Origin: Limisphaerales bacterium
Lineage (GTDB): Bacteria > Verrucomicrobiota > Verrucomicrobiia > Limisphaerales > UBA1412
Assembly: GCA_050949405.1 (NCBI GenBank)
Contig: JBMNFQ010000001.1
Location: forward strand, 2,410,727-2,474,726
Length of the DNA: 64,000 bases
Direction: 5' to 3'
Below the pieces are notes generated by a model, which saw only the letters and a list, made by a program, of their open reading frames with translations, did no database searches and had not been told where the DNA came from. Both the position numbers and the translations under genes were made by a program. Shown piece after piece: positions 1-64,000 of the stretch. Within the stretch, counting starts at the first letter, position 1; each line of letters begins with the position of its first letter.

Positions 1-2
1 TC

Positions 3-446
3 GAAATGATGATTGGTCACGCCAACCGGCAATTGCAGAAAATGACCGACCGCTACTTGCTGGCCCGAGACGATGCTCAGCCCCTTGAGCTCAACGTGGT
101 CGACAACTATCAGGCTGGAGAGATTCGGTCCACGAAGAATCTTTCCGGCGGCGAGAGCTTCATCGTCAGCCTGTCCCTGGCGCTTGGGTTGTCCCATATG
201 GCCAGCAAGAATGTCCGGGTGGATTCGCTGTTTCTGGATGAAGGCTTCGGCACCCTGGACGAGGAAGCCCTCGACACCGCCCTGGAAACCCTCGCGGGCC
301 TGCAGCAGGACGGCAAGCTGATCGGCGTCATTTCACACGTGCCCGCCTTAAAGGAGCGGATCAGCACGCAAATCCAGGTAACGCCTCAAACCGGTGGCAG
401 AAGCCTGATATCCGGGCCTGGATGCGGCAGCGTTGTCCCAGTTTAG
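3..446 (+). CDS. sbcC: SbcC-like SMC/Rad50 ATPase, C-terminal part (5' truncated by window edge)
   Basis: ABC signature LSGGESF, Walker B LFLDEGFG, D-loop GTLD and GVISH H-loop, typical of the SbcC C-terminus; frame is open to the window start. Confidence 0.88.
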   Translation, partial: EMMIGHANRQLQKMTDRYLLARDDAQPLELNVVDNYQAGEIRSTKNLSGGESFIVSLSLALGLSHMASKNVRVDSLFLDEGFGTLDEEALDTALETLAGLQQDGKLIGVISHVPALKERISTQIQVTPQTGGRSLISGPGCGSVVPV

Positions 447-490
447 CGGAGCTGGAATTTCGAGAAGATGGTGAATAACAAGGAGACAAG

Positions 491-2074
491 ATGAGCAAGA
501 AAATCAGTGGTGCCGAATATCCTCTCTCGAAAATATTCAGCTCCGACTTTGATTATGTCATACCGTCGTATCAGAGGCCGTATGCGTGGACAGTGGACCA
601 GGCGTCCGAGCTGTTTGACGACCTATATGATTTTTACCTCCGCGAGAAGGAAGACACTTATTTCCTCGGCAGCATTGTTCTGATCAAAGAAGAAGGAAAG
701 CCTTACTCTGAGGTCATTGATGGTCAGCAGAGATTAACGACGCTGACAATTCTCCTCTCATCGATAACGTCAAATCTTTCGGGCGATCTGAGGAGTGACT
801 TCGAGAACTACATAAGGGAGCCAGGACGTGCCTCCCAGGGACTGAAGCCTAAACCGAGGCTTTCTCTCCGAGAAAGAGACCGTGAGTTTTTTACGAAACA
901 CGTTCAGTCTCTTGATTTTGATACCCTGCTCGGCCTTGATCCTGCTGGTCTCGACAACGAATCTCAGAAGAATATTCAGTCGAACAGTCGCCTGTTGCTG
1001 GACAGACTAAAAAATACCTTCGGCAGTGACGCCGACAAGCTATGTGCTTTTGGCGCGTTTCTGGTTCAACGGTGCTTTTTGGTGGCGGTTTCAACGCCAA
1101 GCCAGCAATCCGCCTTCAGGGTGTTCTCAGTGCTGAACAACCGAGGCCTAGATTTGCTCCCTTCCGATATTGTTAAGGCTGATGTTATTGGGCGAATTGC
1201 CCCGGCGCGTCAGGATGAGTTCACTGAAAAATGGGAGGAACTCGAAGTTCAAACCGGCAGGAATGGTTTCAATGACCTGTTTGGACACATCCGGATGATT
1301 TATGCTCGGGAAAAGGCCAAGCGTGCGCTACTTGAGGAGTTCAAGGAGCATGTGCTGAGCGTGGTTGCCACGCCGGAAGACCTGATTGAAAAAGTCCTGG
1401 AGCCCTACGCCGATTCATACCTCATCGCAAAATCACAGCAATATGTGTCCACGAAAAATGCTGAGGACGTGAATCGTCTTCTGAAATGGCTGAATCGCAT
1501 CGATAACTCCGATTGGCTGCCGCCAGCGATCCTCTTCCTTTCACAGGAGAAAGATCACCCGGAATACGTTTTGTGGTTCTTTACAAAGTTGGAGCGCCTG
1601 GCGGCCTATCTGCACATCTGCGCAAAAAACGTGAATCAACGCATCGAACGTTATGCAGAGGTTATTGCTTCCCTGCAAGCGCCGCATTCAAAGGATGCAC
1701 CTGCTGTCAGCGTCGAACTGACCAAGGCTGAAATCGATGAGATGAAACAAGCCCTTGATGGCAAGATCTATGAGTTGACGGCTCGCCGCCGCAATTACCT
1801 TATCCTGCGCTTGGATTCATTCCTGTCAGATGGAGCCGCAACCTATGATCCAACCCTACTGACTATCGAGCACGTTCTCCCGCAAACCGTCAGCGACGGG
1901 AGCGAATGGGCGAAGTTATGGCCCGATCCAGACGGGCGGAAGAACTCAAAGAGATTGCCTGGGATCTCGTGGTTATTGATGAAGCCCACAAGCTTCGTAA
2001 TGCCTACCGGGAAAGCAACCGGCTGGGCCAGCGTATCCGTTGGGCAACAGAAGATCGCAAAAAGCTGCTTCTGA
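491..2074 (+). CDS. DUF262 + DUF1524 (GmrSD/SspE-like) restriction-type protein; native C-terminus lost after ~1930
   Basis: IPSYQRPYAW, YFLGSIVL, VIDGQQRLTT, FSVLNNRG (DUF262) and TIEHVLPQ (start of the DUF1524 HNH motif). After WAKLWPDP the expected GNLxLL..N half is absent and the frame runs through out-of-frame SNF2 sequence. Confidence 0.85.
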   Translation: MSKKISGAEYPLSKIFSSDFDYVIPSYQRPYAWTVDQASELFDDLYDFYLREKEDTYFLGSIVLIKEEGKPYSEVIDGQQRLTTLTILLSSITSNLSGDLRSDFENYIREPGRASQGLKPKPRLSLRERDREFFTKHVQSLDFDTLLGLDPAGLDNESQKNIQSNSRLLLDRLKNTFGSDADKLCAFGAFLVQRCFLVAVSTPSQQSAFRVFSVLNNRGLDLLPSDIVKADVIGRIAPARQDEFTEKWEELEVQTGRNGFNDLFGHIRMIYAREKAKRALLEEFKEHVLSVVATPEDLIEKVLEPYADSYLIAKSQQYVSTKNAEDVNRLLKWLNRIDNSDWLPPAILFLSQEKDHPEYVLWFFTKLERLAAYLHICAKNVNQRIERYAEVIASLQAPHSKDAPAVSVELTKAEIDEMKQALDGKIYELTARRRNYLILRLDSFLSDGAATYDPTLLTIEHVLPQTVSDGSEWAKLWPDPDGRKNSKRLPGISWLLMKPTSFVMPTGKATGWASVSVGQQKIAKSCF

Positions 2075-2256
2075 CGGCGACGCCGCTGCAAAACTCCCTG
2101 CTCGAACTCTATGGCCTTTCGACCCTGATCGATGACCGGCTGTTTGGTGACTTGGCATCTTTCAGAACGCAGTACATCAACTCTGGCGGTGATATTTCCG
2201 GCCTGCGGGAACGCCTGGGCGCATTCTGCTGGCGTTCGCTCCGTAGTCAACCATAA
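1927..2256 (+). pseudogene. Internal fragment of an SNF2-family helicase
   Basis: WDLVVIDEAHKLRN (motif II) and KKLLLTATPLQNSLLELYGL (motif III); no Walker A upstream and no helicase-C domain downstream. Confidence 0.85.
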
Positions 2257-2386
2257 TAGAAAAAACGCCTAAAATTATGTTGTTTCTTGTCTAAAATTGT
2301 CAGACTATACTTTCTTCATTATCAGATAGATATAAAGAAAATGGAAGAATTTGAAAGAGCGTGTCTTTTCTTGTCAATCTTTCTAT

Positions 2387-2424
2387 GGGTGGGGTGCGTA
2401 GGTGGGGTGCATGGGGGGTGTTCA
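2387..2424 (+). repeat. G-rich direct repeat, copy near left end (putative integrase arm-type sites)
   Basis: GGGTGGGGTGCGTAGGTGGGGTGCATGGGGGGTGTTCA; 35/38 identical to 9415-9452; contains GGTGGGGTGC twice, 13 bp apart. Confidence 0.8.
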
Positions 2425-2878
2425 AATTGAAAAGCGTTTTAAAGAGACTCTCAGAAAAGCTTGCCACTCCGTTGTGTCAGAAGCCCGTAGAATCGTTTCT
2501 GGCGCGTTTTGATTGTTCGGCCGGTATGGGAAGACCTGCCAGAAAAGGAATGATGCACTCCGAATTGTCCACTCACTAACTTGGCCGCGGCTTTGCCTCT
2601 TCTCGCCCTCCCACGGTAGAGACGTTACCTTGCCAGCTACCCTCCCCCCATAGGGAACCTCTTGGCTCAAAACTTCTATATGCCGGTACCCAAACACGCC
2701 AGATTCCGCCCACTCATGACTTTTTTTTGATGGCCGAATACACTCTAGTGCATCCGGTGTTGCCATCTGCCAGAAAAAATTTGGAAACACTTTTTTGGCC
2801 CCTCGTTTGAGAAGAACGGCCCTCTGGCAATCGGAACCTGCTACGGGGGGTCCCTAAAAAGATTCCTTATAGGGGGGG

Positions 2879-3068
2879 CTTCAAAACTCTCGCGCGCGCG
2901 CGCGCGGGGGGACTTTTGAAGTTATGAAGTTTTATAGGATAAGTATATATATATCAATTACTTATAACCTTCAAAACTAGTTTTGGAGGTTTTGAAGGTA
3001 TAGAGGTCAAACCTTCAAAACCCCCCTTACCTTCAAAACCTTCAAAACTCTCTGGGGTGTTTTGAAAG
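2879..3068. repeat. Putative replication origin: CTTCAAAA(C) iterons in both orientations, (CG)8 tract, TA run and IHF box
   Basis: Motif copies at about 2879, 2914(rc), 2968, 2979(rc, 1 mismatch), 2989(rc), 3011, 3029, 3038, 3059(rc, degenerate). (CG)8 at 2891-2906, TA run at 2944-2954, TATCAATTACTTA at 2952-2964. Lies directly downstream of the helicase gene. Confidence 0.72.
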
Positions 3069-3086
3069 TCAGTGAGTCTTCCCCGG

Positions 3087-4196
3087 CTACACATTTTCAT
3101 TGGGTGTGAATTTTCGTCTGTATTTTCCATCTTCGCTTACCAGCTCCCCGCTGTCCCTCAGCTCCCGGAGGAGTCTCTCCGCGGTTGTCTGGCTCATGTT
3201 GTATTTTTTGCGGCACATATCAATAATTTCAGCGGTATCAAACTCCTTTTTTAAGTCCGGGAAGAGGGATAGAACCTTTTCTTCCGTGTATACTTTTGGC
3301 CTGCCTCCGGTGCCGCCGCCGCCCTTTTTGTATGCTGTTGGGTCTTCATCCGGAGCCAGCTTCAAGAGAGGATAATCCTCTAAGCTCCAAACTTCATCTT
3401 CCGGGATAGTTTCGCCCCGGAGTGTGTATGTAGCAATTACATGTTTATTCTTCTCATGCGGCTTCAGTAATATATAGGTCTCAGCGATTCTTCCGACTGT
3501 ACCACTTCCAGATATTCCCTCTTGCGCTGTTCTACCGGAAATATCTCCCTTGGGAGCATGAGCGGTGACAATTATTGTGCGGCCAGTATCTCCGGCTAGG
3601 TTTCTAACGTCTCTAGCCAGCCTGCCCATCTCTTTGCTATTGTTTTCATCTATTGCTTCCGCCAGATAATAGAAGGGGTCAATGATAATAACGTCATAGT
3701 AATCGAGCGGTCTGCCTGTCTGTCCTTTCAGATTGTCATTCTGAAGGATTTCAGTCACTACTTCCAAATTGGTCTTGTTTCCGTCAAGTGTGTGTTTCAA
3801 CATTTGACTTCTGTACACAAAGCCAAGCTTATCTCCCGGATTCACATTCCAGCCGCGCATACAATTCTTTACTCTCCTTTTAACGGTCAAGTCCTTATCC
3901 TCCAAGGAAATCAATAACACATTACACGGTTTGCATGGGCGGCCAGCAAACGGGATCCCAGTGGACAAGGCAACTGCCATATTTATTATGCAGGTGCTTT
4001 TCCCGCTCTTGCTTTTGCCGGTAAAGAAAAACAAGTCATTTTTCTCGAGAATTCCATCTATTATATAATCTGGCTCTGGTATCTTTTCTTCTCGTAAATC
4101 TTCTGCCGTTTGGATTCGGATTTCTGATTCACTAGGGAGCCCCTGCAAACCCTCTGCAAGCTTTTCCGCTACCGTTTTTTCGATTGTTTCGCTCAT
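3087..4196 (-). CDS. AAA_25 / RecA-fold SF4 (RSF1010 RepA-like) replicative helicase with a probable C-terminal winged helix
   Basis: Walker A GKSKSGKS, LLISLED, Walker B VIIIDP, IVTAH..K, ISGSG; ATGA overlap with the upstream primase gene. Confidence 0.85.
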   Translation of the reverse strand: MSETIEKTVAEKLAEGLQGLPSESEIRIQTAEDLREEKIPEPDYIIDGILEKNDLFFFTGKSKSGKSTCIINMAVALSTGIPFAGRPCKPCNVLLISLEDKDLTVKRRVKNCMRGWNVNPGDKLGFVYRSQMLKHTLDGNKTNLEVVTEILQNDNLKGQTGRPLDYYDVIIIDPFYYLAEAIDENNSKEMGRLARDVRNLAGDTGRTIIVTAHAPKGDISGRTAQEGISGSGTVGRIAETYILLKPHEKNKHVIATYTLRGETIPEDEVWSLEDYPLLKLAPDEDPTAYKKGGGGTGGRPKVYTEEKVLSLFPDLKKEFDTAEIIDMCRKKYNMSQTTAERLLRELRDSGELVSEDGKYRRKFTPNENV

Positions 4197-5332
4197 TCCG
4201 CGCCTCCTTCCGGCAATTGAATTTCAGGGAAGGGCTCAGCATCTTCAGCCAGTTGGGCAACCGCTCTGGCCGCCTCCATCCTCGCCAGAACCGCGGCTCT
4301 GGTTTCTCTTAGCGGCATTTTAAGAATGGAGGTATAGGACGGATCCGGATTCAGGTATAGGAGCCGTTGTTCTTTGCCCGTGCTCCCCCGAAGGCAGCCC
4401 GGAAGCCTGCAGGTTTGCTGAATTTGAAACATAGCCGGGTCAGCTCCATAGGGTTTAAGTTTTTCCTTCAATATTTCAGCACACTTTTTCCACTCTGCCA
4501 AAGTGGAAACCTTCACTTTAACGAGAGTATGGACAGACTTCCCGCCCGTCTCAAAGATTGCGGCAATGGGTATAGGAAGCGTTACTATAAACTTCAGCCA
4601 GTCAGCGGGCCTCACTGTATCGGATTCAAAGGCTATGTATTTGAAGGAAGAAACCGCCTCTTTGCATCGGTATGAAAGCCCACCATTCTGATTCTTCATC
4701 CGCTGGCCTGTGATAGGGTTGGGTAAGTACCAAACGCCTTCGGAATTCTCAATTGAGATTCTCTGAAGCGTCTCCAAGGTCTCACGGCTTCCGGCCTTCA
4801 GGATATGGCCCTCTTTGCTTCTCAGCTTAGTGGTAACGAAAAGCTTTTCCCCCGGCTCATACAAACGGGCCAGAAAAGAAGCCGCGGATTGAGAATCTGG
4901 CACAATGGGGGAATGCCACCATAGCCAGTCAAAAGTAATTTTTTGCATCACGTCTTTAATCACTTCTGACAGTAAATGATACCCGTTTTGGCTTGATTTA
5001 TTGGTCGGTTGCTTGTATGGTTTCTTTGTGTTTTGAGTGTATTTAGCGCCTCCCGTGAGGGCGGCGCTGTCTACTATTCTCAAGACATCCTGGACTTTGT
5101 GTTCAGTCTCCAAGGGAGTGAACCGCGGCTGGCAGCGTGCTTCATTCACCATTTCAGCCCATTCCCTTATTCTTTCGGGGAACCGCTGGGCACATGCAAG
5201 CAGGGCATTGAAAAAGCTCTTCTCGCCTTCCCCATTCGTTCCTTCCTGGCAAGGGAGAATATATTGAAGTTTCCAGCCTGCCCACTCTTCAAAAGTTTCA
5301 TCCTTGAAGCTATTCATTATGAATTTTTTCAT
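4193..5332 (-). CDS. AEP-type DNA primase (RepB'-primase-like) with an N-terminal helical PriCT-like region; alternative GTG start at 5410
   Basis: FESD acidic motif, TGGKSVH motif, DP..Q..RLPG..R motif; GGAG at 5344-5347 upstream of ATG 5332. Confidence 0.72.
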   Translation of the reverse strand: MKKFIMNSFKDETFEEWAGWKLQYILPCQEGTNGEGEKSFFNALLACAQRFPERIREWAEMVNEARCQPRFTPLETEHKVQDVLRIVDSAALTGGAKYTQNTKKPYKQPTNKSSQNGYHLLSEVIKDVMQKITFDWLWWHSPIVPDSQSAASFLARLYEPGEKLFVTTKLRSKEGHILKAGSRETLETLQRISIENSEGVWYLPNPITGQRMKNQNGGLSYRCKEAVSSFKYIAFESDTVRPADWLKFIVTLPIPIAAIFETGGKSVHTLVKVKVSTLAEWKKCAEILKEKLKPYGADPAMFQIQQTCRLPGCLRGSTGKEQRLLYLNPDPSYTSILKMPLRETRAAVLARMEAARAVAQLAEDAEPFPEIQLPEGGAE

Positions 5333-5400
5333 ATTCTTTTTGTCTCCTTTCTCCGAAGCGGCCCCCCGGGGGCAATGGGGAGCCGCATTCAGAATCTTGT

Positions 5401-5766
5401 TTATTGACACACGGCCTCTCTGGTATCTGAAGAAAGAAACCGCAAGAGCTCAGCTTTGCTTACTCTTATATGCCCCCACTTGCCATTCGGTTGAAAAACC
5501 TTCAGCCGCCCGGCCTGGCTGGCGCGCTGTAGGGTCCGGATGGATAAGCGGCAAACCTCAGCCGCCTCCGATAAGGTCAGGAAGATGAATTCATCCTCAC
5601 TGACTGCTTTGGGTGGGGTGAGTGCTGTTTCACCTTTTGCCAGTAAGTTGTAAATCTTCTCTTTCGTTTCGAGATTGGAGTTTACAAGCATGTTCACTAT
5701 GGAGCCGATTTCAGGGCTCTGGGCACTTTGGCCGCCTTGTTTTGTATCTATGTTTATTGTCTGCAT
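5401..5766 (-). CDS. Excisionase/AlpA-like helix-turn-helix protein (HTH_17-type)
   Basis: FLTLSEAAEVCRLSIRTLQR...GRL......IRVSKAELLRFL; located between int and primase. Confidence 0.8.
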   Translation of the reverse strand: MQTINIDTKQGGQSAQSPEIGSIVNMLVNSNLETKEKIYNLLAKGETALTPPKAVSEDEFIFLTLSEAAEVCRLSIRTLQRASQAGRLKVFQPNGKWGHIRVSKAELLRFLSSDTREAVCQ

Positions 5767-5855
5767 ATAATATACTATTTCTGGTCTTTTTTCGGCGCTC
5801 TATGTTGCGCCTTGGCCTATATGCTATGCGATAAACAACGTTATTACCTAAGTGT

Positions 5856-5885
5856 ATAAACGGGCATAAACGGGCATAAACGGGC
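5856..5885 (+). promoter_or_regulatory. Three perfect tandem 10-bp repeats ATAAACGGGC upstream of the xis-primase-helicase operon (putative operator)
   Basis: ATAAACGGGC x3 read directly; period of about one helical turn; 90-120 bp upstream of the xis start. Confidence 0.55.
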
Positions 5886-5913
5886 CTGCTTTTTCTCGGC
5901 TGGTTTTAGAGAC

Positions 5914-5941
5914 AAAAAAAGCCCCATCGGTCGGATGAGGC
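5914..5941 (-). terminator. Intrinsic terminator after the 496-aa ORF
   Basis: Minus strand GCCTCATC-CGACC-GATGGGGC followed by T7. Confidence 0.75.
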
Positions 5942-5966
5942 TCATAAAAAAGGGGGGCTGAATCTG

Positions 5967-7457
5967 CTATTTCCTGTCTGGCTTTTTCTTCCGGCTTGCC
6001 GCGGTCGGTTTTCGTTTTGCCTTTGCCGCCGCAGCCTTCTCCTTACGTCTCTTTTCATCCGCCGCAGCCCTCACATTTTTAATGTTTTTTCCGCCTTCCC
6101 TTAGTTCAGCTAAGGTTTTATTTAATGGATATTTCCCTGTGCCAGCGTCGGGTTTTCGGTTTATCAAATAGAGCTTTTCACGTAGAGTTCTTTCATTACA
6201 TCCGTATTCTTTAGCAAGGTCTTTTAGTGTTACATATTTTTCCTCTTCCTTAGGCTCCACCTTGTCTCGTACTACTTGTATCTCTTGTATTATCTCTTTC
6301 CCCTGAGCTCGTATTACATTTCCTCCTTCCCGGAGCACCTCCTCTGTAGCGGACTTTATATCGTCGCGAGTGAGTTCACATTTTTCTCCTTTTCTTGCCA
6401 ACGGTTGGTTAAATTGAAAATATCGAATTAAGTCCCCATAATCATCCCAACAAAACTGGCGTTTCGTTTTCGTAACCTCTACTTCGAGTTTAAATTTGAA
6501 TTGCTCATTTGTGCCCCCATCTAGTTTAAAGGTATCCAATATCCCCTCGACTCCTAGCGGATAGCCTCCAGCCACACTAGATGTTAGGGTCTTGCCTGTC
6601 GCCTTGTCCTTAATCACCAAAGAAAAGTTCACATTATTTTCATTATCATGCGCATCACTCTCTGCTTTTTTTTCGTTATTTTTCGAAATCTTTAAATGAA
6701 TGATAGAATCTTTATCCTTAGCCAAATAAGCCCGGAAAAATTGAATATTATGCAAGGAGGAATCACTAGACGAGCGTATCTTCTCAAGATGCTTGCAAAC
6801 AAAGTCCACAATCTTAAATTTATTTGAATCTGAACCAGCCCAATCCAATAGACTTTTTCTTGTTCCCTCGTCATTCGTATCCCCGTACTTCTTGCCCCAA
6901 TCATATATCTTATCGAATAATTGTTTTTTCTCTGCATTGAATTCCTCAATTTTAGAGTCTATGTAGCAACTTTCTTTTAATTCCCGGATTGTGTACAATA
7001 ACCCATTTCTTTTTAGAAAATCACGATAGTTTTCATCGGGTTCCCAAATAAAAGAGCTGAAGTCATCCAAGACTTTATCTAGCTGGGCAATCACCTCCTT
7101 GACATACTTCTGCGGGATATTGATTGCATCGGGTTCCAACCTCGAATCAATCTCATTCAACATTGATTGCACCCTCCAGTTATCCTCATCTATTGCATGC
7201 GCTTTATCATGATGTGCTTTCCGCTGTGGACTGTCTTTCTCTAGCGGTTTTTCGCATTTCTCAAGCAGGTGGAACCTTTGAGAGTAGATTTCTCCACTTT
7301 TCTTTTGGAGCCCGGCACATGTCTCACGATATTTGTTCTTTGTATTTTCAGGAATCGCTACCTCCCTATCAATACAATCGCGAATGTTCTTTAATATCAG
7401 AGAAGCCTCGTTCTCTATTTGTGCGAATTCATTTTCCAGTTCACTTTGTGTTTTCAT
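5967..7457 (-). CDS. Hypothetical protein, 496 aa, Lys/Glu-rich, with C-terminal HTH-like motif and basic tail
   Basis: Long ORF with GGAG/AAGG upstream of the ATG and its own terminator; VTLKDLAKEYGCNERTLREKL resembles an HTH; no other family recognised. Confidence 0.75.
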   Translation of the reverse strand: MKTQSELENEFAQIENEASLILKNIRDCIDREVAIPENTKNKYRETCAGLQKKSGEIYSQRFHLLEKCEKPLEKDSPQRKAHHDKAHAIDEDNWRVQSMLNEIDSRLEPDAINIPQKYVKEVIAQLDKVLDDFSSFIWEPDENYRDFLKRNGLLYTIRELKESCYIDSKIEEFNAEKKQLFDKIYDWGKKYGDTNDEGTRKSLLDWAGSDSNKFKIVDFVCKHLEKIRSSSDSSLHNIQFFRAYLAKDKDSIIHLKISKNNEKKAESDAHDNENNVNFSLVIKDKATGKTLTSSVAGGYPLGVEGILDTFKLDGGTNEQFKFKLEVEVTKTKRQFCWDDYGDLIRYFQFNQPLARKGEKCELTRDDIKSATEEVLREGGNVIRAQGKEIIQEIQVVRDKVEPKEEEKYVTLKDLAKEYGCNERTLREKLYLINRKPDAGTGKYPLNKTLAELREGGKNIKNVRAAADEKRRKEKAAAAKAKRKPTAASRKKKPDRK

Positions 7458-7501
7458 CCTTCATCTCCATATACTTTTCCTTTCAGTATTTCTTTTGCGG
7501 T

Positions 7502-9190
7502 TTAGTCAGTGAGTAGTTCTTTAAGCTGTTCAAGCGCCTGGGCTAGCTTTTCCGGGGGTGTGTCTTTCAGGATAGAAACCGCCAGGGACTTGCGTTCTTT
7601 GGGCGTTTGGGCCTTCTTCATGGGCAGGGTTAGTTTGGGCGCTGCTTCTTTCAAAGCATAGGCGGGGGCTTTGCTGGTAAAGCCTTCCTGCATGAAAGTA
7701 TCGTCAATTTTAATGTAATGCCGGACAATTACCCCTACAAGGGAAGAGCCAAGAACCTTCTGAATAAGTTCCATCTGTACCCCTGCTTTAATTGCTGCCA
7801 CTACAAAGGAGCCGCGGAAGCTATGCCAGCCGCGAAGAGAGGCTCTGATTGCTCTGCCTTTTATATCGCTATTCAGCCTGCCGCGGCCCTCTGGCTCTTC
7901 TTCGGTTTGGGCCTTGAGCTTTATCCTTCTCAGGATTCTCAGGCCGCTCAGCTCTTCCAGGGCGTTCAGATTCAAAGAAACGGTGCCTTTGCTGACCTGC
8001 ATTTCACGGGCAATCTGGGGAACCGTCTGGCTTTCCAGGTAACGGGTGACAATTTCCCGGACTCTTTCCTTGCGGTCTTCTCTCCAAAGAGAGAGCTCAA
8101 TCCTTTCCAGAGCCAGTTTAAGGGTTTGGCCCGGGTTTCTGTTCTTCACATTGCGAAGCTCCTTCCGCTTTGTCCCGGTATAGCCCAGAGCAAACAAAAC
8201 TCTGTTCAGCCGGTCTTTCAATACCTTTTGATTTTTGAGATATTGCTCTGCGATTCCGGGCAGCACATACTTTGCCGCGGCTCCTTCTGCCTCTCCCTTT
8301 CTGGCCGCAAGCTCTTCAAGCTCGTTATAAAGTAAAGGCCACATGCCCAGGGTAACATTGCCGCCCGTTTTGTAGGTATGCAGGGAAATGAGATTGCGTT
8401 TGAAGTCTACTGAGTCCCATTCCAGCAAGCAAATATCCTTCAATCTTAGCCCGGTGCAAGACGCCAGAATTACCATGCTTTTAATTTCTGAATCCAGCTC
8501 AGCCGCCTTTTGGATAATCTGGCCTATCTCTTCAGGGCTGAATAGTTCCCGGGAAATAAGCCCGCCGGTCAAGCGTTTCAAGTCTTTCAGCCATTCATAG
8601 GTTTTAGAAAAGGAAGAGTACCGCCGGAAAACAGCTCTCAGTGTAACAAGATTGTCATTCCAGGTGCGGGGGGTAAGGTGCAAGTCATTTTCAAGATACC
8701 CAAAGAAAGCGCTCATTTCTTCGATAGAAACCGTTTCCAGGTGCCGCGTCTTTGGGAAGCGCTTAGCCATAAACCCGGTGAACCTTTTAACCTTTGCCCG
8801 GGTGTAATTGTCGTTTTTAGTGAATACCCTGCCAGTGTAGAGTTCCCGGGCCATTCTCTCCCAGAGCGTCTTCAGCTCTATGCCCGCGGCTTGGGTTTGC
8901 CCATATTTGACTTTGAGAAGATGCTGGGCCGCTTTTATCTCCAAACGCTGGCGTTCCCCTACTTCTTTCCCGTCATGGGTCTGTCTTTTGAGATTTTCCA
9001 GAATCTCTTCGGCTTGTATCCTTGAATGCTCAAATTCAGAATCGCCTCTATCCTGTGCCAGGCCGCTGGGCGGGGGCGTTCCCCTCCAATGGCACAAGCT
9101 GACCTCTAAGCGCCTTCCTTCTTTCATGTATCTGCCGAACCAATGAGGGCGCAAATAGCCAGAAGAGTTTTTTCTCAATTTTAAGCTCAT
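7502..9190 (-). CDS. int: Tyrosine recombinase/integrase with an internal HTH insertion
   Basis: CTGLRLKDI (catalytic Arg), YKTG (Lys), HSFR (HxxR), LGSS in place of LGH, RHY (catalytic Tyr); likely start is ATG 9190 (MSLKLRK). Confidence 0.9.
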   Translation of the reverse strand: MSLKLRKNSSGYLRPHWFGRYMKEGRRLEVSLCHWRGTPPPSGLAQDRGDSEFEHSRIQAEEILENLKRQTHDGKEVGERQRLEIKAAQHLLKVKYGQTQAAGIELKTLWERMARELYTGRVFTKNDNYTRAKVKRFTGFMAKRFPKTRHLETVSIEEMSAFFGYLENDLHLTPRTWNDNLVTLRAVFRRYSSFSKTYEWLKDLKRLTGGLISRELFSPEEIGQIIQKAAELDSEIKSMVILASCTGLRLKDICLLEWDSVDFKRNLISLHTYKTGGNVTLGMWPLLYNELEELAARKGEAEGAAAKYVLPGIAEQYLKNQKVLKDRLNRVLFALGYTGTKRKELRNVKNRNPGQTLKLALERIELSLWREDRKERVREIVTRYLESQTVPQIAREMQVSKGTVSLNLNALEELSGLRILRRIKLKAQTEEEPEGRGRLNSDIKGRAIRASLRGWHSFRGSFVVAAIKAGVQMELIQKVLGSSLVGVIVRHYIKIDDTFMQEGFTSKAPAYALKEAAPKLTLPMKKAQTPKERKSLAVSILKDTPPEKLAQALEQLKELLTD

Positions 9191-9204
9191 AATTTTTTTG
9201 AATA

Positions 9205-9228
9205 GGTGGGGTGCGTGAGTGGGGTACA
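9205..9228 (+). repeat. Third, shorter copy of the G-rich arm-type repeat, just upstream of the int start
   Basis: GGTGGGGTGCGTGAGTGGGGTACA; 21/24 identical to 2388-2411. Confidence 0.7.
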
Positions 9229-9414
9229 CGGCGCAAAGGCATAGGGAGCACAAAGGAAATTTGAATTCTCCGGTTTAGAATTGCTCTTTTTCCCGGTCAG
9301 CTCTCTAAGTTGAAAAATTCGTCTTTTCACAAAGCGGCTTTCTTTGCTAAGTCACAATGTAAACCTTTGTCTTTTGTTGGTCAACCCTTGCAGGCTATGC
9401 GTGGAAAAAGTGGG

Positions 9415-9452
9415 GGGTGGGGTGCGTAGGTGGGGGACAAGGGGGGTGTTCA
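9415..9452 (+). repeat. G-rich direct repeat, copy near the tRNA end (putative arm-type sites)
   Basis: GGGTGGGGTGCGTAGGTGGGGGACAAGGGGGGTGTTCA; 35/38 identical to 2387-2424. Confidence 0.8.
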
Positions 9453-9490
9453 GCTATTTTTCTGGCTTTTTTAGAAAACACGCATTTTCG

Positions 9491-9503
9491 TAAGTGATTG
9501 ATT
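9491..9503 (-). promoter_or_regulatory. IHF consensus site between the arm repeat and the tRNA
   Basis: Reverse complement AATCAATCACTTA matches WATCAANNNNTTR exactly, at the position expected in an att site. Confidence 0.6.
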
Positions 9504-9519
9504 GGGAAGTCTTTTGAAG

Positions 9520-9595
<76 letters not shown>

Positions 9596-9778
9596 ACCAG
9601 AAGTGTAACGTCGATGTTACAGGGGCTGATTCTGCATTTTCCAGGCAGACTTTTCAAGAGGAAAAGATTGAGAAAATTATTTTCTTTTTTTCCGACCTGG
9701 TAGAACTGCCAGCAGTAAGGATATTACTGGGCTGCCACCACCTGGAGTTGACAGCCCAACAATCGACCACGAAAACTA

Positions 9779-11041
9779 TTAAACTAAACTCTTGCCGGAA
9801 AATTTCAGAAACTCTCCTCCGAGAAGGCCTTCCAGGTCACGCTTGATTTCGCTATCTTCGATTTCCCAACCAGAAGCTTCCAGCGCTGAGTATTTTTCCC
9901 CAAGCGTGAGAATCAACGATTCTTTAAAGTGAGTCCACTTATAGAGAAGTTGGTCCAAGACACGTGCATCAGAGTGCTGGGGTGTAAAGCTGAGCCCCAG
10001 AAGCTCAAAACGCAGATTAGAAATCTCGTCAATTAATGTGGGGATATTTGTAAACCACCAGCAGCCAAAAGGATGCAGATTCGAGAATTTACGAGAGGCC
10101 ACGCAAAGATGATGCTGATTTTCTCTGGAAAGGGCGGTGATTAAAAACTTATTCTCAGGGAAGTTACGGCACAGCTCCTCAATAGACTCGATTGAAAAAC
10201 ACCCCAAGCTATCTCCTGCCAAGCCTAAATGAGGATTAGCCGAGCGGGTCACACCGGCCATTATGGCAAAGGGCAGCTTTCGCTCTTTGCAAAATGGCAA
10301 AACAATCTGAGTTAATATCGTACTGTTTTCAGAATCCAAAGAGAGGGAAAAATCTGGCGGCAGCGAAACCATGAGGTATAGGGGCTGAATCTTATCCGCC
10401 CACAAATGGAGGAAGCGCTGCAGCTCTTCACGCGTTTTTTGGTCCAAGTCAGAACGAACATCAAAGCCCTGCTCACGCAGAAAGCCTACTGTGCTCTCAT
10501 ACTCCAAAACCAGTGGATCAACCCTTAGTGCCGTAAGAAATCGAGAGTCTCGAGAAAATCCTTTTTCCCAAAAAACCAGTTCTTCCGGATCAAAAGGGCT
10601 ATTCGTCATAACGGCAGCCGAAATATTTGCGAGCTCAAAAACCTGATCAACATGTTGCTCGACAGTCTGCTGTGCAAACCATTTCCGAAGAGGATTCAAG
10701 TCACGTCTATTGACATCAAGACCGAGCATGTTCAAAGTCGTAACGACGCCGCGACAAGACTCCGAGATTGGCGAATGCTTGATAAAAAGCTCATCCCAAA
10801 TCAGCTCTGCCTGTTGTTTTTTCGGCAAAGCGAAAAACTCTTTGTAGGGCAATTTAAAATAACGAAATCCTTCAGCAACCAGATAGTGGTAAGTGAGAAG
10901 ATCATCAATCCCCCAAAGAAGCATCTTCCCCATGGCAGGGTCATAGAGATGAGTGTGGATATCCAGTATCTGAGTTTGGCTCAAGGCATTGGCTACCCTT
11001 GTTTCGACAGGGAGCTCATCCGGCAAATCTTTAAACTTCAT
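9779..11041 (-). CDS. uxaC: Glucuronate (uronate) isomerase, Bh0493-type amidohydrolase family
   Basis: DIHTHLY metal motif, WGIDDLLTYHYL, GCWWF, QHSDARVLDQLLYKW. Confidence 0.85.
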   Translation of the reverse strand: MKFKDLPDELPVETRVANALSQTQILDIHTHLYDPAMGKMLLWGIDDLLTYHYLVAEGFRYFKLPYKEFFALPKKQQAELIWDELFIKHSPISESCRGVVTTLNMLGLDVNRRDLNPLRKWFAQQTVEQHVDQVFELANISAAVMTNSPFDPEELVFWEKGFSRDSRFLTALRVDPLVLEYESTVGFLREQGFDVRSDLDQKTREELQRFLHLWADKIQPLYLMVSLPPDFSLSLDSENSTILTQIVLPFCKERKLPFAIMAGVTRSANPHLGLAGDSLGCFSIESIEELCRNFPENKFLITALSRENQHHLCVASRKFSNLHPFGCWWFTNIPTLIDEISNLRFELLGLSFTPQHSDARVLDQLLYKWTHFKESLILTLGEKYSALEASGWEIEDSEIKRDLEGLLGGEFLKFSGKSLV

Positions 11042-11055
11042 TGCAACAGCCCTTC

Positions 11056-13113
11056 TTACTTCAACTGCTTAACAGCGTTAACAATATCATCGGTGTACAT
11101 CCCCTGGACCTTATAAAGCTCTTCGACCTTATAGGCGGAACGGCCAAATTCGCCCTTAATACCCAGTGATTCCATCTTGCATCCGATACCGGCCAATGCC
11201 AACGCATGGCTGACCTGAGCCCCCATTCCACAGATTATTTGGTGGTCTTCCACGGTAACCACGCGTCCCTGGGCAGCTTCCACGGCTTTGCCCAGCGTCT
11301 CAATATCCACACGATTCGTAAAAGGATTATTGACCACAGTGACTTGGACGCCTTGGGACCTCAAAACCTCAGCTGCCTTGAGCGCATATCCAAGAAGCGC
11401 TCCGCAAGCTATGACTACAGCGTCATTGCCTTGTGTTAGGACTTGGGCCTTGCCCCACAAGTATTGAGCATCGGCAATCCAGGAAACCGGGTAGTTTTCT
11501 CTACCGACAAAAAAGAGGACTGACTCACCATCCCTGCCTGCCTTGCGGTCAGCTTCCAATCTTTTTATCGCCTGGTACATTAACGATTGCGCCTCATCTG
11601 AACACGATGGAGTAATTACAACGGTGTGAGGAATCGCTGAGACCGCAGCGAAGTAGGCAGTCGCCTGGTGTGAAGCTCCATCCGCAGCATCCTGCAAGCC
11701 CACATGTGAGAACACACCAATGACAGGGGCTTGAGAAAGGTTGGCCATCGTGAGAGGAAGGTTTCCTTTAGTGACGCCAAACTGACCAAAAGCATCAACA
11801 ATGGGGATATACCCCATTTTAGAAAATCCGGCACCCACGCTGATCATGTTCGCTTCAGCTATACCTACTTCCACGAAGCGATCCGGAAATGCTTTTTGAA
11901 ACTCCGCCAGACCGGTTGACCCCTGGACATCACAGCAAACAGAGTAAACGGGGGCCCCTTCCTCAGCAGCTTCTATTGCTCCCTTGGCGAGCCCAGCTTG
12001 AATCTTTGCTTTTTTAACTGTGGCAGGAGCAGGTGGTTTTGCTTTTTTAGCAACTTCAGCCAGCATCCACTCTTCATTCAACTTCTCAGCCCAAACCCGA
12101 AACTCACCCGGCAAGTGCTCAAAGCCTCCGTAAATTTCAACGATAAAATCTACTATTTTTTCTGCATTTTGAAGCGGATAGCCATGGCCACCGCTGGAAC
12201 TCTCTTCAGTGGATTTAACACCTTTACCTTTAAGTGTCTTAAACCAAATACAGACAGGTTTCAAAGGATTGGCACGGGCTTCCTCTATTCCTTTTTCCAC
12301 TGCGTGGTAGACAGATTCCAGACAATTCCCCTCTTGCACCTTGATCACATTCCAACCCAAAACACTCAAAGTTTCAAAAGTGGGCTCCATGGAAAAAGAA
12401 TCCTTGTCAATGCGGCCTGAGAGTTTGGTGTTGTTATCGGAAAGCATGAGAACAAAAGGATTCACCTTCCCCTTGGCCGCAAAGCCCGGAATCGCACTGA
12501 GAGCCTCTTTGGCCTCCCCTTCCATACATGCCCCATCAGAAATTGTACAGAGGGTCACCCTGTCATTACCGGAAAGACGATCTGCCATAGCCAGCCCCTG
12601 TGCCTGAGGCACCGCCGAACCGAGGGGACCATTGCTCAAAAAAACTCCTTCAGGGTTTAAGTGAGACTCTCCATGCCCGGTGAGCTTGCTCTGCAAACTG
12701 CGGAAACCCTTGAGGGATTCAAAGCTCAGTCCATCAAACCCATAGTTGGCACGCAAAGCATAGACGCCATTTTCGGTATGGCCAGCATCATTTACAAAAT
12801 TATAAGCCTCATACCATTGACGATCCTTAACTGAGAACATAATGGCGTGAATAGAGGCCATTATTTCTGCAAAGGCCGAAGGCCCCCCCCAATGAGAAGC
12901 GGCACCCCCAATGACAGCGTGCAGGTCCATTAAAGCAACCAATGCGCGGGTTGCACGAGGATCAGCCACGACCACTTCTTGCCCTGCAGCATTTTTTATC
13001 TGGATTGAATAGCGTGGTGCCTGGGTTGGCGTTGGCGCTAATTTGTTGGGAATGGGAAGAGGAATCAAAGTTGTGCTTGAGGTAATCTCTTTTTTATTTT
13101 CTGGCATAGACAT
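11056..13113 (-). CDS. tkt: Transketolase (single-chain, TPP-dependent)
   Basis: SHWGG, TGHGE, SNGPLG, SDGACMEGE...DNN TPP motif, FVEVGIAEAN, DGASHQA, C-terminal domain. Confidence 0.85.
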   Translation of the reverse strand: MSMPENKKEITSSTTLIPLPIPNKLAPTPTQAPRYSIQIKNAAGQEVVVADPRATRALVALMDLHAVIGGAASHWGGPSAFAEIMASIHAIMFSVKDRQWYEAYNFVNDAGHTENGVYALRANYGFDGLSFESLKGFRSLQSKLTGHGESHLNPEGVFLSNGPLGSAVPQAQGLAMADRLSGNDRVTLCTISDGACMEGEAKEALSAIPGFAAKGKVNPFVLMLSDNNTKLSGRIDKDSFSMEPTFETLSVLGWNVIKVQEGNCLESVYHAVEKGIEEARANPLKPVCIWFKTLKGKGVKSTEESSSGGHGYPLQNAEKIVDFIVEIYGGFEHLPGEFRVWAEKLNEEWMLAEVAKKAKPPAPATVKKAKIQAGLAKGAIEAAEEGAPVYSVCCDVQGSTGLAEFQKAFPDRFVEVGIAEANMISVGAGFSKMGYIPIVDAFGQFGVTKGNLPLTMANLSQAPVIGVFSHVGLQDAADGASHQATAYFAAVSAIPHTVVITPSCSDEAQSLMYQAIKRLEADRKAGRDGESVLFFVGRENYPVSWIADAQYLWGKAQVLTQGNDAVVIACGALLGYALKAAEVLRSQGVQVTVVNNPFTNRVDIETLGKAVEAAQGRVVTVEDHQIICGMGAQVSHALALAGIGCKMESLGIKGEFGRSAYKVEELYKVQGMYTDDIVNAVKQLK

Positions 13114-13344
13114 TTTTAAAACCTTTTATTTTGTACTCTCTGTGAGCCAGCCTGCTAGGGGGCTGCTTCTAAGTGATATATTAAGGCACAGCCCCCTTTT
13201 TGTCAGCAAATATTCCATTTATGAAGGCGCCAATGATTTAGAATGCAAAACCTTCTATCTTATCTAGACAAAGCCTTCCCTCCTGTAATAGAATGCTGGC
13301 TACGTCAAGCGGGCTGTTGTGCCCGAGTCAGTATTTTAGATTTT

Positions 13345-14529
13345 ATGCAGGCACCGTTTAAAAAACATCTTCAAAACACCCTAAATGAAATTCGTGAAGC
13401 TGGGCTTTATAAAGAAGAGCGCTCTATTTCCACGCCACAAGGCAGTGTAGTGCAAGTTGAGGATGGTCCTCCCGTTCTTAATCTTTGTGCAAACAACTAC
13501 TTAGGCCTGGCACAAAACCCAGAAATTTGTAAAGCAGCTCAACAAGGTCTGGAAGCCTGGGGTTACGGCATGGCCAGCGTGCGCTTTATCTGCGGCACTC
13601 AAACCTTACACAAAGCCTTGGAGCAAAAGCTTAGCGAATTTCTGGAAACTGAGGATACCATCCTCTATTCCTCCTGCTTTGATGCCAACACAGGGCTTTT
13701 TGAAACTCTTTTAACAGCTGAAGACGCCATCATTTCCGACGAACTCAACCACGCCAGCATTATCGATGGGATACGTCTCTGTAAGGCTAGCCGCTTTCGC
13801 TATAAAAATAGTGACATGGCAGACTTGGAGCAGAAACTGAAAGAGGCTGCTTCCTGTCGCTTTCGGATGATCGCCACCGACGGGGTCTTCTCTATGGATG
13901 GGCACATTGCCAACTTGCCTGCTATCTGCGATCTGGCAGAGAAATACGATGCTATTTTAATGGTTGATGACTCCCACTCTACCGGCTTTATGGGCAAGCA
14001 TGGTAAAGGGACTCATGAATATCATAACGTGATGGGGCGAGTAGATATTTTGACAGGAACCTTCGGCAAAGCCATGGGAGGCGCCTCAGGAGGCTACACC
14101 AGTGGGCGCAAGGAGATTATTGAGCTGCTGCGCCAACGCTCACGCCCCTACCTATTCTCCAATACGCTGGCTCCTGTTATTTGTGCAGGCACCCTTAAAA
14201 CCCTGGAAATACTCAGCCGCTCCACAGAACTCCGAGACCGTCTGGAAGAAAACACCCGCTACTTCAGAAGTGCCATGGTCCAGCTCGGTTTTAACATCCC
14301 TGAGGGCAGCCATCCCATTGTGCCTGTAATGCTGGGAGATGCCGTTCTTGCCCAAAAATTTGCTGCTAAAATGTTAACAAAAGGGGTCTATGTGGTTGGT
14401 TTCTTCTATCCGGTTGTACCACAGGGCAAGGCACGGATTCGTACTCAAATATCGGCAGCACACACTCGTGAAGAGCTTGACAGGGCCATTGCTGCCTTTG
14501 CTGAAACCAAAAAAGAACTCATGCCTTAA
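13345..14529 (+). CDS. kbl: Glycine C-acetyltransferase (2-amino-3-ketobutyrate CoA ligase)
   Basis: [44 protein letters not shown] (PLP Lys), RSRPYLFSN; ATG 13345 gives 394 aa. Confidence 0.93.
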
Positions 14530-14544
14530 CTTTAAAAAACATCT

Positions 14545-16107
14545 ATGTCTAAGACCTCTTCTTCATCTTTTGGTAAACCACCTCTGCGGCTTTTAGTCGT
14601 AGACGATTCTGCCTTTGATGCGCAAATGATCGCGTCAAAGCTGCAGATTTATGGCTATGAAACAGAGATGGAACGGGTAGAGACCTTAGCCGATTTTCGC
14701 AAAGCGATGACGGCATCTACTCCTTGGGAAGTCATCATTTCTGATTATTTCATGCCCGACCTGAAAATGATGGATATTCTGGAGTATCTGAAAAAAACTC
14801 AATCTGATACTCCCTTCATAATTGTTTCTGGCGGTATTGGCGAGGCTGAAGCTGTCGCGGCCATGAAAGCGGGGGCCAACGACTATGTCCTGAAAGACAA
14901 CTTGCAAAAGCTCGGGGCTGTCGTTGATAGAGAACTGCGGGATGTACAAATAGCACGCGCGCAGAAGGAGGCCGAAATAGCACTTAAGGAAAGCGAATAT
15001 CGCTACCGCACCCTTTGGGAAAACTCCAAAGATGCCCTCATCCTGGTTGATGCCAAAAGGAATATCCTTCTCTGCAGCCCTGCAACAGAGAGTATTTTTG
15101 GTTATCCGGACGAATTTCTCCAACAGAAGCCTCTCTCTACGTTACAACCTCCGGAGAAGTTTCCCCAACGACCACTCCTAAGCGAGTGTTTCAAAAACGG
15201 AACAATTCACCTCTTTGAACGTACTGAGACTCAAGCCTTGCACAAAACAGGAAAAGTGGTCGATATCGAGGTGGATGTCAGCAAAATTATCCTCAAAGGA
15301 GAAATTATTGCCTGTCTTTCTATTCGTGATGTTACAGAGTGGAACCGTACACAAGCCGAGCGCAGTCGCAACAGAGATCAATTGCGGTTCGCCCAGGAAA
15401 TTCACAAAAACCTATATCCATCAGAGCCGCCAGATTTTCCTGGCTATGATATCGCAGGAAAGTCTTATCCAGCTGAAGAAATAGGTGGCGATTATTTTGA
15501 TTTTTTCTCAGAGTCCGAGCACACTCTTGACGTAGGCTTGGGGGATGTTTCGGGCCATGGGCTGGGACCAGCCATCCTCATGTCAGAAACGCGAGCTTAC
15601 CTGAGAATACTCTCGCGCACTCGAGAAAACCTGGATGAGATTCTGACACGAACGAATGAAGTACTGGCAGAGGATATGGCAGGAAAACATTATGTCACTC
15701 TGACGCTACTAAGGCTAATTTCCAGACCGCCATCTCTGATTTATGCCAACGCTGGTCACATAGCTGGATACATTCTGAATTCCGTAGGGGACATAAAACA
15801 ACGATTAACCCGCACCGGAATCGTCTTGGGACGCAAAAAAAACTCCACATATACTCAGAGCGACTTTATCTCCTTGGATGAGGGGGACTTAATTCTGCTG
15901 ATGACCGATGGGATGCAGGAAGTTTTTTCAGAATCAGAGGAAATGTTCGGTGCAGAGCGAATACTGGAGGTAATCCGTAAAAATATTGAAAAAACCTCCA
16001 GCCAGATTATTGATGAAATTTATAAGGAAGGAATCGCATTTGCGAGCAGCAGCACCCTGGATGACGACTTTACTTGTGTAATTATCAAAGTCACTCCTGA
16101 GGATTAA
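14545..16107 (+). CDS. Response regulator receiver + PAS + SpoIIE/PP2C phosphatase (RsbU/RsbP-like)
   Basis: LVVDDS..IISD..K receiver motifs, PAS region (DALILVD), IGGDYFD, GDVSGHG, ANAGH, TDG, DDFT. Confidence 0.88.
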   Translation: MSKTSSSSFGKPPLRLLVVDDSAFDAQMIASKLQIYGYETEMERVETLADFRKAMTASTPWEVIISDYFMPDLKMMDILEYLKKTQSDTPFIIVSGGIGEAEAVAAMKAGANDYVLKDNLQKLGAVVDRELRDVQIARAQKEAEIALKESEYRYRTLWENSKDALILVDAKRNILLCSPATESIFGYPDEFLQQKPLSTLQPPEKFPQRPLLSECFKNGTIHLFERTETQALHKTGKVVDIEVDVSKIILKGEIIACLSIRDVTEWNRTQAERSRNRDQLRFAQEIHKNLYPSEPPDFPGYDIAGKSYPAEEIGGDYFDFFSESEHTLDVGLGDVSGHGLGPAILMSETRAYLRILSRTRENLDEILTRTNEVLAEDMAGKHYVTLTLLRLISRPPSLIYANAGHIAGYILNSVGDIKQRLTRTGIVLGRKKNSTYTQSDFISLDEGDLILLMTDGMQEVFSESEEMFGAERILEVIRKNIEKTSSQIIDEIYKEGIAFASSSTLDDDFTCVIIKVTPED

Positions 16108-16165
16108 TCACAGGGGCTGCTGTCACGTTATAACATTTCAGTTTTTCTTCAAAGAGCCTTACTTC

Positions 16166-17086
16166 TTACTTGGTAGCATTAGCTCCTTTATGCTTTAGCT
16201 GGATGCTGTAAAACCCTTTGCTTGCAGTAATGAAGAGAACATCATGGTTTTTTCCGCCAAAACTCACATTTGCTGTCCAGCCTTCAGGCACTTTGATTAC
16301 TTCGCTTTCCTTACCTGTTTTGTCAAAAACCACTACACCACGAGAATTGGTTATGTAGAGGTTACCTTCGACATCCAACGTCATGCCGTCAGATTGCCCT
16401 CTACAAAAAAGCTCCTTGTTATCCAGGGTGCCATCGGAAAGGATATCGTAGCGATAGATTAGGCCGGCACTAATATCTGCAACAAAAAGTTTTTTTCCAT
16501 CCGGAGTGCCAATAATCCCATTGGGCTGTTTTAAATCTTCAGTGAGGCGAATAGGGAACTCACCCTTCCCCGCTTCGAGAAGATAAACATGCTGTCCATC
16601 CATCTCTTTGTCTGTACGATCACCCCACCAGGGACGCCGGTAAAGAGGGTCAGTGAAGTAGTAGTTGCCGTTGGGGTGAACCCATACGTCGTTGGGGCCA
16701 TTAAAAAGCTTCCCATTAGCATCGGTTCCTTTCATCAGCACCTCTTTTGTTCCATCCATTGAAATTCTCCAAAGCTCATTTTTTTCATCTGCACAGGCAA
16801 TCAGACGATCCTTGTCATCCATAAACATTCCGTTTGCGCGGCCGGAAGGAGACATGAAAACAGTTAGGATACCATCAGTACTCCACTTCAAAATGCGGTC
16901 CAAGTTCTGATCGGTAAAATAAACATTTCCTTTAGAATCGCAGGTTGGCCCTTCCGTAAAGGAAAAGCCTTTGGAGAGAAGCTGCAACTTTGCCCCTTCT
17001 GCTACGACTGACTCGGCCAAAATATTTGGAATGAGAAAGCTTACAGCCATTAAGCTGGCCATGATTAATTTAATTCTGTTCTTCAT
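16166..17086 (-). CDS. Secreted SMP-30/gluconolactonase/LRE family protein
   Basis: Signal peptide; FTEGP, NGPND, PNGIIGTPDG, DGMTLDVEGNLY, ANVSFGG. Confidence 0.88.
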   Translation of the reverse strand: MKNRIKLIMASLMAVSFLIPNILAESVVAEGAKLQLLSKGFSFTEGPTCDSKGNVYFTDQNLDRILKWSTDGILTVFMSPSGRANGMFMDDKDRLIACADEKNELWRISMDGTKEVLMKGTDANGKLFNGPNDVWVHPNGNYYFTDPLYRRPWWGDRTDKEMDGQHVYLLEAGKGEFPIRLTEDLKQPNGIIGTPDGKKLFVADISAGLIYRYDILSDGTLDNKELFCRGQSDGMTLDVEGNLYITNSRGVVVFDKTGKESEVIKVPEGWTANVSFGGKNHDVLFITASKGFYSIQLKHKGANATK

Positions 17087-17106
17087 GATGTTTACTATTT
17101 AGTTGT

Positions 17107-17757
17107 TTAATTTACTTTTGTTAAATGCTCGACAATTTTTCGAGCCCAAGCCTTATAGCCATTTTGGTTCAAATGAAGTTTGTCTTCCAGAAAATACTCA
17201 GTGATTGGATTGCCTTCACCGTTTACAGTAATATCAAAGGTATTAAGGTAGTAAAGGTTCTCAGTCAGTGAAGCCCAGACATTGATCATTTGATTGAGTT
17301 CAAGCATCTCTTCCATCTTATTCCGGCGCGACTCCGATGGCTTAACTGAAACAATTGTGATTGGCACTTCCGGATACTGACTCCGTATCATTGTCACCAG
17401 TTGTTTATAGTGACTCAGCACCAGCTCCGGGGCCTTACCTGTTGCCAAGTCGTTATCTCCTTCATAAATGACGATATGGCGCGGATGATAAGGAGCAATC
17501 ACTGTGTCATACTGTTCTATCAGGTCATTGACCTGAGAGCCACCAAATCCACGGTTAATCAATGGGATATCGGGCATATCTTCCTGCATGTTCTTCCAGA
17601 TAGTGAAGGTTGAGCTGCCAACAAAAAGAGTAAGTCCCTGTTGAGGCGGGTTTTCTTCATCCTGCTTTTTGAAGGCAGCCATTTCCTTTTCCCAAGCAGC
17701 AAAGGCCTGGGCTACAAACAATGCAGAACACACCAAAATAGTTAAGGCTTTTTTCAT
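17107..17757 (-). CDS. Secreted SGNH/GDSL-family hydrolase
   Basis: Signal peptide; FVGSST, NRGFGGS, YEGDND, DKLH blocks. Confidence 0.88.
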   Translation of the reverse strand: MKKALTILVCSALFVAQAFAAWEKEMAAFKKQDEENPPQQGLTLFVGSSTFTIWKNMQEDMPDIPLINRGFGGSQVNDLIEQYDTVIAPYHPRHIVIYEGDNDLATGKAPELVLSHYKQLVTMIRSQYPEVPITIVSVKPSESRRNKMEEMLELNQMINVWASLTENLYYLNTFDITVNGEGNPITEYFLEDKLHLNQNGYKAWARKIVEHLTKVN

Positions 17758-17763
17758 GTTTCG

Positions 17764-19614
17764 TTATCTGTGCTCTTCGATTAATTTCTTTAAATTCATT
17801 TTGTGAACTGGCTGAGTATAGGCTGGGCGCCCTGTGAGTGATGACTCCGCAGTCCAAAAGTCGAGGGTGTCAGGCATAAAGAGAACAATATGCAGCGCGG
17901 AGGTTCGCGCCACTCCTTCGCCCATAATTTGCCAGGCAATTTCGGGGTTGATTTTACCATAGTGAGCCTCTGTGCGGTCTGCCAGTGTGGTGTAGTAGTG
18001 GCTGCTGGCCAACAGGCAGGTATCTTCAATGCCTCTGGGCAAAAGGTCTACTTTTTCTCCGGGATAGATAATTAGAATATCTTCCTCTAAGCCTTTTTCC
18101 TTCGCCAAAGCCGAGGCCCAGGAGGCAATGCCCACGGCACCGTGTGTCCTGGCATCCGAGAGCACGTAAAAATACTCGCAGCTCCTGGGAACAGCCTTAA
18201 TCCACTCCACAGCCTCAGCCGTTGTTTCAAACCGCTCAGCAACCTCCCTCATCAGGAAGGTCATGGGAATTCCGTCCAGGTAGCCTTCTCCCCTACCGCC
18301 CATCTCACCAAAAGCCAGGCCTTTCTCGTTCATGCAGGTAACGGTACCGATACACCCAGCATAACCAATATTCACCCAGGCATGTCGATCATTTGGCACA
18401 AAAACAACTGTAACAGCAGCCCGCTGCAAGCCAATACCAGTCATGTAGTCCAGCACTCGCCCATGCAACAGTTGCCCGCCCTCAGTCGCCTTTCCTCTAT
18501 AGGCCATGCCTGAGCAGTGAAAAAACTCTGGGAAAATATTGGCTGCATAAATATATTCTCTGGGAATTTCCAGTTCGTCGGCCAGAGCGTTCATCTCTTC
18601 AATATAGCGAGCTGAAAGCCAAGGCTCTTGTCGCTCAAAAGCCTGAAGTAAAAGATGCGGAAACCACTCCCCTTTTTCAATCGCCTGATAGAGACCAAAC
18701 CCGAAAAGTATTTTTCGGCAATTATAAAGTGTTGCTCTTCGAAGCTGCTTCCCGTAGCTTTTGCCCATCTCTTCGGGAGTTCCCTTCACCACAACCAGCG
18801 GTCGTCCGTCAACTCGTTCTACCCCTTTCATCAGGTCTGGCAAAAACGAAGGGGCCAGCTTGGAATAGACTTTTTCTTCCAGAAAATCCAATGCAGCATT
18901 GGCCATTTCGCTCAAGTGCCCCTCTTCAACATTTACCTCTGCACCGAGAGTCTGGTTTTCTTCAAGAAGTCTGGTAAGCCTTTGGCATGACTCTTCATTG
19001 CCGCGCCAATGTTTGACTGTAAGTGTTACTGGGTAAGACCCAGTCAGCTTTGCAACTGTGGGGAAGCTGCTTAACATGCCCTGTATCTCCAGTTGCTCTT
19101 TTGCGCCTTTTGAAGTTACCTGCCAGTCATGCTCCCCTTCAAGCTGGCGCACTTCCATATCTTCAGGCCAAAGTGCCAGCTTGCTGGCATTGAGTGCCAC
19201 CAAATATTGAACCGCATTAGTGAAAAGAGAAAACTGAGTCATTCTCAATGGCTGCTGGTCTTTAAAGGTTTTTTGGTGTTTCTGCAGCATAAACCGTGAG
19301 CCCGTTTCCTCTGAAGCCAGGACCAGTTCTCCAGTATGGGTGCTTTCAAAACGCAAAAAGATTCGCCCCTTTACGTCCCACAAGGCCAGAAAGTTCAACT
19401 CTTGAACTTTAGCTTCATTTCCCTCGTCAAAGTTAATAGTAGCTTCCAGTTCAATTTCCCAGGCACAGCTCTCCTCGGCCGGTGCCATAACGGGCCAGGC
19501 CAATTGAGCTGAAAAAGAACGAAACTCATCTATCCAGGTTTGTGGAATGTCTGCTGAATAACAGAGAGTGGCCGCAAGCCAACTACATAAAAAAAAGCCC
19601 AATATTCTTTTCAT
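17764..19614 (-). CDS. Secreted C45-family (AAT/Ntn-hydrolase) amidase with ~270-aa N-terminal extension
   Basis: MKRILGFFLC signal peptide at 19614; GTPEEMG, HCSG (N-terminal nucleophile Cys), HGRVLDY, VTCMNEKG. Confidence 0.75.
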   Translation of the reverse strand: MKRILGFFLCSWLAATLCYSADIPQTWIDEFRSFSAQLAWPVMAPAEESCAWEIELEATINFDEGNEAKVQELNFLALWDVKGRIFLRFESTHTGELVLASEETGSRFMLQKHQKTFKDQQPLRMTQFSLFTNAVQYLVALNASKLALWPEDMEVRQLEGEHDWQVTSKGAKEQLEIQGMLSSFPTVAKLTGSYPVTLTVKHWRGNEESCQRLTRLLEENQTLGAEVNVEEGHLSEMANAALDFLEEKVYSKLAPSFLPDLMKGVERVDGRPLVVVKGTPEEMGKSYGKQLRRATLYNCRKILFGFGLYQAIEKGEWFPHLLLQAFERQEPWLSARYIEEMNALADELEIPREYIYAANIFPEFFHCSGMAYRGKATEGGQLLHGRVLDYMTGIGLQRAAVTVVFVPNDRHAWVNIGYAGCIGTVTCMNEKGLAFGEMGGRGEGYLDGIPMTFLMREVAERFETTAEAVEWIKAVPRSCEYFYVLSDARTHGAVGIASWASALAKEKGLEEDILIIYPGEKVDLLPRGIEDTCLLASSHYYTTLADRTEAHYGKINPEIAWQIMGEGVARTSALHIVLFMPDTLDFWTAESSLTGRPAYTQPVHKMNLKKLIEEHR

Positions 19615-19694
19615 CGTTTTAAATCTTTTGCGCAGTCCATAAGACTGTACCAACATTGAAAGAGCATTCTTCCCCAATAAGGCCTCTAATGCAA

Positions 19695-20921
19695 CTATAT
19701 TTTTAATCTCACCTTTACCTTGATCAGTATCCAGCCAACGCCAATACATGCCAGCGAAACCACCAATGAACGTAAAAGCCCCGGCCATCCCTCATTAAGC
19801 ATCTTGGGATAACCCCATTTGGTTAATGCCTGCACATTCACCCAAATATAGGGAATCATGTAGCAGGTTAGAGAAGCAACAGCGGCCGGGTGCAAAAACT
19901 TGAACCATTTACCTTTACCCGCCACCTCCACAGTCCAGTAAATTAAGGTAAAGAGGAGAAAGAAGACCGCACAGCAAAAAAAGAACCAGGTGGGAGTAGC
20001 TGCCGTTCTGGATATAATCCATTGATGACGAGCCCAATAGGCTGCCAGCAGAGCTGCCACTGCCAGTCCCAGCAACATCGGAAGCAATGTCTTGTTAAAA
20101 CTGGCCTTCTCCCCAAAGCGATGTACCAACACCCCTGCCATTGCTCCAACCAAAGCAAAAGCAGCATGAATTCCCCCGCCTGGCACAAGGTAAGCCCATT
20201 GATGCAGATGAAACTGCTTAATCAAACCAGTGTTCGGCAAAGTGGCAAGAGCAATGGCAAGGGCAGCAGCTATCAGGCTCAAAAGGAGGTTCAAGCGAGT
20301 AAAAAGAATGACGACCGCACAGAGCAAGTAGCTCCAACCTAGTACCCCCAGCAATCCCCATGACTTAAAGTTAAAGCCTCCTCCCCCTTTAGCTTTGTAC
20401 TGATAGCAAAACCAGACGAGTCCCGCTATTCCAATCGCTCTTAAGCCATAGATCAGGTACCCTTTTGCTTTTTCATAGTCATTCCAAATCAAGAAAAAGC
20501 TGATCACCAGACCAATACCCAGCCACTCTGCAGGCAAAGAGCTCTTGCCCATACCCTCGTAATTCACAAGAAAAACACCCATTACCAGAAGCGCTACGGT
20601 TCGCAACGCAACGTGCAGCGAGACAGACCAGAGGGGATCACCCTTTTGACGGCGAGTTTCCAGCGCGTAAGGAACAGCCATTCCCATGGCAAAAAGAAAT
20701 CCGGGCAAAACCAGGTCAATAAGCCCGAACTTGTCTTGGCCCTTTACCATATCAAAAATCCAGGAAGGCGCACTTTTCAAAGTCGATGCATCATACAAAA
20801 AGAGAATCAAAAGCAGCATGATAGCTCGAAAAACGTCTAAGGACTCCAGCCGAGCAATTTTTTCACCGCTCCCCTTAGGTTTTTTTGATTCACTTTTGCG
20901 AGCTGTTTTGTCGTTAGCCAT
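19695..20921 (-). CDS. DUF5009 / HGSNAT-like multi-pass membrane acyltransferase
   Basis: RLESLDVFRA, DLVLPGFLFAMGMAVP, WGLLGVLGWSY, WIISR...TPTW; about 10 hydrophobic segments. Confidence 0.8.
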   Translation of the reverse strand: MANDKTARKSESKKPKGSGEKIARLESLDVFRAIMLLLILFLYDASTLKSAPSWIFDMVKGQDKFGLIDLVLPGFLFAMGMAVPYALETRRQKGDPLWSVSLHVALRTVALLVMGVFLVNYEGMGKSSLPAEWLGIGLVISFFLIWNDYEKAKGYLIYGLRAIGIAGLVWFCYQYKAKGGGGFNFKSWGLLGVLGWSYLLCAVVILFTRLNLLLSLIAAALAIALATLPNTGLIKQFHLHQWAYLVPGGGIHAAFALVGAMAGVLVHRFGEKASFNKTLLPMLLGLAVAALLAAYWARHQWIISRTAATPTWFFFCCAVFFLLFTLIYWTVEVAGKGKWFKFLHPAAVASLTCYMIPYIWVNVQALTKWGYPKMLNEGWPGLLRSLVVSLACIGVGWILIKVKVRLKI

Positions 20922-20989
20922 GCACCCATTTTACCCTTTTTTGGCTTAGCAATTCAACCTATGAATTCTATTCTGCCTTGAAAAGCTCT

Positions 20990-21649
20990 TTAAGAAGTCT
21001 TCATGTGCCGGGAACCAGCCGGGCAAAGAGCAATTAGCTCACAATTTGAGCAATCGGGATTGCGTGCTTTACAGCGGCGGCGCCCATGCCAGATAAGCAA
21101 ATGGCTGAAAAGAGCCCAGTCTGCCTGCGGAATCAGTTTCATCAGGTCTTGCTCAATTTTTTCTGGTGTTGTTTTTTCGGAAAAACCCAAGAGTCGCGAC
21201 AAACGCATTACATGCGTATCTACGACCACCCCTTCGTTTCTTCCAAAAGCCGTCCCCAGGATAACATTAGCCGTCTTTCGCCCAACCCCGCTTAGCTGAG
21301 TCAAAGCTTCCATTGAGTCAGGAAACCTGCCCTCAAACTTCTCCAGAATCATTTGGCAAGCCCCCTGAATGTTTTTAGCTTTGTTTCGGAAAAAGCCGGT
21401 TGTACGGATATCTTCCTGCAATTTCTCCAAAGGAGCCGTTGCATAGTCTTCCACTGTGCGATATTTTTTGAAAAGCTTCTCAGTGACGATGTTAACCCGT
21501 TTGTCCGTACACTGTGCCGAAAGAATGGTCGCCACCAAAAGCTCCAGTGGGCTTTTGTGGTTGAGTTCGCAATGAGCATCAGGATATGTTTCCTTAAGTA
21601 TTGCCAACACTTTTGCAGCTCTTTCTTTTTTCTTCTTAAACGACTCCAT
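20990..21649 (-). CDS. nth: Endonuclease III
   Basis: LLVATILSAQCTDKRVN, HhH LSGVGRKTANV, VDTHV, C-x6-C-x2-C-x5-C. Confidence 0.95.
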   Translation of the reverse strand: MESFKKKKERAAKVLAILKETYPDAHCELNHKSPLELLVATILSAQCTDKRVNIVTEKLFKKYRTVEDYATAPLEKLQEDIRTTGFFRNKAKNIQGACQMILEKFEGRFPDSMEALTQLSGVGRKTANVILGTAFGRNEGVVVDTHVMRLSRLLGFSEKTTPEKIEQDLMKLIPQADWALFSHLLIWHGRRRCKARNPDCSNCELIALCPAGSRHMKTS

Positions 21650-21660
21650 GCTGCTGCGCT

Positions 21661-22848
21661 TTATTGTTTTGGGTAAAAAACCATTTTGCCTTCAAAATTC
21701 CGAATCAACAAATGCTCTTCCTTTTCTTCAACCACATAAACCGGAGGCAACGGCGTTTTCCCTCCGCCATCAGGAATATCCACTACGAACTCGGGGACAG
21801 CAAAACCTGTCGTATGCCCTCTCAAAGAGCGAATAATTTGAACGCCTCGCTCAACTGGAACCCGCAAGTGAGAAGTTCCATTAAGCATATCGCACTGATA
21901 CAAGTAATAGGGTCTGACCTTGCAGATCAAGAGCTTTTGAACCAGAGCGGTCATCACGGTTGCATTATCATTCACTCCTTTGAGCAAAACCGATTGATTT
22001 CCGAGCGGAATGCCGACATCGGCCAGATATTCAAGAGCCCGTCTGCTTTCCAGAGTGAGCTCCAATGGGTGGTTCGTTTGAACATTAATAAACAGAGGAG
22101 AAAAAGGACGCAATGCTTCCGCAAATTTCTTGTCCACTCTCTGCGGTAAGGTAATGGGGACACGCGTACCTATACGGATGATCTCGATATGAGGTATCTT
22201 TCTAAGCTCCTCCAAAATGGAGACCAGGCGTGCCGTCGGCAAAAGAAATGGGTCACCTCCACTAATCAAAACGTCCCGTACTTCTGTATGTTCCTTTATG
22301 TAGTCCAGCTGCTCACTCCCAACTGAATAAGCGCGATTTTGCCCTACCAGCCGCCCCCGGGTGCAATAGCGACAATAGGCAGGACAATGGGCTTGAACTA
22401 AAAGCAGGACCCGATCGGGATAGCGATGTACCAGGCCTGGTGCCACTGTATAGGGCTCCTCGCTGCAAGGGTCAAACGACTCCTGCGGGCTCACCAGGGA
22501 TTCTTCCTCCCTCGGAATGAATTGAGCTCTTAAAGGGCATGACGGATTGCGGCCATCTACAAGCGCTGTTAGGTAGGGCGTTAGTGCCATTGAAAAGCGC
22601 TGTGTGGCAGTGCGAATTCCTTTAAGTTCAGAATCAGTCAACTCTGGGAAGACACCCCGAATTTCACTTTCGGTTGTGACTCGGTTGCGCATCTGCCACT
22701 TCCAGTCATTCCACTCAGAGTCAGTAACGTGCGTCCAGGAGCCACGCCCTGCTGAGTTAAACTTTTTCAGTGAACGGCAGAGCTGCTCATCCACTGGTTC
22801 TACGGCATTAGGATTATCTTTCACTTTCATCCAGCTAGCTATAAACAT
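21661..22848 (-). CDS. kamA: KamA-family radical SAM lysine 2,3-aminomutase
   Basis: WNDWKWQMRN, HRYPDRVLL, CPAYCRYCTR, SGGDP, NQSVLLKGVND, DIPDGGGKTP. Confidence 0.85.
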   Translation of the reverse strand: MFIASWMKVKDNPNAVEPVDEQLCRSLKKFNSAGRGSWTHVTDSEWNDWKWQMRNRVTTESEIRGVFPELTDSELKGIRTATQRFSMALTPYLTALVDGRNPSCPLRAQFIPREEESLVSPQESFDPCSEEPYTVAPGLVHRYPDRVLLLVQAHCPAYCRYCTRGRLVGQNRAYSVGSEQLDYIKEHTEVRDVLISGGDPFLLPTARLVSILEELRKIPHIEIIRIGTRVPITLPQRVDKKFAEALRPFSPLFINVQTNHPLELTLESRRALEYLADVGIPLGNQSVLLKGVNDNATVMTALVQKLLICKVRPYYLYQCDMLNGTSHLRVPVERGVQIIRSLRGHTTGFAVPEFVVDIPDGGGKTPLPPVYVVEEKEEHLLIRNFEGKMVFYPKQ

Positions 22849-22957
22849 AGCTTGGAATAGCTTGGCGGTAAACCCATTGACTGCTTTTTTTCGGTTTTGT
22901 TTTCCCAGACACGATTAAAGGTGGTTTAAAAAAGTAGAAATGCTAGAATGTCCCCGC

Positions 22958-23776
22958 ATGAGTAACCGAAAATCGGAACTTTGGCAAAAAATGACAAGCG
23001 GGAAGAATTTCATTCTTCTGGCCGGCCCCTGTGTTATTGAATCCCAAGAGGTTTGCAAGCAAATTGCCTCTCATCTCAAGGAGCTATGTAAGGAATTGGA
23101 CATTCTCTATGTGTTCAAGGCGAGCTTTGACAAAGCGAACCGGACGGCAGCAAGCTCATTTCGAGGCCCTGGAATGAAAGATGGATTAAAAATTTTGGAA
23201 CATATTGCCGCAGAGTATGATGTTCCTCTTACCAGTGATATCCACGCTCCAGAGCAAGCTGATGCACTGTCACAAGTTCTTGATATACTGCAAGTTCCTG
23301 CGTTTCTTTGCCGTCAAACCGATCTCATTCAAGCTGCAGCTCGTACCGACTGCATTGTGAATTTTAAAAAAGGTCAATTCCTGTCTCCACAAGAAATGAG
23401 CCGTGTAGCGGAAAAAGCTCTTGAAGTTGGTAACAAACGGCTGATGCTGACAGAGCGTGGGACTACCTTTGGCTACAACAACCTGGTTGTGGATATGCGC
23501 TCTATCCCTATCATGAAAAAAACGGGTTATCCGGTTATTTTTGATGCTACTCACTCGGTACAGCTGCCTGGTGGCCAGGGCGATAGAAGCGGTGGAGAAA
23601 GAGAATTCGCTCCCGTTTTGGCTCAAGCCGCTGTCGCAGCAGGGGCTGACGGACTCTTCATAGAAACCCATCTGGACCCCGATAAGGCTCTAAGTGATGG
23701 CCCCAATATGATCCGTCTCGATAAAATGCGTGAAACACTGGAGCGTGCCCTCAATATCTGGAAGCTACAAAAGTAA
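22958..23776 (+). CDS. kdsA: 3-deoxy-8-phosphooctulonate (KDO8P) synthase
   Basis: AGPCVIES, KASFDKANR, PAFLCRQTDL, KKGQF, ERGTTFGYNNLVVD, DATHSVQ. Confidence 0.96.
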   Translation: MSNRKSELWQKMTSGKNFILLAGPCVIESQEVCKQIASHLKELCKELDILYVFKASFDKANRTAASSFRGPGMKDGLKILEHIAAEYDVPLTSDIHAPEQADALSQVLDILQVPAFLCRQTDLIQAAARTDCIVNFKKGQFLSPQEMSRVAEKALEVGNKRLMLTERGTTFGYNNLVVDMRSIPIMKKTGYPVIFDATHSVQLPGGQGDRSGGEREFAPVLAQAAVAAGADGLFIETHLDPDKALSDGPNMIRLDKMRETLERALNIWKLQK

Positions 23777-23812
23777 AACTTACTTCAATGCTTCCAGCAG
23801 TTTCTCATTGAA

Positions 23813-24373
23813 ATGATTCAGAGTAATTCACCCTGTTTTTCAGACCTTCCTGCCAAGCTGCAAGAAAAACTAAAAAAGATAAAACTCTTCCTCTGTGATG
23901 TGGATGGAGTACTCACCGATGCCACCATCCTGAAAGGCGAGGGAATAGAGCTCAAACAATTTCATGTCAGAGACGGTTTGGGGCTACGCCTGCTTATTGA
24001 AAACGGTATTCGTGTAGGCTGGATTTCTAATCGCTACTCCAGCGCAACGACTGTGCGTGCTGAAGAGCTGGGTATTGAGTTTGTAGTTCAAAAATCCGGT
24101 GACAAAATTAAGTTCGCTGAAAACATCCTTGAACAAACCGGATTTGACTGGAGCGAGGTCTGCTACACTGGAGATGACATTGTCGACATTGGAATGCTCC
24201 GTAAAGCTGCTCTTGCCGTAGCCGTGCAGGACGCTCACCCTCTGGTTAAAAACTTATCTCACTATGTTACAACACATAATGGCGGCCAAGGCGCTATTCG
24301 GGAAATCACTGAATTGATCCTCCAGGCTCAGGGCAAGTGGGATAACCTCCCCGTTTTAAAAAGAGGTCTATAA
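23813..24373 (+). CDS. kdsC: KDO8P phosphatase (HAD family)
   Basis: DVDGVLTD, FHVRDGLG, GDDIVD, GGQGAIRE; follows kdsA. Confidence 0.9.
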   Translation: MIQSNSPCFSDLPAKLQEKLKKIKLFLCDVDGVLTDATILKGEGIELKQFHVRDGLGLRLLIENGIRVGWISNRYSSATTVRAEELGIEFVVQKSGDKIKFAENILEQTGFDWSEVCYTGDDIVDIGMLRKAALAVAVQDAHPLVKNLSHYVTTHNGGQGAIREITELILQAQGKWDNLPVLKRGL

Positions 24374-24416
24374 AAAAGCGCTCAAAGGAAAATTCAAAAA
24401 CCCTTCAAGCGCTTTT
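24374..24416. terminator. Inverted repeat between convergent kdsC and the S8 peptidase gene
   Basis: AAAAGCGCT...AGCGCTTTT flanking an A-rich loop. Confidence 0.45.
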
Positions 24417-24434
24417 AAAAGCTGCCTCGCTTTC

Positions 24435-27242
24435 CTATCTTCTTTTTGTTGGATTACCTGACCCTCGATTCGCAGGACTTTGCCTGATGGAGGGAGAAGA
24501 GGGCTGCCGAATCGCTGGTGAAGGTGTAGAGGGCCTCACTTGGGGAGTCGGCTGAGGTTGTACAACAGGTCGGCTCGGAGGTGTAACCTGCGGCGTTACC
24601 GCAGGCCTTACCGGTGTTGACGTTCTCACTGCAGGGGTGACACGATTCTGCACCGATGGACGAACTTGAGGAATCACCTGAGGCTGTACAGCAGGCCGGC
24701 TTGGAGGTGTAATCTGCGGCGTTACTGCGGGCCTTGCCGGCGTTGGCGTTCTCACTGCAGGGGTGACACGATTCTGCACCGATGGGCGAACTTGAGGAGT
24801 CACCTGAGGCTGCACGGCAGGTCGGCTCGGAGGTGTAACCTGTGGCGTTACCGCGGGCCTTACCGGCGTTGGCGTTCTCACTGCAGGGGTGACACGATTC
24901 TGCACCGATGGACGCATCCGCATATCCGGCTGAGTCTGTGGCGCCGTTGGGCGGCTCGGAGGCAAGACTTGCCTCTCGATAGTTCTCGACGGTATCGAAG
25001 TTCTGGCTTCCGGGCTAACCCGAGTTTGGTTCAATGGGCGAACGCGGAGGTCCGAGTGAGACGGCTGCGCTACAGTCCGGTTTGAGGGCTCTACTCTAGT
25101 ATTCTCCGGAAGTGTTCTTGTTTGCTGGAGGCTTGTATTATTGGCTCCATTTTCCCTGCCTGCTCTCTGCCGCGCTTGAGCACGTGCGTTATTTCCGGGA
25201 ACATCCATTTCCGCTGCTGAACGCCTGCCAGGAGGAGAATTAACAGTATCAAAGGGACGCATTCTTTCAGGTGCAGGCCGAGGTGTGGTCAGGTTATTTT
25301 GATTACCTGGAGCAAGAACGGTGCGTCGCGGATAATCTGCAATGCCCGGCTGCCTGGCAGTATCTCTCTGTGGCGTGCCAACACGTGGTCTGGTATCCAT
25401 TTCAGTCTCAGGGCGTCTGCCATCAAGGTTTCCTGATGGAGGCCGTACCCTCTCCTCACCTCTGCCCGGTGGATTGATTCTGGCTCCGTCACCTCCATGT
25501 CCATTGCGGGGTCCCTCTCCCACGCCATTTCTTCCAGGAGGCTCTCTTCCATCACGAGGCGGATCTCCATTTGGATGGCGGGGCGGACGATGATACCCAG
25601 CATGTGGCGGCCGTGGAGGGCCCGGAGGCAAACGCCGAACCACAGGAATCACAACAGGTCTGTTAATCACTATGATCGGGGGTGGAAATAAAACAGGCCC
25701 TGCTCCAACTATGACAGCTCCTGTCCCAAAACCGGCACCCACTAAAAACGGATTGGAATGAACCGTGACAATTTCTCTTTCAATAATGACCGTTCTGTTT
25801 TCCAAAGCTGGCTGACCAGTACCAGCCATGGGTGAGCTCTCGCTAACAGTATATTCGGGCTCTACCACCTCTATCTGCTTGCTACGCCATTGCGCCTGCA
25901 CCCTGCCAGCAATCATCAGTAGTTCTGTGCGAGTAATACCAGGTTTATTGGCCTTGAGGACCGCTGCCATCCCGCCAAAAATTGCTGCATCAGCCGATGT
26001 ACCGGCAACCACGACGTCATCGGAAAAGACGGCATAAGGAATATCAGTGTAGACATTGGTCTGCCCTTCCCGTATCCAGGGAGGCAAAATAACCTCCGGC
26101 TTCCTGCGAAAGTCAACCGTAGGCCCGCTGGAGGAGCTTTCCGATAAATCTCCTACCGAGATCACATGACGGTGATCAGCGGGAATCATGATTTCCCCAC
26201 CTTCCGTGTGGTCATCAAAAGTAAGCACTCCCTCATTAGCGTGAACAATCACTCTTATCTTATCTTTCGCCTGCGAAAAGTTGTTGCTCACGTTGTGAAT
26301 CACAATTGCATAACGTTTGTCCTTACGCAAACCGTTCAAAAACACCTCTTCTCTGGCCAGTTGACTTTGCTGGCGCTCAGAAAGCTCTTCATTAACTGAG
26401 GGATCGACAGCTACCTGTGCATAGGTAGACTTCCCAACCAGCTCTCCCAGTCGGTCACCCTCGTATTCGTAGATGTACAGGTCAAGGTCTTTGAGTGCCT
26501 GATAGTCGCGGTCATCTGAAAAATCATTCCAAACACAAAGAACACGAACATCTTTCTCATCAGACTTCATCGTGAAGAAGAGTTTATCTCGATTTTGAGA
26601 ACGACTGACTTTATTAAAAAGGAGATTCCCCTCTTTTGAGGTTTGAATGGAGTCATTGTAAACGGCTCTGCCGTAATTACCAGCAGCATTGATCCAGGTG
26701 ATTCCTGATTCAATCGCATCATCCACGATCGCATTTACAAAGCCTTTGCCATCGTAGTTGCCACCATACTCCCAGTTTTGCGCATAAACAATGATATCAA
26801 CCTTTTCCTCTATGGCATATCGGACGGCGCGACGGAAATTCGTAAGACCGTTTGCATTTAAGAGGTAAAGCTGGGGGGCAACATCATAGCTCATTCCGGT
26901 CATGGCCCAGACGAGTTGGGCCACACGCCGCCCATGAGCTTCGTTGGCAGGGGGAGCCTCGTAGCCCGGATTTAAGTCATATTTGTTAATCATCTCCTCA
27001 TCATACTGATTAACGATGAGGGTACCCGGTGGCAAGTTGCCAGCCTCTTCAGCTCCTGCAAAGCCCCGCTCCAGAATGGCTATTTTTACCCCAGGCAAAT
27101 TCTCTTTTACGGTGGTACGGGCTAAATAATCAGCTATTCCGTAGCTTTTGAGCATATCTTCATGATACTCAGGCAGACTTACAGCCTTAGCCATAACGGT
27201 CATTGTTAGGATTAGGGCAAATAAAAAGGTTGTTTTCTTCAT
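24435..27242 (-). CDS. Secreted S8 (subtilisin-like) peptidase with a long Pro/Arg/Thr-rich C-terminal tail
   Basis: Signal peptide; VKIAILERG (Asp site = Glu), AHGRRVA (His), NAAGN (oxyanion Asn), AGTSADAA (Ser); low-complexity tail. Confidence 0.78.
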   Translation of the reverse strand: MKKTTFLFALILTMTVMAKAVSLPEYHEDMLKSYGIADYLARTTVKENLPGVKIAILERGFAGAEEAGNLPPGTLIVNQYDEEMINKYDLNPGYEAPPANEAHGRRVAQLVWAMTGMSYDVAPQLYLLNANGLTNFRRAVRYAIEEKVDIIVYAQNWEYGGNYDGKGFVNAIVDDAIESGITWINAAGNYGRAVYNDSIQTSKEGNLLFNKVSRSQNRDKLFFTMKSDEKDVRVLCVWNDFSDDRDYQALKDLDLYIYEYEGDRLGELVGKSTYAQVAVDPSVNEELSERQQSQLAREEVFLNGLRKDKRYAIVIHNVSNNFSQAKDKIRVIVHANEGVLTFDDHTEGGEIMIPADHRHVISVGDLSESSSSGPTVDFRRKPEVILPPWIREGQTNVYTDIPYAVFSDDVVVAGTSADAAIFGGMAAVLKANKPGITRTELLMIAGRVQAQWRSKQIEVVEPEYTVSESSPMAGTGQPALENRTVIIEREIVTVHSNPFLVGAGFGTGAVIVGAGPVLFPPPIIVINRPVVIPVVRRLPPGPPRPPHAGYHRPPRHPNGDPPRDGREPPGRNGVGEGPRNGHGGDGARINPPGRGEERVRPPSGNLDGRRPETEMDTRPRVGTPQRDTARQPGIADYPRRTVLAPGNQNNLTTPRPAPERMRPFDTVNSPPGRRSAAEMDVPGNNARAQARQRAGRENGANNTSLQQTRTLPENTRVEPSNRTVAQPSHSDLRVRPLNQTRVSPEARTSIPSRTIERQVLPPSRPTAPQTQPDMRMRPSVQNRVTPAVRTPTPVRPAVTPQVTPPSRPAVQPQVTPQVRPSVQNRVTPAVRTPTPARPAVTPQITPPSRPAVQPQVIPQVRPSVQNRVTPAVRTSTPVRPAVTPQVTPPSRPVVQPQPTPQVRPSTPSPAIRQPSSPSIRQSPANRGSGNPTKRR
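24537..24914 (-). repeat. Three tandem 126-bp (42-aa) in-frame repeats in the S8 tail
   Basis: GCAGGGGTGACACGATTCTGCACCGATGG recurs at 24631, 24757 and 24883; protein unit RPSVQNRVTPAVRTPTPVRPAVTPQVTPPSRPAVQPQVTPQV. Confidence 0.92.
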
Positions 27243-27292
27243 AGTCTCACTCTTTCTTCAAGTTTTAGCCTTCATCTGAGTTCTCTCTTTCG

Positions 27293-27325
27293 CTCTTCCC
27301 TCCCCCTCGCAGAGGAAGGGAGGAG
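27293..27325 (-). other. Strong intergenic stem-loop without U-tract between the Tyr-rich gene and the S8 gene
   Basis: Minus strand CUCCUCCCUUCCUC-UGC-GAGGGGGAGGGAAGAG, followed by CGAAAGAG rather than U-rich sequence. Confidence 0.5.
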
Positions 27326-27423
27326 CCATCTTTGTCGCATGGGCATCCAGAGGATACTTTCCGCTAGAAGCTGGTTCCTCCCCATGTTACAGAATGCCTC
27401 TACACAACCACAACTGGAATCTA

Positions 27424-27939
27424 CTAGCACCAGTAGAAACGATAGTGATATCTGGGATACCGATATCGGTAGCTATAGACCGGGCGATAATAATGCACCG
27501 GACGATAGTAATAGGTGGGGTAATAGGTATAGGTGTAGCAATAGTAGCTGGGTGCCCAACCAAGCCCCACACCCAATCCGGCAAAACCAAAATAGAACCA
27601 CTGCGGGGTTGAGGTGGTTTGATCCATCTCATCCATGCTCTGGGCACCGGGTTTTGTAATCAAGTTCTTGTCGGCTACGATTTCAGCAATAACCTCATCC
27701 GCCGAGGAACTTTCGCTTTGCACTGCATCCTTGGAGATTGTCGTCGTGCCGGCATAGTAAGTCTCTTTACCATTCTCATCTACCTTAACGACAATCACAT
27801 TGGGATTGCTTTGGGCAGCAGTCTGAATGTTTGTATTAACCTTGCTCACTGCAGGAGCGGGGTCCATTTCAGAAGCTGCCGCTGCTATAGTCAGCGCCCC
27901 AATAACCAGAGCACTTGTCCACATTCTGTTTGCATTCAT
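27424..27939 (-). CDS. Secreted hypothetical protein with a Tyr/Arg-rich C-terminal core (precursor-like); alternative starts 27948 and 27987
   Basis: Signal peptide MNANRMWTSALVIGALTIAAA, acidic DEMDQTTSTPQW junction, 18 Tyr in the last 41 residues. Confidence 0.75.
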   Translation of the reverse strand: MNANRMWTSALVIGALTIAAAASEMDPAPAVSKVNTNIQTAAQSNPNVIVVKVDENGKETYYAGTTTISKDAVQSESSSADEVIAEIVADKNLITKPGAQSMDEMDQTTSTPQWFYFGFAGLGVGLGWAPSYYCYTYTYYPTYYYRPVHYYRPVYSYRYRYPRYHYRFYWC

Positions 27940-28170
27940 TATCTTCATAACATGATGCCGATGTTTTGTTCGGTTGAGTACTTGCACTTGCGCCGAAAAG
28001 CACTTGGAGACTGCAACATTTCATCCGGAGCAGACCATCGTATCTGCTCACTTTATTGGACGCCAAAGTCAGTGGTGTTATTCATTCTTTACTAGTAAGT
28101 ACTAACCGGTTCTTTCACTCCGGCTATTCTTTAGGATTGCAAAAAAATATCCTCTTCTTACCCTAGAGTT

Positions 28171-30555
28171 ATGGCGTCACGAAAACGCGGACAGAGGAAA
28201 GAAGAGCAATCCATTGAAAAACGCTGGGAAATAATCGGTATTACCGTCGTAGCTTTTGGCGTTTTACTCTTACTTGCCCTCCTGACTTATGACAAGAACG
28301 ACTTCACCTCTTCAACCACCCCTCGCCAAACAGCTAATTGGATAGGAATTTTTGGTGCCTACATTGCTCGTGGGTTTTTATGGGCTTTTGGGCTTGGCGC
28401 TTTTGGCATTCCACTCATCTTTATTGCCTGGGGGCTTTCCATTCCCATCTCCATACTAAAGCATCTGCAGCGCAGATGGCCCTGGATGATCCTGCTTGCT
28501 CTGGCCTTCTCCTGTGGAGCCGACATTCATAAAAACCTCTTTCCTGCCGGACTCTCAGAAAACCTCAGCACGATGAGCCCTGGAGGGTTTGCAGGTTATT
28601 TTTTGAGTAGATACGTCTTTTTTGTTTTTGGAAAAGTAGGCGCAACTACTGTTCTTTTAACCCTCTACATTATCAGCATTATTAGCCTAACCCATGTGAG
28701 GCTGGATGAATGGATAGCCTTAATCTTGGGGAAGATTCAAAAGCTAAGGGAAGAAGCCCAAATACGCCGCAAAGAAGCTGCAGAGCGAGTAGCTGAGAAA
28801 AAAGAAAAACAACTTGCTTTAGAAGCAAAAAAGGCTGAGGAAGAAGAGGAGCGCCAGCGTAAGGAGGAAGAGGCTCTTTCTGCAATAGTGGAGGAGGAAG
28901 CTCTTGAAGATGATACTGCCAAATCCGCTGTAGAAAAAGGAGCCTACAAAATTATCGATGCTTATAGCCCCGATAAACTTGCTCAAAAGAAGACTGTGGG
29001 CATCCTGCCCGTTCCTGAAAGCTCGGATGATTACCAGCTTCCCTCTACTGATCTCCTTGTTGAGCCTGAGCCTTATATCCAAAAAGGAGATGCAGAAGGA
29101 GAAATGGTAGCAAATGCTGACCGCATTCGCCAAACCTTGGCTGATTTCAATCTTGAAGTCAAACCAGGCAATATCACCCGAGGCCCTACCGTTACCCTTT
29201 ACGAGTTTTTGCCGGCTAAGGGGATTAAGATGTCCAAAATTACGGGGTTAAACGACAATCTTGCTGCAGCTCTTAAAGCGGTCAGTATTAATATATTAGC
29301 CCCTATCCCAGGAAAAAACTCTGTAGGAGTTGAGGTTCCTAATCGAGAAAAAATTAAGGTTGTAATGAGGGAGCTGTTAGAGTCTCCCGAGTGGGTTAAC
29401 TCAAAGGCCACCGTCCCGATAGCTTTAGGAAAAAACATCTATGGCAAACCAATCATAGCTGACCTCTCCGAGATGCCTCACCTCCTTGTGGCTGGCAGCA
29501 CTGGTTCAGGTAAGTCTGTCTGTATCAATGCGATTGTTGCTTCTCTTCTCTATAAGTTCTCTCCTGAAGAGCTCCGCTTTGTCATGGTGGACCCCAAGGT
29601 CGTTGAACTGCAGCAATACAACAATCTGCCACATATGATCGTTCCGGTGGTGACAGATCCCAAAAAAGTTGTTTTAACGCTCAAGTGGGTTGTGAGTGAA
29701 ATGGAGAAACGCTACAAAATTTTTGCAGAAGTGGGTGCTCGCAACATCAAAGGCTTTAACTCCAGAACAATAAAACCACCCAAAGAGGCTGAGGAAGAAA
29801 ATCAAAAGAAGTCCCAATCGAATCATCAGGATGATGATGAAGCCACAGAGGGAGTTGCTGTTGAATTAGATAAAGAGATCACAGTGCCGCGCGATGAAGA
29901 GCTTGTTATCCCTGATCGTCTGAGCTACATCGTCTTGATTATTGACGAACTGGCCGACCTCATGTTGGTGGCAGGCAAAGAGGTCGAAACTTTGATTACT
30001 CGCATTACTCAGATGGCTCGGGCGGCTGGAATCCACTGTATCGTTGCCACCCAACGTCCGAGTGTGGATGTGGTTACGGGAGTCATTAAATCCAACATAC
30101 CCACTCGAATTGCTTTTCAGGTTGCCGGAGCAGTCAACTCGCGCACTATTTTGGATTGTATGGGTGCTGAAAAGCTTTTGGGCAAGGGAGATATGTTGTT
30201 TTTGCCACCGGGTAGCGCACGCACGACCCGTATCCAGGGGGCTCTCATCACTGATAGCGAAATCAATACTTTATTAGACTTTATTTCCGAGCAGGCTAAA
30301 CCGAATTTCTTTGAAGACTTCCTAAGGCAACTTAATCAAGCTGACTCTGAAGAGTTTGAACAAGAAGACGATGAAGATGAAGAGCTGGTCCAAAAGAGCA
30401 TAGATGTCATCTATACGCGCAATCGTGCCAGCGTCTCGATGCTGCAAAGGGACCTGAAGCTGGGTTACAATCGGGCTGCCCGCATTATGGAAATCTTGGA
30501 ACGCCGGGGAATCGTAGGCCCCAGCAGAGGTTCAAAAGACCGCGAGATATTATAG
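28171..30555 (+). CDS. ftsK: DNA translocase FtsK/SpoIIIE
   Basis: N-terminal TM domain, GPTVT, PHLLVAGSTGSGKS, IIDELADLM, ATQRPS, GAEKLLGKGDML, gamma domain GYNRAARI. Confidence 0.96.
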   Translation: MASRKRGQRKEEQSIEKRWEIIGITVVAFGVLLLLALLTYDKNDFTSSTTPRQTANWIGIFGAYIARGFLWAFGLGAFGIPLIFIAWGLSIPISILKHLQRRWPWMILLALAFSCGADIHKNLFPAGLSENLSTMSPGGFAGYFLSRYVFFVFGKVGATTVLLTLYIISIISLTHVRLDEWIALILGKIQKLREEAQIRRKEAAERVAEKKEKQLALEAKKAEEEEERQRKEEEALSAIVEEEALEDDTAKSAVEKGAYKIIDAYSPDKLAQKKTVGILPVPESSDDYQLPSTDLLVEPEPYIQKGDAEGEMVANADRIRQTLADFNLEVKPGNITRGPTVTLYEFLPAKGIKMSKITGLNDNLAAALKAVSINILAPIPGKNSVGVEVPNREKIKVVMRELLESPEWVNSKATVPIALGKNIYGKPIIADLSEMPHLLVAGSTGSGKSVCINAIVASLLYKFSPEELRFVMVDPKVVELQQYNNLPHMIVPVVTDPKKVVLTLKWVVSEMEKRYKIFAEVGARNIKGFNSRTIKPPKEAEEENQKKSQSNHQDDDEATEGVAVELDKEITVPRDEELVIPDRLSYIVLIIDELADLMLVAGKEVETLITRITQMARAAGIHCIVATQRPSVDVVTGVIKSNIPTRIAFQVAGAVNSRTILDCMGAEKLLGKGDMLFLPPGSARTTRIQGALITDSEINTLLDFISEQAKPNFFEDFLRQLNQADSEEFEQEDDEDEELVQKSIDVIYTRNRASVSMLQRDLKLGYNRAARIMEILERRGIVGPSRGSKDREIL

Positions 30556-30562
30556 CAGAAGT

Positions 30563-31654
30563 TTAGACCCATTCAGATTCAGGGTAAGAACCTAAAATTT
30601 TAACGTAGGCACCCCGTTTCTCCAGCTCAGTTATAGCTGCATTTACCTGCGCATCTTCTGTATGGCCTTCGATATCAAGGAAGAAGTAATACTCCCAAGC
30701 CTTCCTTTTATTGGGACGTGATTCGATCCGGGTCATATTTACCCTGGCCTTGGTAAACGGCTCCAGAGCTTCAAAAAGGGCTCCGACGCGATCGGGAACA
30801 CTAATCATCAAGCTGCTTCGGTCTTTACCTGTACGTGGCGGGCACTGGCGTCCCAGCACTAAAAAGCGTGTGAAGTTGGCCTGACTATCCTGAACATTAT
30901 CTTCTAAAATATCCAGATCGTATGTTTCTGCAGCCAGGGCTCCAGCCAGGGCCGCGCTGGAGGGATCGCTGGTCGCCAGCTCAGCGGCACGCGTCGTTGA
31001 AGAAGTTTCCACAATCTCAGCATAAGGCAAGCTGCGCTGTATCCAAAACCGGCACTGAGCAATCGCCTGGGGGTGAGAATATATTCGCCGGATATCCTCT
31101 TTTTTTCCTGAACCAATCAAACACTGGCGAATCCCCATCATAATTTGGGCGACAATCTTCAAATTTGTATCCACCAACATATCAAGCGTATTGTTCACCA
31201 CTCCTTCAGTGGAGTTTTCTACCGGCGCCACTCCATAGTCAGCGCAACCTTTACTGACTTCAGTAAAAACGTCGGCAACCGTCTTAAGCGGCAGATAGGT
31301 CAGGCTGGAGCCAAAGCGTTTTAGTGCAGCCTGGTGTGTAAAAGTCGCTTCCGGCCCCAAGTAGGCCACAACCAAAGTCTTCTGCAAGGCCAGTGCGGCA
31401 GACATGATTTCCCGATAGATAGCACAAAGGGAGGCATCTTTTACTGGTCCCTGGTTCATTGATTTAATACGGTCAAAAACCTCTTTTTCCCGGTGGGGCG
31501 CATAGATTTCCTGGCCATCGCGCTGTTTGATTTCACCGATACCCACAGCATGGGAAATCCGCTTGTTCAGGAGCTGTACAATCTCCCCATCCAAACGGTT
31601 AATCTCTTTCCGATGGTGCTCAAGCTTCTGCTCTGTAAGGTTTTCTTTATTCAT
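30563..31654 (-). CDS. pheA: Chorismate mutase / prephenate dehydratase
   Basis: N-terminal CM domain, YLGPEATFT, PVENSTEG, SHPQAIAQC, NFTRF, ACT domain IESRP. Confidence 0.95.
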   Translation of the reverse strand: MNKENLTEQKLEHHRKEINRLDGEIVQLLNKRISHAVGIGEIKQRDGQEIYAPHREKEVFDRIKSMNQGPVKDASLCAIYREIMSAALALQKTLVVAYLGPEATFTHQAALKRFGSSLTYLPLKTVADVFTEVSKGCADYGVAPVENSTEGVVNNTLDMLVDTNLKIVAQIMMGIRQCLIGSGKKEDIRRIYSHPQAIAQCRFWIQRSLPYAEIVETSSTTRAAELATSDPSSAALAGALAAETYDLDILEDNVQDSQANFTRFLVLGRQCPPRTGKDRSSLMISVPDRVGALFEALEPFTKARVNMTRIESRPNKRKAWEYYFFLDIEGHTEDAQVNAAITELEKRGAYVKILGSYPESEWV

Positions 31655-32360
31655 GAGTGTTATTTAGGTTTTCAAGGTTAGCATCCTCAGTAAGAGGCAG
31701 CTCTCTTTGGCCGGCAGCCGCCTCAACTTCTTCGGGACGGCTTCCTTCTTCGGTCTGCTTTTCTACTTCTTTGCCGACTGTCTGTAAAGGATTTATTGCA
31801 TATCGGCGCAATTCCGACGCATTGGGCAGCTCATCAAGTGAGGATAAGCCAAAATATTGCAAGAACTCAGGAGTCGTTCCGTAGAGAGTCGGTCTGCCGG
31901 GCAAGTCGGCCTTACCCAGTTGGCACACCAGCTTTCTCTCGAGCAAGGTTCCAATAACACCATCCACGGAGACTCCACGGATATCCTCCATTTCTGAGCG
32001 GGTCATCGGCTGCCGATAAGCGACGATCGCCAAGGTTTCAAGCGCCGGAGGGGTTAGGCGTGGCGGACGCGGTTTTTCTCCTGTTAGAAAACGAATCCAG
32101 GGGGCATATTCGGGCAAGGAGACAAACTGCCAGCTCTCTGCCACACATGCCAACCGCCAGCTCCTGTTTAGCTGCTCATACTCTTCTTGGAGAAATCTCA
32201 GCTCCTGCTCAATTTGTTCACCCTTTACATTCTGAAACGTCTTGAGCGCGAGCTCCTCACTTTCAGTCCCCACGGCGTGGAGGATCTTGCGGATCTCCTC
32301 CACAGATAGAGGGCTCGAGTAAGAAAAAAGCAGAGACTCTATGATTGATCTTAGTTCCAT
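31647..32360 (-). CDS. scpB: SMC-Scp complex subunit ScpB
   Basis: IIESLLF, ALETLAIVAYRQP.TR..E.IRGV, GRPTLYGTT..FL..FGL. Confidence 0.93.
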   Translation of the reverse strand: MELRSIIESLLFSYSSPLSVEEIRKILHAVGTESEELALKTFQNVKGEQIEQELRFLQEEYEQLNRSWRLACVAESWQFVSLPEYAPWIRFLTGEKPRPPRLTPPALETLAIVAYRQPMTRSEMEDIRGVSVDGVIGTLLERKLVCQLGKADLPGRPTLYGTTPEFLQYFGLSSLDELPNASELRRYAINPLQTVGKEVEKQTEEGSRPEEVEAAAGQRELPLTEDANLENLNNTHE

Positions 32361-32408
32361 CGCAGTTTGTTCTATCTTTTCTCCCAGGGCTCAACAAAAA
32401 CAGACTCT

Positions 32409-33158
32409 CTAAAAAGAAACCTTAGCGGGTTCCGAAATATCGCTGATATTAATCTCACCAAATGTTTCGGATTGTTCCAGCGAAACCTCATGCAGGCGGG
32501 CCAACTCCAAAAGAGCCAGAAAAGTCACCACTACTTCAAGGCGTGTTGTGGCTGACCTGAACAACTCCGAAAAAAGCATCCGTCCGGACTTGCGCAAGGT
32601 GTCTTTGAGATAAGTTATTTTTTCACGGACGGTCCAGCGCTCTCCTTCAATTTCTTGTGGCAGACCACGTTCCTGCATCCTTTCAAGCGCACTGTCAAGC
32701 GCTCGCAAAAGATCCATGAGCGAGACATTGAGTTTGAGTTCCTCTTCACGGGCAGGAAAGTTCTGTTTCCCAATTTGATGGGGGAAAACATCTTTCTGTT
32801 CGCTCTCCCACCGCTGCAGCCTCTCAGAGACCTCTTTAAACTTCTTGTACTCCACCAGGCGCTGAATCAATTCCCAACGTGGATCAATCGCATTCTCATC
32901 TTCCAGGTCTTCAAGAGAGCGTTGGTCTACAGGGAGCATCTCCTTGCTTTTAATCCAGACCAGAGTGGCGGCCATCACCATAAACTCTCCGGCAACATCC
33001 AGGTCCGCCTTCTTCATCTCTTCCAGATATTCAATGAATTGCGCTGCTATTCGTGTGAGATTAACCTCATAGATATCCACCTCTTCCTTCTTAATCAGGT
33101 AGAGGAGTAAATCCAGGGGCCCTTCAAAAACAGGGAGTTGTATTTTGTACTCAGCCAT
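32409..33158 (-). CDS. scpA: Segregation and condensation protein ScpA
   Basis: FEGPLDLLLYLI, AGEFMVMAATL..IKS, VVTFLALLEL. Confidence 0.93.
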   Translation of the reverse strand: MAEYKIQLPVFEGPLDLLLYLIKKEEVDIYEVNLTRIAAQFIEYLEEMKKADLDVAGEFMVMAATLVWIKSKEMLPVDQRSLEDLEDENAIDPRWELIQRLVEYKKFKEVSERLQRWESEQKDVFPHQIGKQNFPAREEELKLNVSLMDLLRALDSALERMQERGLPQEIEGERWTVREKITYLKDTLRKSGRMLFSELFRSATTRLEVVVTFLALLELARLHEVSLEQSETFGEINISDISEPAKVSF

Positions 33159-33311
33159 GAAGCTCTCTCAAAAGCCACATCATCATTACCGGTTTTGGGC
33201 TTTTTTGCAATCCTTTCAGAAGCCAGTAACTCACAAAACGCTTTTGCCATTCCTTAGCACGAGATACCGATACCAGCAGGCAGGCATGTTCAAAGACCTG
33301 TGCAGCATGGT

Positions 33312-34790
33312 TCAATCGCGACTCACCCCTTCAAAGAAACTGTCCAGGCTATCAGGCTTGCTTTCCTTTACAATAGACTCCAGGCTCCCCTCCTTTAAAA
33401 AGGTAAGAATAGTAGCTCCTTTGGATAACTCTGCCTTATCCCTGACAACGCTCTTGCTCGAAGCATCTATGGTGATTGAGTATCCTCTTTTAAGGCTGGT
33501 TTTCGGGTCCAGCAGCTCAAGAGAGCGTTTCAAGTAATCCAGGTCAGCGCGGGAAGTCGTTAAACACTTCTGGAAACTATCGAAAACTCTACGCTTGCTT
33601 TCCTGAAGCTCGGCGTTCGCATTTGCCAGACGCTCAGGAAGCCGTTGTGCCAGAAATCTCTCTTTGAGATGTTGTGTCTCGTTAACACAATTGCCAAGCT
33701 TGTTCTGCATAATACGCTCCAATAGCTGGCTGATATCATCCAGTCGCAGATAAAAATCCTCCACTCTTTTTTGGGGTGAAAGAATAGCCAGCTGGCGGCT
33801 CAAGTTTTCCATTTCTCCAGCGGCCCAGCTGTAAGCACGCTCTGCCCAAAGAGTCATTCGGCTAAAGCTCTCTCTCAGCTCTTCACGCAAAGTTACAAGG
33901 TTCTGAACAATAAATTCAGCGGCGGCGGTGGGTGTGGCTGCGCGATAATCGGCTACAAAGTCACTGATACAAAAATCAATTTCGTGGCCAACTGCAGAGA
34001 TAACCGGCAGGGCCGAAGCCGCAATTGCCCTGGCGAGCGCCTCCTCATTGAAACACCAAAGATCTTCTATGCTGCCACCGCCACGAGTGAGCAGGATCAG
34101 GTCAAGCTTTTCACTCCTCTCGCTCTGAGAGTGATAAGAATTGAGACGCTCAACCGCTTTTACAATATCGGCGCTGGCCCCCTCACCTTGCACTTTGACA
34201 GGAGCCAAAACAACATCCAGCTCCAAAAAACCTTCCTCGTTTCTAAGAACTTTAAGTATATCCTGCAAAGCGGCCCCCGTCGGGGAAGTAACAATACCTA
34301 CTCTCCTCGGATAAAGCGGAATGGGGCGTTTGCGCTCCGGAGAAAAGAGCCCTTCAGCCTGGAGTTTCTTTTTGAGTTTTTCAAACTCCGCTGCAAGCTT
34401 TCCAATGCCCTCTTCCTCAACTTGCCGAACAATCAACTGGTATTGCCCCCGAGGCTCATAAAGACTTATATCTCCTTGCAGAGTCAGCTTTTTGCCGTCG
34501 GCGATCATTTTTCGATCTACCCCTTGAGCGCTTCTGAAAAGAACGCACTGAATTTGAGCTCCTGAATCTTTGAGCGTAAAGTAACAGTGACCCGAGCTCT
34601 GCGCCCTGAATCCGGAAACCTCTCCCGTTACCCAGATTGTGGTAAAGCGCTCCTCCAGCAGAAGTTTAATTTCTGAAGTCAGCTTTTCTACCGAATAGAC
34701 CTTACGTTTCGGCTCTTTTTCAATCTGCTCTTCCTCTTTTTGCGGTGTAAGCAGATCATCAAAATTCCACTGTACAAACTCTTCTCCCAT
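33312..34790 (-). CDS. xseA: Exodeoxyribonuclease VII large subunit
   Basis: WVTGEVSG, SGHCYFTLKD, VTSPTGAALQD, RGGGSIEDLWCFN, VGHEIDF, TPTAAAE. Confidence 0.95.
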   Translation of the reverse strand: MGEEFVQWNFDDLLTPQKEEEQIEKEPKRKVYSVEKLTSEIKLLLEERFTTIWVTGEVSGFRAQSSGHCYFTLKDSGAQIQCVLFRSAQGVDRKMIADGKKLTLQGDISLYEPRGQYQLIVRQVEEEGIGKLAAEFEKLKKKLQAEGLFSPERKRPIPLYPRRVGIVTSPTGAALQDILKVLRNEEGFLELDVVLAPVKVQGEGASADIVKAVERLNSYHSQSERSEKLDLILLTRGGGSIEDLWCFNEEALARAIAASALPVISAVGHEIDFCISDFVADYRAATPTAAAEFIVQNLVTLREELRESFSRMTLWAERAYSWAAGEMENLSRQLAILSPQKRVEDFYLRLDDISQLLERIMQNKLGNCVNETQHLKERFLAQRLPERLANANAELQESKRRVFDSFQKCLTTSRADLDYLKRSLELLDPKTSLKRGYSITIDASSKSVVRDKAELSKGATILTFLKEGSLESIVKESKPDSLDSFFEGVSRD

Positions 34791-34827
34791 TATTTCCTCT
34801 GCTTAATGAAACTATTTAAATTAAAGC

Positions 34828-35616
34828 TTAACTTTCCAGTTTTTCAAATATCCTCTCAATACCCGTGCTTTTGCCGGTTTGCTTATCTATGGTAACCAGC
34901 ACTGCACTGAAGCGGATATCTTCACTGGCCACCTCAAAACGCTGGGGCATACCTGTTAGAAAACGCTTCAGAACCGGCTCAATTCGGCGTCCAATGACGC
35001 TTTCATGAGGACCGGTAAAGCCAACATCACACAAAAAAGCTGTTCCTCCTGGGAATATCTGTTCATCAGCCGTCTGCACATGAGTATGCGTTCCCACAAC
35101 GGCGGAGGCTTTGCCGTCCAGGAAACGCCCCATGGCAATTTTTTCGCTGGTAGCCTCTGCATGAAAATCGACGAACACCACAGGAGTCTCTTCTTTTAAA
35201 AGCGGCATCAGCTCCGAGGCTACTCGAAACGGATCATCCACCGGGTTCATGAAGGTGCGCCCCTGCAAGTTAAGTACCCCAACTGGGGGGCAAAATCCAC
35301 TAACCTCAAAAACACCCCATCCCCTGCCAGGAACGCCCTCAGGGTAATTAGCCGGCCGCAGCATCCGCGTTTCTTTCTCAATATACTGAGGAAGCTCTCT
35401 TTGGTCCCAGGTGTGGTCTCCCAGGGTAATTACGTGAACTCCAGCGCGGAAAAGCTCTTCTGCCGTAGCCGCTGTGATTCCTGAGCCCCCGGCTGCATTT
35501 TCTCCATTGGCAATGACGGCATCCACCTGGCGCTCCTTCACCCAAACCGGCACTCTTTTTCTGACCGCCTCCCTGCCTGCACGCCCCACAATGTCTCCTA
35601 TAAATAGAATCTTCAT
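34828..35616 (-). CDS. ymdB: TIGR00282-family metallophosphoesterase (YmdB-like)
   Basis: MKILFIGDIVG, ANGENAAGG, TLGDH, DFHAEATSEK, GTHTHV. Confidence 0.9.
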   Translation of the reverse strand: MKILFIGDIVGRAGREAVRKRVPVWVKERQVDAVIANGENAAGGSGITAATAEELFRAGVHVITLGDHTWDQRELPQYIEKETRMLRPANYPEGVPGRGWGVFEVSGFCPPVGVLNLQGRTFMNPVDDPFRVASELMPLLKEETPVVFVDFHAEATSEKIAMGRFLDGKASAVVGTHTHVQTADEQIFPGGTAFLCDVGFTGPHESVIGRRIEPVLKRFLTGMPQRFEVASEDIRFSAVLVTIDKQTGKSTGIERIFEKLES

Positions 35617-36037
35617 TGTTTTGACTCTTCGGAAAATTCTATATGAAGAGCGCCGCCATAAAAAGGCCAAACTTGTTTGCGGTTACTCTCACATACACCA
35701 GATAGTGGCAATGCCCCTTTTTGAGAAGGCATAAAGAGATGCCCTCCCTATAACCCACAAGTCATAAACCGGCAAGTAAAGGTATGGTGGATGCTTCGTG
35801 TAAAGTTCTTCTACCCTCTACGATTCAGTGCTCAAGACACTGGTCTCATAACCATGAGTGCATTCCAAAAATGTTGCGGCAGAGATTTTTTCATAAGCTA
35901 CTTGCGGTTTATCACCGAGGGGGAAGTCTTCTATTCAAAGCATCAACTTTTGAGCTGGATATTTTGCCATAGCCTGTATGTGGAAGTTCTTTTTCTTGAC
36001 GTGTATGCTGCAAGCGTGGATAACTCAAGGAGCTTTT

Positions 36038-37387
36038 ATGAGTGCTCGAGGAAACTGGTCTGGAACATACGGCTTCACTATTGCGGCGATAGGCTCCGCC
36101 GTAGGGTTAGGTAATTTATGGCGATTCCCTTACCTGACAGGAATGAACGGTGGAGGCGCCTTTGTGCTGCTCTACCTGGTGATGGTAGTTTTTGTGGGGG
36201 TAAGCCTGCTCATTGCGGAGCAGGCGCTGGGGAGGTATGCCGGCACAAGTCCCTATGGCGCATTTCGCTCCATCCATCCCAAGTTTGGTTTTGTCGGCAC
36301 CATGGCAATCCTGGCTAATTTTTTGATTCTCTCCTTCTATAGCATGATTGGTGGATGGGTGATCTACTACTTAGCCTATTCCGCTATTGCTCCTCAGACG
36401 CTGACAGCAGAAGGATTTGAGCTTTTTTCGGCTTCCGTTTTCCACCCCCTGCTTTGCCAATTTATCTTTTTAGCTCTGACCGGCTTTTTTGTCTGGCGTG
36501 GCGTCTCCAAAGGAATTGAATGGGGGAACCGCTTCATGATGCCACTGCTTTTCCTGATACTGGCCTTGATAGTGGTCCGCTCTTTGACTTTACCGAACGC
36601 TATGGAGGGAGTTCGTTTTTTCTTTGCACCAGATTTTTCAAAAATCAATGCCCCTACAGTAATTGCTGCTTTGGGGCAGGTCTTTTTCTCTATGAGTGTT
36701 GGTTTTGGTATCATGCTGACCTACTCCAGCTATCTGGGCAAGGAGACCCCGCTGAGCCGCACAAGCTGGCTGATTGCCATGAGCAACAGTTTGGTAGCGG
36801 TTTTGGCGGGACTGGCAATTTTACCTGCCGTTTTTTCCTTTAAAATGGAACCGGCACAGGGGCCGGGCCTTCTTTTTGTGGTTATACCCGAAATTTTCAG
36901 ACAAATGCCGGGAGGCTATTTCTTTGGGATTCTTTTTTTCCTACTCGTCTTCTTCGCAGCGCTGACCTCCTCGATATCTGTTTTAGAAGTACCAGTATCC
37001 TACTTCGTAGATGAACGAAAACTATCGCGGCGCAAAGCCGTTATTGTTGCCTCGCTTATCATTACCCTCCTGGGCACTCTCTGTACGCTCTCAATGGGTA
37101 GCACGCTGGGTTGGTTTAGGGTATATGGAATGAATATTTTTGACCTTTTTGACTTCACCAGCAACAACATGCTCCTCCCAGTAGGCGGCCTGATGCTTTG
37201 TATTCTGGTTGGCTATGTGTGGAAACCGAAAAACGTTTTGGCTGAGGTAACGCAAGGCGGCAAACATCCTTTCTGGGGTGAAAAGTATTGGCTTTTCCTG
37301 ATTAGATATCTGGTGCCGCTGGCAATTATAGTGATTTTAGTTAGCGGCTCAGGCATCCAGCAAATCATTGAATCATTCTTCGAATAA
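36038..37387 (+). CDS. Sodium-dependent transporter, SNF/NSS family
   Basis: IGSAVGLGNLWRFPY, GGGAF, GQVFFSMSVG, GPGLLF; AAGGAG RBS before ATG 36038. Confidence 0.92.
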   Translation: MSARGNWSGTYGFTIAAIGSAVGLGNLWRFPYLTGMNGGGAFVLLYLVMVVFVGVSLLIAEQALGRYAGTSPYGAFRSIHPKFGFVGTMAILANFLILSFYSMIGGWVIYYLAYSAIAPQTLTAEGFELFSASVFHPLLCQFIFLALTGFFVWRGVSKGIEWGNRFMMPLLFLILALIVVRSLTLPNAMEGVRFFFAPDFSKINAPTVIAALGQVFFSMSVGFGIMLTYSSYLGKETPLSRTSWLIAMSNSLVAVLAGLAILPAVFSFKMEPAQGPGLLFVVIPEIFRQMPGGYFFGILFFLLVFFAALTSSISVLEVPVSYFVDERKLSRRKAVIVASLIITLLGTLCTLSMGSTLGWFRVYGMNIFDLFDFTSNNMLLPVGGLMLCILVGYVWKPKNVLAEVTQGGKHPFWGEKYWLFLIRYLVPLAIIVILVSGSGIQQIIESFFE

Positions 37388-38530
37388 CTCCAGCACCTTG
37401 TCCGCCGCTCGCTGGCTGGCACCCTCTCCTCCCAAAGTCGCCAGCATTGTCCGCAGGCCGTGCTGAGTTTGAGAGCGCACTTCCGGCTGGGCCAGGAACC
37501 GCAGTACGGCTTTACTGAGATTCGCTGCGGTGGCATCGCCCTGGATAAACTCAGGGTAAATGTGGCGATTACCGGAAAGGATATTGGGCATTCCTATGCA
37601 CTTGACCTTAATAAAGAGACGCCCAAAAAACGCCGTGAAAAAAGAGGTCTTATAGAAAATAACCGTCGGCACCTGAAAGTAAGAGCACTCCATCGTTACG
37701 GTCCCAGATGAGGCAACGGCGACATCGGCCCAGAGTAGAGACTCCGCCAGCTTGCGAGTACAAATCTCAACATCTGTTTTTGGGAAATATCTTTCCACCA
37801 AATCCTGGAGCTTTTCATCTGGAAGCACTACGCGAAACTTGACGTTCAAGGCAGCAGCCACTACAGGAGCGGCTTCTGCCAGCACTGGGAGATGGCGACT
37901 CAGTTCTTTTTCGCGACTGCCGGGAAGAAATAAAACATGGTAGGGCTCTGTGGGAACCCTCTCCCCTACCCGTGAAGCATACTCCTTGTAGCGGTCCAGC
38001 AGTGGATGCCCCACATACTCTACCCTTAAGCCGGGCGCTCTTTGCTGATACCACTCCTTTTCAAAGGGAAAGATGCTCAAGATCATATCCACATCGCGCG
38101 CTATCTGATGTATCCGGCTTTCATGCCAGGCCCAGATTTGTGGGGAAATAAATTGAACCACTTTAGGGCTCCAGTCAGAGTCGGTGCGCTTGCGAATATG
38201 TTTTTTAAGCGCTTTGGCAAAGCGCAGATTAAACCCCGGATAGTCTACCAGTATTACGATTTCAGGGCGCTTCTCAATGGCCTCATCCAGGAGTTTCATG
38301 AAAAGACCTTTCAAGGTTTTATAATGCTTCAAAACCTCCCACAATCCGACCACAGCATGTTGGGTCAGGTCAATTGAGAGCTCGGCACCTTCGCTTCTCA
38401 GCCGTTCCCCTCCTGCCCCAAAAGCTTTTATCGGGACAGGGCTTTTATTACGAATCTGGTACAGGAGCTCGGCTGCCAGAGCATCTCCGCTGGCCTCGCC
38501 GGCAATGAACATCAGAGAAAGGCTATTCAT
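37373..38530 (-). CDS. lpxB: Lipid-A-disaccharide synthase
   Basis: IAGEASGD, VDYPGFN, SPQIWAW, FPFE, VGHPL, LPGSR, SGTVTME. Confidence 0.95.
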   Translation of the reverse strand: MNSLSLMFIAGEASGDALAAELLYQIRNKSPVPIKAFGAGGERLRSEGAELSIDLTQHAVVGLWEVLKHYKTLKGLFMKLLDEAIEKRPEIVILVDYPGFNLRFAKALKKHIRKRTDSDWSPKVVQFISPQIWAWHESRIHQIARDVDMILSIFPFEKEWYQQRAPGLRVEYVGHPLLDRYKEYASRVGERVPTEPYHVLFLPGSREKELSRHLPVLAEAAPVVAAALNVKFRVVLPDEKLQDLVERYFPKTDVEICTRKLAESLLWADVAVASSGTVTMECSYFQVPTVIFYKTSFFTAFFGRLFIKVKCIGMPNILSGNRHIYPEFIQGDATAANLSKAVLRFLAQPEVRSQTQHGLRTMLATLGGEGASQRAADKVLELFEE

Positions 38531-39582
38531 GCACCTATTGTTTTGTTCATCTTTTCCTGTATCTGGCGTGTGATTTCAAAAGCCAGATCCAAAGCTCTAC
38601 AGGCCGATTCACCAGAAACCACCGGAGCACAATGGTTTTTTACGCATTCTACAAAGCTCGCCAGCTCCATCTTCAAAGGTTCTTCTTTTTCAATTGGTGC
38701 CGGCTCTCGGACGATCTTCTTGCCGGCAAATTCGCTTACAATGGAGGAGTTACTCAAAGACGGAGTCGCAGCGGCCAAAAGTTTTTTGAAGATGTTTGAT
38801 TCTTTTTCATCCTCCCTTGCCATACGGTAGACATATCCCTTCTGCTGGCGGTAATCCAGAGATAGATAGCAGGGAGTTTGGCCACCACTGAAAACTCGAA
38901 TTTTACGCATCCGCTCTGGGCTCACACGGCTGGCCGTCATGTTGGCAACGCATCCATTAGCAAAGTTGATGCGAGCATTCACAATATCCTCTGATTGGCT
39001 CAAGACGGGAATACCAACAGCATCCACATGCAGGACGGGAGACTTCACAAAAGCAAGGACCACATCCAGATCATGAATGAGCAGGTCCAGCGCAACTCCG
39101 ATGTCCGTGCTACGGGCCGGATATGGACTCAGACGATGGGTTTCAATAAAACGCGGGTCCGGTGCTGCTTTTTTAAGATATCCAAAAACGGGATTAAAAC
39201 GCTCCACGTGCCCCACCTGAAGCACGCAGCCGCGCTCTTGTGCCAATGTCACCAGCTCATAAGCCTGATCCGCACAATCACACATCGGTTTTTCCACCAA
39301 AACGTGTTTGTTGGCGTTCAGAGCGGTTTTGGCCAGTTCAAAGTGGGTGACGGTTGGTGTGACAATGCTCACTGCGTCGCAATGCTCGACAAGCTCTTCA
39401 GCACTGCCAAAAACATTTACGCCACCGAGCTTTTCACTTACTGCGCGCAGGGCTTCCGGAGAGACATCATAAATACCGGAAAACTCCACTTTACCTGCAG
39501 CTGCCAGTTCAGAATAAATTCTAGCATGCTCTTTACCCAAAGAGCCCGTTCCCATCACACCAACTTTCAATTTAGACCCCAT
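38527..39582 (-). CDS. Gfo/Idh/MocA oxidoreductase, GnnA-like (possible UDP-GlcNAc 3-dehydrogenase)
   Basis: VGVMGTGSLG, VEKPM, VGHVERFNP, DLLIHDLD, TASRVS; stop overlaps the lpxB start. Confidence 0.82.
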   Translation of the reverse strand: MGSKLKVGVMGTGSLGKEHARIYSELAAAGKVEFSGIYDVSPEALRAVSEKLGGVNVFGSAEELVEHCDAVSIVTPTVTHFELAKTALNANKHVLVEKPMCDCADQAYELVTLAQERGCVLQVGHVERFNPVFGYLKKAAPDPRFIETHRLSPYPARSTDIGVALDLLIHDLDVVLAFVKSPVLHVDAVGIPVLSQSEDIVNARINFANGCVANMTASRVSPERMRKIRVFSGGQTPCYLSLDYRQQKGYVYRMAREDEKESNIFKKLLAAATPSLSNSSIVSEFAGKKIVREPAPIEKEEPLKMELASFVECVKNHCAPVVSGESACRALDLAFEITRQIQEKMNKTIGA

Positions 39583-39601
39583 ATCAAATATAACATCTCT
39601 T

Positions 39602-39853
39602 TTACAGATCGGTATTATCCAGTTTTTCTTTAAATTTCTTTAGACTCAAAAAAGCTTTCCCTGCCTTTTTACCCAAGGCACCTCCTACTTGCGCTGCATC
39701 CGGACGGCCAGCCTTTTCATACATTTCACCTGCCAGGTTTTGTGCTTTTTCAATCTTTTCTTTTAGAATCTCTGATTCTTGATAGGTCAGTTTGCCCCGC
39801 CTCCATAATGTCACGGCTCGAACACCCATCTTGATCATATTAACAATGGACAT
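39602..39853 (-). CDS. Small hypothetical protein (83 aa)
   Basis: Fills the gap between yicC and the oxidoreductase on the same strand; no motif recognised. Confidence 0.55.
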   Translation of the reverse strand: MSIVNMIKMGVRAVTLWRRGKLTYQESEILKEKIEKAQNLAGEMYEKAGRPDAAQVGGALGKKAGKAFLSLKKFKEKLDNTDL

Positions 39854-39895
39854 GTGAAAACTCTGTTTTTTGTTTTTGCATTAAGGGTTTAAGGG

Positions 39896-40771
39896 TTATT
39901 CAACGTTCTGCACCTGTTCTCTGAACTTCTCCAGCTCTGCTTTGAACTCTACACAGCAGGCTGAAATAACGGCATCATTGGCTTTTGAAGCAATTGTATT
40001 TATCTCGCGGCCCATCTCTTGAGCTAAAAAATCGAGCATTCTTCCCACAGGTTTACCCGTTTGGGTAGCATGTTTAAACTGGGCAAAGTGGCTCTTCAGG
40101 CGGGTAATTTCTTCAGTGATATCGCTCCGGTCTGCAAAGAAAACTACCTCCTGGATAATCCGCGGGTCCTCTTCGTCGATCAGCTCAAGCTTTGCAGCCT
40201 GAATCCGTTTAAGAAGAGCTTTTCTATATTTCTCTGGGAGGCCTTTACTCTCAGTTTCTATTTTTTTGAGAATCTTCTTCAAGCCGTTCACCCGCTTTAC
40301 CAACTCTGCTCTCAAGTGCCGGCCCTCACGCCCACGCATGGCTATCAGCTCCTTCATCGCTTTTTTAAGAGCACTTTCGATCAAAGGCCACGCATCCTCT
40401 GGAGTCATCCGAGTGGTCTGGCTTTCAACAACTCCAGGGAATTCCAGTATTTTTTCTAAAGGGATTTCAGAGTCGATTTTCAGTTTTTTAGCAAAGGCGC
40501 TCAGCTCTTTTAGATAGTGCTGCGCCACTTTCTCATTAAAGCGAATGGCATGAGATTCCTCCAGCGTCTGAACTCCAACTCGAATAGTAAGCCTGCCACG
40601 AGAAAACAACGGATTTGCAAACTCTCTGATTGCAGAATCAAGACTTTCCATTCCCCCCGGCAAAGAAATGGAGAGCTCGCTCTGTTTTCGGTTCAGAGAA
40701 CTGACATCAACTGTCACTCTGATTCCCATCTTGGAGGCTTCCCCGCCTCCATATCCTGTCATGGACTTCAC
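39896..40771 (-). CDS. yicC: YicC/YloC-family endoribonuclease
   Basis: MKSMTGYG, SSLNRK, DRSDITEEITRL, GRMLDFLAQEMGREINTIASK, EQVQNVE. Confidence 0.92.
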   Translation of the reverse strand: MKSMTGYGGGEASKMGIRVTVDVSSLNRKQSELSISLPGGMESLDSAIREFANPLFSRGRLTIRVGVQTLEESHAIRFNEKVAQHYLKELSAFAKKLKIDSEIPLEKILEFPGVVESQTTRMTPEDAWPLIESALKKAMKELIAMRGREGRHLRAELVKRVNGLKKILKKIETESKGLPEKYRKALLKRIQAAKLELIDEEDPRIIQEVVFFADRSDITEEITRLKSHFAQFKHATQTGKPVGRMLDFLAQEMGREINTIASKANDAVISACCVEFKAELEKFREQVQNVE

Positions 40772-40842
40772 TTCATTGAAAATATAACGTTTTCTTCTAC
40801 TATAGCCAGCTCAAAAAATTGCCTGTAAAGTATTAAAGCACT

Positions 40843-41778
40843 TTAATCTTTAGGGGCATCAGCCTTCACTCCAAACAAACTTTCCAGTAAAAAGAAATAC
40901 GCTTCGGGTGTTTCACCCTTTATTGAAGGGACATCTGCCTTCATTGTCATAGTTTGCCCATTTATGCTTGTAGTGGCACTCTTCAAAACTTTTATTAAGC
41001 CACCAGTTTCAACCAGTTGGTACATCTTCAAAGGCAGTTGAATTTGCTTGCTGAAAGAGGTGGCATCTGAGGCTGTGTGAAAATCGAAGGCTGCCTCAAT
41101 AAAACACTTCTCTTTTTCTTCCCAAAGATCCAGGCGGAATCTTTCCAACTTTTTCTTCCCCTGAGAAACACCTGGCGGCAAGAGGAACATCTGCTCAATC
41201 TGTTGATCAAAAACCAGATCAATATAGCTCATCTTCGAGCCAATAATTCCTTCAAATAAAGGTGGTAAATCCTGGCTATTGTGCAGCGCTGCCTGCAGTT
41301 TCTCCTTACTCTGACTCACATAAACATTTTTATTCTTGAACGCTACTGCGTAACCATAGCGTGCCGGCGCCTCTTTGTTTTCTTCAAGGCTTTTCTCAAC
41401 TCTTTTAGTCCACTGAGCTGAGACTGGCTTAAAAAGATAGACCTGATCAGAGTAGTTTGTATAAACCCCATCCCCAAAATAACTGATGGAGCCAATTTCT
41501 TCAGGTCTCCACCTAAAGCCAGGAGAAACAATGCTGCCGTATGCCTCCAGCATTGGGATGATCCAAAGCCTTTTAAGCTCTTGAGCATTCCTCTCTTCTA
41601 AAGCCTGTTGAACGTTGACATGAACCAGATAACGAACATTCTTCGGCAAGTGAGGGGCTATGGAAGTCAGAGAAAAATCAGTTTCTACCCCCTCCCTCCA
41701 CTCCTCTCCATTAAGAGCCAAAGTAAAACAAATGAGCAAAACGAGAAGAGAAGCTTTAATTGTCTTAAAAGTGTCCAA
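40843..41778 (-). CDS. Hypothetical exported protein (311 aa)
   Basis: N-terminal hydrophobic signal-like segment; operon position; no family recognised. Confidence 0.6.
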   Translation of the reverse strand: MDTFKTIKASLLVLLICFTLALNGEEWREGVETDFSLTSIAPHLPKNVRYLVHVNVQQALEERNAQELKRLWIIPMLEAYGSIVSPGFRWRPEEIGSISYFGDGVYTNYSDQVYLFKPVSAQWTKRVEKSLEENKEAPARYGYAVAFKNKNVYVSQSKEKLQAALHNSQDLPPLFEGIIGSKMSYIDLVFDQQIEQMFLLPPGVSQGKKKLERFRLDLWEEKEKCFIEAAFDFHTASDATSFSKQIQLPLKMYQLVETGGLIKVLKSATTSINGQTMTMKADVPSIKGETPEAYFFLLESLFGVKADAPKD

Positions 41779-41842
41779 GGTATCCCTTCAGGATGATAAA
41801 CGCTTTAACGAAAAGAAGTGAAGCAGCGCCCAGACAGCATCT

Positions 41843-42556
41843 TTAAACATTCATCTCAGGACTGTAGTAGAGCATACAGCCGCAGTTTATACAGTTGGTC
41901 ATTTCATCTGAGCGACAACTCAAAACCAGTTGCTGTGGCAGCCTGATATGACATCCCCCGCAAGTTCCGCCGTCTATTCCCACCAGAACATGTCCTCGTT
42001 TGTTTGAGAACATCCGTTCATAACGTGCCCGCAGCCGGGATTCCACCAAGTCAGCAAATTCCTCTCGCTTAGCTTTTCGCTCTTTAACTTCCTCAATGCG
42101 AGCTTGTTTAAGATCGTCCAGAGTTTGAATTCGTTCCCGGCTCTCCTTTTCTATTACCTCATTAGCAGCAAGAGTTTTCTTGTACTTTTTGCGCGCCTGG
42201 TCTTCAAGCTCCATTTTTTCCAAGACTCTGGTTTCCAGATCACTGATCTTCTTACCTGTGGTATCTATTTGAGTTTGGAAAGCGCGGTACTCATCATTTT
42301 TTCGCGTTTGAAGCTGCTGGGTAGCATATTTGGCCAGTTGCTCCTGCAGTTGCCCTATCTGGGATTCCAGTTCCTTGCGCTCAACTTCAACTCGCATCCA
42401 CTTTTGCTTTAGCTCTTCTGCCTGCTCCCTGCCTTGAAGCACTTTAGCCACTAACTCTGCACGTTGTGGAGCCCACGAATTCAATTCGCTCTCCAGTCGC
42501 ATCGTCTCTAAATCCCACTGCTGCAATTGCAATAGGAGGCCTAAGTCCTCTCTCAT
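41843..42556 (-). CDS. Coiled-coil protein with C4-type zinc ribbon (DUF164-like)
   Basis: LLQLQQWD start, long coiled coil, CGGCHIRLP...CINCGCMLY. Confidence 0.88.
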   Translation of the reverse strand: MREDLGLLLQLQQWDLETMRLESELNSWAPQRAELVAKVLQGREQAEELKQKWMRVEVERKELESQIGQLQEQLAKYATQQLQTRKNDEYRAFQTQIDTTGKKISDLETRVLEKMELEDQARKKYKKTLAANEVIEKESRERIQTLDDLKQARIEEVKERKAKREEFADLVESRLRARYERMFSNKRGHVLVGIDGGTCGGCHIRLPQQLVLSCRSDEMTNCINCGCMLYYSPEMNV

Positions 42557-42650
42557 AGAAGAGTTATTTTAATACCAGAGCGGGCAAATAACAATCTCTT
42601 TTCCAAAAGAGAAGGCTTTCTACTCGCTCCAAGTTGCAAAACCATCCCCT

Positions 42651-43946
42651 TTACTGACGGTCTTTAAGTGGTGGGCAGGGTGTTAAGCGATTGCCCACGT
42701 AGACTTGACGGGGCCTGTAGATGCGAGTGGAAGCATCTTCGCGTATCTCTCTATAGTTGGCAATCCAGCCTGGCATTCTGCCGATAGCAAAAATAACGGT
42801 AAACATCTCCTGGGGTATACCGATAGCCCGCATAATAATGCCGCTGTAAAAGTCTACGTTGGGGTAAAGCTTTCTTTCGATAAAGTAGGGATCAGAAAGC
42901 GCTTTCTCTTCCAATCTTTTTGCAATGTCCAAAAGAGGATCGTCCCTGTGTAAATGAACCAGTAGATCATCACAACATCTTTTAATGATCTTGGCCCGTG
43001 GATCATAGTTTTTATAAACACGATGCCCAAAACCCATCAAGCGCTTTCCTTCGCGACGGTCTTTCACGGCTTCCATGAACTTGCTGCCATCGTCTCCGCT
43101 CTTCTCAATCTCTTCAAGCATCTCAATCACAGCCTGGTTGGCTCCACCATGACGAGGGCCCCACAAGGCGCAGACGCCTGCTGCTGCACTTGCGAAGAGA
43201 TTTGCATGTGAAGAAGCGACCATCCTGACCGTTGAAGTTGAACAGTTTTGCTCATGATCAGCATGAAGGGTGAAAATCATATCCAATGCACGAATAGCCT
43301 CTGGCTCCATTTCATAATCCTGATAAGGCTCAGAGAACATCATGTGCAGGAAGTTAGCCGTGTATCGGTAAAAGGGTTTGGGGTAAATAATAGGCAGACC
43401 ACGCGATTTGCGGTAAGAAAAGGCTGCGATCGTACGAACCTGGGCTATAAGCCGAGCTGCCTGTATTTCGTAAGATTCTTGTGTGTTAGGGTCAGCCAGT
43501 TCAGGGAAAAAGCAACTGGAAGCATTAATCATGGCCGAAAGAATCGCCATCGGATGACTGGTTGATGGAAATCCTTCGAAGTGAATCTTGATATCCTCAT
43601 GGATCATTTGGTTACGGGTTAAAAGATCCGAGAAAGTTCTTAACTGAGTCGAAGTGGGGAGATGCCCCATTACAAGAAGGTAGGCCACCTCAATAAAGGA
43701 AACTTTTTCCGCAAGCTCTTCAATAGGAATACCACGATATCGAAGTATTCCATTTTCTCCATCTATATAGGTAATGGCGCTTTTGCAAGAGCCCGTATTC
43801 ATGTAACCTTCATCCAAGGTGATATAGCCGGTCTGAGCACGCAGGCTGGATATATCAATCGCCTTCTCGTTTTCGCTGCCCACGACACAGGGAAACTCAT
43901 ACTCTTTGCCGTCCAACTCTACCTTCACCATTTTATCCATAAGCAT
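42651..43946 (-). CDS. gltA: Citrate synthase
   Basis: [47 protein letters not shown]. Confidence 0.97.
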
Positions 43947-44221
43947 AAATATTTTGTTGCAATAGATATTGGAACAATTCCAACATCCGGGTATTGCTCT
44001 GTAAAAAACTGTTTTTGAAAAAATCTTCTAACACCTGGATATTCTCCAAAAATCAAAAAAGGCTTACGCTCGATTTTTAAGAAAACGAAACTCCTTCTTT
44101 GTACATCAGCTTTCTGCCAGACTGCCCCTACCACCCTGGGGCAGGGGTATTCTGCCACAAACAGAGAGTGGAAAACAAAAAAAAATTGCCGGAGCTTCAT
44201 TTTTAATGCCATAATCTTTGT

Positions 44222-44977
44222 GTGTTATGGGTTGGAGTGGTTTTAAATTCAGTTGCAATTGCCTTGGGGGTTGGGGTTGGGCTCTTACTTCACTGGAGCC
44301 TCTCAAAGAAGCTTCAGGTGTCACTCCTCTCTTTTTTGGCCGCTTTGATGATCTACTCGGCTTTGCGTAATGGTTTTTATCTTTTGGGCCAGTTCCCAGT
44401 CCTCACCCTTTTTAAGGTATTTTTCACTGCATGGGTTTGCCTTGTTCTAAGCTCTGTCAGCTTTCGTAAGACCTCCCTGCTGCGGGTCTTCTCAGCCTTC
44501 ACTCAATCAGCACAAAACGCCATGGCAAGCAGCAAACCAGGATTGAACAACTGGGGGCAGTCTCTCCGAATTGGCACTGCTTTTTTTACCTTTTCTCCTT
44601 TAAACTTGATTGCTTGCGCTTTGGCGGGCATTTACTCTCAAACCTCTGAAACCTGGATTTTAATCCCGTTTTTAGTAAAAGCACTTTTTGATTTTATTGC
44701 CTGTCTTTCTTTTTCCAACAGTTTAGGGGTCAGTGCGTTAGGCATTGTTATACCGACAGCAACATCGCAGCTTTTTCTGATCTGGCTCTTTTCTCAGGCC
44801 ACTGCTTTTTCATCCAATATGGAAACCCCGATGATGATGTGCTCAACAGCGGCCACGCTGCTCTACCTTTGCCTTCACAGCGCAATTACCCTGTTGGGAT
44901 GGAATAAGTCTGTGAAACTCCTCCCTTATACACCTGCGCTTTTTTTAACGATAATCGCTGATCTTTTTCTTTTCTAG
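44222..44977 (+). CDS. Divergent DUF554-like membrane protein
   Basis: GVVLNSVAIALGVGVG and KALFDFIACLSFSNSLG resemble DUF554 motifs; about 7 hydrophobic segments. Confidence 0.65.
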   Translation: MLWVGVVLNSVAIALGVGVGLLLHWSLSKKLQVSLLSFLAALMIYSALRNGFYLLGQFPVLTLFKVFFTAWVCLVLSSVSFRKTSLLRVFSAFTQSAQNAMASSKPGLNNWGQSLRIGTAFFTFSPLNLIACALAGIYSQTSETWILIPFLVKALFDFIACLSFSNSLGVSALGIVIPTATSQLFLIWLFSQATAFSSNMETPMMMCSTAATLLYLCLHSAITLLGWNKSVKLLPYTPALFLTIIADLFLF

Positions 44978-45028
44978 AAAGTTACTTAAAAGAAAATATT
45001 ATAACTTTTATCAATTTGCACAGATTCC

Positions 45029-46045
45029 TTACCACTCCAAAACCATCGCCGCAGTAGTAAACCCAGAGCCAAAAGCAACCAAAAGCAGTTTGTCACCGTT
45101 TTGAACTGAACCGGTTCCTATAGCCTCATCAAGCGCAATCGCCACGGAGGCAGCTGAAGTATTGCCATACTTATTCAAGTTAATGAACACCTGCTCTTCT
45201 TTAAGGCCCAGGCGCTCACCCACAGCTTTAATAATCCGTAAATTAGCTTGATGGAAGATTGCCAGCTTCACATCCTCAACAGTGCAGGAGGCACGCTCCA
45301 GAGCCTCTCTCCCACAATCAACCATAGAGCTTACCGCACTTTTAAAGGTTTCCTTGCCCTGCATTCTCATATAATGCAACCTTGCCTCCAAGGATTGAGG
45401 GGATGCAGGTATCCGGCAACCTCCAGCAGGTACTTGAAGCAAATCCGCTTTAGAGCCATCCATCTGGAGTACACAGGAGCGAAAACCTTTTGCCTTTGAG
45501 TTTGTCCTGCTCAAAATAGCCGCTCCCGCACCATCTCCAAAAAGGATACAGGTATTCCGGTCTTCCATATCTGTGATGGCTGTCAGCTTCTCAGCGCCGA
45601 CCACCAGAATGTTCTTATAATGCCCGGTTGCAATGAATTGGCTGGCGACCTCCATTGAGTAGAGAAAACCGGCACAGGCAGCCTGCAGGTCAAATCCAGC
45701 AGCTCTGGTAGCTCCCAGGTTATGTTGGATATGTGCTGCGGTGGAAGGAAAGATATGGTCCGGAGTCACCGTTGCTACAATGATAAGATCAATTTCTTCA
45801 GGACTAATCCCGGCCTTCTTGATTGCTTTCCTGGCAGCGGCAGTACCCATATCCGAAGTGTACTGGTCTGCAGCCGAAAAGCGACGCTCCTTAATACCCG
45901 TGCGCGCCACAATCCAGTCATCGCTTGTATCTATAAGCTTCTCCCAATCGGCATTAGTGACGACGCGCTCTGGGAGATAAGAGCCGGTACCTGTTATTTT
46001 ACAGGAATAAAAATGTCTTAGTCCTTCTGATTTGATTTCACTCAT
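45029..46045 (-). CDS. fabH: Beta-ketoacyl-ACP synthase III
   Basis: RTGIKERR, AACAGF (Cys), FGDGAGA, HQAN (His), GNTSAAS (Asn). Confidence 0.96.
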   Translation of the reverse strand: MSEIKSEGLRHFYSCKITGTGSYLPERVVTNADWEKLIDTSDDWIVARTGIKERRFSAADQYTSDMGTAAARKAIKKAGISPEEIDLIIVATVTPDHIFPSTAAHIQHNLGATRAAGFDLQAACAGFLYSMEVASQFIATGHYKNILVVGAEKLTAITDMEDRNTCILFGDGAGAAILSRTNSKAKGFRSCVLQMDGSKADLLQVPAGGCRIPASPQSLEARLHYMRMQGKETFKSAVSSMVDCGREALERASCTVEDVKLAIFHQANLRIIKAVGERLGLKEEQVFINLNKYGNTSAASVAIALDEAIGTGSVQNGDKLLLVAFGSGFTTAAMVLEW

Positions 46046-46107
46046 CTAGCATCTGATATCTAATATTTTCTGTGATCACAAAAAGCAACCCTTCGGGAGC
46101 GCTTCTT

Positions 46108-47136
46108 TTACTGCAATAGAAGCGCTTTATCCGCATCCGCCACTTCATCAATAATAATCTGATTTATATTTTGATGGGCGGCATTTGCACCGAGGCGAAT
46201 GGCATTGAAAATAGCTCTGTCGGTGGCCGAGCCATGGGCTTTCATAACGACTCCATTAAGGCCCAAAAGAGGGGCTCCGCCCGTATTTTCCGGGTCTAAA
46301 CGACTTTTGATTGATTTAAAAGCCCCTTGAGCCAACATCGCACCCAGAACACGGGTAGGGCTGCGAGAAATTTCGTGCCTAATCCAGCTCAGGAGATGTT
46401 GGCCGATGCTTTCACAGGTTTTCAGAACGATATTGCCAATAAAGCCATCACAAACAACTACGTCCACATTATTATCAAAAAGGTCATGCCCTTCGATATT
46501 TCCTATGAAATTAACAATTTGAGCCTCATGAATTTTAGAAAAAAGGTTGAATGCGCTCCGGGTCAGCTCATTCCCTTTCAGGTCTTCAGTCCCTATGCTC
46601 AAAAGCCCCACCCGCGGTCTGGAGTAACCCAGGACCTCTCGCGAGTAAACACTCCCCATGATGCCATATTGCAGCAACTGATAGGGGCGCGAATCGACAA
46701 ACCCTCCTGCATCCAGCAAAACAAAAGAATTATTCTGAGCTGGTATGACTGCGGCAATGGCGGGGCGATCAATCCCTTTAAGTGGACGCAAGGCAATGTG
46801 AGCTGAAGTTACAACACCACCGGTGTTGCCTGGTGAAATCAAAACTTGAGCCTCGCCTTTTTTAATAAGCTCTACTGCACGAGCAATAGAGCTGTCTTTT
46901 TTACGGCGCAGCGCTTCCACAGGCTTGTCTTCCATAGTAAGCACCTGCGAAGCATGTTTGATTTCCAGGCGAGGATCAAAACCCTGGTTACTGGTAAGCT
47001 CTTTTTCCAGTATTTTCCGGTCACCGACCAGATAAACCTTGGAAACAGAATAGACCTCCCTAAGCGCGCGCAATACACCCCGGACCACAACGCTGGGCCC
47101 GTGGTCCCCACCCATTGCATCAACTGCGACACGCAT
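46108..47136 (-). CDS. plsX: Phosphate acyltransferase PlsX
   Basis: VAVDAMGGDHGP, GNTG, DRPAI, GNIEG, DGFIGN, GGAPLLGL. Confidence 0.96.
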   Translation of the reverse strand: MRVAVDAMGGDHGPSVVVRGVLRALREVYSVSKVYLVGDRKILEKELTSNQGFDPRLEIKHASQVLTMEDKPVEALRRKKDSSIARAVELIKKGEAQVLISPGNTGGVVTSAHIALRPLKGIDRPAIAAVIPAQNNSFVLLDAGGFVDSRPYQLLQYGIMGSVYSREVLGYSRPRVGLLSIGTEDLKGNELTRSAFNLFSKIHEAQIVNFIGNIEGHDLFDNNVDVVVCDGFIGNIVLKTCESIGQHLLSWIRHEISRSPTRVLGAMLAQGAFKSIKSRLDPENTGGAPLLGLNGVVMKAHGSATDRAIFNAIRLGANAAHQNINQIIIDEVADADKALLLQ

Positions 47137-47206
47137 AATAAAAGAGATAAGCGGGATGCGACTTCCGCAATTCGCACTCCCGCATTAACCAAACAACTCT
47201 TGGCGT

Positions 47207-47395
47207 TTAGCCGATTGGCGATACAGTAACTACCTGACGCCCTTTATAATATCCGCACGAAGGACAAATCCTGTGAGAAAGATAGGGTGCCGCGCATTGC
47301 GGGCACACTCCCAGCTGAGGGAGCTTCATCACACTGTTATAAGCGCGACGCATACGTTGACGGCTATGAGACGGTTTCCTTTTTGGTACAGCCAT
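47207..47395 (-). CDS. rpmF: 50S ribosomal protein L32
   Basis: MAVPKRKPS..R..RR, CPQC..HRICPSCGYY. Confidence 0.96.
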   Translation of the reverse strand: MAVPKRKPSHSRQRMRRAYNSVMKLPQLGVCPQCAAPYLSHRICPSCGYYKGRQVVTVSPIG

Positions 47396-47413
47396 AAATA
47401 CTTCTTAATTTAT

Positions 47414-47923
47414 CTAATCCAACTTTAACTTATCTAGCTCAGCCCATGTGGACGAGGAATTTTTCGATTCAACATGAGCGCCCCTTTTATTACCTTTTCG
47501 CGACGGCATCTGGGGTAACCGGTCGCAGTCTTCATCACACAGCGGATGCTGTGGATACGCAAGGAGAATATCCTCTCTGATGTAGTGAGTCAAGTCTATG
47601 CTGTCATCTTTTATTTCAACACTCTCTTCACCCTCCAATGCCAGCAGTTCATTAAAATTGAGCTCAACAGGCATTCTAAATAAATTCAAACAACGCACGC
47701 ACTCGCAATCCAGCACAAACCTAACCAAACCTCGGATCAAGACAAAGTGCCCCTGTAAACTGGCATGAAGGTTATAGTGGACCTGTTCTTGCAATTCAAT
47801 GCACTCATCATCATGCGGGATATCAAGCTCCTCAGCCGGCAACACACCCTGCAGATGAAGGTCATCCTTTTCCAGCTGCTTGAGATTTATTTCTACCAGG
47901 GCACCAAAGATTTCCTTTTTCAC
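47414..47923 (-). CDS. yceD: DUF177/YceD family protein
   Basis: CVRCL, IDL..YIREDILL.YP..PLC..DC; upstream of rpmF. Confidence 0.88.
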   Translation of the reverse strand: MKKEIFGALVEINLKQLEKDDLHLQGVLPAEELDIPHDDECIELQEQVHYNLHASLQGHFVLIRGLVRFVLDCECVRCLNLFRMPVELNFNELLALEGEESVEIKDDSIDLTHYIREDILLAYPQHPLCDEDCDRLPQMPSRKGNKRGAHVESKNSSSTWAELDKLKLD

Positions 47924-48396
47924 AGTAGTTTCCTTATGAGTTCTTTTTTAACATGAGACGGCACAAACGAAGCCACCTCACCTCCCAGGCGGGCGACCTC
48001 TTTGACCAGCCGCGAGCTAATAAAAGTATGGGCTTCAGAGGGAACCAAAAAAAATGTTTCAATCTCTCCTCCCAAACGGCGATTCATCAGTGCCATTTGA
48101 AATTCATATTCAAAATCGCTAACAGCTCGAAGACCGCGAACGATAACCCCCGCATTCCTTTTGTGGACGTAGTCAATCAAGAGACCATCTAAAATATCGG
48201 TCTCCACATTGAAGTAGCCCTGAAGGGCCTCCTCAACCATGAACCTCCGCTCTTCAAAGCTAAAGCAAGGGGTTTTAGCATCATTATTGGCAATGGCGAC
48301 GATTACTCTGTCGAAAATCCGGGCCGCGCGCCCAATAACATCAATATGTCCGTTATGAATCGGATCGAAACTACCCGGATAGACTGCTATGGTCAT
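47920..48396 (-). CDS. coaD: Phosphopantetheine adenylyltransferase
   Basis: YPGSFDPIHNGH, RGLRAVSDFEYE, ISSRLVKEV. Confidence 0.96.
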   Translation of the reverse strand: MTIAVYPGSFDPIHNGHIDVIGRAARIFDRVIVAIANNDAKTPCFSFEERRFMVEEALQGYFNVETDILDGLLIDYVHKRNAGVIVRGLRAVSDFEYEFQMALMNRRLGGEIETFFLVPSEAHTFISSRLVKEVARLGGEVASFVPSHVKKELIRKLL

Positions 48397-48545
48397 GATT
48401 CACACCTTTCAGCCGGGGAGTGCCCCCGGTTTCAAGACAAACCTAGCTTTTTCAGGCGGGATTGACAAATCATTTCATAGTTTCTTCTCACCTGGCTCTG
48501 CCTTTTATTGACTCAAGATAAACAATCTGTTAAATTGCTTCTCTT

Positions 48546-50648
48546 ATGCGGAATGTATTTAATATTTTGATTGCCCTCTTCTGCGGATGCGCTCTAAGCG
48601 TGCAGGCAGCATCCGTTTACGGAGAGGATAAGACGGTTCACGAGTTCTCACTCTCTTCCCTCATAGGAGCAGGGCGTAAGGAGTGCATTACTTTGAAAAC
48701 CGATGCACCTCAGTTTTCTGAGCCTGTTCTTAAGCTTCAAGCTACCCGCTCTGAAGAAATCCTTCAGCTGCGTTCTGAAGATTGGGATAAAGCAGAATGC
48801 CTGGCCTTTGACATCTATTATGACGGAGACCACTCAGGCATCTTCGCCTTGCGTGCCTACGCTAAAGGACAATCCAAAGAGTCCATCCATGCTGAAATCG
48901 GCATCATGCCTCAGCTTAAAACTCGCGTGACCTTCCCTTTGAGCCATTTAAACGCACAACAGGTATTCATGAAGCGAAACCCCGCCCGCTTAAAAGGAGT
49001 GGTTCAGGGAAGACGCCTTCCATTGGAGGAACTGGATCGAATGGCCTTGACTATCCAGCACACAGGTCGGGACACCACTGAAACTTTTTATATCGCTAAC
49101 GTAGCACTCCTGAGCTCAGAGCCCACTTTTGAGCTGCCAGATGTCAAGTTGGTCGATGCGATGGGACAAAGCACTATAAAAGACTGGCCGGGCAAAACTC
49201 CCAGCATTGAGGCCCTAAAGAAGCAGCTTCAGGCTGAACTCGAAAGTGCTAAAAACTATAAACCCAGCAGCCAGCTAAGCCAATACGGCGGCACGCTCAA
49301 AAAACGCTTTGATGCCTCAGGGTACTTCCGTGTGGAGCACGATGGAACCCGTTGGTGGATGATTGACCCGGAGGGGTGTGGCTTTTTTAGCATGGGCATG
49401 GATTGTGTCGGTGCAGGTGAATCATCCACTATTTTGCCCGGTATGGAAAAACTCTTTGAGTGGCTCCCCGAGTCCAACGGAGATTACAGGGTAGCCCAGG
49501 GCCGAGACTGGCAAGGCATAACGACAGCAAACTTCCCTGTTGCCAACCTGATTCGCGCCTTCGGCCCAGAGAATTGGAAAGACAGCTGGCGCACTATTAC
49601 CAAAGCGCGTCTGAGCCAATGGGGATTTAATACCATCGGCAACTGGTCTGATATTAGAGCATTTCGTGGTCAGAAAATCCCATACGTCCTCCCTCTGGGC
49701 AGCTTCCCCAGAACAGAAACAATGCTCTTTCGGGATTTCCCTGATGTTTTCAGTTCCGAGTATGAAAAAAACTCTGCTCAATATGCCAGAGAGATGGAAG
49801 CCTATAAAGAAGACCCCTGGCTGATTGGCTACTTTATGCGTAATGAGCCCGAATGGGGATTTGGCAGCTTCAACCTTGCTTCGGAAATGCTCGAGGCCAA
49901 TCCAGGCACTGCTACAAGAAAAGCCCTGGCTGCAAAAATGGAGGAAAAGTACAAAGAGATTGATGCCCTCAACAAAGCTTGGAACAGTGAGCTTAAATCC
50001 TTCGATGAGCTGATCAGCGAAAACTTCCGCAGAATGGAAGACAAATCGCCAGAAGCCAAAAAAGACCTCTGGAGTTTCTCTGAAGAAATGGTCTCTGCAT
50101 ACGTCAAAATCCCCGCCAGGGAACTTCGCAAGGTGGACCCGCATCACCTGAATCTGGGTATGCGCTATGCCTGGATTGCTTCGGATTTGATGTATAAAGC
50201 CGGTGAAGTTTTTGACGTCTTCACGATCAACTCATATGAGTTTGTGCCTCACCTGGACTCGGTTGATGAAGTGGCCCGCCGCTGCAATAAACCGACTATG
50301 ATTGGCGAATTTCACTTTGGCGCATTGGACCGTGGATTGCCTTCCACCGGCCTGCGTGCCGTTGAAACTCAGCGCGACCGGGGACTCGCTTATCGACGCT
50401 ATGTAGAGCGTGGAGCAGCTAACCCCAACTTTCTGGGCTCTCATTACTTTATCTTGAATGACCAGGCTTACTTGGGGCGTTTTGATGGCGAGAACTACCA
50501 AATCGGTTTTGTGGATACCGCCCACACTCCTTATCATGAGATGATCGAAGAGGTTATTAAGGCTCACGAAAACGTTTATGAGATCATGATGGGCAATAAA
50601 GAGCCTTACGATACACCGGTCAAGGCATTGCGCCCTATCAGCTTCTAA
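48546..50648 (+). CDS. Secreted glycoside hydrolase, GH50 (beta-agarase-like)
   Basis: Signal peptide; GYFRVE...WWMIDPEG, WGFNTIGNW, GYFMRNEP, IGEFHFGALDRG, GENYQIGFVD. Confidence 0.78.
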   Translation: MRNVFNILIALFCGCALSVQAASVYGEDKTVHEFSLSSLIGAGRKECITLKTDAPQFSEPVLKLQATRSEEILQLRSEDWDKAECLAFDIYYDGDHSGIFALRAYAKGQSKESIHAEIGIMPQLKTRVTFPLSHLNAQQVFMKRNPARLKGVVQGRRLPLEELDRMALTIQHTGRDTTETFYIANVALLSSEPTFELPDVKLVDAMGQSTIKDWPGKTPSIEALKKQLQAELESAKNYKPSSQLSQYGGTLKKRFDASGYFRVEHDGTRWWMIDPEGCGFFSMGMDCVGAGESSTILPGMEKLFEWLPESNGDYRVAQGRDWQGITTANFPVANLIRAFGPENWKDSWRTITKARLSQWGFNTIGNWSDIRAFRGQKIPYVLPLGSFPRTETMLFRDFPDVFSSEYEKNSAQYAREMEAYKEDPWLIGYFMRNEPEWGFGSFNLASEMLEANPGTATRKALAAKMEEKYKEIDALNKAWNSELKSFDELISENFRRMEDKSPEAKKDLWSFSEEMVSAYVKIPARELRKVDPHHLNLGMRYAWIASDLMYKAGEVFDVFTINSYEFVPHLDSVDEVARRCNKPTMIGEFHFGALDRGLPSTGLRAVETQRDRGLAYRRYVERGAANPNFLGSHYFILNDQAYLGRFDGENYQIGFVDTAHTPYHEMIEEVIKAHENVYEIMMGNKEPYDTPVKALRPISF

Positions 50649-50676
50649 GCGGCTTCATCAACTGATTGAAATAAAA

Positions 50677-50724
50677 AATCAAACCTGAAACAGCTTTATG
50701 GCAGTTTCGGGTTTGATTCTTTTT
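50677..50724. terminator. Bidirectional intrinsic terminator between the GH50 gene and uvrA
   Basis: AATCAAACCTGAAAC...GTTTCGGGTTTGATT flanked by A and T runs. Confidence 0.75.
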
Positions 50725-50748
50725 ATGCGCAACAGCAAGCCCAGTTTG

Positions 50749-53436
50749 CTACAGAGATGACTTTTGGCTTAGATACTCTTTAAGGTATTTCCCTGTCCAG
50801 GTATCAGCTTGGGCAACTTCCTCCGGAGTACCCTCAGCAACGATGCGCCCGCCCCCTTCTCCTCCTTCGGGTCCCATATCGATCACCCAGTCAGCCTCTG
50901 CAATTAAATCATAATTATGCTCTATGACCAAAACAGTATTGCCAACATCGACCAGTTGCTGGATTACAGAAACCAGCTTTTCCACATCGCTGGCATGAAG
51001 CCCAATGGTGGGCTCCTCCAAAATAAAAAAGCTGCCCTTTGCCTCAGCATGCTTTAGTCCCTGTGTCTTGGGCTCAAGCCCTCCCAAAAGATGAGTTACA
51101 AGTTTCATCCGCTGAGCCTCGCCACCGCTTAAGGTGGGGCTGCTCTGCCCGAGCTTAATATAATCCAACCCTGTATCAGAAAGGGCCTTGAGAGACTTCA
51201 AAACACGAGAGTGATTTTTAAAAAAGGCTATCGCCTCCTCCACAGACATATCCAGAACCTCGGCAATGTTCTTCCCCTGGTAGCGAACATCCAGTGTCTC
51301 AGGGTTAAAACGGCTTCCTCCGCAATCATTGCAGGGTATGTAAGCTGGCGGCATAAAGTTCATCGAAATTTTAACCAATCCTGCTCCCGAACATCCTGTG
51401 CAGCGGCCCAGTTTGCTATTAAAAGAAAAACGGCCAGCCTGATAACCTTTGGTGCGGGCATCCGGTGTCTGAGCAAAAATTTTACGAATTAAATCAAAAA
51501 AGCCAATATAGGTAGCTGGGACACTGCGGGGAGTCCTGCCTATCGGAGACTGATCAACCTCATAAATAGCGCGAATACTTTGAGCTCCCGTGATTAAGTT
51601 CTTCACCTTTTTGCGAGAAGTTGACTTTGTTTTGCGCTCTTCCAGATGCTGTTTCAAGGCCGAGTAAAGGCACCCACGAGCCAAAGAACTCTTCCCAGAA
51701 CCGCTCACTCCGGTAATGACAATAAACCGATTTAAAGGAAATTTTACAGTCAGCCCTTTCAGATTGTGGAGAGTCGCGCTTTTTAAAGTCAACCAGGAGC
51801 TCGGGGTATGTTGAGATTTGGGTGCTTTGGCAGCGCGTTGCTGCTTATTCAAGTTTACAGATCTTCTTTCTCCACGGGCAGGAAATTTGCAATGACTGTT
51901 TGATAGGAACTGAGCAGTCTGAGATTTTTTACACTGCAACAGCTTTTGAAGAGTCCCTTGAAAAACGATTTCCCCACCACGAACTCCAGCCCCGGGCCCC
52001 ATATCTACCAGATAATCTGCTTCACGCATGGTATCTTCATCGTGTTCCACAACGAGCAGAGTGTTGCCTTGCGAGCGAAGCTTTTTCAGGCTGGAGATAA
52101 GAAGCGCATTGTCACGAGCGTGCAGACCAATCGTCGGCTCATCCAACACATAAAGCACACCGCTCAAAGTAGAACCCAACTGTGCAGCCAGTCGGATGCG
52201 TTGAGCTTCCCCTCCGCTTAAGGTAGGTATTCCACGGTCCAGGCACAGGTAATCCAGGCCCACAGTATTTAAAAATGAAAGCCGGCTTTTAACTTCGGGG
52301 AAAATATCGCGGACTATATCCAAAACAAACTCATCTTTAACCTCTATTTTGGAAAACAGTTTTAGCGCCTGATCCGCGTTCATTGCGACCAGTTCCGCCA
52401 GCGAAGGCCCCTTTGGCAGGCCACTAAACCACTGGACAGGCAGTCTTACCATACGAGACATCGGCTTCAGTCGAGAGCCATGGCACTCATGACAAACTTC
52501 CCGCTCTTCTTCCATCCAGCTAAACCACGATTCTTCTATATCCTCGGCTCTGACTCCACGCTTCACGTCTGGCAGGTAAAACGTCTCTCCAAATCCACGG
52601 CATGAGGGGCACCAGCCACGCGGACTATTAAAGCTGAAATCATAAGGGTCAAGCTGAGGATAGGAGCGTGCGCACTTTGGGCATGAACGATGGGCCGAAT
52701 ATATTTTTTCCTCACCATCTGGGGTAATGATAGAAAAAACACCTTTTCCGACACTCAAAGCTTCTTCAAGTTTTTTTACAATCTCATCTGCTGAGGGCAA
52801 TTGAGAAAAAACGACCACATCAATATCATGAGGATTATAACGGCTCAGCTTGGGAAGAGGTTCAAGGTGATAATATTCTCTATCCACCCTCACCTGCTGG
52901 AATCCTTGCTTACCGATCTTTCGCAACAGCTCAATATGCGTGCCCTTTCGTCCCCGCAAAATAGGCGCCAGGCAGATGATCTTTCCTTTTTTGGTTTTGG
53001 CTAAATTTTTCTGGGCTTCTTCAATTACATTTTCCCGGGTTCCTCCTGTTATCGGAATATCACAATCCTCACAATACTGGACTCCCAGCCGAGCATAGAG
53101 AAGCCGGAAAAAGTGGTAGACCTCTGTCAGGGTGCCCACTGTGCTCTTGCCTCCGCCACGCGTTGAACGCTGCTCAATGCTGACCGCAGGAGGGATTCCT
53201 TCAATGTAGTCCAAATCCGCTCGTGGCAACTGCTGGACAAACTGCCGCGCATAGGCATTCATGGAATCCAGGAAGCGACGCTGACCCTCAGAAAAAAGCA
53301 CATTAAATGCAAGCGTGCTTTTCCCCGAACCACTGACACCGGTCACGACAATAAACTTGCCGTGAGGGAGCTCCAGCGACAGGTTTTTTAAATTATGCTC
53401 ACGGACTCCTTCGAGCCTGATGACCTTTTTCGCCAT
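50749..53436 (-). CDS. uvrA: Excinuclease ABC subunit A, variant with a shortened insertion domain
   Basis: HNLKNL, GVSGSGKS twice, LSGGEAQR twice, DEPTIGLH, zinc-binding CxxC pairs; ATG 53436 overlaps the upstream TAA. Confidence 0.9.
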   Translation of the reverse strand: MAKKVIRLEGVREHNLKNLSLELPHGKFIVVTGVSGSGKSTLAFNVLFSEGQRRFLDSMNAYARQFVQQLPRADLDYIEGIPPAVSIEQRSTRGGGKSTVGTLTEVYHFFRLLYARLGVQYCEDCDIPITGGTRENVIEEAQKNLAKTKKGKIICLAPILRGRKGTHIELLRKIGKQGFQQVRVDREYYHLEPLPKLSRYNPHDIDVVVFSQLPSADEIVKKLEEALSVGKGVFSIITPDGEEKIYSAHRSCPKCARSYPQLDPYDFSFNSPRGWCPSCRGFGETFYLPDVKRGVRAEDIEESWFSWMEEEREVCHECHGSRLKPMSRMVRLPVQWFSGLPKGPSLAELVAMNADQALKLFSKIEVKDEFVLDIVRDIFPEVKSRLSFLNTVGLDYLCLDRGIPTLSGGEAQRIRLAAQLGSTLSGVLYVLDEPTIGLHARDNALLISSLKKLRSQGNTLLVVEHDEDTMREADYLVDMGPGAGVRGGEIVFQGTLQKLLQCKKSQTAQFLSNSHCKFPARGERRSVNLNKQQRAAKAPKSQHTPSSWLTLKSATLHNLKGLTVKFPLNRFIVITGVSGSGKSSLARGCLYSALKQHLEERKTKSTSRKKVKNLITGAQSIRAIYEVDQSPIGRTPRSVPATYIGFFDLIRKIFAQTPDARTKGYQAGRFSFNSKLGRCTGCSGAGLVKISMNFMPPAYIPCNDCGGSRFNPETLDVRYQGKNIAEVLDMSVEEAIAFFKNHSRVLKSLKALSDTGLDYIKLGQSSPTLSGGEAQRMKLVTHLLGGLEPKTQGLKHAEAKGSFFILEEPTIGLHASDVEKLVSVIQQLVDVGNTVLVIEHNYDLIAEADWVIDMGPEGGEGGGRIVAEGTPEEVAQADTWTGKYLKEYLSQKSSL

Positions 53437-56400
53437 TAACGTTTTTCCTGAATTAAAACCAAAGCCCCCTCGCTCCGAGCCAACGTATGTACAAAAATTG
53501 CTGAGGGTTTGCTCTCCCTTTGCAAACCTGCTATTTCTGGAATTCCTATAAGCGATCGCTCCGGATTCAATCCCAGCCGCGTTATATCTTTGGGCCCCAA
53601 CGTTAAGTTCCAATCAAGATTGCCCCAGTTAACTACAACAAGCAGCGCTTGCAAGCCCCTCTTATAAACGGAAACCAAAATATCTTTGTTCTCTATCTCC
53701 ACAGGAGCCGGTCTTTCCCAATAACCTGTGAAATCGCTCTCACTCAGCCTAAAGGAATCACAAAACCGCCAAAGACTTTCCAGACCCATATCTGCTTTAT
53801 GCATCTGAGGCAGCGATCCATAAAGAAGTGATTTGTAGGGCTGGTCTCCATAAAAACTTGTATTCACTCCAAAAGGCACTCCGCTCAGCTCCACCAGATA
53901 GTAATCTGGCCCGGCACCATAAGAAAATCCATCTGCAAAAACGATTGAATCTACGAAAGGTAAGCTTTCCAGATATTGGGCCATCGGATTAATCATTCCG
54001 TTTTCAGGGCGAAAGTTATTTCCAGTAATAGTATCCAGGGTTACGCCTGGAGAGACTTCATCAAGCAGGACGCGCAAGCGCTGGGTCACCCTTCGGTCTG
54101 TCAAGTCAGTCCGTATCCCATCAACCTGAAGGGTCTCCAGTAGATAGCGAACGGTTTCTAAGTAAAAATTCTGCCAGCGACTTAGCGGGTTGATCGCCAA
54201 AGTTACCACATCATCACCCTCTATGTTAGTCGTGCGCCAGGAAGAACTGTAGCCTTTGCCAAGATGCTCGCAAAGCCAGGGATTCCCAATAAAGGGAATT
54301 GGTTTTCGTGCATAGTTAAACCCATGCTCCTGCTGCACCCCGCTCAACCCTGTGCCATAAGTAAAAATCTCGTTATCCAAAGACCAAAGCGGCCAGAACT
54401 CATTTATTTGATAAGGGATCTCTCGGACTCCAATCACAAACTGGACTTCCTTGTCCGCAGCATGAAGTTTTTCTATAGCTTCCAGGAGCATTTCTTCTGA
54501 AGGGAATGGATAGTTCAAGTATGGGTTTAGTTTTTCATCGTAATCGACCACTATACGGTCTGCCTCTTTCCCCACTTTGGAGTCGCCCATAAATCTTCCT
54601 ATGCCGCCAGCGTATACTTTTTGAGCCGATACTCTTAAATCTGGTTTCATAAAAGGTGTCAGCATCAAGTTTAAGCGAAACACCCGGCCATCACCTCCAC
54701 TTAAATGCATTGGCCCTGTATGAACATCCAAGCTGATAGAGTCTGCCTGAGGGCGCAGTTCAACCCTTCCAGCCTGACCATCTCCGCACCAATCCCGATA
54801 AGGCTCGGGCATAAAGTAAATATCCTGCTTTTCTCCAATATCTAGCAGCTTGCAATAGATACCCTGCCCAACGTCTCCTATCCAGAAGAAGGAGTTTGCA
54901 TTTTTCCCCCACCTCCAGTCCATATAATCTGGCCGCTTACCACCTCTCAGACCCATCCCCATAAAATAGGGAACAGACTGTTCTCTAAAGCGAAAAGAAA
55001 GTCGCGCATCTTCCAAATCAAAATCTCTTCGCGAAGAAAGTTCAAGCCGCAGGGCAATCATCCCGTCGGCTTCCATCTCGGCAAAAGAGCGCAAAACAAT
55101 CCCCCTGGCATAGCTGACACCTTCCCATATCTGAAGGTTACCATTCTCTTGAGCGAACGATACGGGTAGATTGGTCCACCGTAGCCATCCCTCGTCTTTC
55201 AACTTCACTTCGAACTCCATGGGCAAGGCAAAAAAGTCGCCATTCACCTGAGCCGGCAAGCCACTGGGAGCCACTTCCAGGCTGTGATTGTTAACCGTCA
55301 ACACATTGGCCTCTCTCGTAATTTTTGGAAACCTCTCCAGCAAATTCCCATTCAGCCCAGCCTGAGAATCCAACCAGGCCAGCCTGCTCAGCGAAGCGTT
55401 TGCAAGCACCTGTTCAGAATCAGCAGGTATATCCGAAACATTCAATGTTAGCGGGAAAGGAGTATGTTGAAGATTGTCCGCACTGAAAATAAGCTCCCCA
55501 TCATAAGTCCCAGCCAGAATATTTTCAGGGATACGAATTGAAAACCAGAGGGGCAAAACCTCTGATTTTTTCAAATAAACATCCTTTATGAGCGGGTTGC
55601 CCTGAAAATCACTTCCCCCGAAATTAAAGCAATTTGCTGCCAGCTCACGAATCAACCACCCTTGAGCATCCTGCAATCCAACACACCCCACTTGCAGGCG
55701 CAACAAATCTTTCTGAGTGGCAAGCACGCCGACCTGAAAAACCAGAAATTCACCTGGCACCCCAGATAGCAAGCACTGCCTTTGGGGCCCTGTTTGTGTC
55801 CAGAGGAAAGGTATTTTGTCTCCCTTTCTAATTGGGCTTGTTACCGGCTCTTGAAAAAAAATAAGGCTCTGTTTTTTTTCCCTTAAAAGGAAACTCTCTT
55901 TTTCAGCTGCAGTTGCTGGAGTTTCCATTTTACCAAAACTGTTGAGCTCCCCATTGGATTCCAGGCGCAAAGCCGCAGCACGGATCACATTTTTAGGGAT
56001 TTCACCTTTCAAAATCTCAGAAGCCATCGGCTCCGTTTTCGCAAGCCATAGTGCGGATGGCTGCTTTGTAGCAAAGTATTCAGGAAAGGGATTCCATTCT
56101 CTTTTCACCTCCCGATAAGGCATATAGTAGACGTAATACTCTCCGGCCTGCTTTGCTTCAAAAAGAATATCCGCATACTCTGGAGACAGATTAAGCGTAA
56201 CAAGATTCTCTACCGGTGCGTCGTTTTCTGCAAAAGTTATAACAATTCCCTTATATTCAGGGAGCAGATCAAATCGCCTCCAGGCAATACGGGTCCAGAC
56301 AATTTCCGCCGCTTCTTCTGTCTTAATGACGGCACGATGATTGCCAAGCCCTTCCGGATTCCACTCTTTAACTTCTCGGGGGAGGTTGGGTAAAGGCTCT

Positions 56401-56510
56401 GCTCCCTGTGCCCTCTGTAGACTCTCCATCCCTTCTACTTCAAAACTAAACAGCAGAAAGAAAAAAAGCGCTAAGCTGACTTTATTCAATTGCTGTGCCA
56501 TCTTCTTCAT
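53436..56510 (-). CDS. Secreted DUF6067-like putative glycoside hydrolase (alternative starts 56501 and 56528)
   Basis: Signal peptide; LGNHRAVI, IAWRR, GEFLVFQVG, NPYLNYPF, INPLSRWQNFYLE, LVELSGVPFG. Confidence 0.7.
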   Translation of the reverse strand: MKKMAQQLNKVSLALFFFLLFSFEVEGMESLQRAQGAEPLPNLPREVKEWNPEGLGNHRAVIKTEEAAEIVWTRIAWRRFDLLPEYKGIVITFAENDAPVENLVTLNLSPEYADILFEAKQAGEYYVYYMPYREVKREWNPFPEYFATKQPSALWLAKTEPMASEILKGEIPKNVIRAAALRLESNGELNSFGKMETPATAAEKESFLLREKKQSLIFFQEPVTSPIRKGDKIPFLWTQTGPQRQCLLSGVPGEFLVFQVGVLATQKDLLRLQVGCVGLQDAQGWLIRELAANCFNFGGSDFQGNPLIKDVYLKKSEVLPLWFSIRIPENILAGTYDGELIFSADNLQHTPFPLTLNVSDIPADSEQVLANASLSRLAWLDSQAGLNGNLLERFPKITREANVLTVNNHSLEVAPSGLPAQVNGDFFALPMEFEVKLKDEGWLRWTNLPVSFAQENGNLQIWEGVSYARGIVLRSFAEMEADGMIALRLELSSRRDFDLEDARLSFRFREQSVPYFMGMGLRGGKRPDYMDWRWGKNANSFFWIGDVGQGIYCKLLDIGEKQDIYFMPEPYRDWCGDGQAGRVELRPQADSISLDVHTGPMHLSGGDGRVFRLNLMLTPFMKPDLRVSAQKVYAGGIGRFMGDSKVGKEADRIVVDYDEKLNPYLNYPFPSEEMLLEAIEKLHAADKEVQFVIGVREIPYQINEFWPLWSLDNEIFTYGTGLSGVQQEHGFNYARKPIPFIGNPWLCEHLGKGYSSSWRTTNIEGDDVVTLAINPLSRWQNFYLETVRYLLETLQVDGIRTDLTDRRVTQRLRVLLDEVSPGVTLDTITGNNFRPENGMINPMAQYLESLPFVDSIVFADGFSYGAGPDYYLVELSGVPFGVNTSFYGDQPYKSLLYGSLPQMHKADMGLESLWRFCDSFRLSESDFTGYWERPAPVEIENKDILVSVYKRGLQALLVVVNWGNLDWNLTLGPKDITRLGLNPERSLIGIPEIAGLQRESKPSAIFVHTLARSEGALVLIQEKR

Positions 56511-57102
56511 CACTTTTTTTCTCTTCATCCAATAACTTGAAAAATCTCATCACATTGTCCCCATGTCGCAACTTCTTTACCTCCTTCCAGGGCAGCTCCA
56601 CTGTCAAAGTCTCGCGACACGGATGGCCCAGGATAAAAGTCCCATCCTGGCTCAAGAGCTGCTTCAGTGAGGGTGTATCCAGTAGTTTCTGTGCAAAAGA
56701 CTGAGAACGAACGTCCTGGTTTTTCTCACCATAAGGTGGGTCAGCTAAAACCAGATCAAACTGTTCTCCCAAAGCTGCTAACTGCCCCAAAGCCGCATAG
56801 GCATCTTGGACCCTCAATGCAAGGGATTGGCGTTTGAAACCGCAGCTCTCCCAATTGGAGCGGAGAATAGTGGCATGATAGCGGCTTTTTTCCACGCAAG
56901 TTGAGCTCACTGCCCCGCGACTCATGCACTCCAGACTCAATGCACCACTGCCGGCAAAAAGTTCTAAAACTCGTGTACCACAAACAGATGCACCCAGGCT
57001 ATTAAACATTGCCTGCCGCATCATGTCCGGAGTGGGTCTCACCGCAAACCCTTTGGGAACCTTAATGATTCTTCCCCGAACCGCTCCACCAGTAACCCTC
57101 AT
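56482..57102 (-). CDS. rsmD: 16S rRNA (guanine966-N2)-methyltransferase
   Basis: MRVTGG.VRGR, RPT, LELFAGSGALSLE..SRGA, DPPY. Confidence 0.9.
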   Translation of the reverse strand: MRVTGGAVRGRIIKVPKGFAVRPTPDMMRQAMFNSLGASVCGTRVLELFAGSGALSLECMSRGAVSSTCVEKSRYHATILRSNWESCGFKRQSLALRVQDAYAALGQLAALGEQFDLVLADPPYGEKNQDVRSQSFAQKLLDTPSLKQLLSQDGTFILGHPCRETLTVELPWKEVKKLRHGDNVMRFFKLLDEEKKSDEEDGTAIE

Positions 57103-57120
57103 ATTACGCCATGCTCTCCT

Positions 57121-58566
57121 TTACAACTCCTGAATGAGGTCTTCTGCAGTCCATTTGCCATACAAGGGGCCCTCCAAGCCCTTAAAGCGCTGCCTCGTCT
57201 TTTGATCCAATGTTTCTGCAGCCAGGCCATGCCTGTAAACAGCAAATGCAGTTTTTTGGGAAAGAGTACTCTCTTTCTGGCCAGGATGTGCAAGCAGTCC
57301 CCCCAGAAAACCAGCCAGCACATCACCGGTCCCACCTTGTGCCAGCGATGGAGTTCCAGTGGGATTCAATAAAATTTTTCCTCTCTCCGCGCCAATCAAA
57401 GTTTGGTATCCCTTCAACACAACAGTACTTCCTCCATACTGTTGTGAAAGTTTTCTCAAGGCCCAAGAGCGGTCCCCTTGCACCTTTTCCGTCACTGTGT
57501 GTAAGCATCGAGCCGCTTCTCCTGGGTGCGGGGTAATAAAGCGAATGCCGCTCGTTTTCCCATGCGGCAGACGCTCCAGCGCCGAAGCATCTGCAATCAC
57601 CGGCAAAGGCGAGTTTAGCCATAGAGAGCTCACCCACTGCCAAAATGCATTCGGTATATTATCAGCAGCCAGACCGGGGCCGACTAAAATAGCTGTGACG
57701 CTCTCGGGCATCTCCCAGTTTTCTCTCCATGGATGCACCATCTGCACCTGAAGCTGGGAAGCAACTGGAATATAAACATCTGGCTGGACACAAACAGTAA
57801 TAAGCCCTGGTCCCCCAGCAGAGGCGGCTTTGGCGGCCAACACCGCCGCACCGTGATAGCCCTGACTGCCGGCCAAAATTAAAAGATGCCCATGGCTGCC
57901 CTTGTGCGAATTCAATGCCCTGGCTGGGAAGAGCTCTTTAAAGTCTGACTCTTCCAGCCAATACATATCTGAGTCTTCAGGGTATTCCGCCAGCCCAATG
58001 GAAGTGAGCACTTCTATCCGTCCTGTATAATCAGCCGCTTTGCTTGAAGTTAAGCTTTTTTTGGGAGCACCCAATGTCAGTGTGGAAACCGCGTGAACAG
58101 CCTCCGGCAAAGGTATCCCTTCCGCATTCAAGCCAGAGGGCGTATCTACAGAGAGGACCGGCAAGCGAAGCGTGTTTACTATCTTGACTATCTCCAGCCA
58201 GGCACCCTCCAGCGGACGGCTCAACCCTATTCCAAAAAGACCATCCACAATCACTTCCGGCGCGCTAGCTGAGGAGGAAAATATGCTTTTAAGTTGTCGG
58301 AGCCCCTCTTCAGCCTTTTTAACATCCAGCAACTGGACTGTGGTAAAATCAGAAAGATACTCCGCTGCAACCCGGGCATCATCTCCGTTATGACCGGGGC
58401 CAGCCAAAACCAAAACTCTTTTTTTTCCTTCCTTTTGAATCCATTTTAAGGCCGCTTTACCAATCGCCATACCGGCCTGATAGATAACCTCCTTCTGGCA
58501 AATACCCTTCTCCCAAGAAAGCTCTTCCCAGCGTCTCATTTCTTCAAAAGAAAGTATTGGGTACAT
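57121..58566 (-). CDS. nnr: Bifunctional NAD(P)H-hydrate epimerase/dehydratase
   Basis: GPGHNGDDA, DGLFGIGL, VDTPSG, HKGSHG, VGPGL, ITPHPGEAAR, GGTGDVLAG. Confidence 0.93.
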   Translation of the reverse strand: MYPILSFEEMRRWEELSWEKGICQKEVIYQAGMAIGKAALKWIQKEGKKRVLVLAGPGHNGDDARVAAEYLSDFTTVQLLDVKKAEEGLRQLKSIFSSSASAPEVIVDGLFGIGLSRPLEGAWLEIVKIVNTLRLPVLSVDTPSGLNAEGIPLPEAVHAVSTLTLGAPKKSLTSSKAADYTGRIEVLTSIGLAEYPEDSDMYWLEESDFKELFPARALNSHKGSHGHLLILAGSQGYHGAAVLAAKAASAGGPGLITVCVQPDVYIPVASQLQVQMVHPWRENWEMPESVTAILVGPGLAADNIPNAFWQWVSSLWLNSPLPVIADASALERLPHGKTSGIRFITPHPGEAARCLHTVTEKVQGDRSWALRKLSQQYGGSTVVLKGYQTLIGAERGKILLNPTGTPSLAQGGTGDVLAGFLGGLLAHPGQKESTLSQKTAFAVYRHGLAAETLDQKTRQRFKGLEGPLYGKWTAEDLIQEL

Positions 58567-58569
58567 ACT

Positions 58570-59514
58570 TTAATCCCTCTTCATTCGCTTATGAGCTTTT
58601 TCCAGAATTTCCCGCTCTTCGGAGGTTAAGCTTTGAATCCCCTGCCGGGTGATCTTATCCAGTATGGGGTCCACTTTTTTCTCCATGAAGTCATCGCCCT
58701 CAGCCACATCTACAGCTACAAACGCCTTTTTTTCTTTAGGGTGCTGCTGACTTCCCTCTGGAACGGTGCCTCCATAAATTTTAAAGTTCTGAATAGAGGA
58801 GGAGTACCATTTGGGTCCACCACCTTTTCGTGGTCCCCTACTCTCAGGCCGAGGTCGCTTAAGCGTGTGATACGAGCGCAAATAGAGGATTCCACAAATC
58901 ATCCCCCCCAGGTGAGCTGCATGAGCAATATGATCCCCTGGAAAGACCATTCCATATAGGGCAAGGGCGCCTGCCAGATAAATCAACGTCTTGGCTTGCA
59001 TGCTGATGGGCAAAATAAAGAAAAGAAGCAAAGTTAACCGCTGGTAGGGATAGAGCGCCGCATAGGCACCTACCACTCCAAAGACCCCAGCAGAAGCGCC
59101 TACAACCGCCAGCGCACCAAAGTGTTGCGGGGCAATCCAGCTACATCCTATCTGCAGCAATCCCCCACAGGCCCCCGAAATCAGGTAGAGTCGCAAAAAT
59201 TCCCTCTTCCCTATTCCCGCCTCCAGCATTCTGCCGATAAAATAAAGGGTCAGCATATTCAGGAAAATGTGCCCAATACCGCCATGCATAAACTGAAAAG
59301 TCAGAATCTGCCATATATACCCTTTTTGCAACCCTTCAACGCTCAAAGCCAGATAATCTGACAAGTATATTTTATGGCTTTGTAAAATTGCGTCGCAGAC
59401 AAACACGCCGATATTGATAGCCATCAGCAGAAAAACTGCGCTGAGCTCTCGAACTGGCCTCCTCCGGTGCGCCCACTGAAAGTCTGGGCGCATATAGTCT
59501 CTATCACCTAACAC
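58570..59514 (-). CDS. Rhomboid-family intramembrane serine protease with a C-terminal DUF6576-like tail
   Basis: WQILTFQFMHG..HIFLNM, GASAG (Ser), AHAAHLGG (His), VDPILDKI...G..SL. Confidence 0.9.
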   Translation of the reverse strand: MLGDRDYMRPDFQWAHRRRPVRELSAVFLLMAINIGVFVCDAILQSHKIYLSDYLALSVEGLQKGYIWQILTFQFMHGGIGHIFLNMLTLYFIGRMLEAGIGKREFLRLYLISGACGGLLQIGCSWIAPQHFGALAVVGASAGVFGVVGAYAALYPYQRLTLLLFFILPISMQAKTLIYLAGALALYGMVFPGDHIAHAAHLGGMICGILYLRSYHTLKRPRPESRGPRKGGGPKWYSSSIQNFKIYGGTVPEGSQQHPKEKKAFVAVDVAEGDDFMEKKVDPILDKITRQGIQSLTSEEREILEKAHKRMKRD

Positions 59515-59793
59515 GCTATTTTAAGGTCCTTTTAGTTGGCAAAAAGCCACTTATTACGGCCTTTTGCAGCCATAAAGATAGCAGAAAAAGAGCCATCCCG
59601 CCACAAAAGAAAGACTCAAACCATCGACTTAAAGTCTGGGCACCAGCTGTCAATTCAATCAAGAACCGCATAACAGTGCGACGGCCCCCCAAGGAGAAAA
59701 GCCCGAATACATGAGATTTTTTGAAAAACCGCTTGCATTATCTCCCCTACTTTGTATGATTTTGCCCGTCAGCACTGCTGACATCTGCAAGTT

Positions 59794-59869
59794 GCGGGCG
59801 TAGCTCAGTTGGTAGAGCGTCACCTTGCCAAGGTGAATGTCGAGAGTTCGAACCTCTTCGCCCGCTCCA
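59794..59869 (+). tRNA. tRNA-Gly (anticodon GCC)
   Basis: GCGGGCGTAGCTCAGTTGGTAGAGCGTCACCTTGCCAAGGTGAATGTCGAGAGTTCGAACCTCTTCGCCCGCTCCA: 76-nt cloverleaf with CCA. Confidence 0.97.
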
Positions 59870-60242
59870 TTCAAGAATTTTCATTTATACAGTTCTCACA
59901 AGCAGCTCGGAGTGAAATAGAATCTTAAGAAGATTTTATTTTCGTATTTTTCCGAGCTTTCTTCGTTGGCACGAATACTGCTTAATTTTAATCGTATTGC
60001 GGATTGGAGTTTTACTCTGCCGTGTGCTCTTTCCGTCTGTTTCATTCTAAAGGAATAGACACAAATCTGCTAATATCCCCAGCATTGTAAAATGCTTTCT
60101 TCCAGGCTGAGTAGTGTACGGGGGAAACGTCAGGTTTCCCCCCGTCGTTCTTTTTCCAATTTACCCCATATTGGCTCAGGAAAATGCGGCTAGCCAAAAA
60201 AAGGTGCTTGCAAGCCAGAGTCAGAGAGGGTTTAATCGGGGC

Positions 60243-60629
60243 ATGGAATTGGGACAAGTTGAACAATATCTGGCGGTACTCATCCTGCTCCTGGCGGTTG
60301 TAGCCGTAGTTGGAGGGATGCTGGGGGTGCATCACTTGATTGCAAAGCGGGCGCATAGAACACCGGTAAAAGACTCAGCCTATGAGTGTGGTCTCCCTGC
60401 CATGACGGATGACATTCCACCTGTTTCTGTCAGGTACTACCGGGTGGCGATGCTTTTCATTCTTTTTGATATTGAAGTTGTTTTCTTGTATGCCGTTGCT
60501 GTGGTTTACAAAGAGATGCTCCTTGAGACCCCACTTACCATTTTGATTGCAATCCTGGGGTTCATCTTTGTGTTGGGCGTTGGGCTTGCCCATGCGTGGC
60601 GTAAGAAAGCGCTTCAATTTGTCAAATAA
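60243..60629 (+). CDS. nuoA: NADH-quinone oxidoreductase subunit A
   Basis: K.SAYECG, RYYRVAMLFILFDIEVVFLY, three TM helices; ATG 60243. Confidence 0.88.
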   Translation: MELGQVEQYLAVLILLLAVVAVVGGMLGVHHLIAKRAHRTPVKDSAYECGLPAMTDDIPPVSVRYYRVAMLFILFDIEVVFLYAVAVVYKEMLLETPLTILIAILGFIFVLGVGLAHAWRKKALQFVK

Positions 60630-60650
60630 TGCTTCTCTTGTCTCTGTAAT

Positions 60651-62090
60651 ATGAAACGATTTGATTCTATCACATTTGGGACTAACGGCTGGAGAGGTTT
60701 GATCGCCAGAGACTTCACCTTTGCTAACCTCAGAATAGTTGCCCAAGCAATTGCGGATTACCTGAAGCGCGAGCGCCAAATTCCAGAATCCCCCTTGGCC
60801 GATCGCAAACCTCTGGTAATACTCGGTCATGATGCTCGATTTTTAGGGGCTGAACTGGCTCTGGCAGCCGCAGAAATTTTAGAACAAAACGGCCTTGAAC
60901 CTCTTCTTTGCGATGGGCCCACCCCCACTCCGGTAATTTCCCTGCTCATTCGCCAAAAAAAGGCAATAGGTGGGCTAAACTTGACTGCCAGTCACAACCC
61001 AGCCACCTATCAGGGGATTAAATTCTCAACTTGGGAAGGCACTGCAGCCTCGGAAGAAATCACCAGCCTGCTGGAAGCTAAAATTGCAGAGCTCCAGAAA
61101 AACGGTTGGAGTCCAGAGGTGAAGCGCCCCGGTGAGTATCAATGCGCCACAATTAATCCGAGAGAACTCTACTTCACAGAAATCAAAAAGTTTATTGATT
61201 TTGAAGTGCTAAGAAAAAGCTCTCTTTCCATCGCTGTTGAGCTCCTCTATGGCGCAGGGCGCGGATACCTGGATACCCTTTTGGAAGAAGCCGGCGTACG
61301 TATTTATCGCCTAAACGACGAAACAAATCCTCTTTTTGGTGGACGCCGCCCCGAGCCCAGCGAGGAAGGCATGGCAGATGCCAGAGCGCTTGTCCTAGAA
61401 GGCAAAGCATCTCTGGGATTGGGTTTGGATGGTGATGCTGACCGCTTTGGAGTTGTGGATTCCGACGGCAGCTTTATGGACCCGAACAAGGTGCTTGCCT
61501 TGACTCTCTATCACCTCGTAAAAAACAAGGGATGGACCGGTTCAGTCGTGCGCACCGCTCCTACCAGCCACCTGGTAGATGCCGTTGCCTATATCTACGG
61601 AGTAAAGGTTCACGAAACCCCGGTCGGCTTCAAATATATCGGAGCTCTGATGGAATCCGAGCCTGTTATTGTGGGCGGGGAAGAGTCTGGCGGCCTCAGT
61701 GTAAAAGGTCACGTGCCTGAAAAGGATGGGATATTGGCTAATCTTCTCATAGCTGAGCTGGTCGCAAAAGAAGAGCGCAGTCTGCAAGCTATATTGAAAG
61801 AGATTCAAGATAAAGCCGGCTACTTTTATACAGACCGCATTAACATTTTCATTGCACCGGAGAAAAAGGAGGGAATACTCAAACTCTTGGAGGCCGGTTT
61901 AGATAAAATTGGCAGCTTTAAGGTTCAAAGCTTAAACAGAGTCGATGGCTTCAAGTTTCTTCTGCCTGAGGGTGAGTGGGTAGCCTTCCGCGCCAGCGGA
62001 ACTGAACCAGTTTTCCGGTGTTATATTGAAACAAGGACTCAGGCCCACCTGGAAGAGCTCAAGGCAGCCTGCCAGGAATTATTGAAATAA
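60651..62090 (+). CDS. Phosphoglucomutase/phosphomannomutase family protein
   Basis: FGTNGWRG, TASHNP (phospho-Ser), DGDADR, GGEESGG, RASGTEP. Confidence 0.92.
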   Translation: MKRFDSITFGTNGWRGLIARDFTFANLRIVAQAIADYLKRERQIPESPLADRKPLVILGHDARFLGAELALAAAEILEQNGLEPLLCDGPTPTPVISLLIRQKKAIGGLNLTASHNPATYQGIKFSTWEGTAASEEITSLLEAKIAELQKNGWSPEVKRPGEYQCATINPRELYFTEIKKFIDFEVLRKSSLSIAVELLYGAGRGYLDTLLEEAGVRIYRLNDETNPLFGGRRPEPSEEGMADARALVLEGKASLGLGLDGDADRFGVVDSDGSFMDPNKVLALTLYHLVKNKGWTGSVVRTAPTSHLVDAVAYIYGVKVHETPVGFKYIGALMESEPVIVGGEESGGLSVKGHVPEKDGILANLLIAELVAKEERSLQAILKEIQDKAGYFYTDRINIFIAPEKKEGILKLLEAGLDKIGSFKVQSLNRVDGFKFLLPEGEWVAFRASGTEPVFRCYIETRTQAHLEELKAACQELLK

Positions 62091-62109
62091 TTTAAGATAA
62101 ATTAGAGAT

Positions 62110-62916
62110 ATGAAAAAACTATTATTGTTTGGCAGCCTGTTGGTTGCCGTGTTGGGTGTGAATGCCGAGGTAGCGAAGGAATCCCTGGATACTGATTCTA
62201 AAAAAGTCAGCTACATCATCGGGCAAAACTATGGTTCAAGTATGTTCCGCCAGTTTGTTGAAATAGATGTCCCTACTTTTATTGCTGGCTTTAAGGATGG
62301 CTATGCCGGACTGACCAATGTATTTCAAGACAGCGAAATACAGGAGATCATGGCCAAGTTCCAGGCTGAGCTTCGCGCTAAAGCAGAGATCAAACAAAAA
62401 GAAATGGCTGATCAAAATTTGAAGAAAGGAAACGAATTTCTTGAAGCCAATAAGGCTAAAGAAGGCGTCAAAGTGACAGCCAGCGGTTTGCAGTTTAAGG
62501 TGATTCAAGAGGGCTCCGGTGACAGGCCGACTGCAGAGGATACCGTCACAGTCAATTACAGAGGCACTACTCTGGACGGAACTGAGTTTGACAGCTCTTA
62601 TTCGCGCAATAAGCCGGCCACCTTCCCTCTCAAGGGTGTCATCAAAGGCTGGACCGAAGGCTTGCAGCTCATGAAGACAGGCGCAAAGTATGAATTCTAC
62701 ATTCCTGCTGACTTGGCATACGGTGAAAGAGGAAACAGGGGTATCGAGCCCAACTCAACATTGGTTTTTGAAGTAGAGCTGATTTCTTTTACTAAACCGG
62801 AGCCGGCAAAACCTGTCACCAGCGACATAGTGAAAATTCCTTCCAAGGAAGAAATGGAAAAGGGAGCCAAACCAGAAATCATTAAGAAAGATTCCGTCGA
62901 TACTCCCAAGAACTAG
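62110..62916 (+). CDS. FKBP-type peptidyl-prolyl isomerase (FkpA/Mip-like)
   Basis: Signal peptide, FKBP_N helices, YRGTTLDGTEFDSS, VIKGWTEG, IPADLAYG. Confidence 0.93.
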   Translation: MKKLLLFGSLLVAVLGVNAEVAKESLDTDSKKVSYIIGQNYGSSMFRQFVEIDVPTFIAGFKDGYAGLTNVFQDSEIQEIMAKFQAELRAKAEIKQKEMADQNLKKGNEFLEANKAKEGVKVTASGLQFKVIQEGSGDRPTAEDTVTVNYRGTTLDGTEFDSSYSRNKPATFPLKGVIKGWTEGLQLMKTGAKYEFYIPADLAYGERGNRGIEPNSTLVFEVELISFTKPEPAKPVTSDIVKIPSKEEMEKGAKPEIIKKDSVDTPKN

Positions 62917-62956
62917 AACAATCATAGAAGCAGAAGATATCTGCTTTTCTACAATA

Positions 62957-62997
62957 AGCAAAAAGAGGGCAACTTTGTACGATGCCCTCTTTTTGCT
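62957..62997. terminator. Bidirectional intrinsic terminator
   Basis: Perfect 15-bp inverted repeat AGCAAAAAGAGGGCA / TGCCCTCTTTTTGCT between convergent genes. Confidence 0.85.
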
Positions 62998-63018
62998 GTT
63001 TTAAAACAGAAGTTTTTG

Positions 63019-63597
63019 TTACTTCACAAGGCGATTAAACTCATTGGTACTGGCTTCAAGTATCTCCTTGTGAAGAGAGTGGCCATGAGAATCCATGGTG
63101 ACCAAAACAGGGAACTTCACAACTTCCAGCTCCCACATCGCTTCTGGCGAACCAAACTCTTCCAGGAAATAAACATTTTTGACTCGCTGGATATGTGTGG
63201 AGAGCACCTGGGCTGCACCACCCACGGCGTGTAAATAAACGCAACCAAACTCTTTGCAGGCCTTCAGAGTCCTTTCTCCCATACCACCCTTGCCAATCAC
63301 GGCACGAAGACCAAACTGTTTGATAATATCACCCTGATAAGGCTCTTCACGGGCGGAAGTAGTAGGACCGGCAGCCACAACTTTCCAGTTTCCCTCTTCG
63401 TCCTTGATCACAACAGGCCCGCAGTGGTAGATAATTTTATCTTGCAGGCTCATGCCGTCAGGCAATGCGCCGCCCTCGTGTAAATATTTGTGGGCAGCAT
63501 CACGTCCAGTAAAAAGGACACCTGTAATTTCAACTTCATCGCCCTGTTTCAGAGCACGAATTTTCTCTTCAGTAAAAGGAGCTTCTAATTGAATCAT
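63019..63597 (-). CDS. Fe-S hydro-lyase (class I fumarate hydratase/tartrate dehydratase) beta subunit
   Basis: TGRDAAHK, YHCGP, GPTTSAREE, GKGGM, DSHG. Confidence 0.9.
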   Translation of the reverse strand: MIQLEAPFTEEKIRALKQGDEVEITGVLFTGRDAAHKYLHEGGALPDGMSLQDKIIYHCGPVVIKDEEGNWKVVAAGPTTSAREEPYQGDIIKQFGLRAVIGKGGMGERTLKACKEFGCVYLHAVGGAAQVLSTHIQRVKNVYFLEEFGSPEAMWELEVVKFPVLVTMDSHGHSLHKEILEASTNEFNRLVK

Positions 63598-63615
63598 ATT
63601 TTTAAAAGTATAGGG

Positions 63616-63999
63616 TTAGTAGAGCCAGCTTTGAATTTCCCCATTATCATTCAGGCTAATACCCAGACGACGAAAAGCCCAGCACATGTAGCTGACGGAG
63701 ACAAAATAAGAGGCAGGCAACCGGTTCAATGCACCGATTTTAACTCCAAGCAGAGTCACCTCTCCGCCATAGCCCATAGCGCCGATTCCCATTTGGTTTG
63801 CCTCTTGCAATATTCTCTCTTCCATCTCAGCCAATTGCGGATTCGGGTTCGTATCATCCAGTTTCCTGAGCAGTTGCTCCTTGGAATGCTCGTAACCCGT
63901 AGCGCGATCGCCACCAATGCAAACACCCAGTACTCCAGGACCACAGCCTCTGCCTTGCGCCTTCAAGACGGAATCCAGGATGACCTTTCTGCAACCTTC
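63616..63999 (-). CDS. Fe-S hydro-lyase (class I fumarate hydratase) alpha subunit, C-terminal part (5' truncated by window edge)
   Basis: GCGPG, GVCIGG, NQMGIGAMGYGG, VSYMCWAFRR. Confidence 0.88.
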   Translation of the reverse strand, partial: EGCRKVILDSVLKAQGRGCGPGVLGVCIGGDRATGYEHSKEQLLRKLDDTNPNPQLAEMEERILQEANQMGIGAMGYGGEVTLLGVKIGALNRLPASYFVSVSYMCWAFRRLGISLNDNGEIQSWLY

Positions 64000-64000
64000 C

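Follow-up and report, generated by a model that had tools for sequence, protein, structure and literature searches.

A secreted tyrosine/arginine-rich small protein and an adjacent subtilisin-like protease gene form a recurrent two-gene cassette, a putative precursor and its protease, in three bacterial phyla

A small gene encoding a secreted protein with an extremely tyrosine- and arginine-rich tail, together with the subtilisin-like (S8) protease gene next to it, forms an uncharacterised two-gene cassette which recurs in Verrucomicrobiota, Bdellovibrionota and Planctomycetota. No curated family or paper was found which describes the pair. The best reading, which is inferred from sequence and gene linkage, is that the protease cuts the small protein and releases a cationic, aromatic, self-associating polypeptide, and this product may be structural, adhesive or antimicrobial. 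The pair was analyzed in a window of 64,000 nucleotides of a Limisphaerales bacterium (GCA_050949405.1, contig JBMNFQ010000001.1, positions 2,410,727 to 2,474,726), and the positions given below are those of this window.

The small gene was located in the list of open reading frames (ORFs) at 27424-27987 on the minus strand, and it gives 187 aa from GTG, 174 aa from ATG at 27948 and 171 aa from ATG at 27939, the last being the form given in a preliminary description of this locus. The observation in that description, of a secreted Tyr/Arg-rich small protein gene 181 bp upstream of a co-oriented secreted S8 peptidase gene, was confirmed. The 41-residue tail SYYCYTYTYYPTYYYRPVHYYRPVYSYRYRYPRYHYRFYWC has 18 Tyr, 6 Arg and Cys at positions 4 and 41, and it is preceded by DEMDQTTSTPQ and WFYFGFAGLGVGLGWAP, as had been described. 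The flanks are a KdsC-type HAD hydrolase and KdsA on one side and FtsK on the other. Both proteins begin with a typical Sec signal peptide, as judged by eye. The segments of the small gene and of the intergenic region are as follows.

27424-27948, minus strand: small secreted putative precursor gene, 174 aa from ATG at 27948, with alternative starts GTG 27987 and ATG 27939 and the stop codon at 27424-27426.
27871-27948, minus strand: signal peptide, residues 1-26, MKIMNANRMWTSALVIGALTIAAAAS.
27862-27870, minus strand: box 1, E-M-D directly after the signal peptide, residues 27-29, within SEMDP.
27649-27798, minus strand: predicted folded part of the pro-region, residues 51-100, a beta-hairpin NVIVVKVDENGKETYYAG plus two helices.
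27601-27630, minus strand: box 2, EMDQTTSTPQ, residues 107-116, the proposed recognition and cleavage region before the core.
27550-27600, minus strand: Gly/hydrophobic-aromatic segment WFYFGFAGLGVGLGWAP, residues 117-133, the start of the proposed core.
27427-27549, minus strand: 41-residue Tyr/Arg/Pro tail ending in HYRFYWC.
27292-27326, minus strand: intergenic stem-loop GGCUCCUCCCUUCCUCUGCGAGGGGGAGGGAAGAGC between the two genes.

The small ORF is a real gene and its composition is more than chance. The next most Tyr-rich 41-aa stretch in any ORF of at least 100 aa in the window has only 7 Tyr. The protein is conserved at 53-99% identity in other metagenomes, and dN/dS against two relatives is 0.16-0.21, with both the pro-region and the tail constrained (0.22-0.28 for the tail). 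No Pfam or NCBIfam family was matched by it. The signal peptide was read from its basic n-region, hydrophobic core and AxA-type end; it is the most hydropathic stretch of the protein and was modelled as a helix by AlphaFold2. The SEMDP of box 1 is invariant in the clade, and an equivalent [AG][GSD]E[LM]D sits right after the signal peptide in the Bdellovibrionota and Planctomycetota relatives. The AlphaFold2 pLDDT in the pro-region is 84-90 for residues 51-100 only; this part is conserved in the long-form relatives, is absent from the short Planctomycetota forms and was matched by no solved structure. In box 2, E107 is invariant and D109 and S113 are at least 90% conserved across 20 diverse sequences, and the family consensus is [ST]E[LMF]D.[ED].[PS]T..[AQ] followed by W/H/C. 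The segment WFYFGFAGLGVGLGWAP aligns with the (G-aromatic/Leu)n tails of relatives. The C-terminal heptapeptide of the tail is invariant in the clade, and its last strand, residues 168-173, is predicted with pLDDT of about 83. The stem-loop was found by RNA folding, and stem-loops with different sequence and U-rich 3′ sides occur at the same place in the related loci L005, L008 and L014; a role as an attenuator is inferred only.

The protease gene was divided into the following segments.

24435-27242, minus strand: S8-like peptidase gene, 935 aa, with a signal peptide, a subtilase domain interrupted by a beta domain, a hydrophobic linker and a long basic Pro/Arg tail.
25863-27179, minus strand: catalytic region, residues 22-460, with Glu58 (27069-27071) at the Asp position, His103 (26934-26936), oxyanion Asn189 (26676-26678), Ser416 (25995-25997) and the inserted beta domain at about residues 194-342.
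25632-25751, minus strand: Gly/Val/Pro-rich hydrophobic linker, residues 498-537.
24438-25631, minus strand: 398-residue Pro/Arg/Thr/Gln-rich tail (pI 12, net charge +37) with three 42-aa (126-bp) tandem repeats at 24538-24914.

The protein matches Pfam Peptidase_S8 (PF00082) at 42.2 bits against a cut-off of 21.8, and more than 400 relatives were found. The AlphaFold2 model has a pLDDT of 86 and gave the secondary structure of the catalytic region, and the best Foldseek matches among solved structures are the clostridial Csp proteases CspB, CspA and CspC. Alignment to subtilisin BPN′ and to relatives showed a point which the preliminary description had missed, that the position of the catalytic Asp is Glu (KIAILERGF). 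It is Glu in 12 of 12 clusters of this clade and Asp in 107 of 108 others, hence the activity of the enzyme in this clade could be reduced or changed, and the Csp family includes pseudoproteases. However, His, Asn, Ser and this Glu are invariant in the clade although synonymous sites are saturated, which argues for a working active site rather than a decayed one. The hydrophobic linker has a hydropathy of 1.97 and is membrane-helix-like in this protein but is not conserved as such in L005 and L008. The repeats of the basic tail were detected by Tandem Repeats Finder, their number differs between the relatives L001 and L002, and the tail is absent from relatives in other phyla.

The linkage of the two genes was then surveyed in other genomes. 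That the homologues might not be linked elsewhere had been set beforehand as the refuting condition, and the outcome was strongly in favour of the linkage. Within the clade the two genes stay adjacent where the flanking genes differ. About 65 of 80 genome loci carrying this S8 subtype, in the three phyla, have within about 2 kb a small gene encoding a signal peptide, an acidic E[LMF]D box right after it, a linker, the second box and a Gly/Tyr/Trp/Arg low-complexity tail with almost no acidic residues or Lys, usually ending in Trp. About 58 of these small genes are directly upstream and co-oriented, with a median gap of about 73 bp, and six of the remaining loci are cut off just upstream. In the reverse direction, 9 of 9 small-protein homologues have a large co-oriented gene directly downstream, which is an S8 relative wherever it could be checked; one is cut by the contig end. 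No third gene is conserved, no immunity or exporter gene occurs in any locus, and the neighbours are housekeeping genes. The earlier statement that no tailoring enzyme is adjacent holds in all loci, and the suggestion that similar ELD..S..W aromatic-rich proteins and this S8 subtype occur in Bdellovibrionota was verified, and they also occur in Gemmataceae and Isosphaeraceae. One cultured carrier is Limnoglobus roseus PX52 (locus L064).

The composition of the small proteins supports a leader and core anatomy. Box 2 lies about 10 residues before the tail, at a fixed distance from its start. The pro-region is net negative in 44 of 48 sequences and the tail is net positive in 54 of 56, the values being -8 and +6 for the window protein. 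Over 56 sequences the tails have Gly 37%, Tyr 23%, Trp 7.6%, Phe 5.4%, Arg 4.6%, no Lys, no Glu and Asp 0.1%, and the last residue is aromatic in 53 of 56. The tail length varies by repeat expansion, as in structural low-complexity proteins.

Based on these data we tentatively propose a precursor/protease cassette. In this view both products are exported by Sec, and the acidic pro-region of the small protein, carrying two E[LMF]D boxes, keeps a very sticky, basic, aromatic-rich core soluble. The neighbouring subtilase with its central beta domain would recognise box 2 and cut about 8-10 residues after it, after STPQ here and after T..A in other phyla. The freed core, which here is WFYFGFAGLGVGLGWAP plus the Tyr/Arg/Pro tail and elsewhere is 48-172 residues of Gly, Tyr, Trp, Phe and Arg, would self-associate in the cell envelope or outside the cell through Tyr/Trp-Arg contacts and beta-strand stacking, giving a structural or adhesive material. 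In this Verrucomicrobiota clade the long basic tail of the protease may hold it at an acidic surface. The gene pair, its conservation, the boxes, the composition, the charge split and the (modelled) fold of the protease are established by the analysis, whereas the cleavage and its site, the activity of the protease, the location of the product, its self-assembly and its function are inferred, the cleavage from gene linkage only. There is no obvious route across the outer membrane, the folded middle of the pro-region is missing in Planctomycetota forms, so part of the mechanism differs between phyla, and AlphaFold2 gives low confidence for most of the core, so that neither a beta-hairpin nor an amyloid shape is supported directly. 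The interpretation in the preliminary description, of an S8 protease releasing an aromatic-cationic core which acts as an antimicrobial beta-hairpin, functional amyloid/adhesive or cross-linkable coat protein, is partly supported.

It is also possible, though less likely, that the small protein is mainly a partner of the protease, a separately encoded prodomain-like chaperone, inhibitor or tether, whose box 2 or C-terminal strand would occupy the active-site cleft and whose sticky tail would fix the enzyme to the envelope, the real substrates lying elsewhere. The S8 protein has no N-terminal prodomain of its own, as only about 30 residues separate the signal peptide from the first catalytic strand; the prodomain of the Csp subtilases stays bound, touches the inserted jellyroll domain and can act in trans (PMC3567191); the small protein has a confidently predicted small alpha/beta unit plus a C-terminal strand; and the linkage is strict and one-to-one. 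However, the Planctomycetota versions have only a 20-45-residue Ala/Pro linker between the boxes and no folded unit, yet they keep the boxes and the tail. The predicted unit matches no solved structure and so is not an I9-type prodomain, and the long, fast-varying low-complexity tails are hard to explain for a chaperone. Somewhat less likely again is a cationic antimicrobial or predation-related peptide, neutralised by an anionic propiece until the protease releases it, as in defensin-type or bacteriocin precursors. The acidic pro-region and basic core and the aromatic/Arg-rich composition fit this layout, many carriers are predatory Bdellovibrionota, and there is one conserved Cys near the C-terminus, with a second in some members; but no immunity, exporter or regulator gene occurs in any of about 65 loci, the cassette lies among housekeeping genes with stable synteny, the tails reach 172 residues and are 37% Gly, and non-predatory Planctomycetota and Verrucomicrobiota carry it too.

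A ribosomal natural-product precursor, cross-linked by enzymes encoded elsewhere in the genome (a cyclophane-forming radical SAM enzyme, as for GrrA/OscA, or an oxidase making dityrosine) and with the S8 as leader peptidase, is doubtful. The leader/core anatomy with a conserved box is similar in form to the FNLD box and LanP-type cleavage of class I lanthipeptides, and a Gemmataceae member gives a weak match to TIGR04260 GrrA/OscA1 at 17.3 bits, below the cut-off of 31, which most likely reflects composition. No tailoring enzyme is conserved near the pair in any phylum, and the radical SAM gene 1.6 kb away in the window is of a lysine-2,3-aminomutase type (LAM_C domain) and is absent from the other contexts of the pair. 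A single-pass membrane protein unrelated to the protease, with WFYFGFAGLGVGLGWAP as membrane helix and the Tyr/Arg tail in the cytoplasm, is very unlikely and already disfavoured. A hydrophobic stretch flanked by Trp/Tyr and followed by a basic tail does fit the positive-inside rule, and the protease has a similar linker followed by a basic tail. But the 19-residue Kyte-Doolittle mean of the stretch is at most 0.79 against about 1.6 or more for membrane helices, it is shortened by 5 residues in the clade member P0006 and contains Arg in L014, the same position in other phyla is a Gly/Tyr/Trp repeat, and the protease linker is not conserved as a helix either.

The cassette was also compared with the closest known systems. 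Class I lanthipeptide precursors with a LanP (NisP-type) S8 leader peptidase likewise have a small precursor gene next to a secreted subtilase, a short acidic/hydrophobic leader box (FNLD there, [ST]E[LMF]D here) some residues before the cleavage site, which here is a proposed one, and a stem-loop between the precursor gene and the downstream gene. Here there are no LanB/LanC or other modifying enzymes and no ABC exporter or immunity genes, the precursor has a Sec signal peptide and two boxes, the core is Gly/Tyr/Trp/Arg low complexity rather than Ser/Thr/Cys-rich, and the protease scores far below the PatA, mycosin and QhpE models. The Csp germination subtilases (Foldseek E about 1e-13, TM 0.43-0.45) share a subtilase domain interrupted by a beta-sandwich/jellyroll insertion between the oxyanion Asn and the catalytic Ser, and the family also tolerates changes in the catalytic triad; but sequence identity is only 13-16%, and the present protein has no N-terminal prodomain, is predicted to be Sec-exported in Gram-negative phyla, has no spore context and has a small low-complexity protein as partner, not a cortex hydrolase (PMC3567191). 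The GrrA/OscA1 glycine-rich repeat precursors (TIGR04260), modified by a radical SAM enzyme, share the Gly/aromatic/Arg repeat composition of the core, but the window protein gives no hit, no partner radical SAM gene is present, and there are twin E[LMF]D boxes and a signal peptide instead. In bacterial functional-amyloid operons with a dedicated peptidase (TasA/SipW; Fap with FapD) a secreted self-assembling subunit is encoded next to a processing peptidase, but there is no sequence or composition similarity and there are no secretion-pore or nucleator genes here.

An experimental analogue of the proposed self-association exists in eukaryotes. In tick cement glycine-rich protein, a signal peptide is followed by a disordered Gly-rich chain in which regularly spaced Arg and aromatic residues between Gly-rich spacers drive phase separation and ageing to a gel (PMC11794139). 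High-Gly/Tyr keratin-associated proteins, schistosome eggshell proteins and plant GRPs are further secreted Gly/aromatic/Arg low-complexity proteins of this adhesive and structural kind. There is no homology with the bacterial protein, in which an acidic pro-region and a putative dedicated protease precede the sticky part, and the window version has replaced most Gly with Tyr, Pro, Arg and Thr.

The minus strand of 24435-27987 holds two co-oriented ORFs, which are as follows.

27424-27987, minus strand: the small upstream ORF, with three possible starts, giving 187 aa from a GTG at 27987, 174 aa from the ATG at 27948 and 171 aa from the ATG at 27939, the last being the form used in the preliminary description.
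24435-27242, minus strand: the S8-like peptidase gene of 935 aa, lying after a gap of 181 bp.

The observation made in the preliminary description, that of a Tyr/Arg-rich secreted precursor lying next to a secreted S8 protease, was confirmed. The small protein has, in order, a typical Sec signal peptide (MKIMNANRMWTSALVIGALTIAAAAS), a pro-region of about 90 residues ending in ...SMDEMDQTTSTPQ, the segment WFYFGFAGLGVGLGWAP and a 41-residue tail with exactly 18 Tyr, 6 Arg, 4 Pro and Cys at tail positions 4 and 41. The large protein also starts with a signal peptide, both signal peptides being inferred from the sequence by inspection. The flanks are KdsA and a KdsC-type HAD hydrolase on one side and FtsK on the other, and the wider neighbourhood is housekeeping (transketolase, aminotransferase, ScpA/ScpB, exonuclease VII, LpxB, prephenate dehydratase and others), along with an ordinary signalling protein at 14545-16107 (plus strand) in which a response-regulator receiver is fused to PAS and a SpoIIE-type PP2C phosphatase domain. 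The Tyr richness is not due to chance, as the next-best 41-residue stretch in any ORF of at least 100 aa in the window has 7 Tyr. The small ORF is a real gene, being conserved at 53-99% identity in other assemblies and having a dN/dS of 0.16-0.21 against two relatives, with constraint on both the pro-region and the tail.

The pair is conserved well beyond this organism. The closest genome records are Verrucomicrobiota MAGs, and within that clade the small gene always sits directly upstream of the large gene, including where the flanking genes are entirely different, as in the loci L008 (with an MFS transporter upstream and DUF5696 downstream) and L005. The catalytic part of the large protein has more than 400 relatives, which comprise a tight clade at 62-100% identity and, after a gap, proteins of about 500-620 residues at 35-42% identity. 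A scan of one genome per species returned 80 loci, of which three are Verrucomicrobiota and the rest are mainly Bdellovibrionota (Bdellovibrionales, Pseudobdellovibrionaceae, Bacteriovoracaceae, Oligoflexia) and Planctomycetota (Gemmataceae, Isosphaeraceae and the cultured Limnoglobus roseus PX52). The ORFs around the protease gene were read in these loci, and by our own ORF and motif rules rather than curated annotation about 65 carry a small gene of the same build. About 58 of these are directly upstream and co-oriented with a median gap of about 73 bp, 5 are divergent upstream in one Bdellovibrionales subgroup that also has a lipoprotein gene between them, and 2 are just downstream. Of the loci without such a gene, six are cut off within about 330 bp upstream, six are the most distant relatives (31-36% identity) and three are unexplained.

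The linkage also holds in the reverse direction, as all of the 9 small-protein homologues looked up have a large co-oriented gene directly downstream. Six of these large genes are shown to be S8 relatives by Pfam hits on record (three of them only faint) or by alignment, a seventh (locus L011) is cut after 255 residues but aligns at 76% identity, an eighth (L008, with no Pfam hit on record) aligns to the window protease at 50% identity, and the ninth, next to the small-protein homologue P0128, is cut by the contig end and is counted here only as a large co-oriented gene. An all-against-all blastp of the ORFs from the 80 loci found no third conserved gene; only antisense artefacts inside the S8 gene and a lipoprotein restricted to one Bdellovibrionales subgroup were recovered. 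This lipoprotein, of about 187 residues, sits directly upstream of the protease in loci L015, L016, L018, L019 and L022 (about 5330-5990 in L015) and also in L024 and L029, has a ...SCGG lipobox-like start and ends in ...EVQWQW or ...DWIW. In the first five loci the aromatic-tail gene is divergent and about 700-860 bp away, whereas in L024 and L029 it lies downstream of the protease, and the lipoprotein may be a third component there. A radical SAM gene at 21661-22848 (minus strand), 1.6 kb from the pair, was considered as a tailoring enzyme and rejected, because it encodes a lysine-2,3-aminomutase C-terminal domain (KamA/EpmB type) and, although syntenic in close relatives, is absent where the pair sits in other contexts; it is probably unrelated.

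All members of the small-protein family share five features, namely a signal peptide, a first box ([AG][GSD]E[LM]D) immediately after it, a linker, a second box ([ST]E[LMF]D.[ED].[PS]T..[AQ]) followed at once by Trp, His or Cys, and a low-complexity tail of 48-172 residues. Box 1 is SEMDP in the window protein, AGELD in Planctomycetota and ADQ[IL]D or ASELD in Bdellovibrionota. The linker is of 20-45 Ala/Pro-rich residues in Planctomycetota, whereas in Bdellovibrionota and Verrucomicrobiota it is of about 70-85 residues and contains a conserved V.V(D/N)..G....Y hairpin and an N-[KL]-I motif. Over 56 sequences the tails contain Gly 37%, Tyr 23%, Trp 7.6%, Phe 5.4% and Arg 4.6%, with no Lys, no Glu and Asp at 0.1%; 54 of 56 tails are net positive, and the last residue is Trp in 40, Tyr in 12, Phe in 1 and Cys in 3 (the window clade, ...FYWC). 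A single Cys a few residues from the C-terminus is common. The pro-region is net negative in 44 of 48 sequences, and in the window the pro-region is -8 and the core +6.

The window protein shows all the features by which we would define the proposed family, namely the signal peptide, box 1 right after it, box 2 about 10 residues before a Gly/aromatic/Arg tail lacking acidic residues and Lys, an aromatic or Cys C-terminus and a gene next to this S8 subtype. Its homology to the Gly-rich members does not rest on composition alone. A profile built only from the Verrucomicrobiota sequences finds intermediate and Bdellovibrionota-type Gly/Tyr-rich members sharing these features, at E 1e-20 for P0128 and about 1e-4 for others, and in a 20-sequence alignment Glu107 is invariant and Asp109 and Ser113 are at least 90% conserved. 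That profile finds only 12 representatives, and a word-indexed search with the broader profile was saturated by low-complexity candidates and gave 35 hits, hence neither number is a measure of the true family size. The window clade is the variant in which the distal tail has swapped most Gly for Tyr, Pro, Arg and Thr; it keeps a short Gly-hydrophobic stretch, and its last seven residues (HYRFYWC) are invariant. A reading of this stretch (WFYFGFAGLGVGLGWAP) as the conserved helix of about 19 residues or more of a single-pass (type I) membrane protein was rejected, since its hydropathy is at most 0.79 and it is shortened in the clade member P0006 and interrupted by Arg in the clade member L014.

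AlphaFold2 with 36 sequences is confident only for residues 51-100 of the small protein (a hairpin plus two helices) and for the last strand, residues 168-173, while the rest of the core scores below 50. The strand has nothing else to pair with than the hairpin, a pairing which is inferred without inspection of the model coordinates. A Foldseek search of solved structures with the small protein gave no match with E below 1, and by this test it is not an I9-type subtilisin prodomain. Pfam (2025) and NCBIfam (June 2026) gave nothing for the window protein or five relatives and one sub-threshold TIGR04260 hit for a sixth, and all database members are unnamed or ‘hypothetical’.

The large protein matches Pfam Peptidase_S8 (PF00082) at 42.2 bits against a cut-off of 21.8, and its relatives score 37-67 bits. 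Alignment with subtilisin BPN' and with relatives places His103 (EAHGRR), the oxyanion Asn189 (AAGNYG) and Ser416 (AGTSADAA), but the canonical Asp-His-Ser triad is not present, because the catalytic Asp position is Glu58 (KIAILERGF; 27069-27071). It is Glu in 12 of 12 clusters of the Verrucomicrobiota clade and Asp in 107 of 108 relatives from the other phyla. All four residues are invariant in the clade although synonymous sites between its members are saturated, which we take as a sign of a maintained active site, a putative natural Glu-His-Ser variant, rather than a decayed one, its activity being inferred from sequence alone.

The AlphaFold2 model of the protease (mean pLDDT 86) has the subtilisin alpha/beta fold, and Foldseek finds Csp proteases, Tk-SP and subtilisin BPN', all with probability 1.00. 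The model shows an all-beta insertion of about 150 residues between Asn189 and Ser416, and the best matches in the PDB are the clostridial germination subtilases CspB, CspA and CspC, at E about 1e-13, although the TM of 0.43-0.45 and the identity of 13-16% are too low to show a common origin. In the Csp proteins a jellyroll domain interrupts the subtilase domain and contacts a retained prodomain (PMC3567191). Unlike these, the present family has no prodomain of its own, as only about 30 residues, modelled as short helices, lie between the signal peptide and the first catalytic strand.

Only the Verrucomicrobiota clade adds a hydrophobic Gly/Val/Pro linker, which is membrane-helix-like in the window protein but not conserved as such, and after it comes a tail of about 400 residues (24438-25631) with Pro 21%, Arg 15%, pI 12 and net charge +37. 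Within the tail, three 126-bp (42-aa) tandem repeats at 24538-24914, which are 90% alike, encode VTP.VRTPTP.RPAVTPQ.TPPSRPAVQPQV.PQVRPSVQNR. The repeat number differs between close relatives (857 aa in locus L001 against 899 aa in L002), and in locus L003 the gene is split into three ORFs within this region, from either assembly error or decay. The relatives in Bdellovibrionota and Planctomycetota end instead in a conserved W[RKQ]TP....L motif after an extra region of about 100 residues (columns about 980-1010 of the protease alignment), which the window clade replaces with the Pro/Arg tail.

The intergenic region folds into a strong stem-loop at 27292-27326 (minus strand). Relatives with unrelated intergenic sequence also have a stem-loop at this place, in L005 (about 2087-2135), L008 (about 8581-8628) and L014 (about 5917-5970), with U-rich 3' sides. 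The window hairpin has no U-tract, and a canonical intrinsic terminator was therefore rejected and only a stem-loop can be claimed. It may be an attenuator or a processing site, and by inference only it would fit a higher expression of the small gene than of the protease gene.

The analysis thus establishes a strict, bidirectional and phylum-spanning link between one small secreted protein and one secreted subtilase with no other conserved partner, a conserved box at a fixed distance before the start of a basic, aromatic, acid-free tail, an acidic pro-region and purifying selection on the small gene. It is inferred, on the other hand, that the subtilase is active, that it recognizes box 2 and cuts between it and the first aromatic residue (after ...STPQ here and after ...T..A elsewhere), and that this would remove the solubilising acidic part and free a chain that self-associates, the self-assembly, as a functional amyloid or phase-separating adhesive protein, resting on composition and analogy only. 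The interpretation in the preliminary description, that the protease releases an aromatic-cationic core, is accordingly only partly supported. We tentatively favour a structural or adhesive role for the freed chain, for three reasons. No locus holds immunity, exporter or regulatory genes and the cassette sits in stable housekeeping neighbourhoods; the tail length varies more than threefold through repeats; and the composition is that of sticker-spacer proteins, for which it was shown in tick cement glycine-rich protein that regularly spaced Arg and aromatic residues between Gly-rich spacers drive phase separation and ageing to a gel (PMC11794139).

Other explanations remain possible but are considered less likely. 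The small protein may be a trans-acting prodomain-like partner or tether of the protease, which is attractive because the enzyme lacks a prodomain and resembles Csp proteins, but this reading is doubtful and is weakened by the Planctomycetota forms, which have no folded unit. It is also unlikely, though possible, that the core is a cationic antimicrobial or predation peptide, and still less likely that it is a ribosomal natural product with unlinked tailoring enzymes, for which the only support is the sub-threshold match of one relative to the GrrA/OscA1 model. A membrane protein is very improbable.

In form the pair resembles a leader/core precursor with an S8 leader peptidase, as with LanA and LanP, but it does not qualify as a lanthipeptide, cyanobactin, GrrA/OscA or double-glycine system. 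Of the dehydratase and cyclase genes of a class I lanthipeptide system there is no sign, since no third gene is conserved in the 80 loci and the window neighbours are housekeeping genes, and the tail has 3 Thr, 2 Ser and 2 Cys in 41 residues against 18 Tyr. The GrrA/OscA1 model (TIGR04260) gives no hit for the window protein and 17.3 bits against a cut-off of 31 for one Gemmataceae relative, and no maturase occurs in the loci. For the cyanobactin PatA/PatG proteases, mycosins and QhpE, the NCBIfam models give no hit for the window protein, and its relatives score 12-25 bits against cut-offs of 165-421. In place of the GG/GA cleavage motif and C39-peptidase ABC exporter of double-glycine-leader bacteriocins and microcins, the precursor has a Sec signal peptide, and no exporter gene is present in any locus. 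The protease is a subtilase by profile and predicted fold with a non-canonical triad in this clade, and its predicted shape is Csp-like but it is not a Csp protein. Protease-matured secreted precursors are already known, and what is new here is an undescribed family of such putative precursors for which neither Pfam nor NCBIfam has a model and on which, paired with this protease, full-text literature searches found no paper.

If the favoured reading holds, it defines a new protein family and a new subtilase-substrate pair conserved in three poorly studied phyla, at present annotated only as ‘hypothetical protein’ and ‘S8 family serine peptidase’. It would give a simple two-gene model of how bacteria handle extremely aggregation-prone aromatic/Arg-rich chains, which would be kept soluble, exported and then triggered, and it could explain part of the envelope or adhesion biology of Planctomycetota, Verrucomicrobiota and predatory Bdellovibrionota. 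It also offers a natural test of whether Glu can replace Asp in a subtilase triad, and the cores, 48-172 residues made almost entirely of Gly, Tyr, Trp, Phe and Arg, are ready-made sequences for studies of phase separation, adhesives or amyloid. If the core is instead antimicrobial, it is a new peptide class. A more far-reaching possibility, which we regard as unlikely on present evidence, is that of an unrecognised, phylum-spanning class of bacterial secreted sticker-spacer proteins in Verrucomicrobiota, Planctomycetota and Bdellovibrionota, in which a Gly/Tyr/Trp/Arg low-complexity chain is held soluble by an acidic pro-region with twin E[LMF]D boxes until a dedicated subtilase switches it on, after which it would condense or age into an envelope, holdfast or matrix material. 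This would be a bacterial counterpart of animal cement and cuticle glycine-rich proteins with a built-in proteolytic trigger, and the Verrucomicrobiota clade would use a natural Glu-His-Ser subtilase.

The low-complexity tail is easily mis-assembled or mis-called, as is seen in one copy of the small protein (P0005, from a JGI contig, 157 aa), which is identical to another copy (P0002) up to ...DEMDQTTST and then shifts frame, reading the antisense-like Thr/Ile/Pro frame of the tail. Some Planctomycetota loci (L057, 193-834; L062, 4372-5103) hold a second Gly/Tyr/His- or Gly/Trp/Arg/Phe-rich low-complexity ORF a few hundred bp to a few kb from the cassette. Judged by their tails only, these end differently from the family, with no aromatic or Cys last residue, and they could be paralogous material proteins or reading-frame artefacts of GC-rich repeats.
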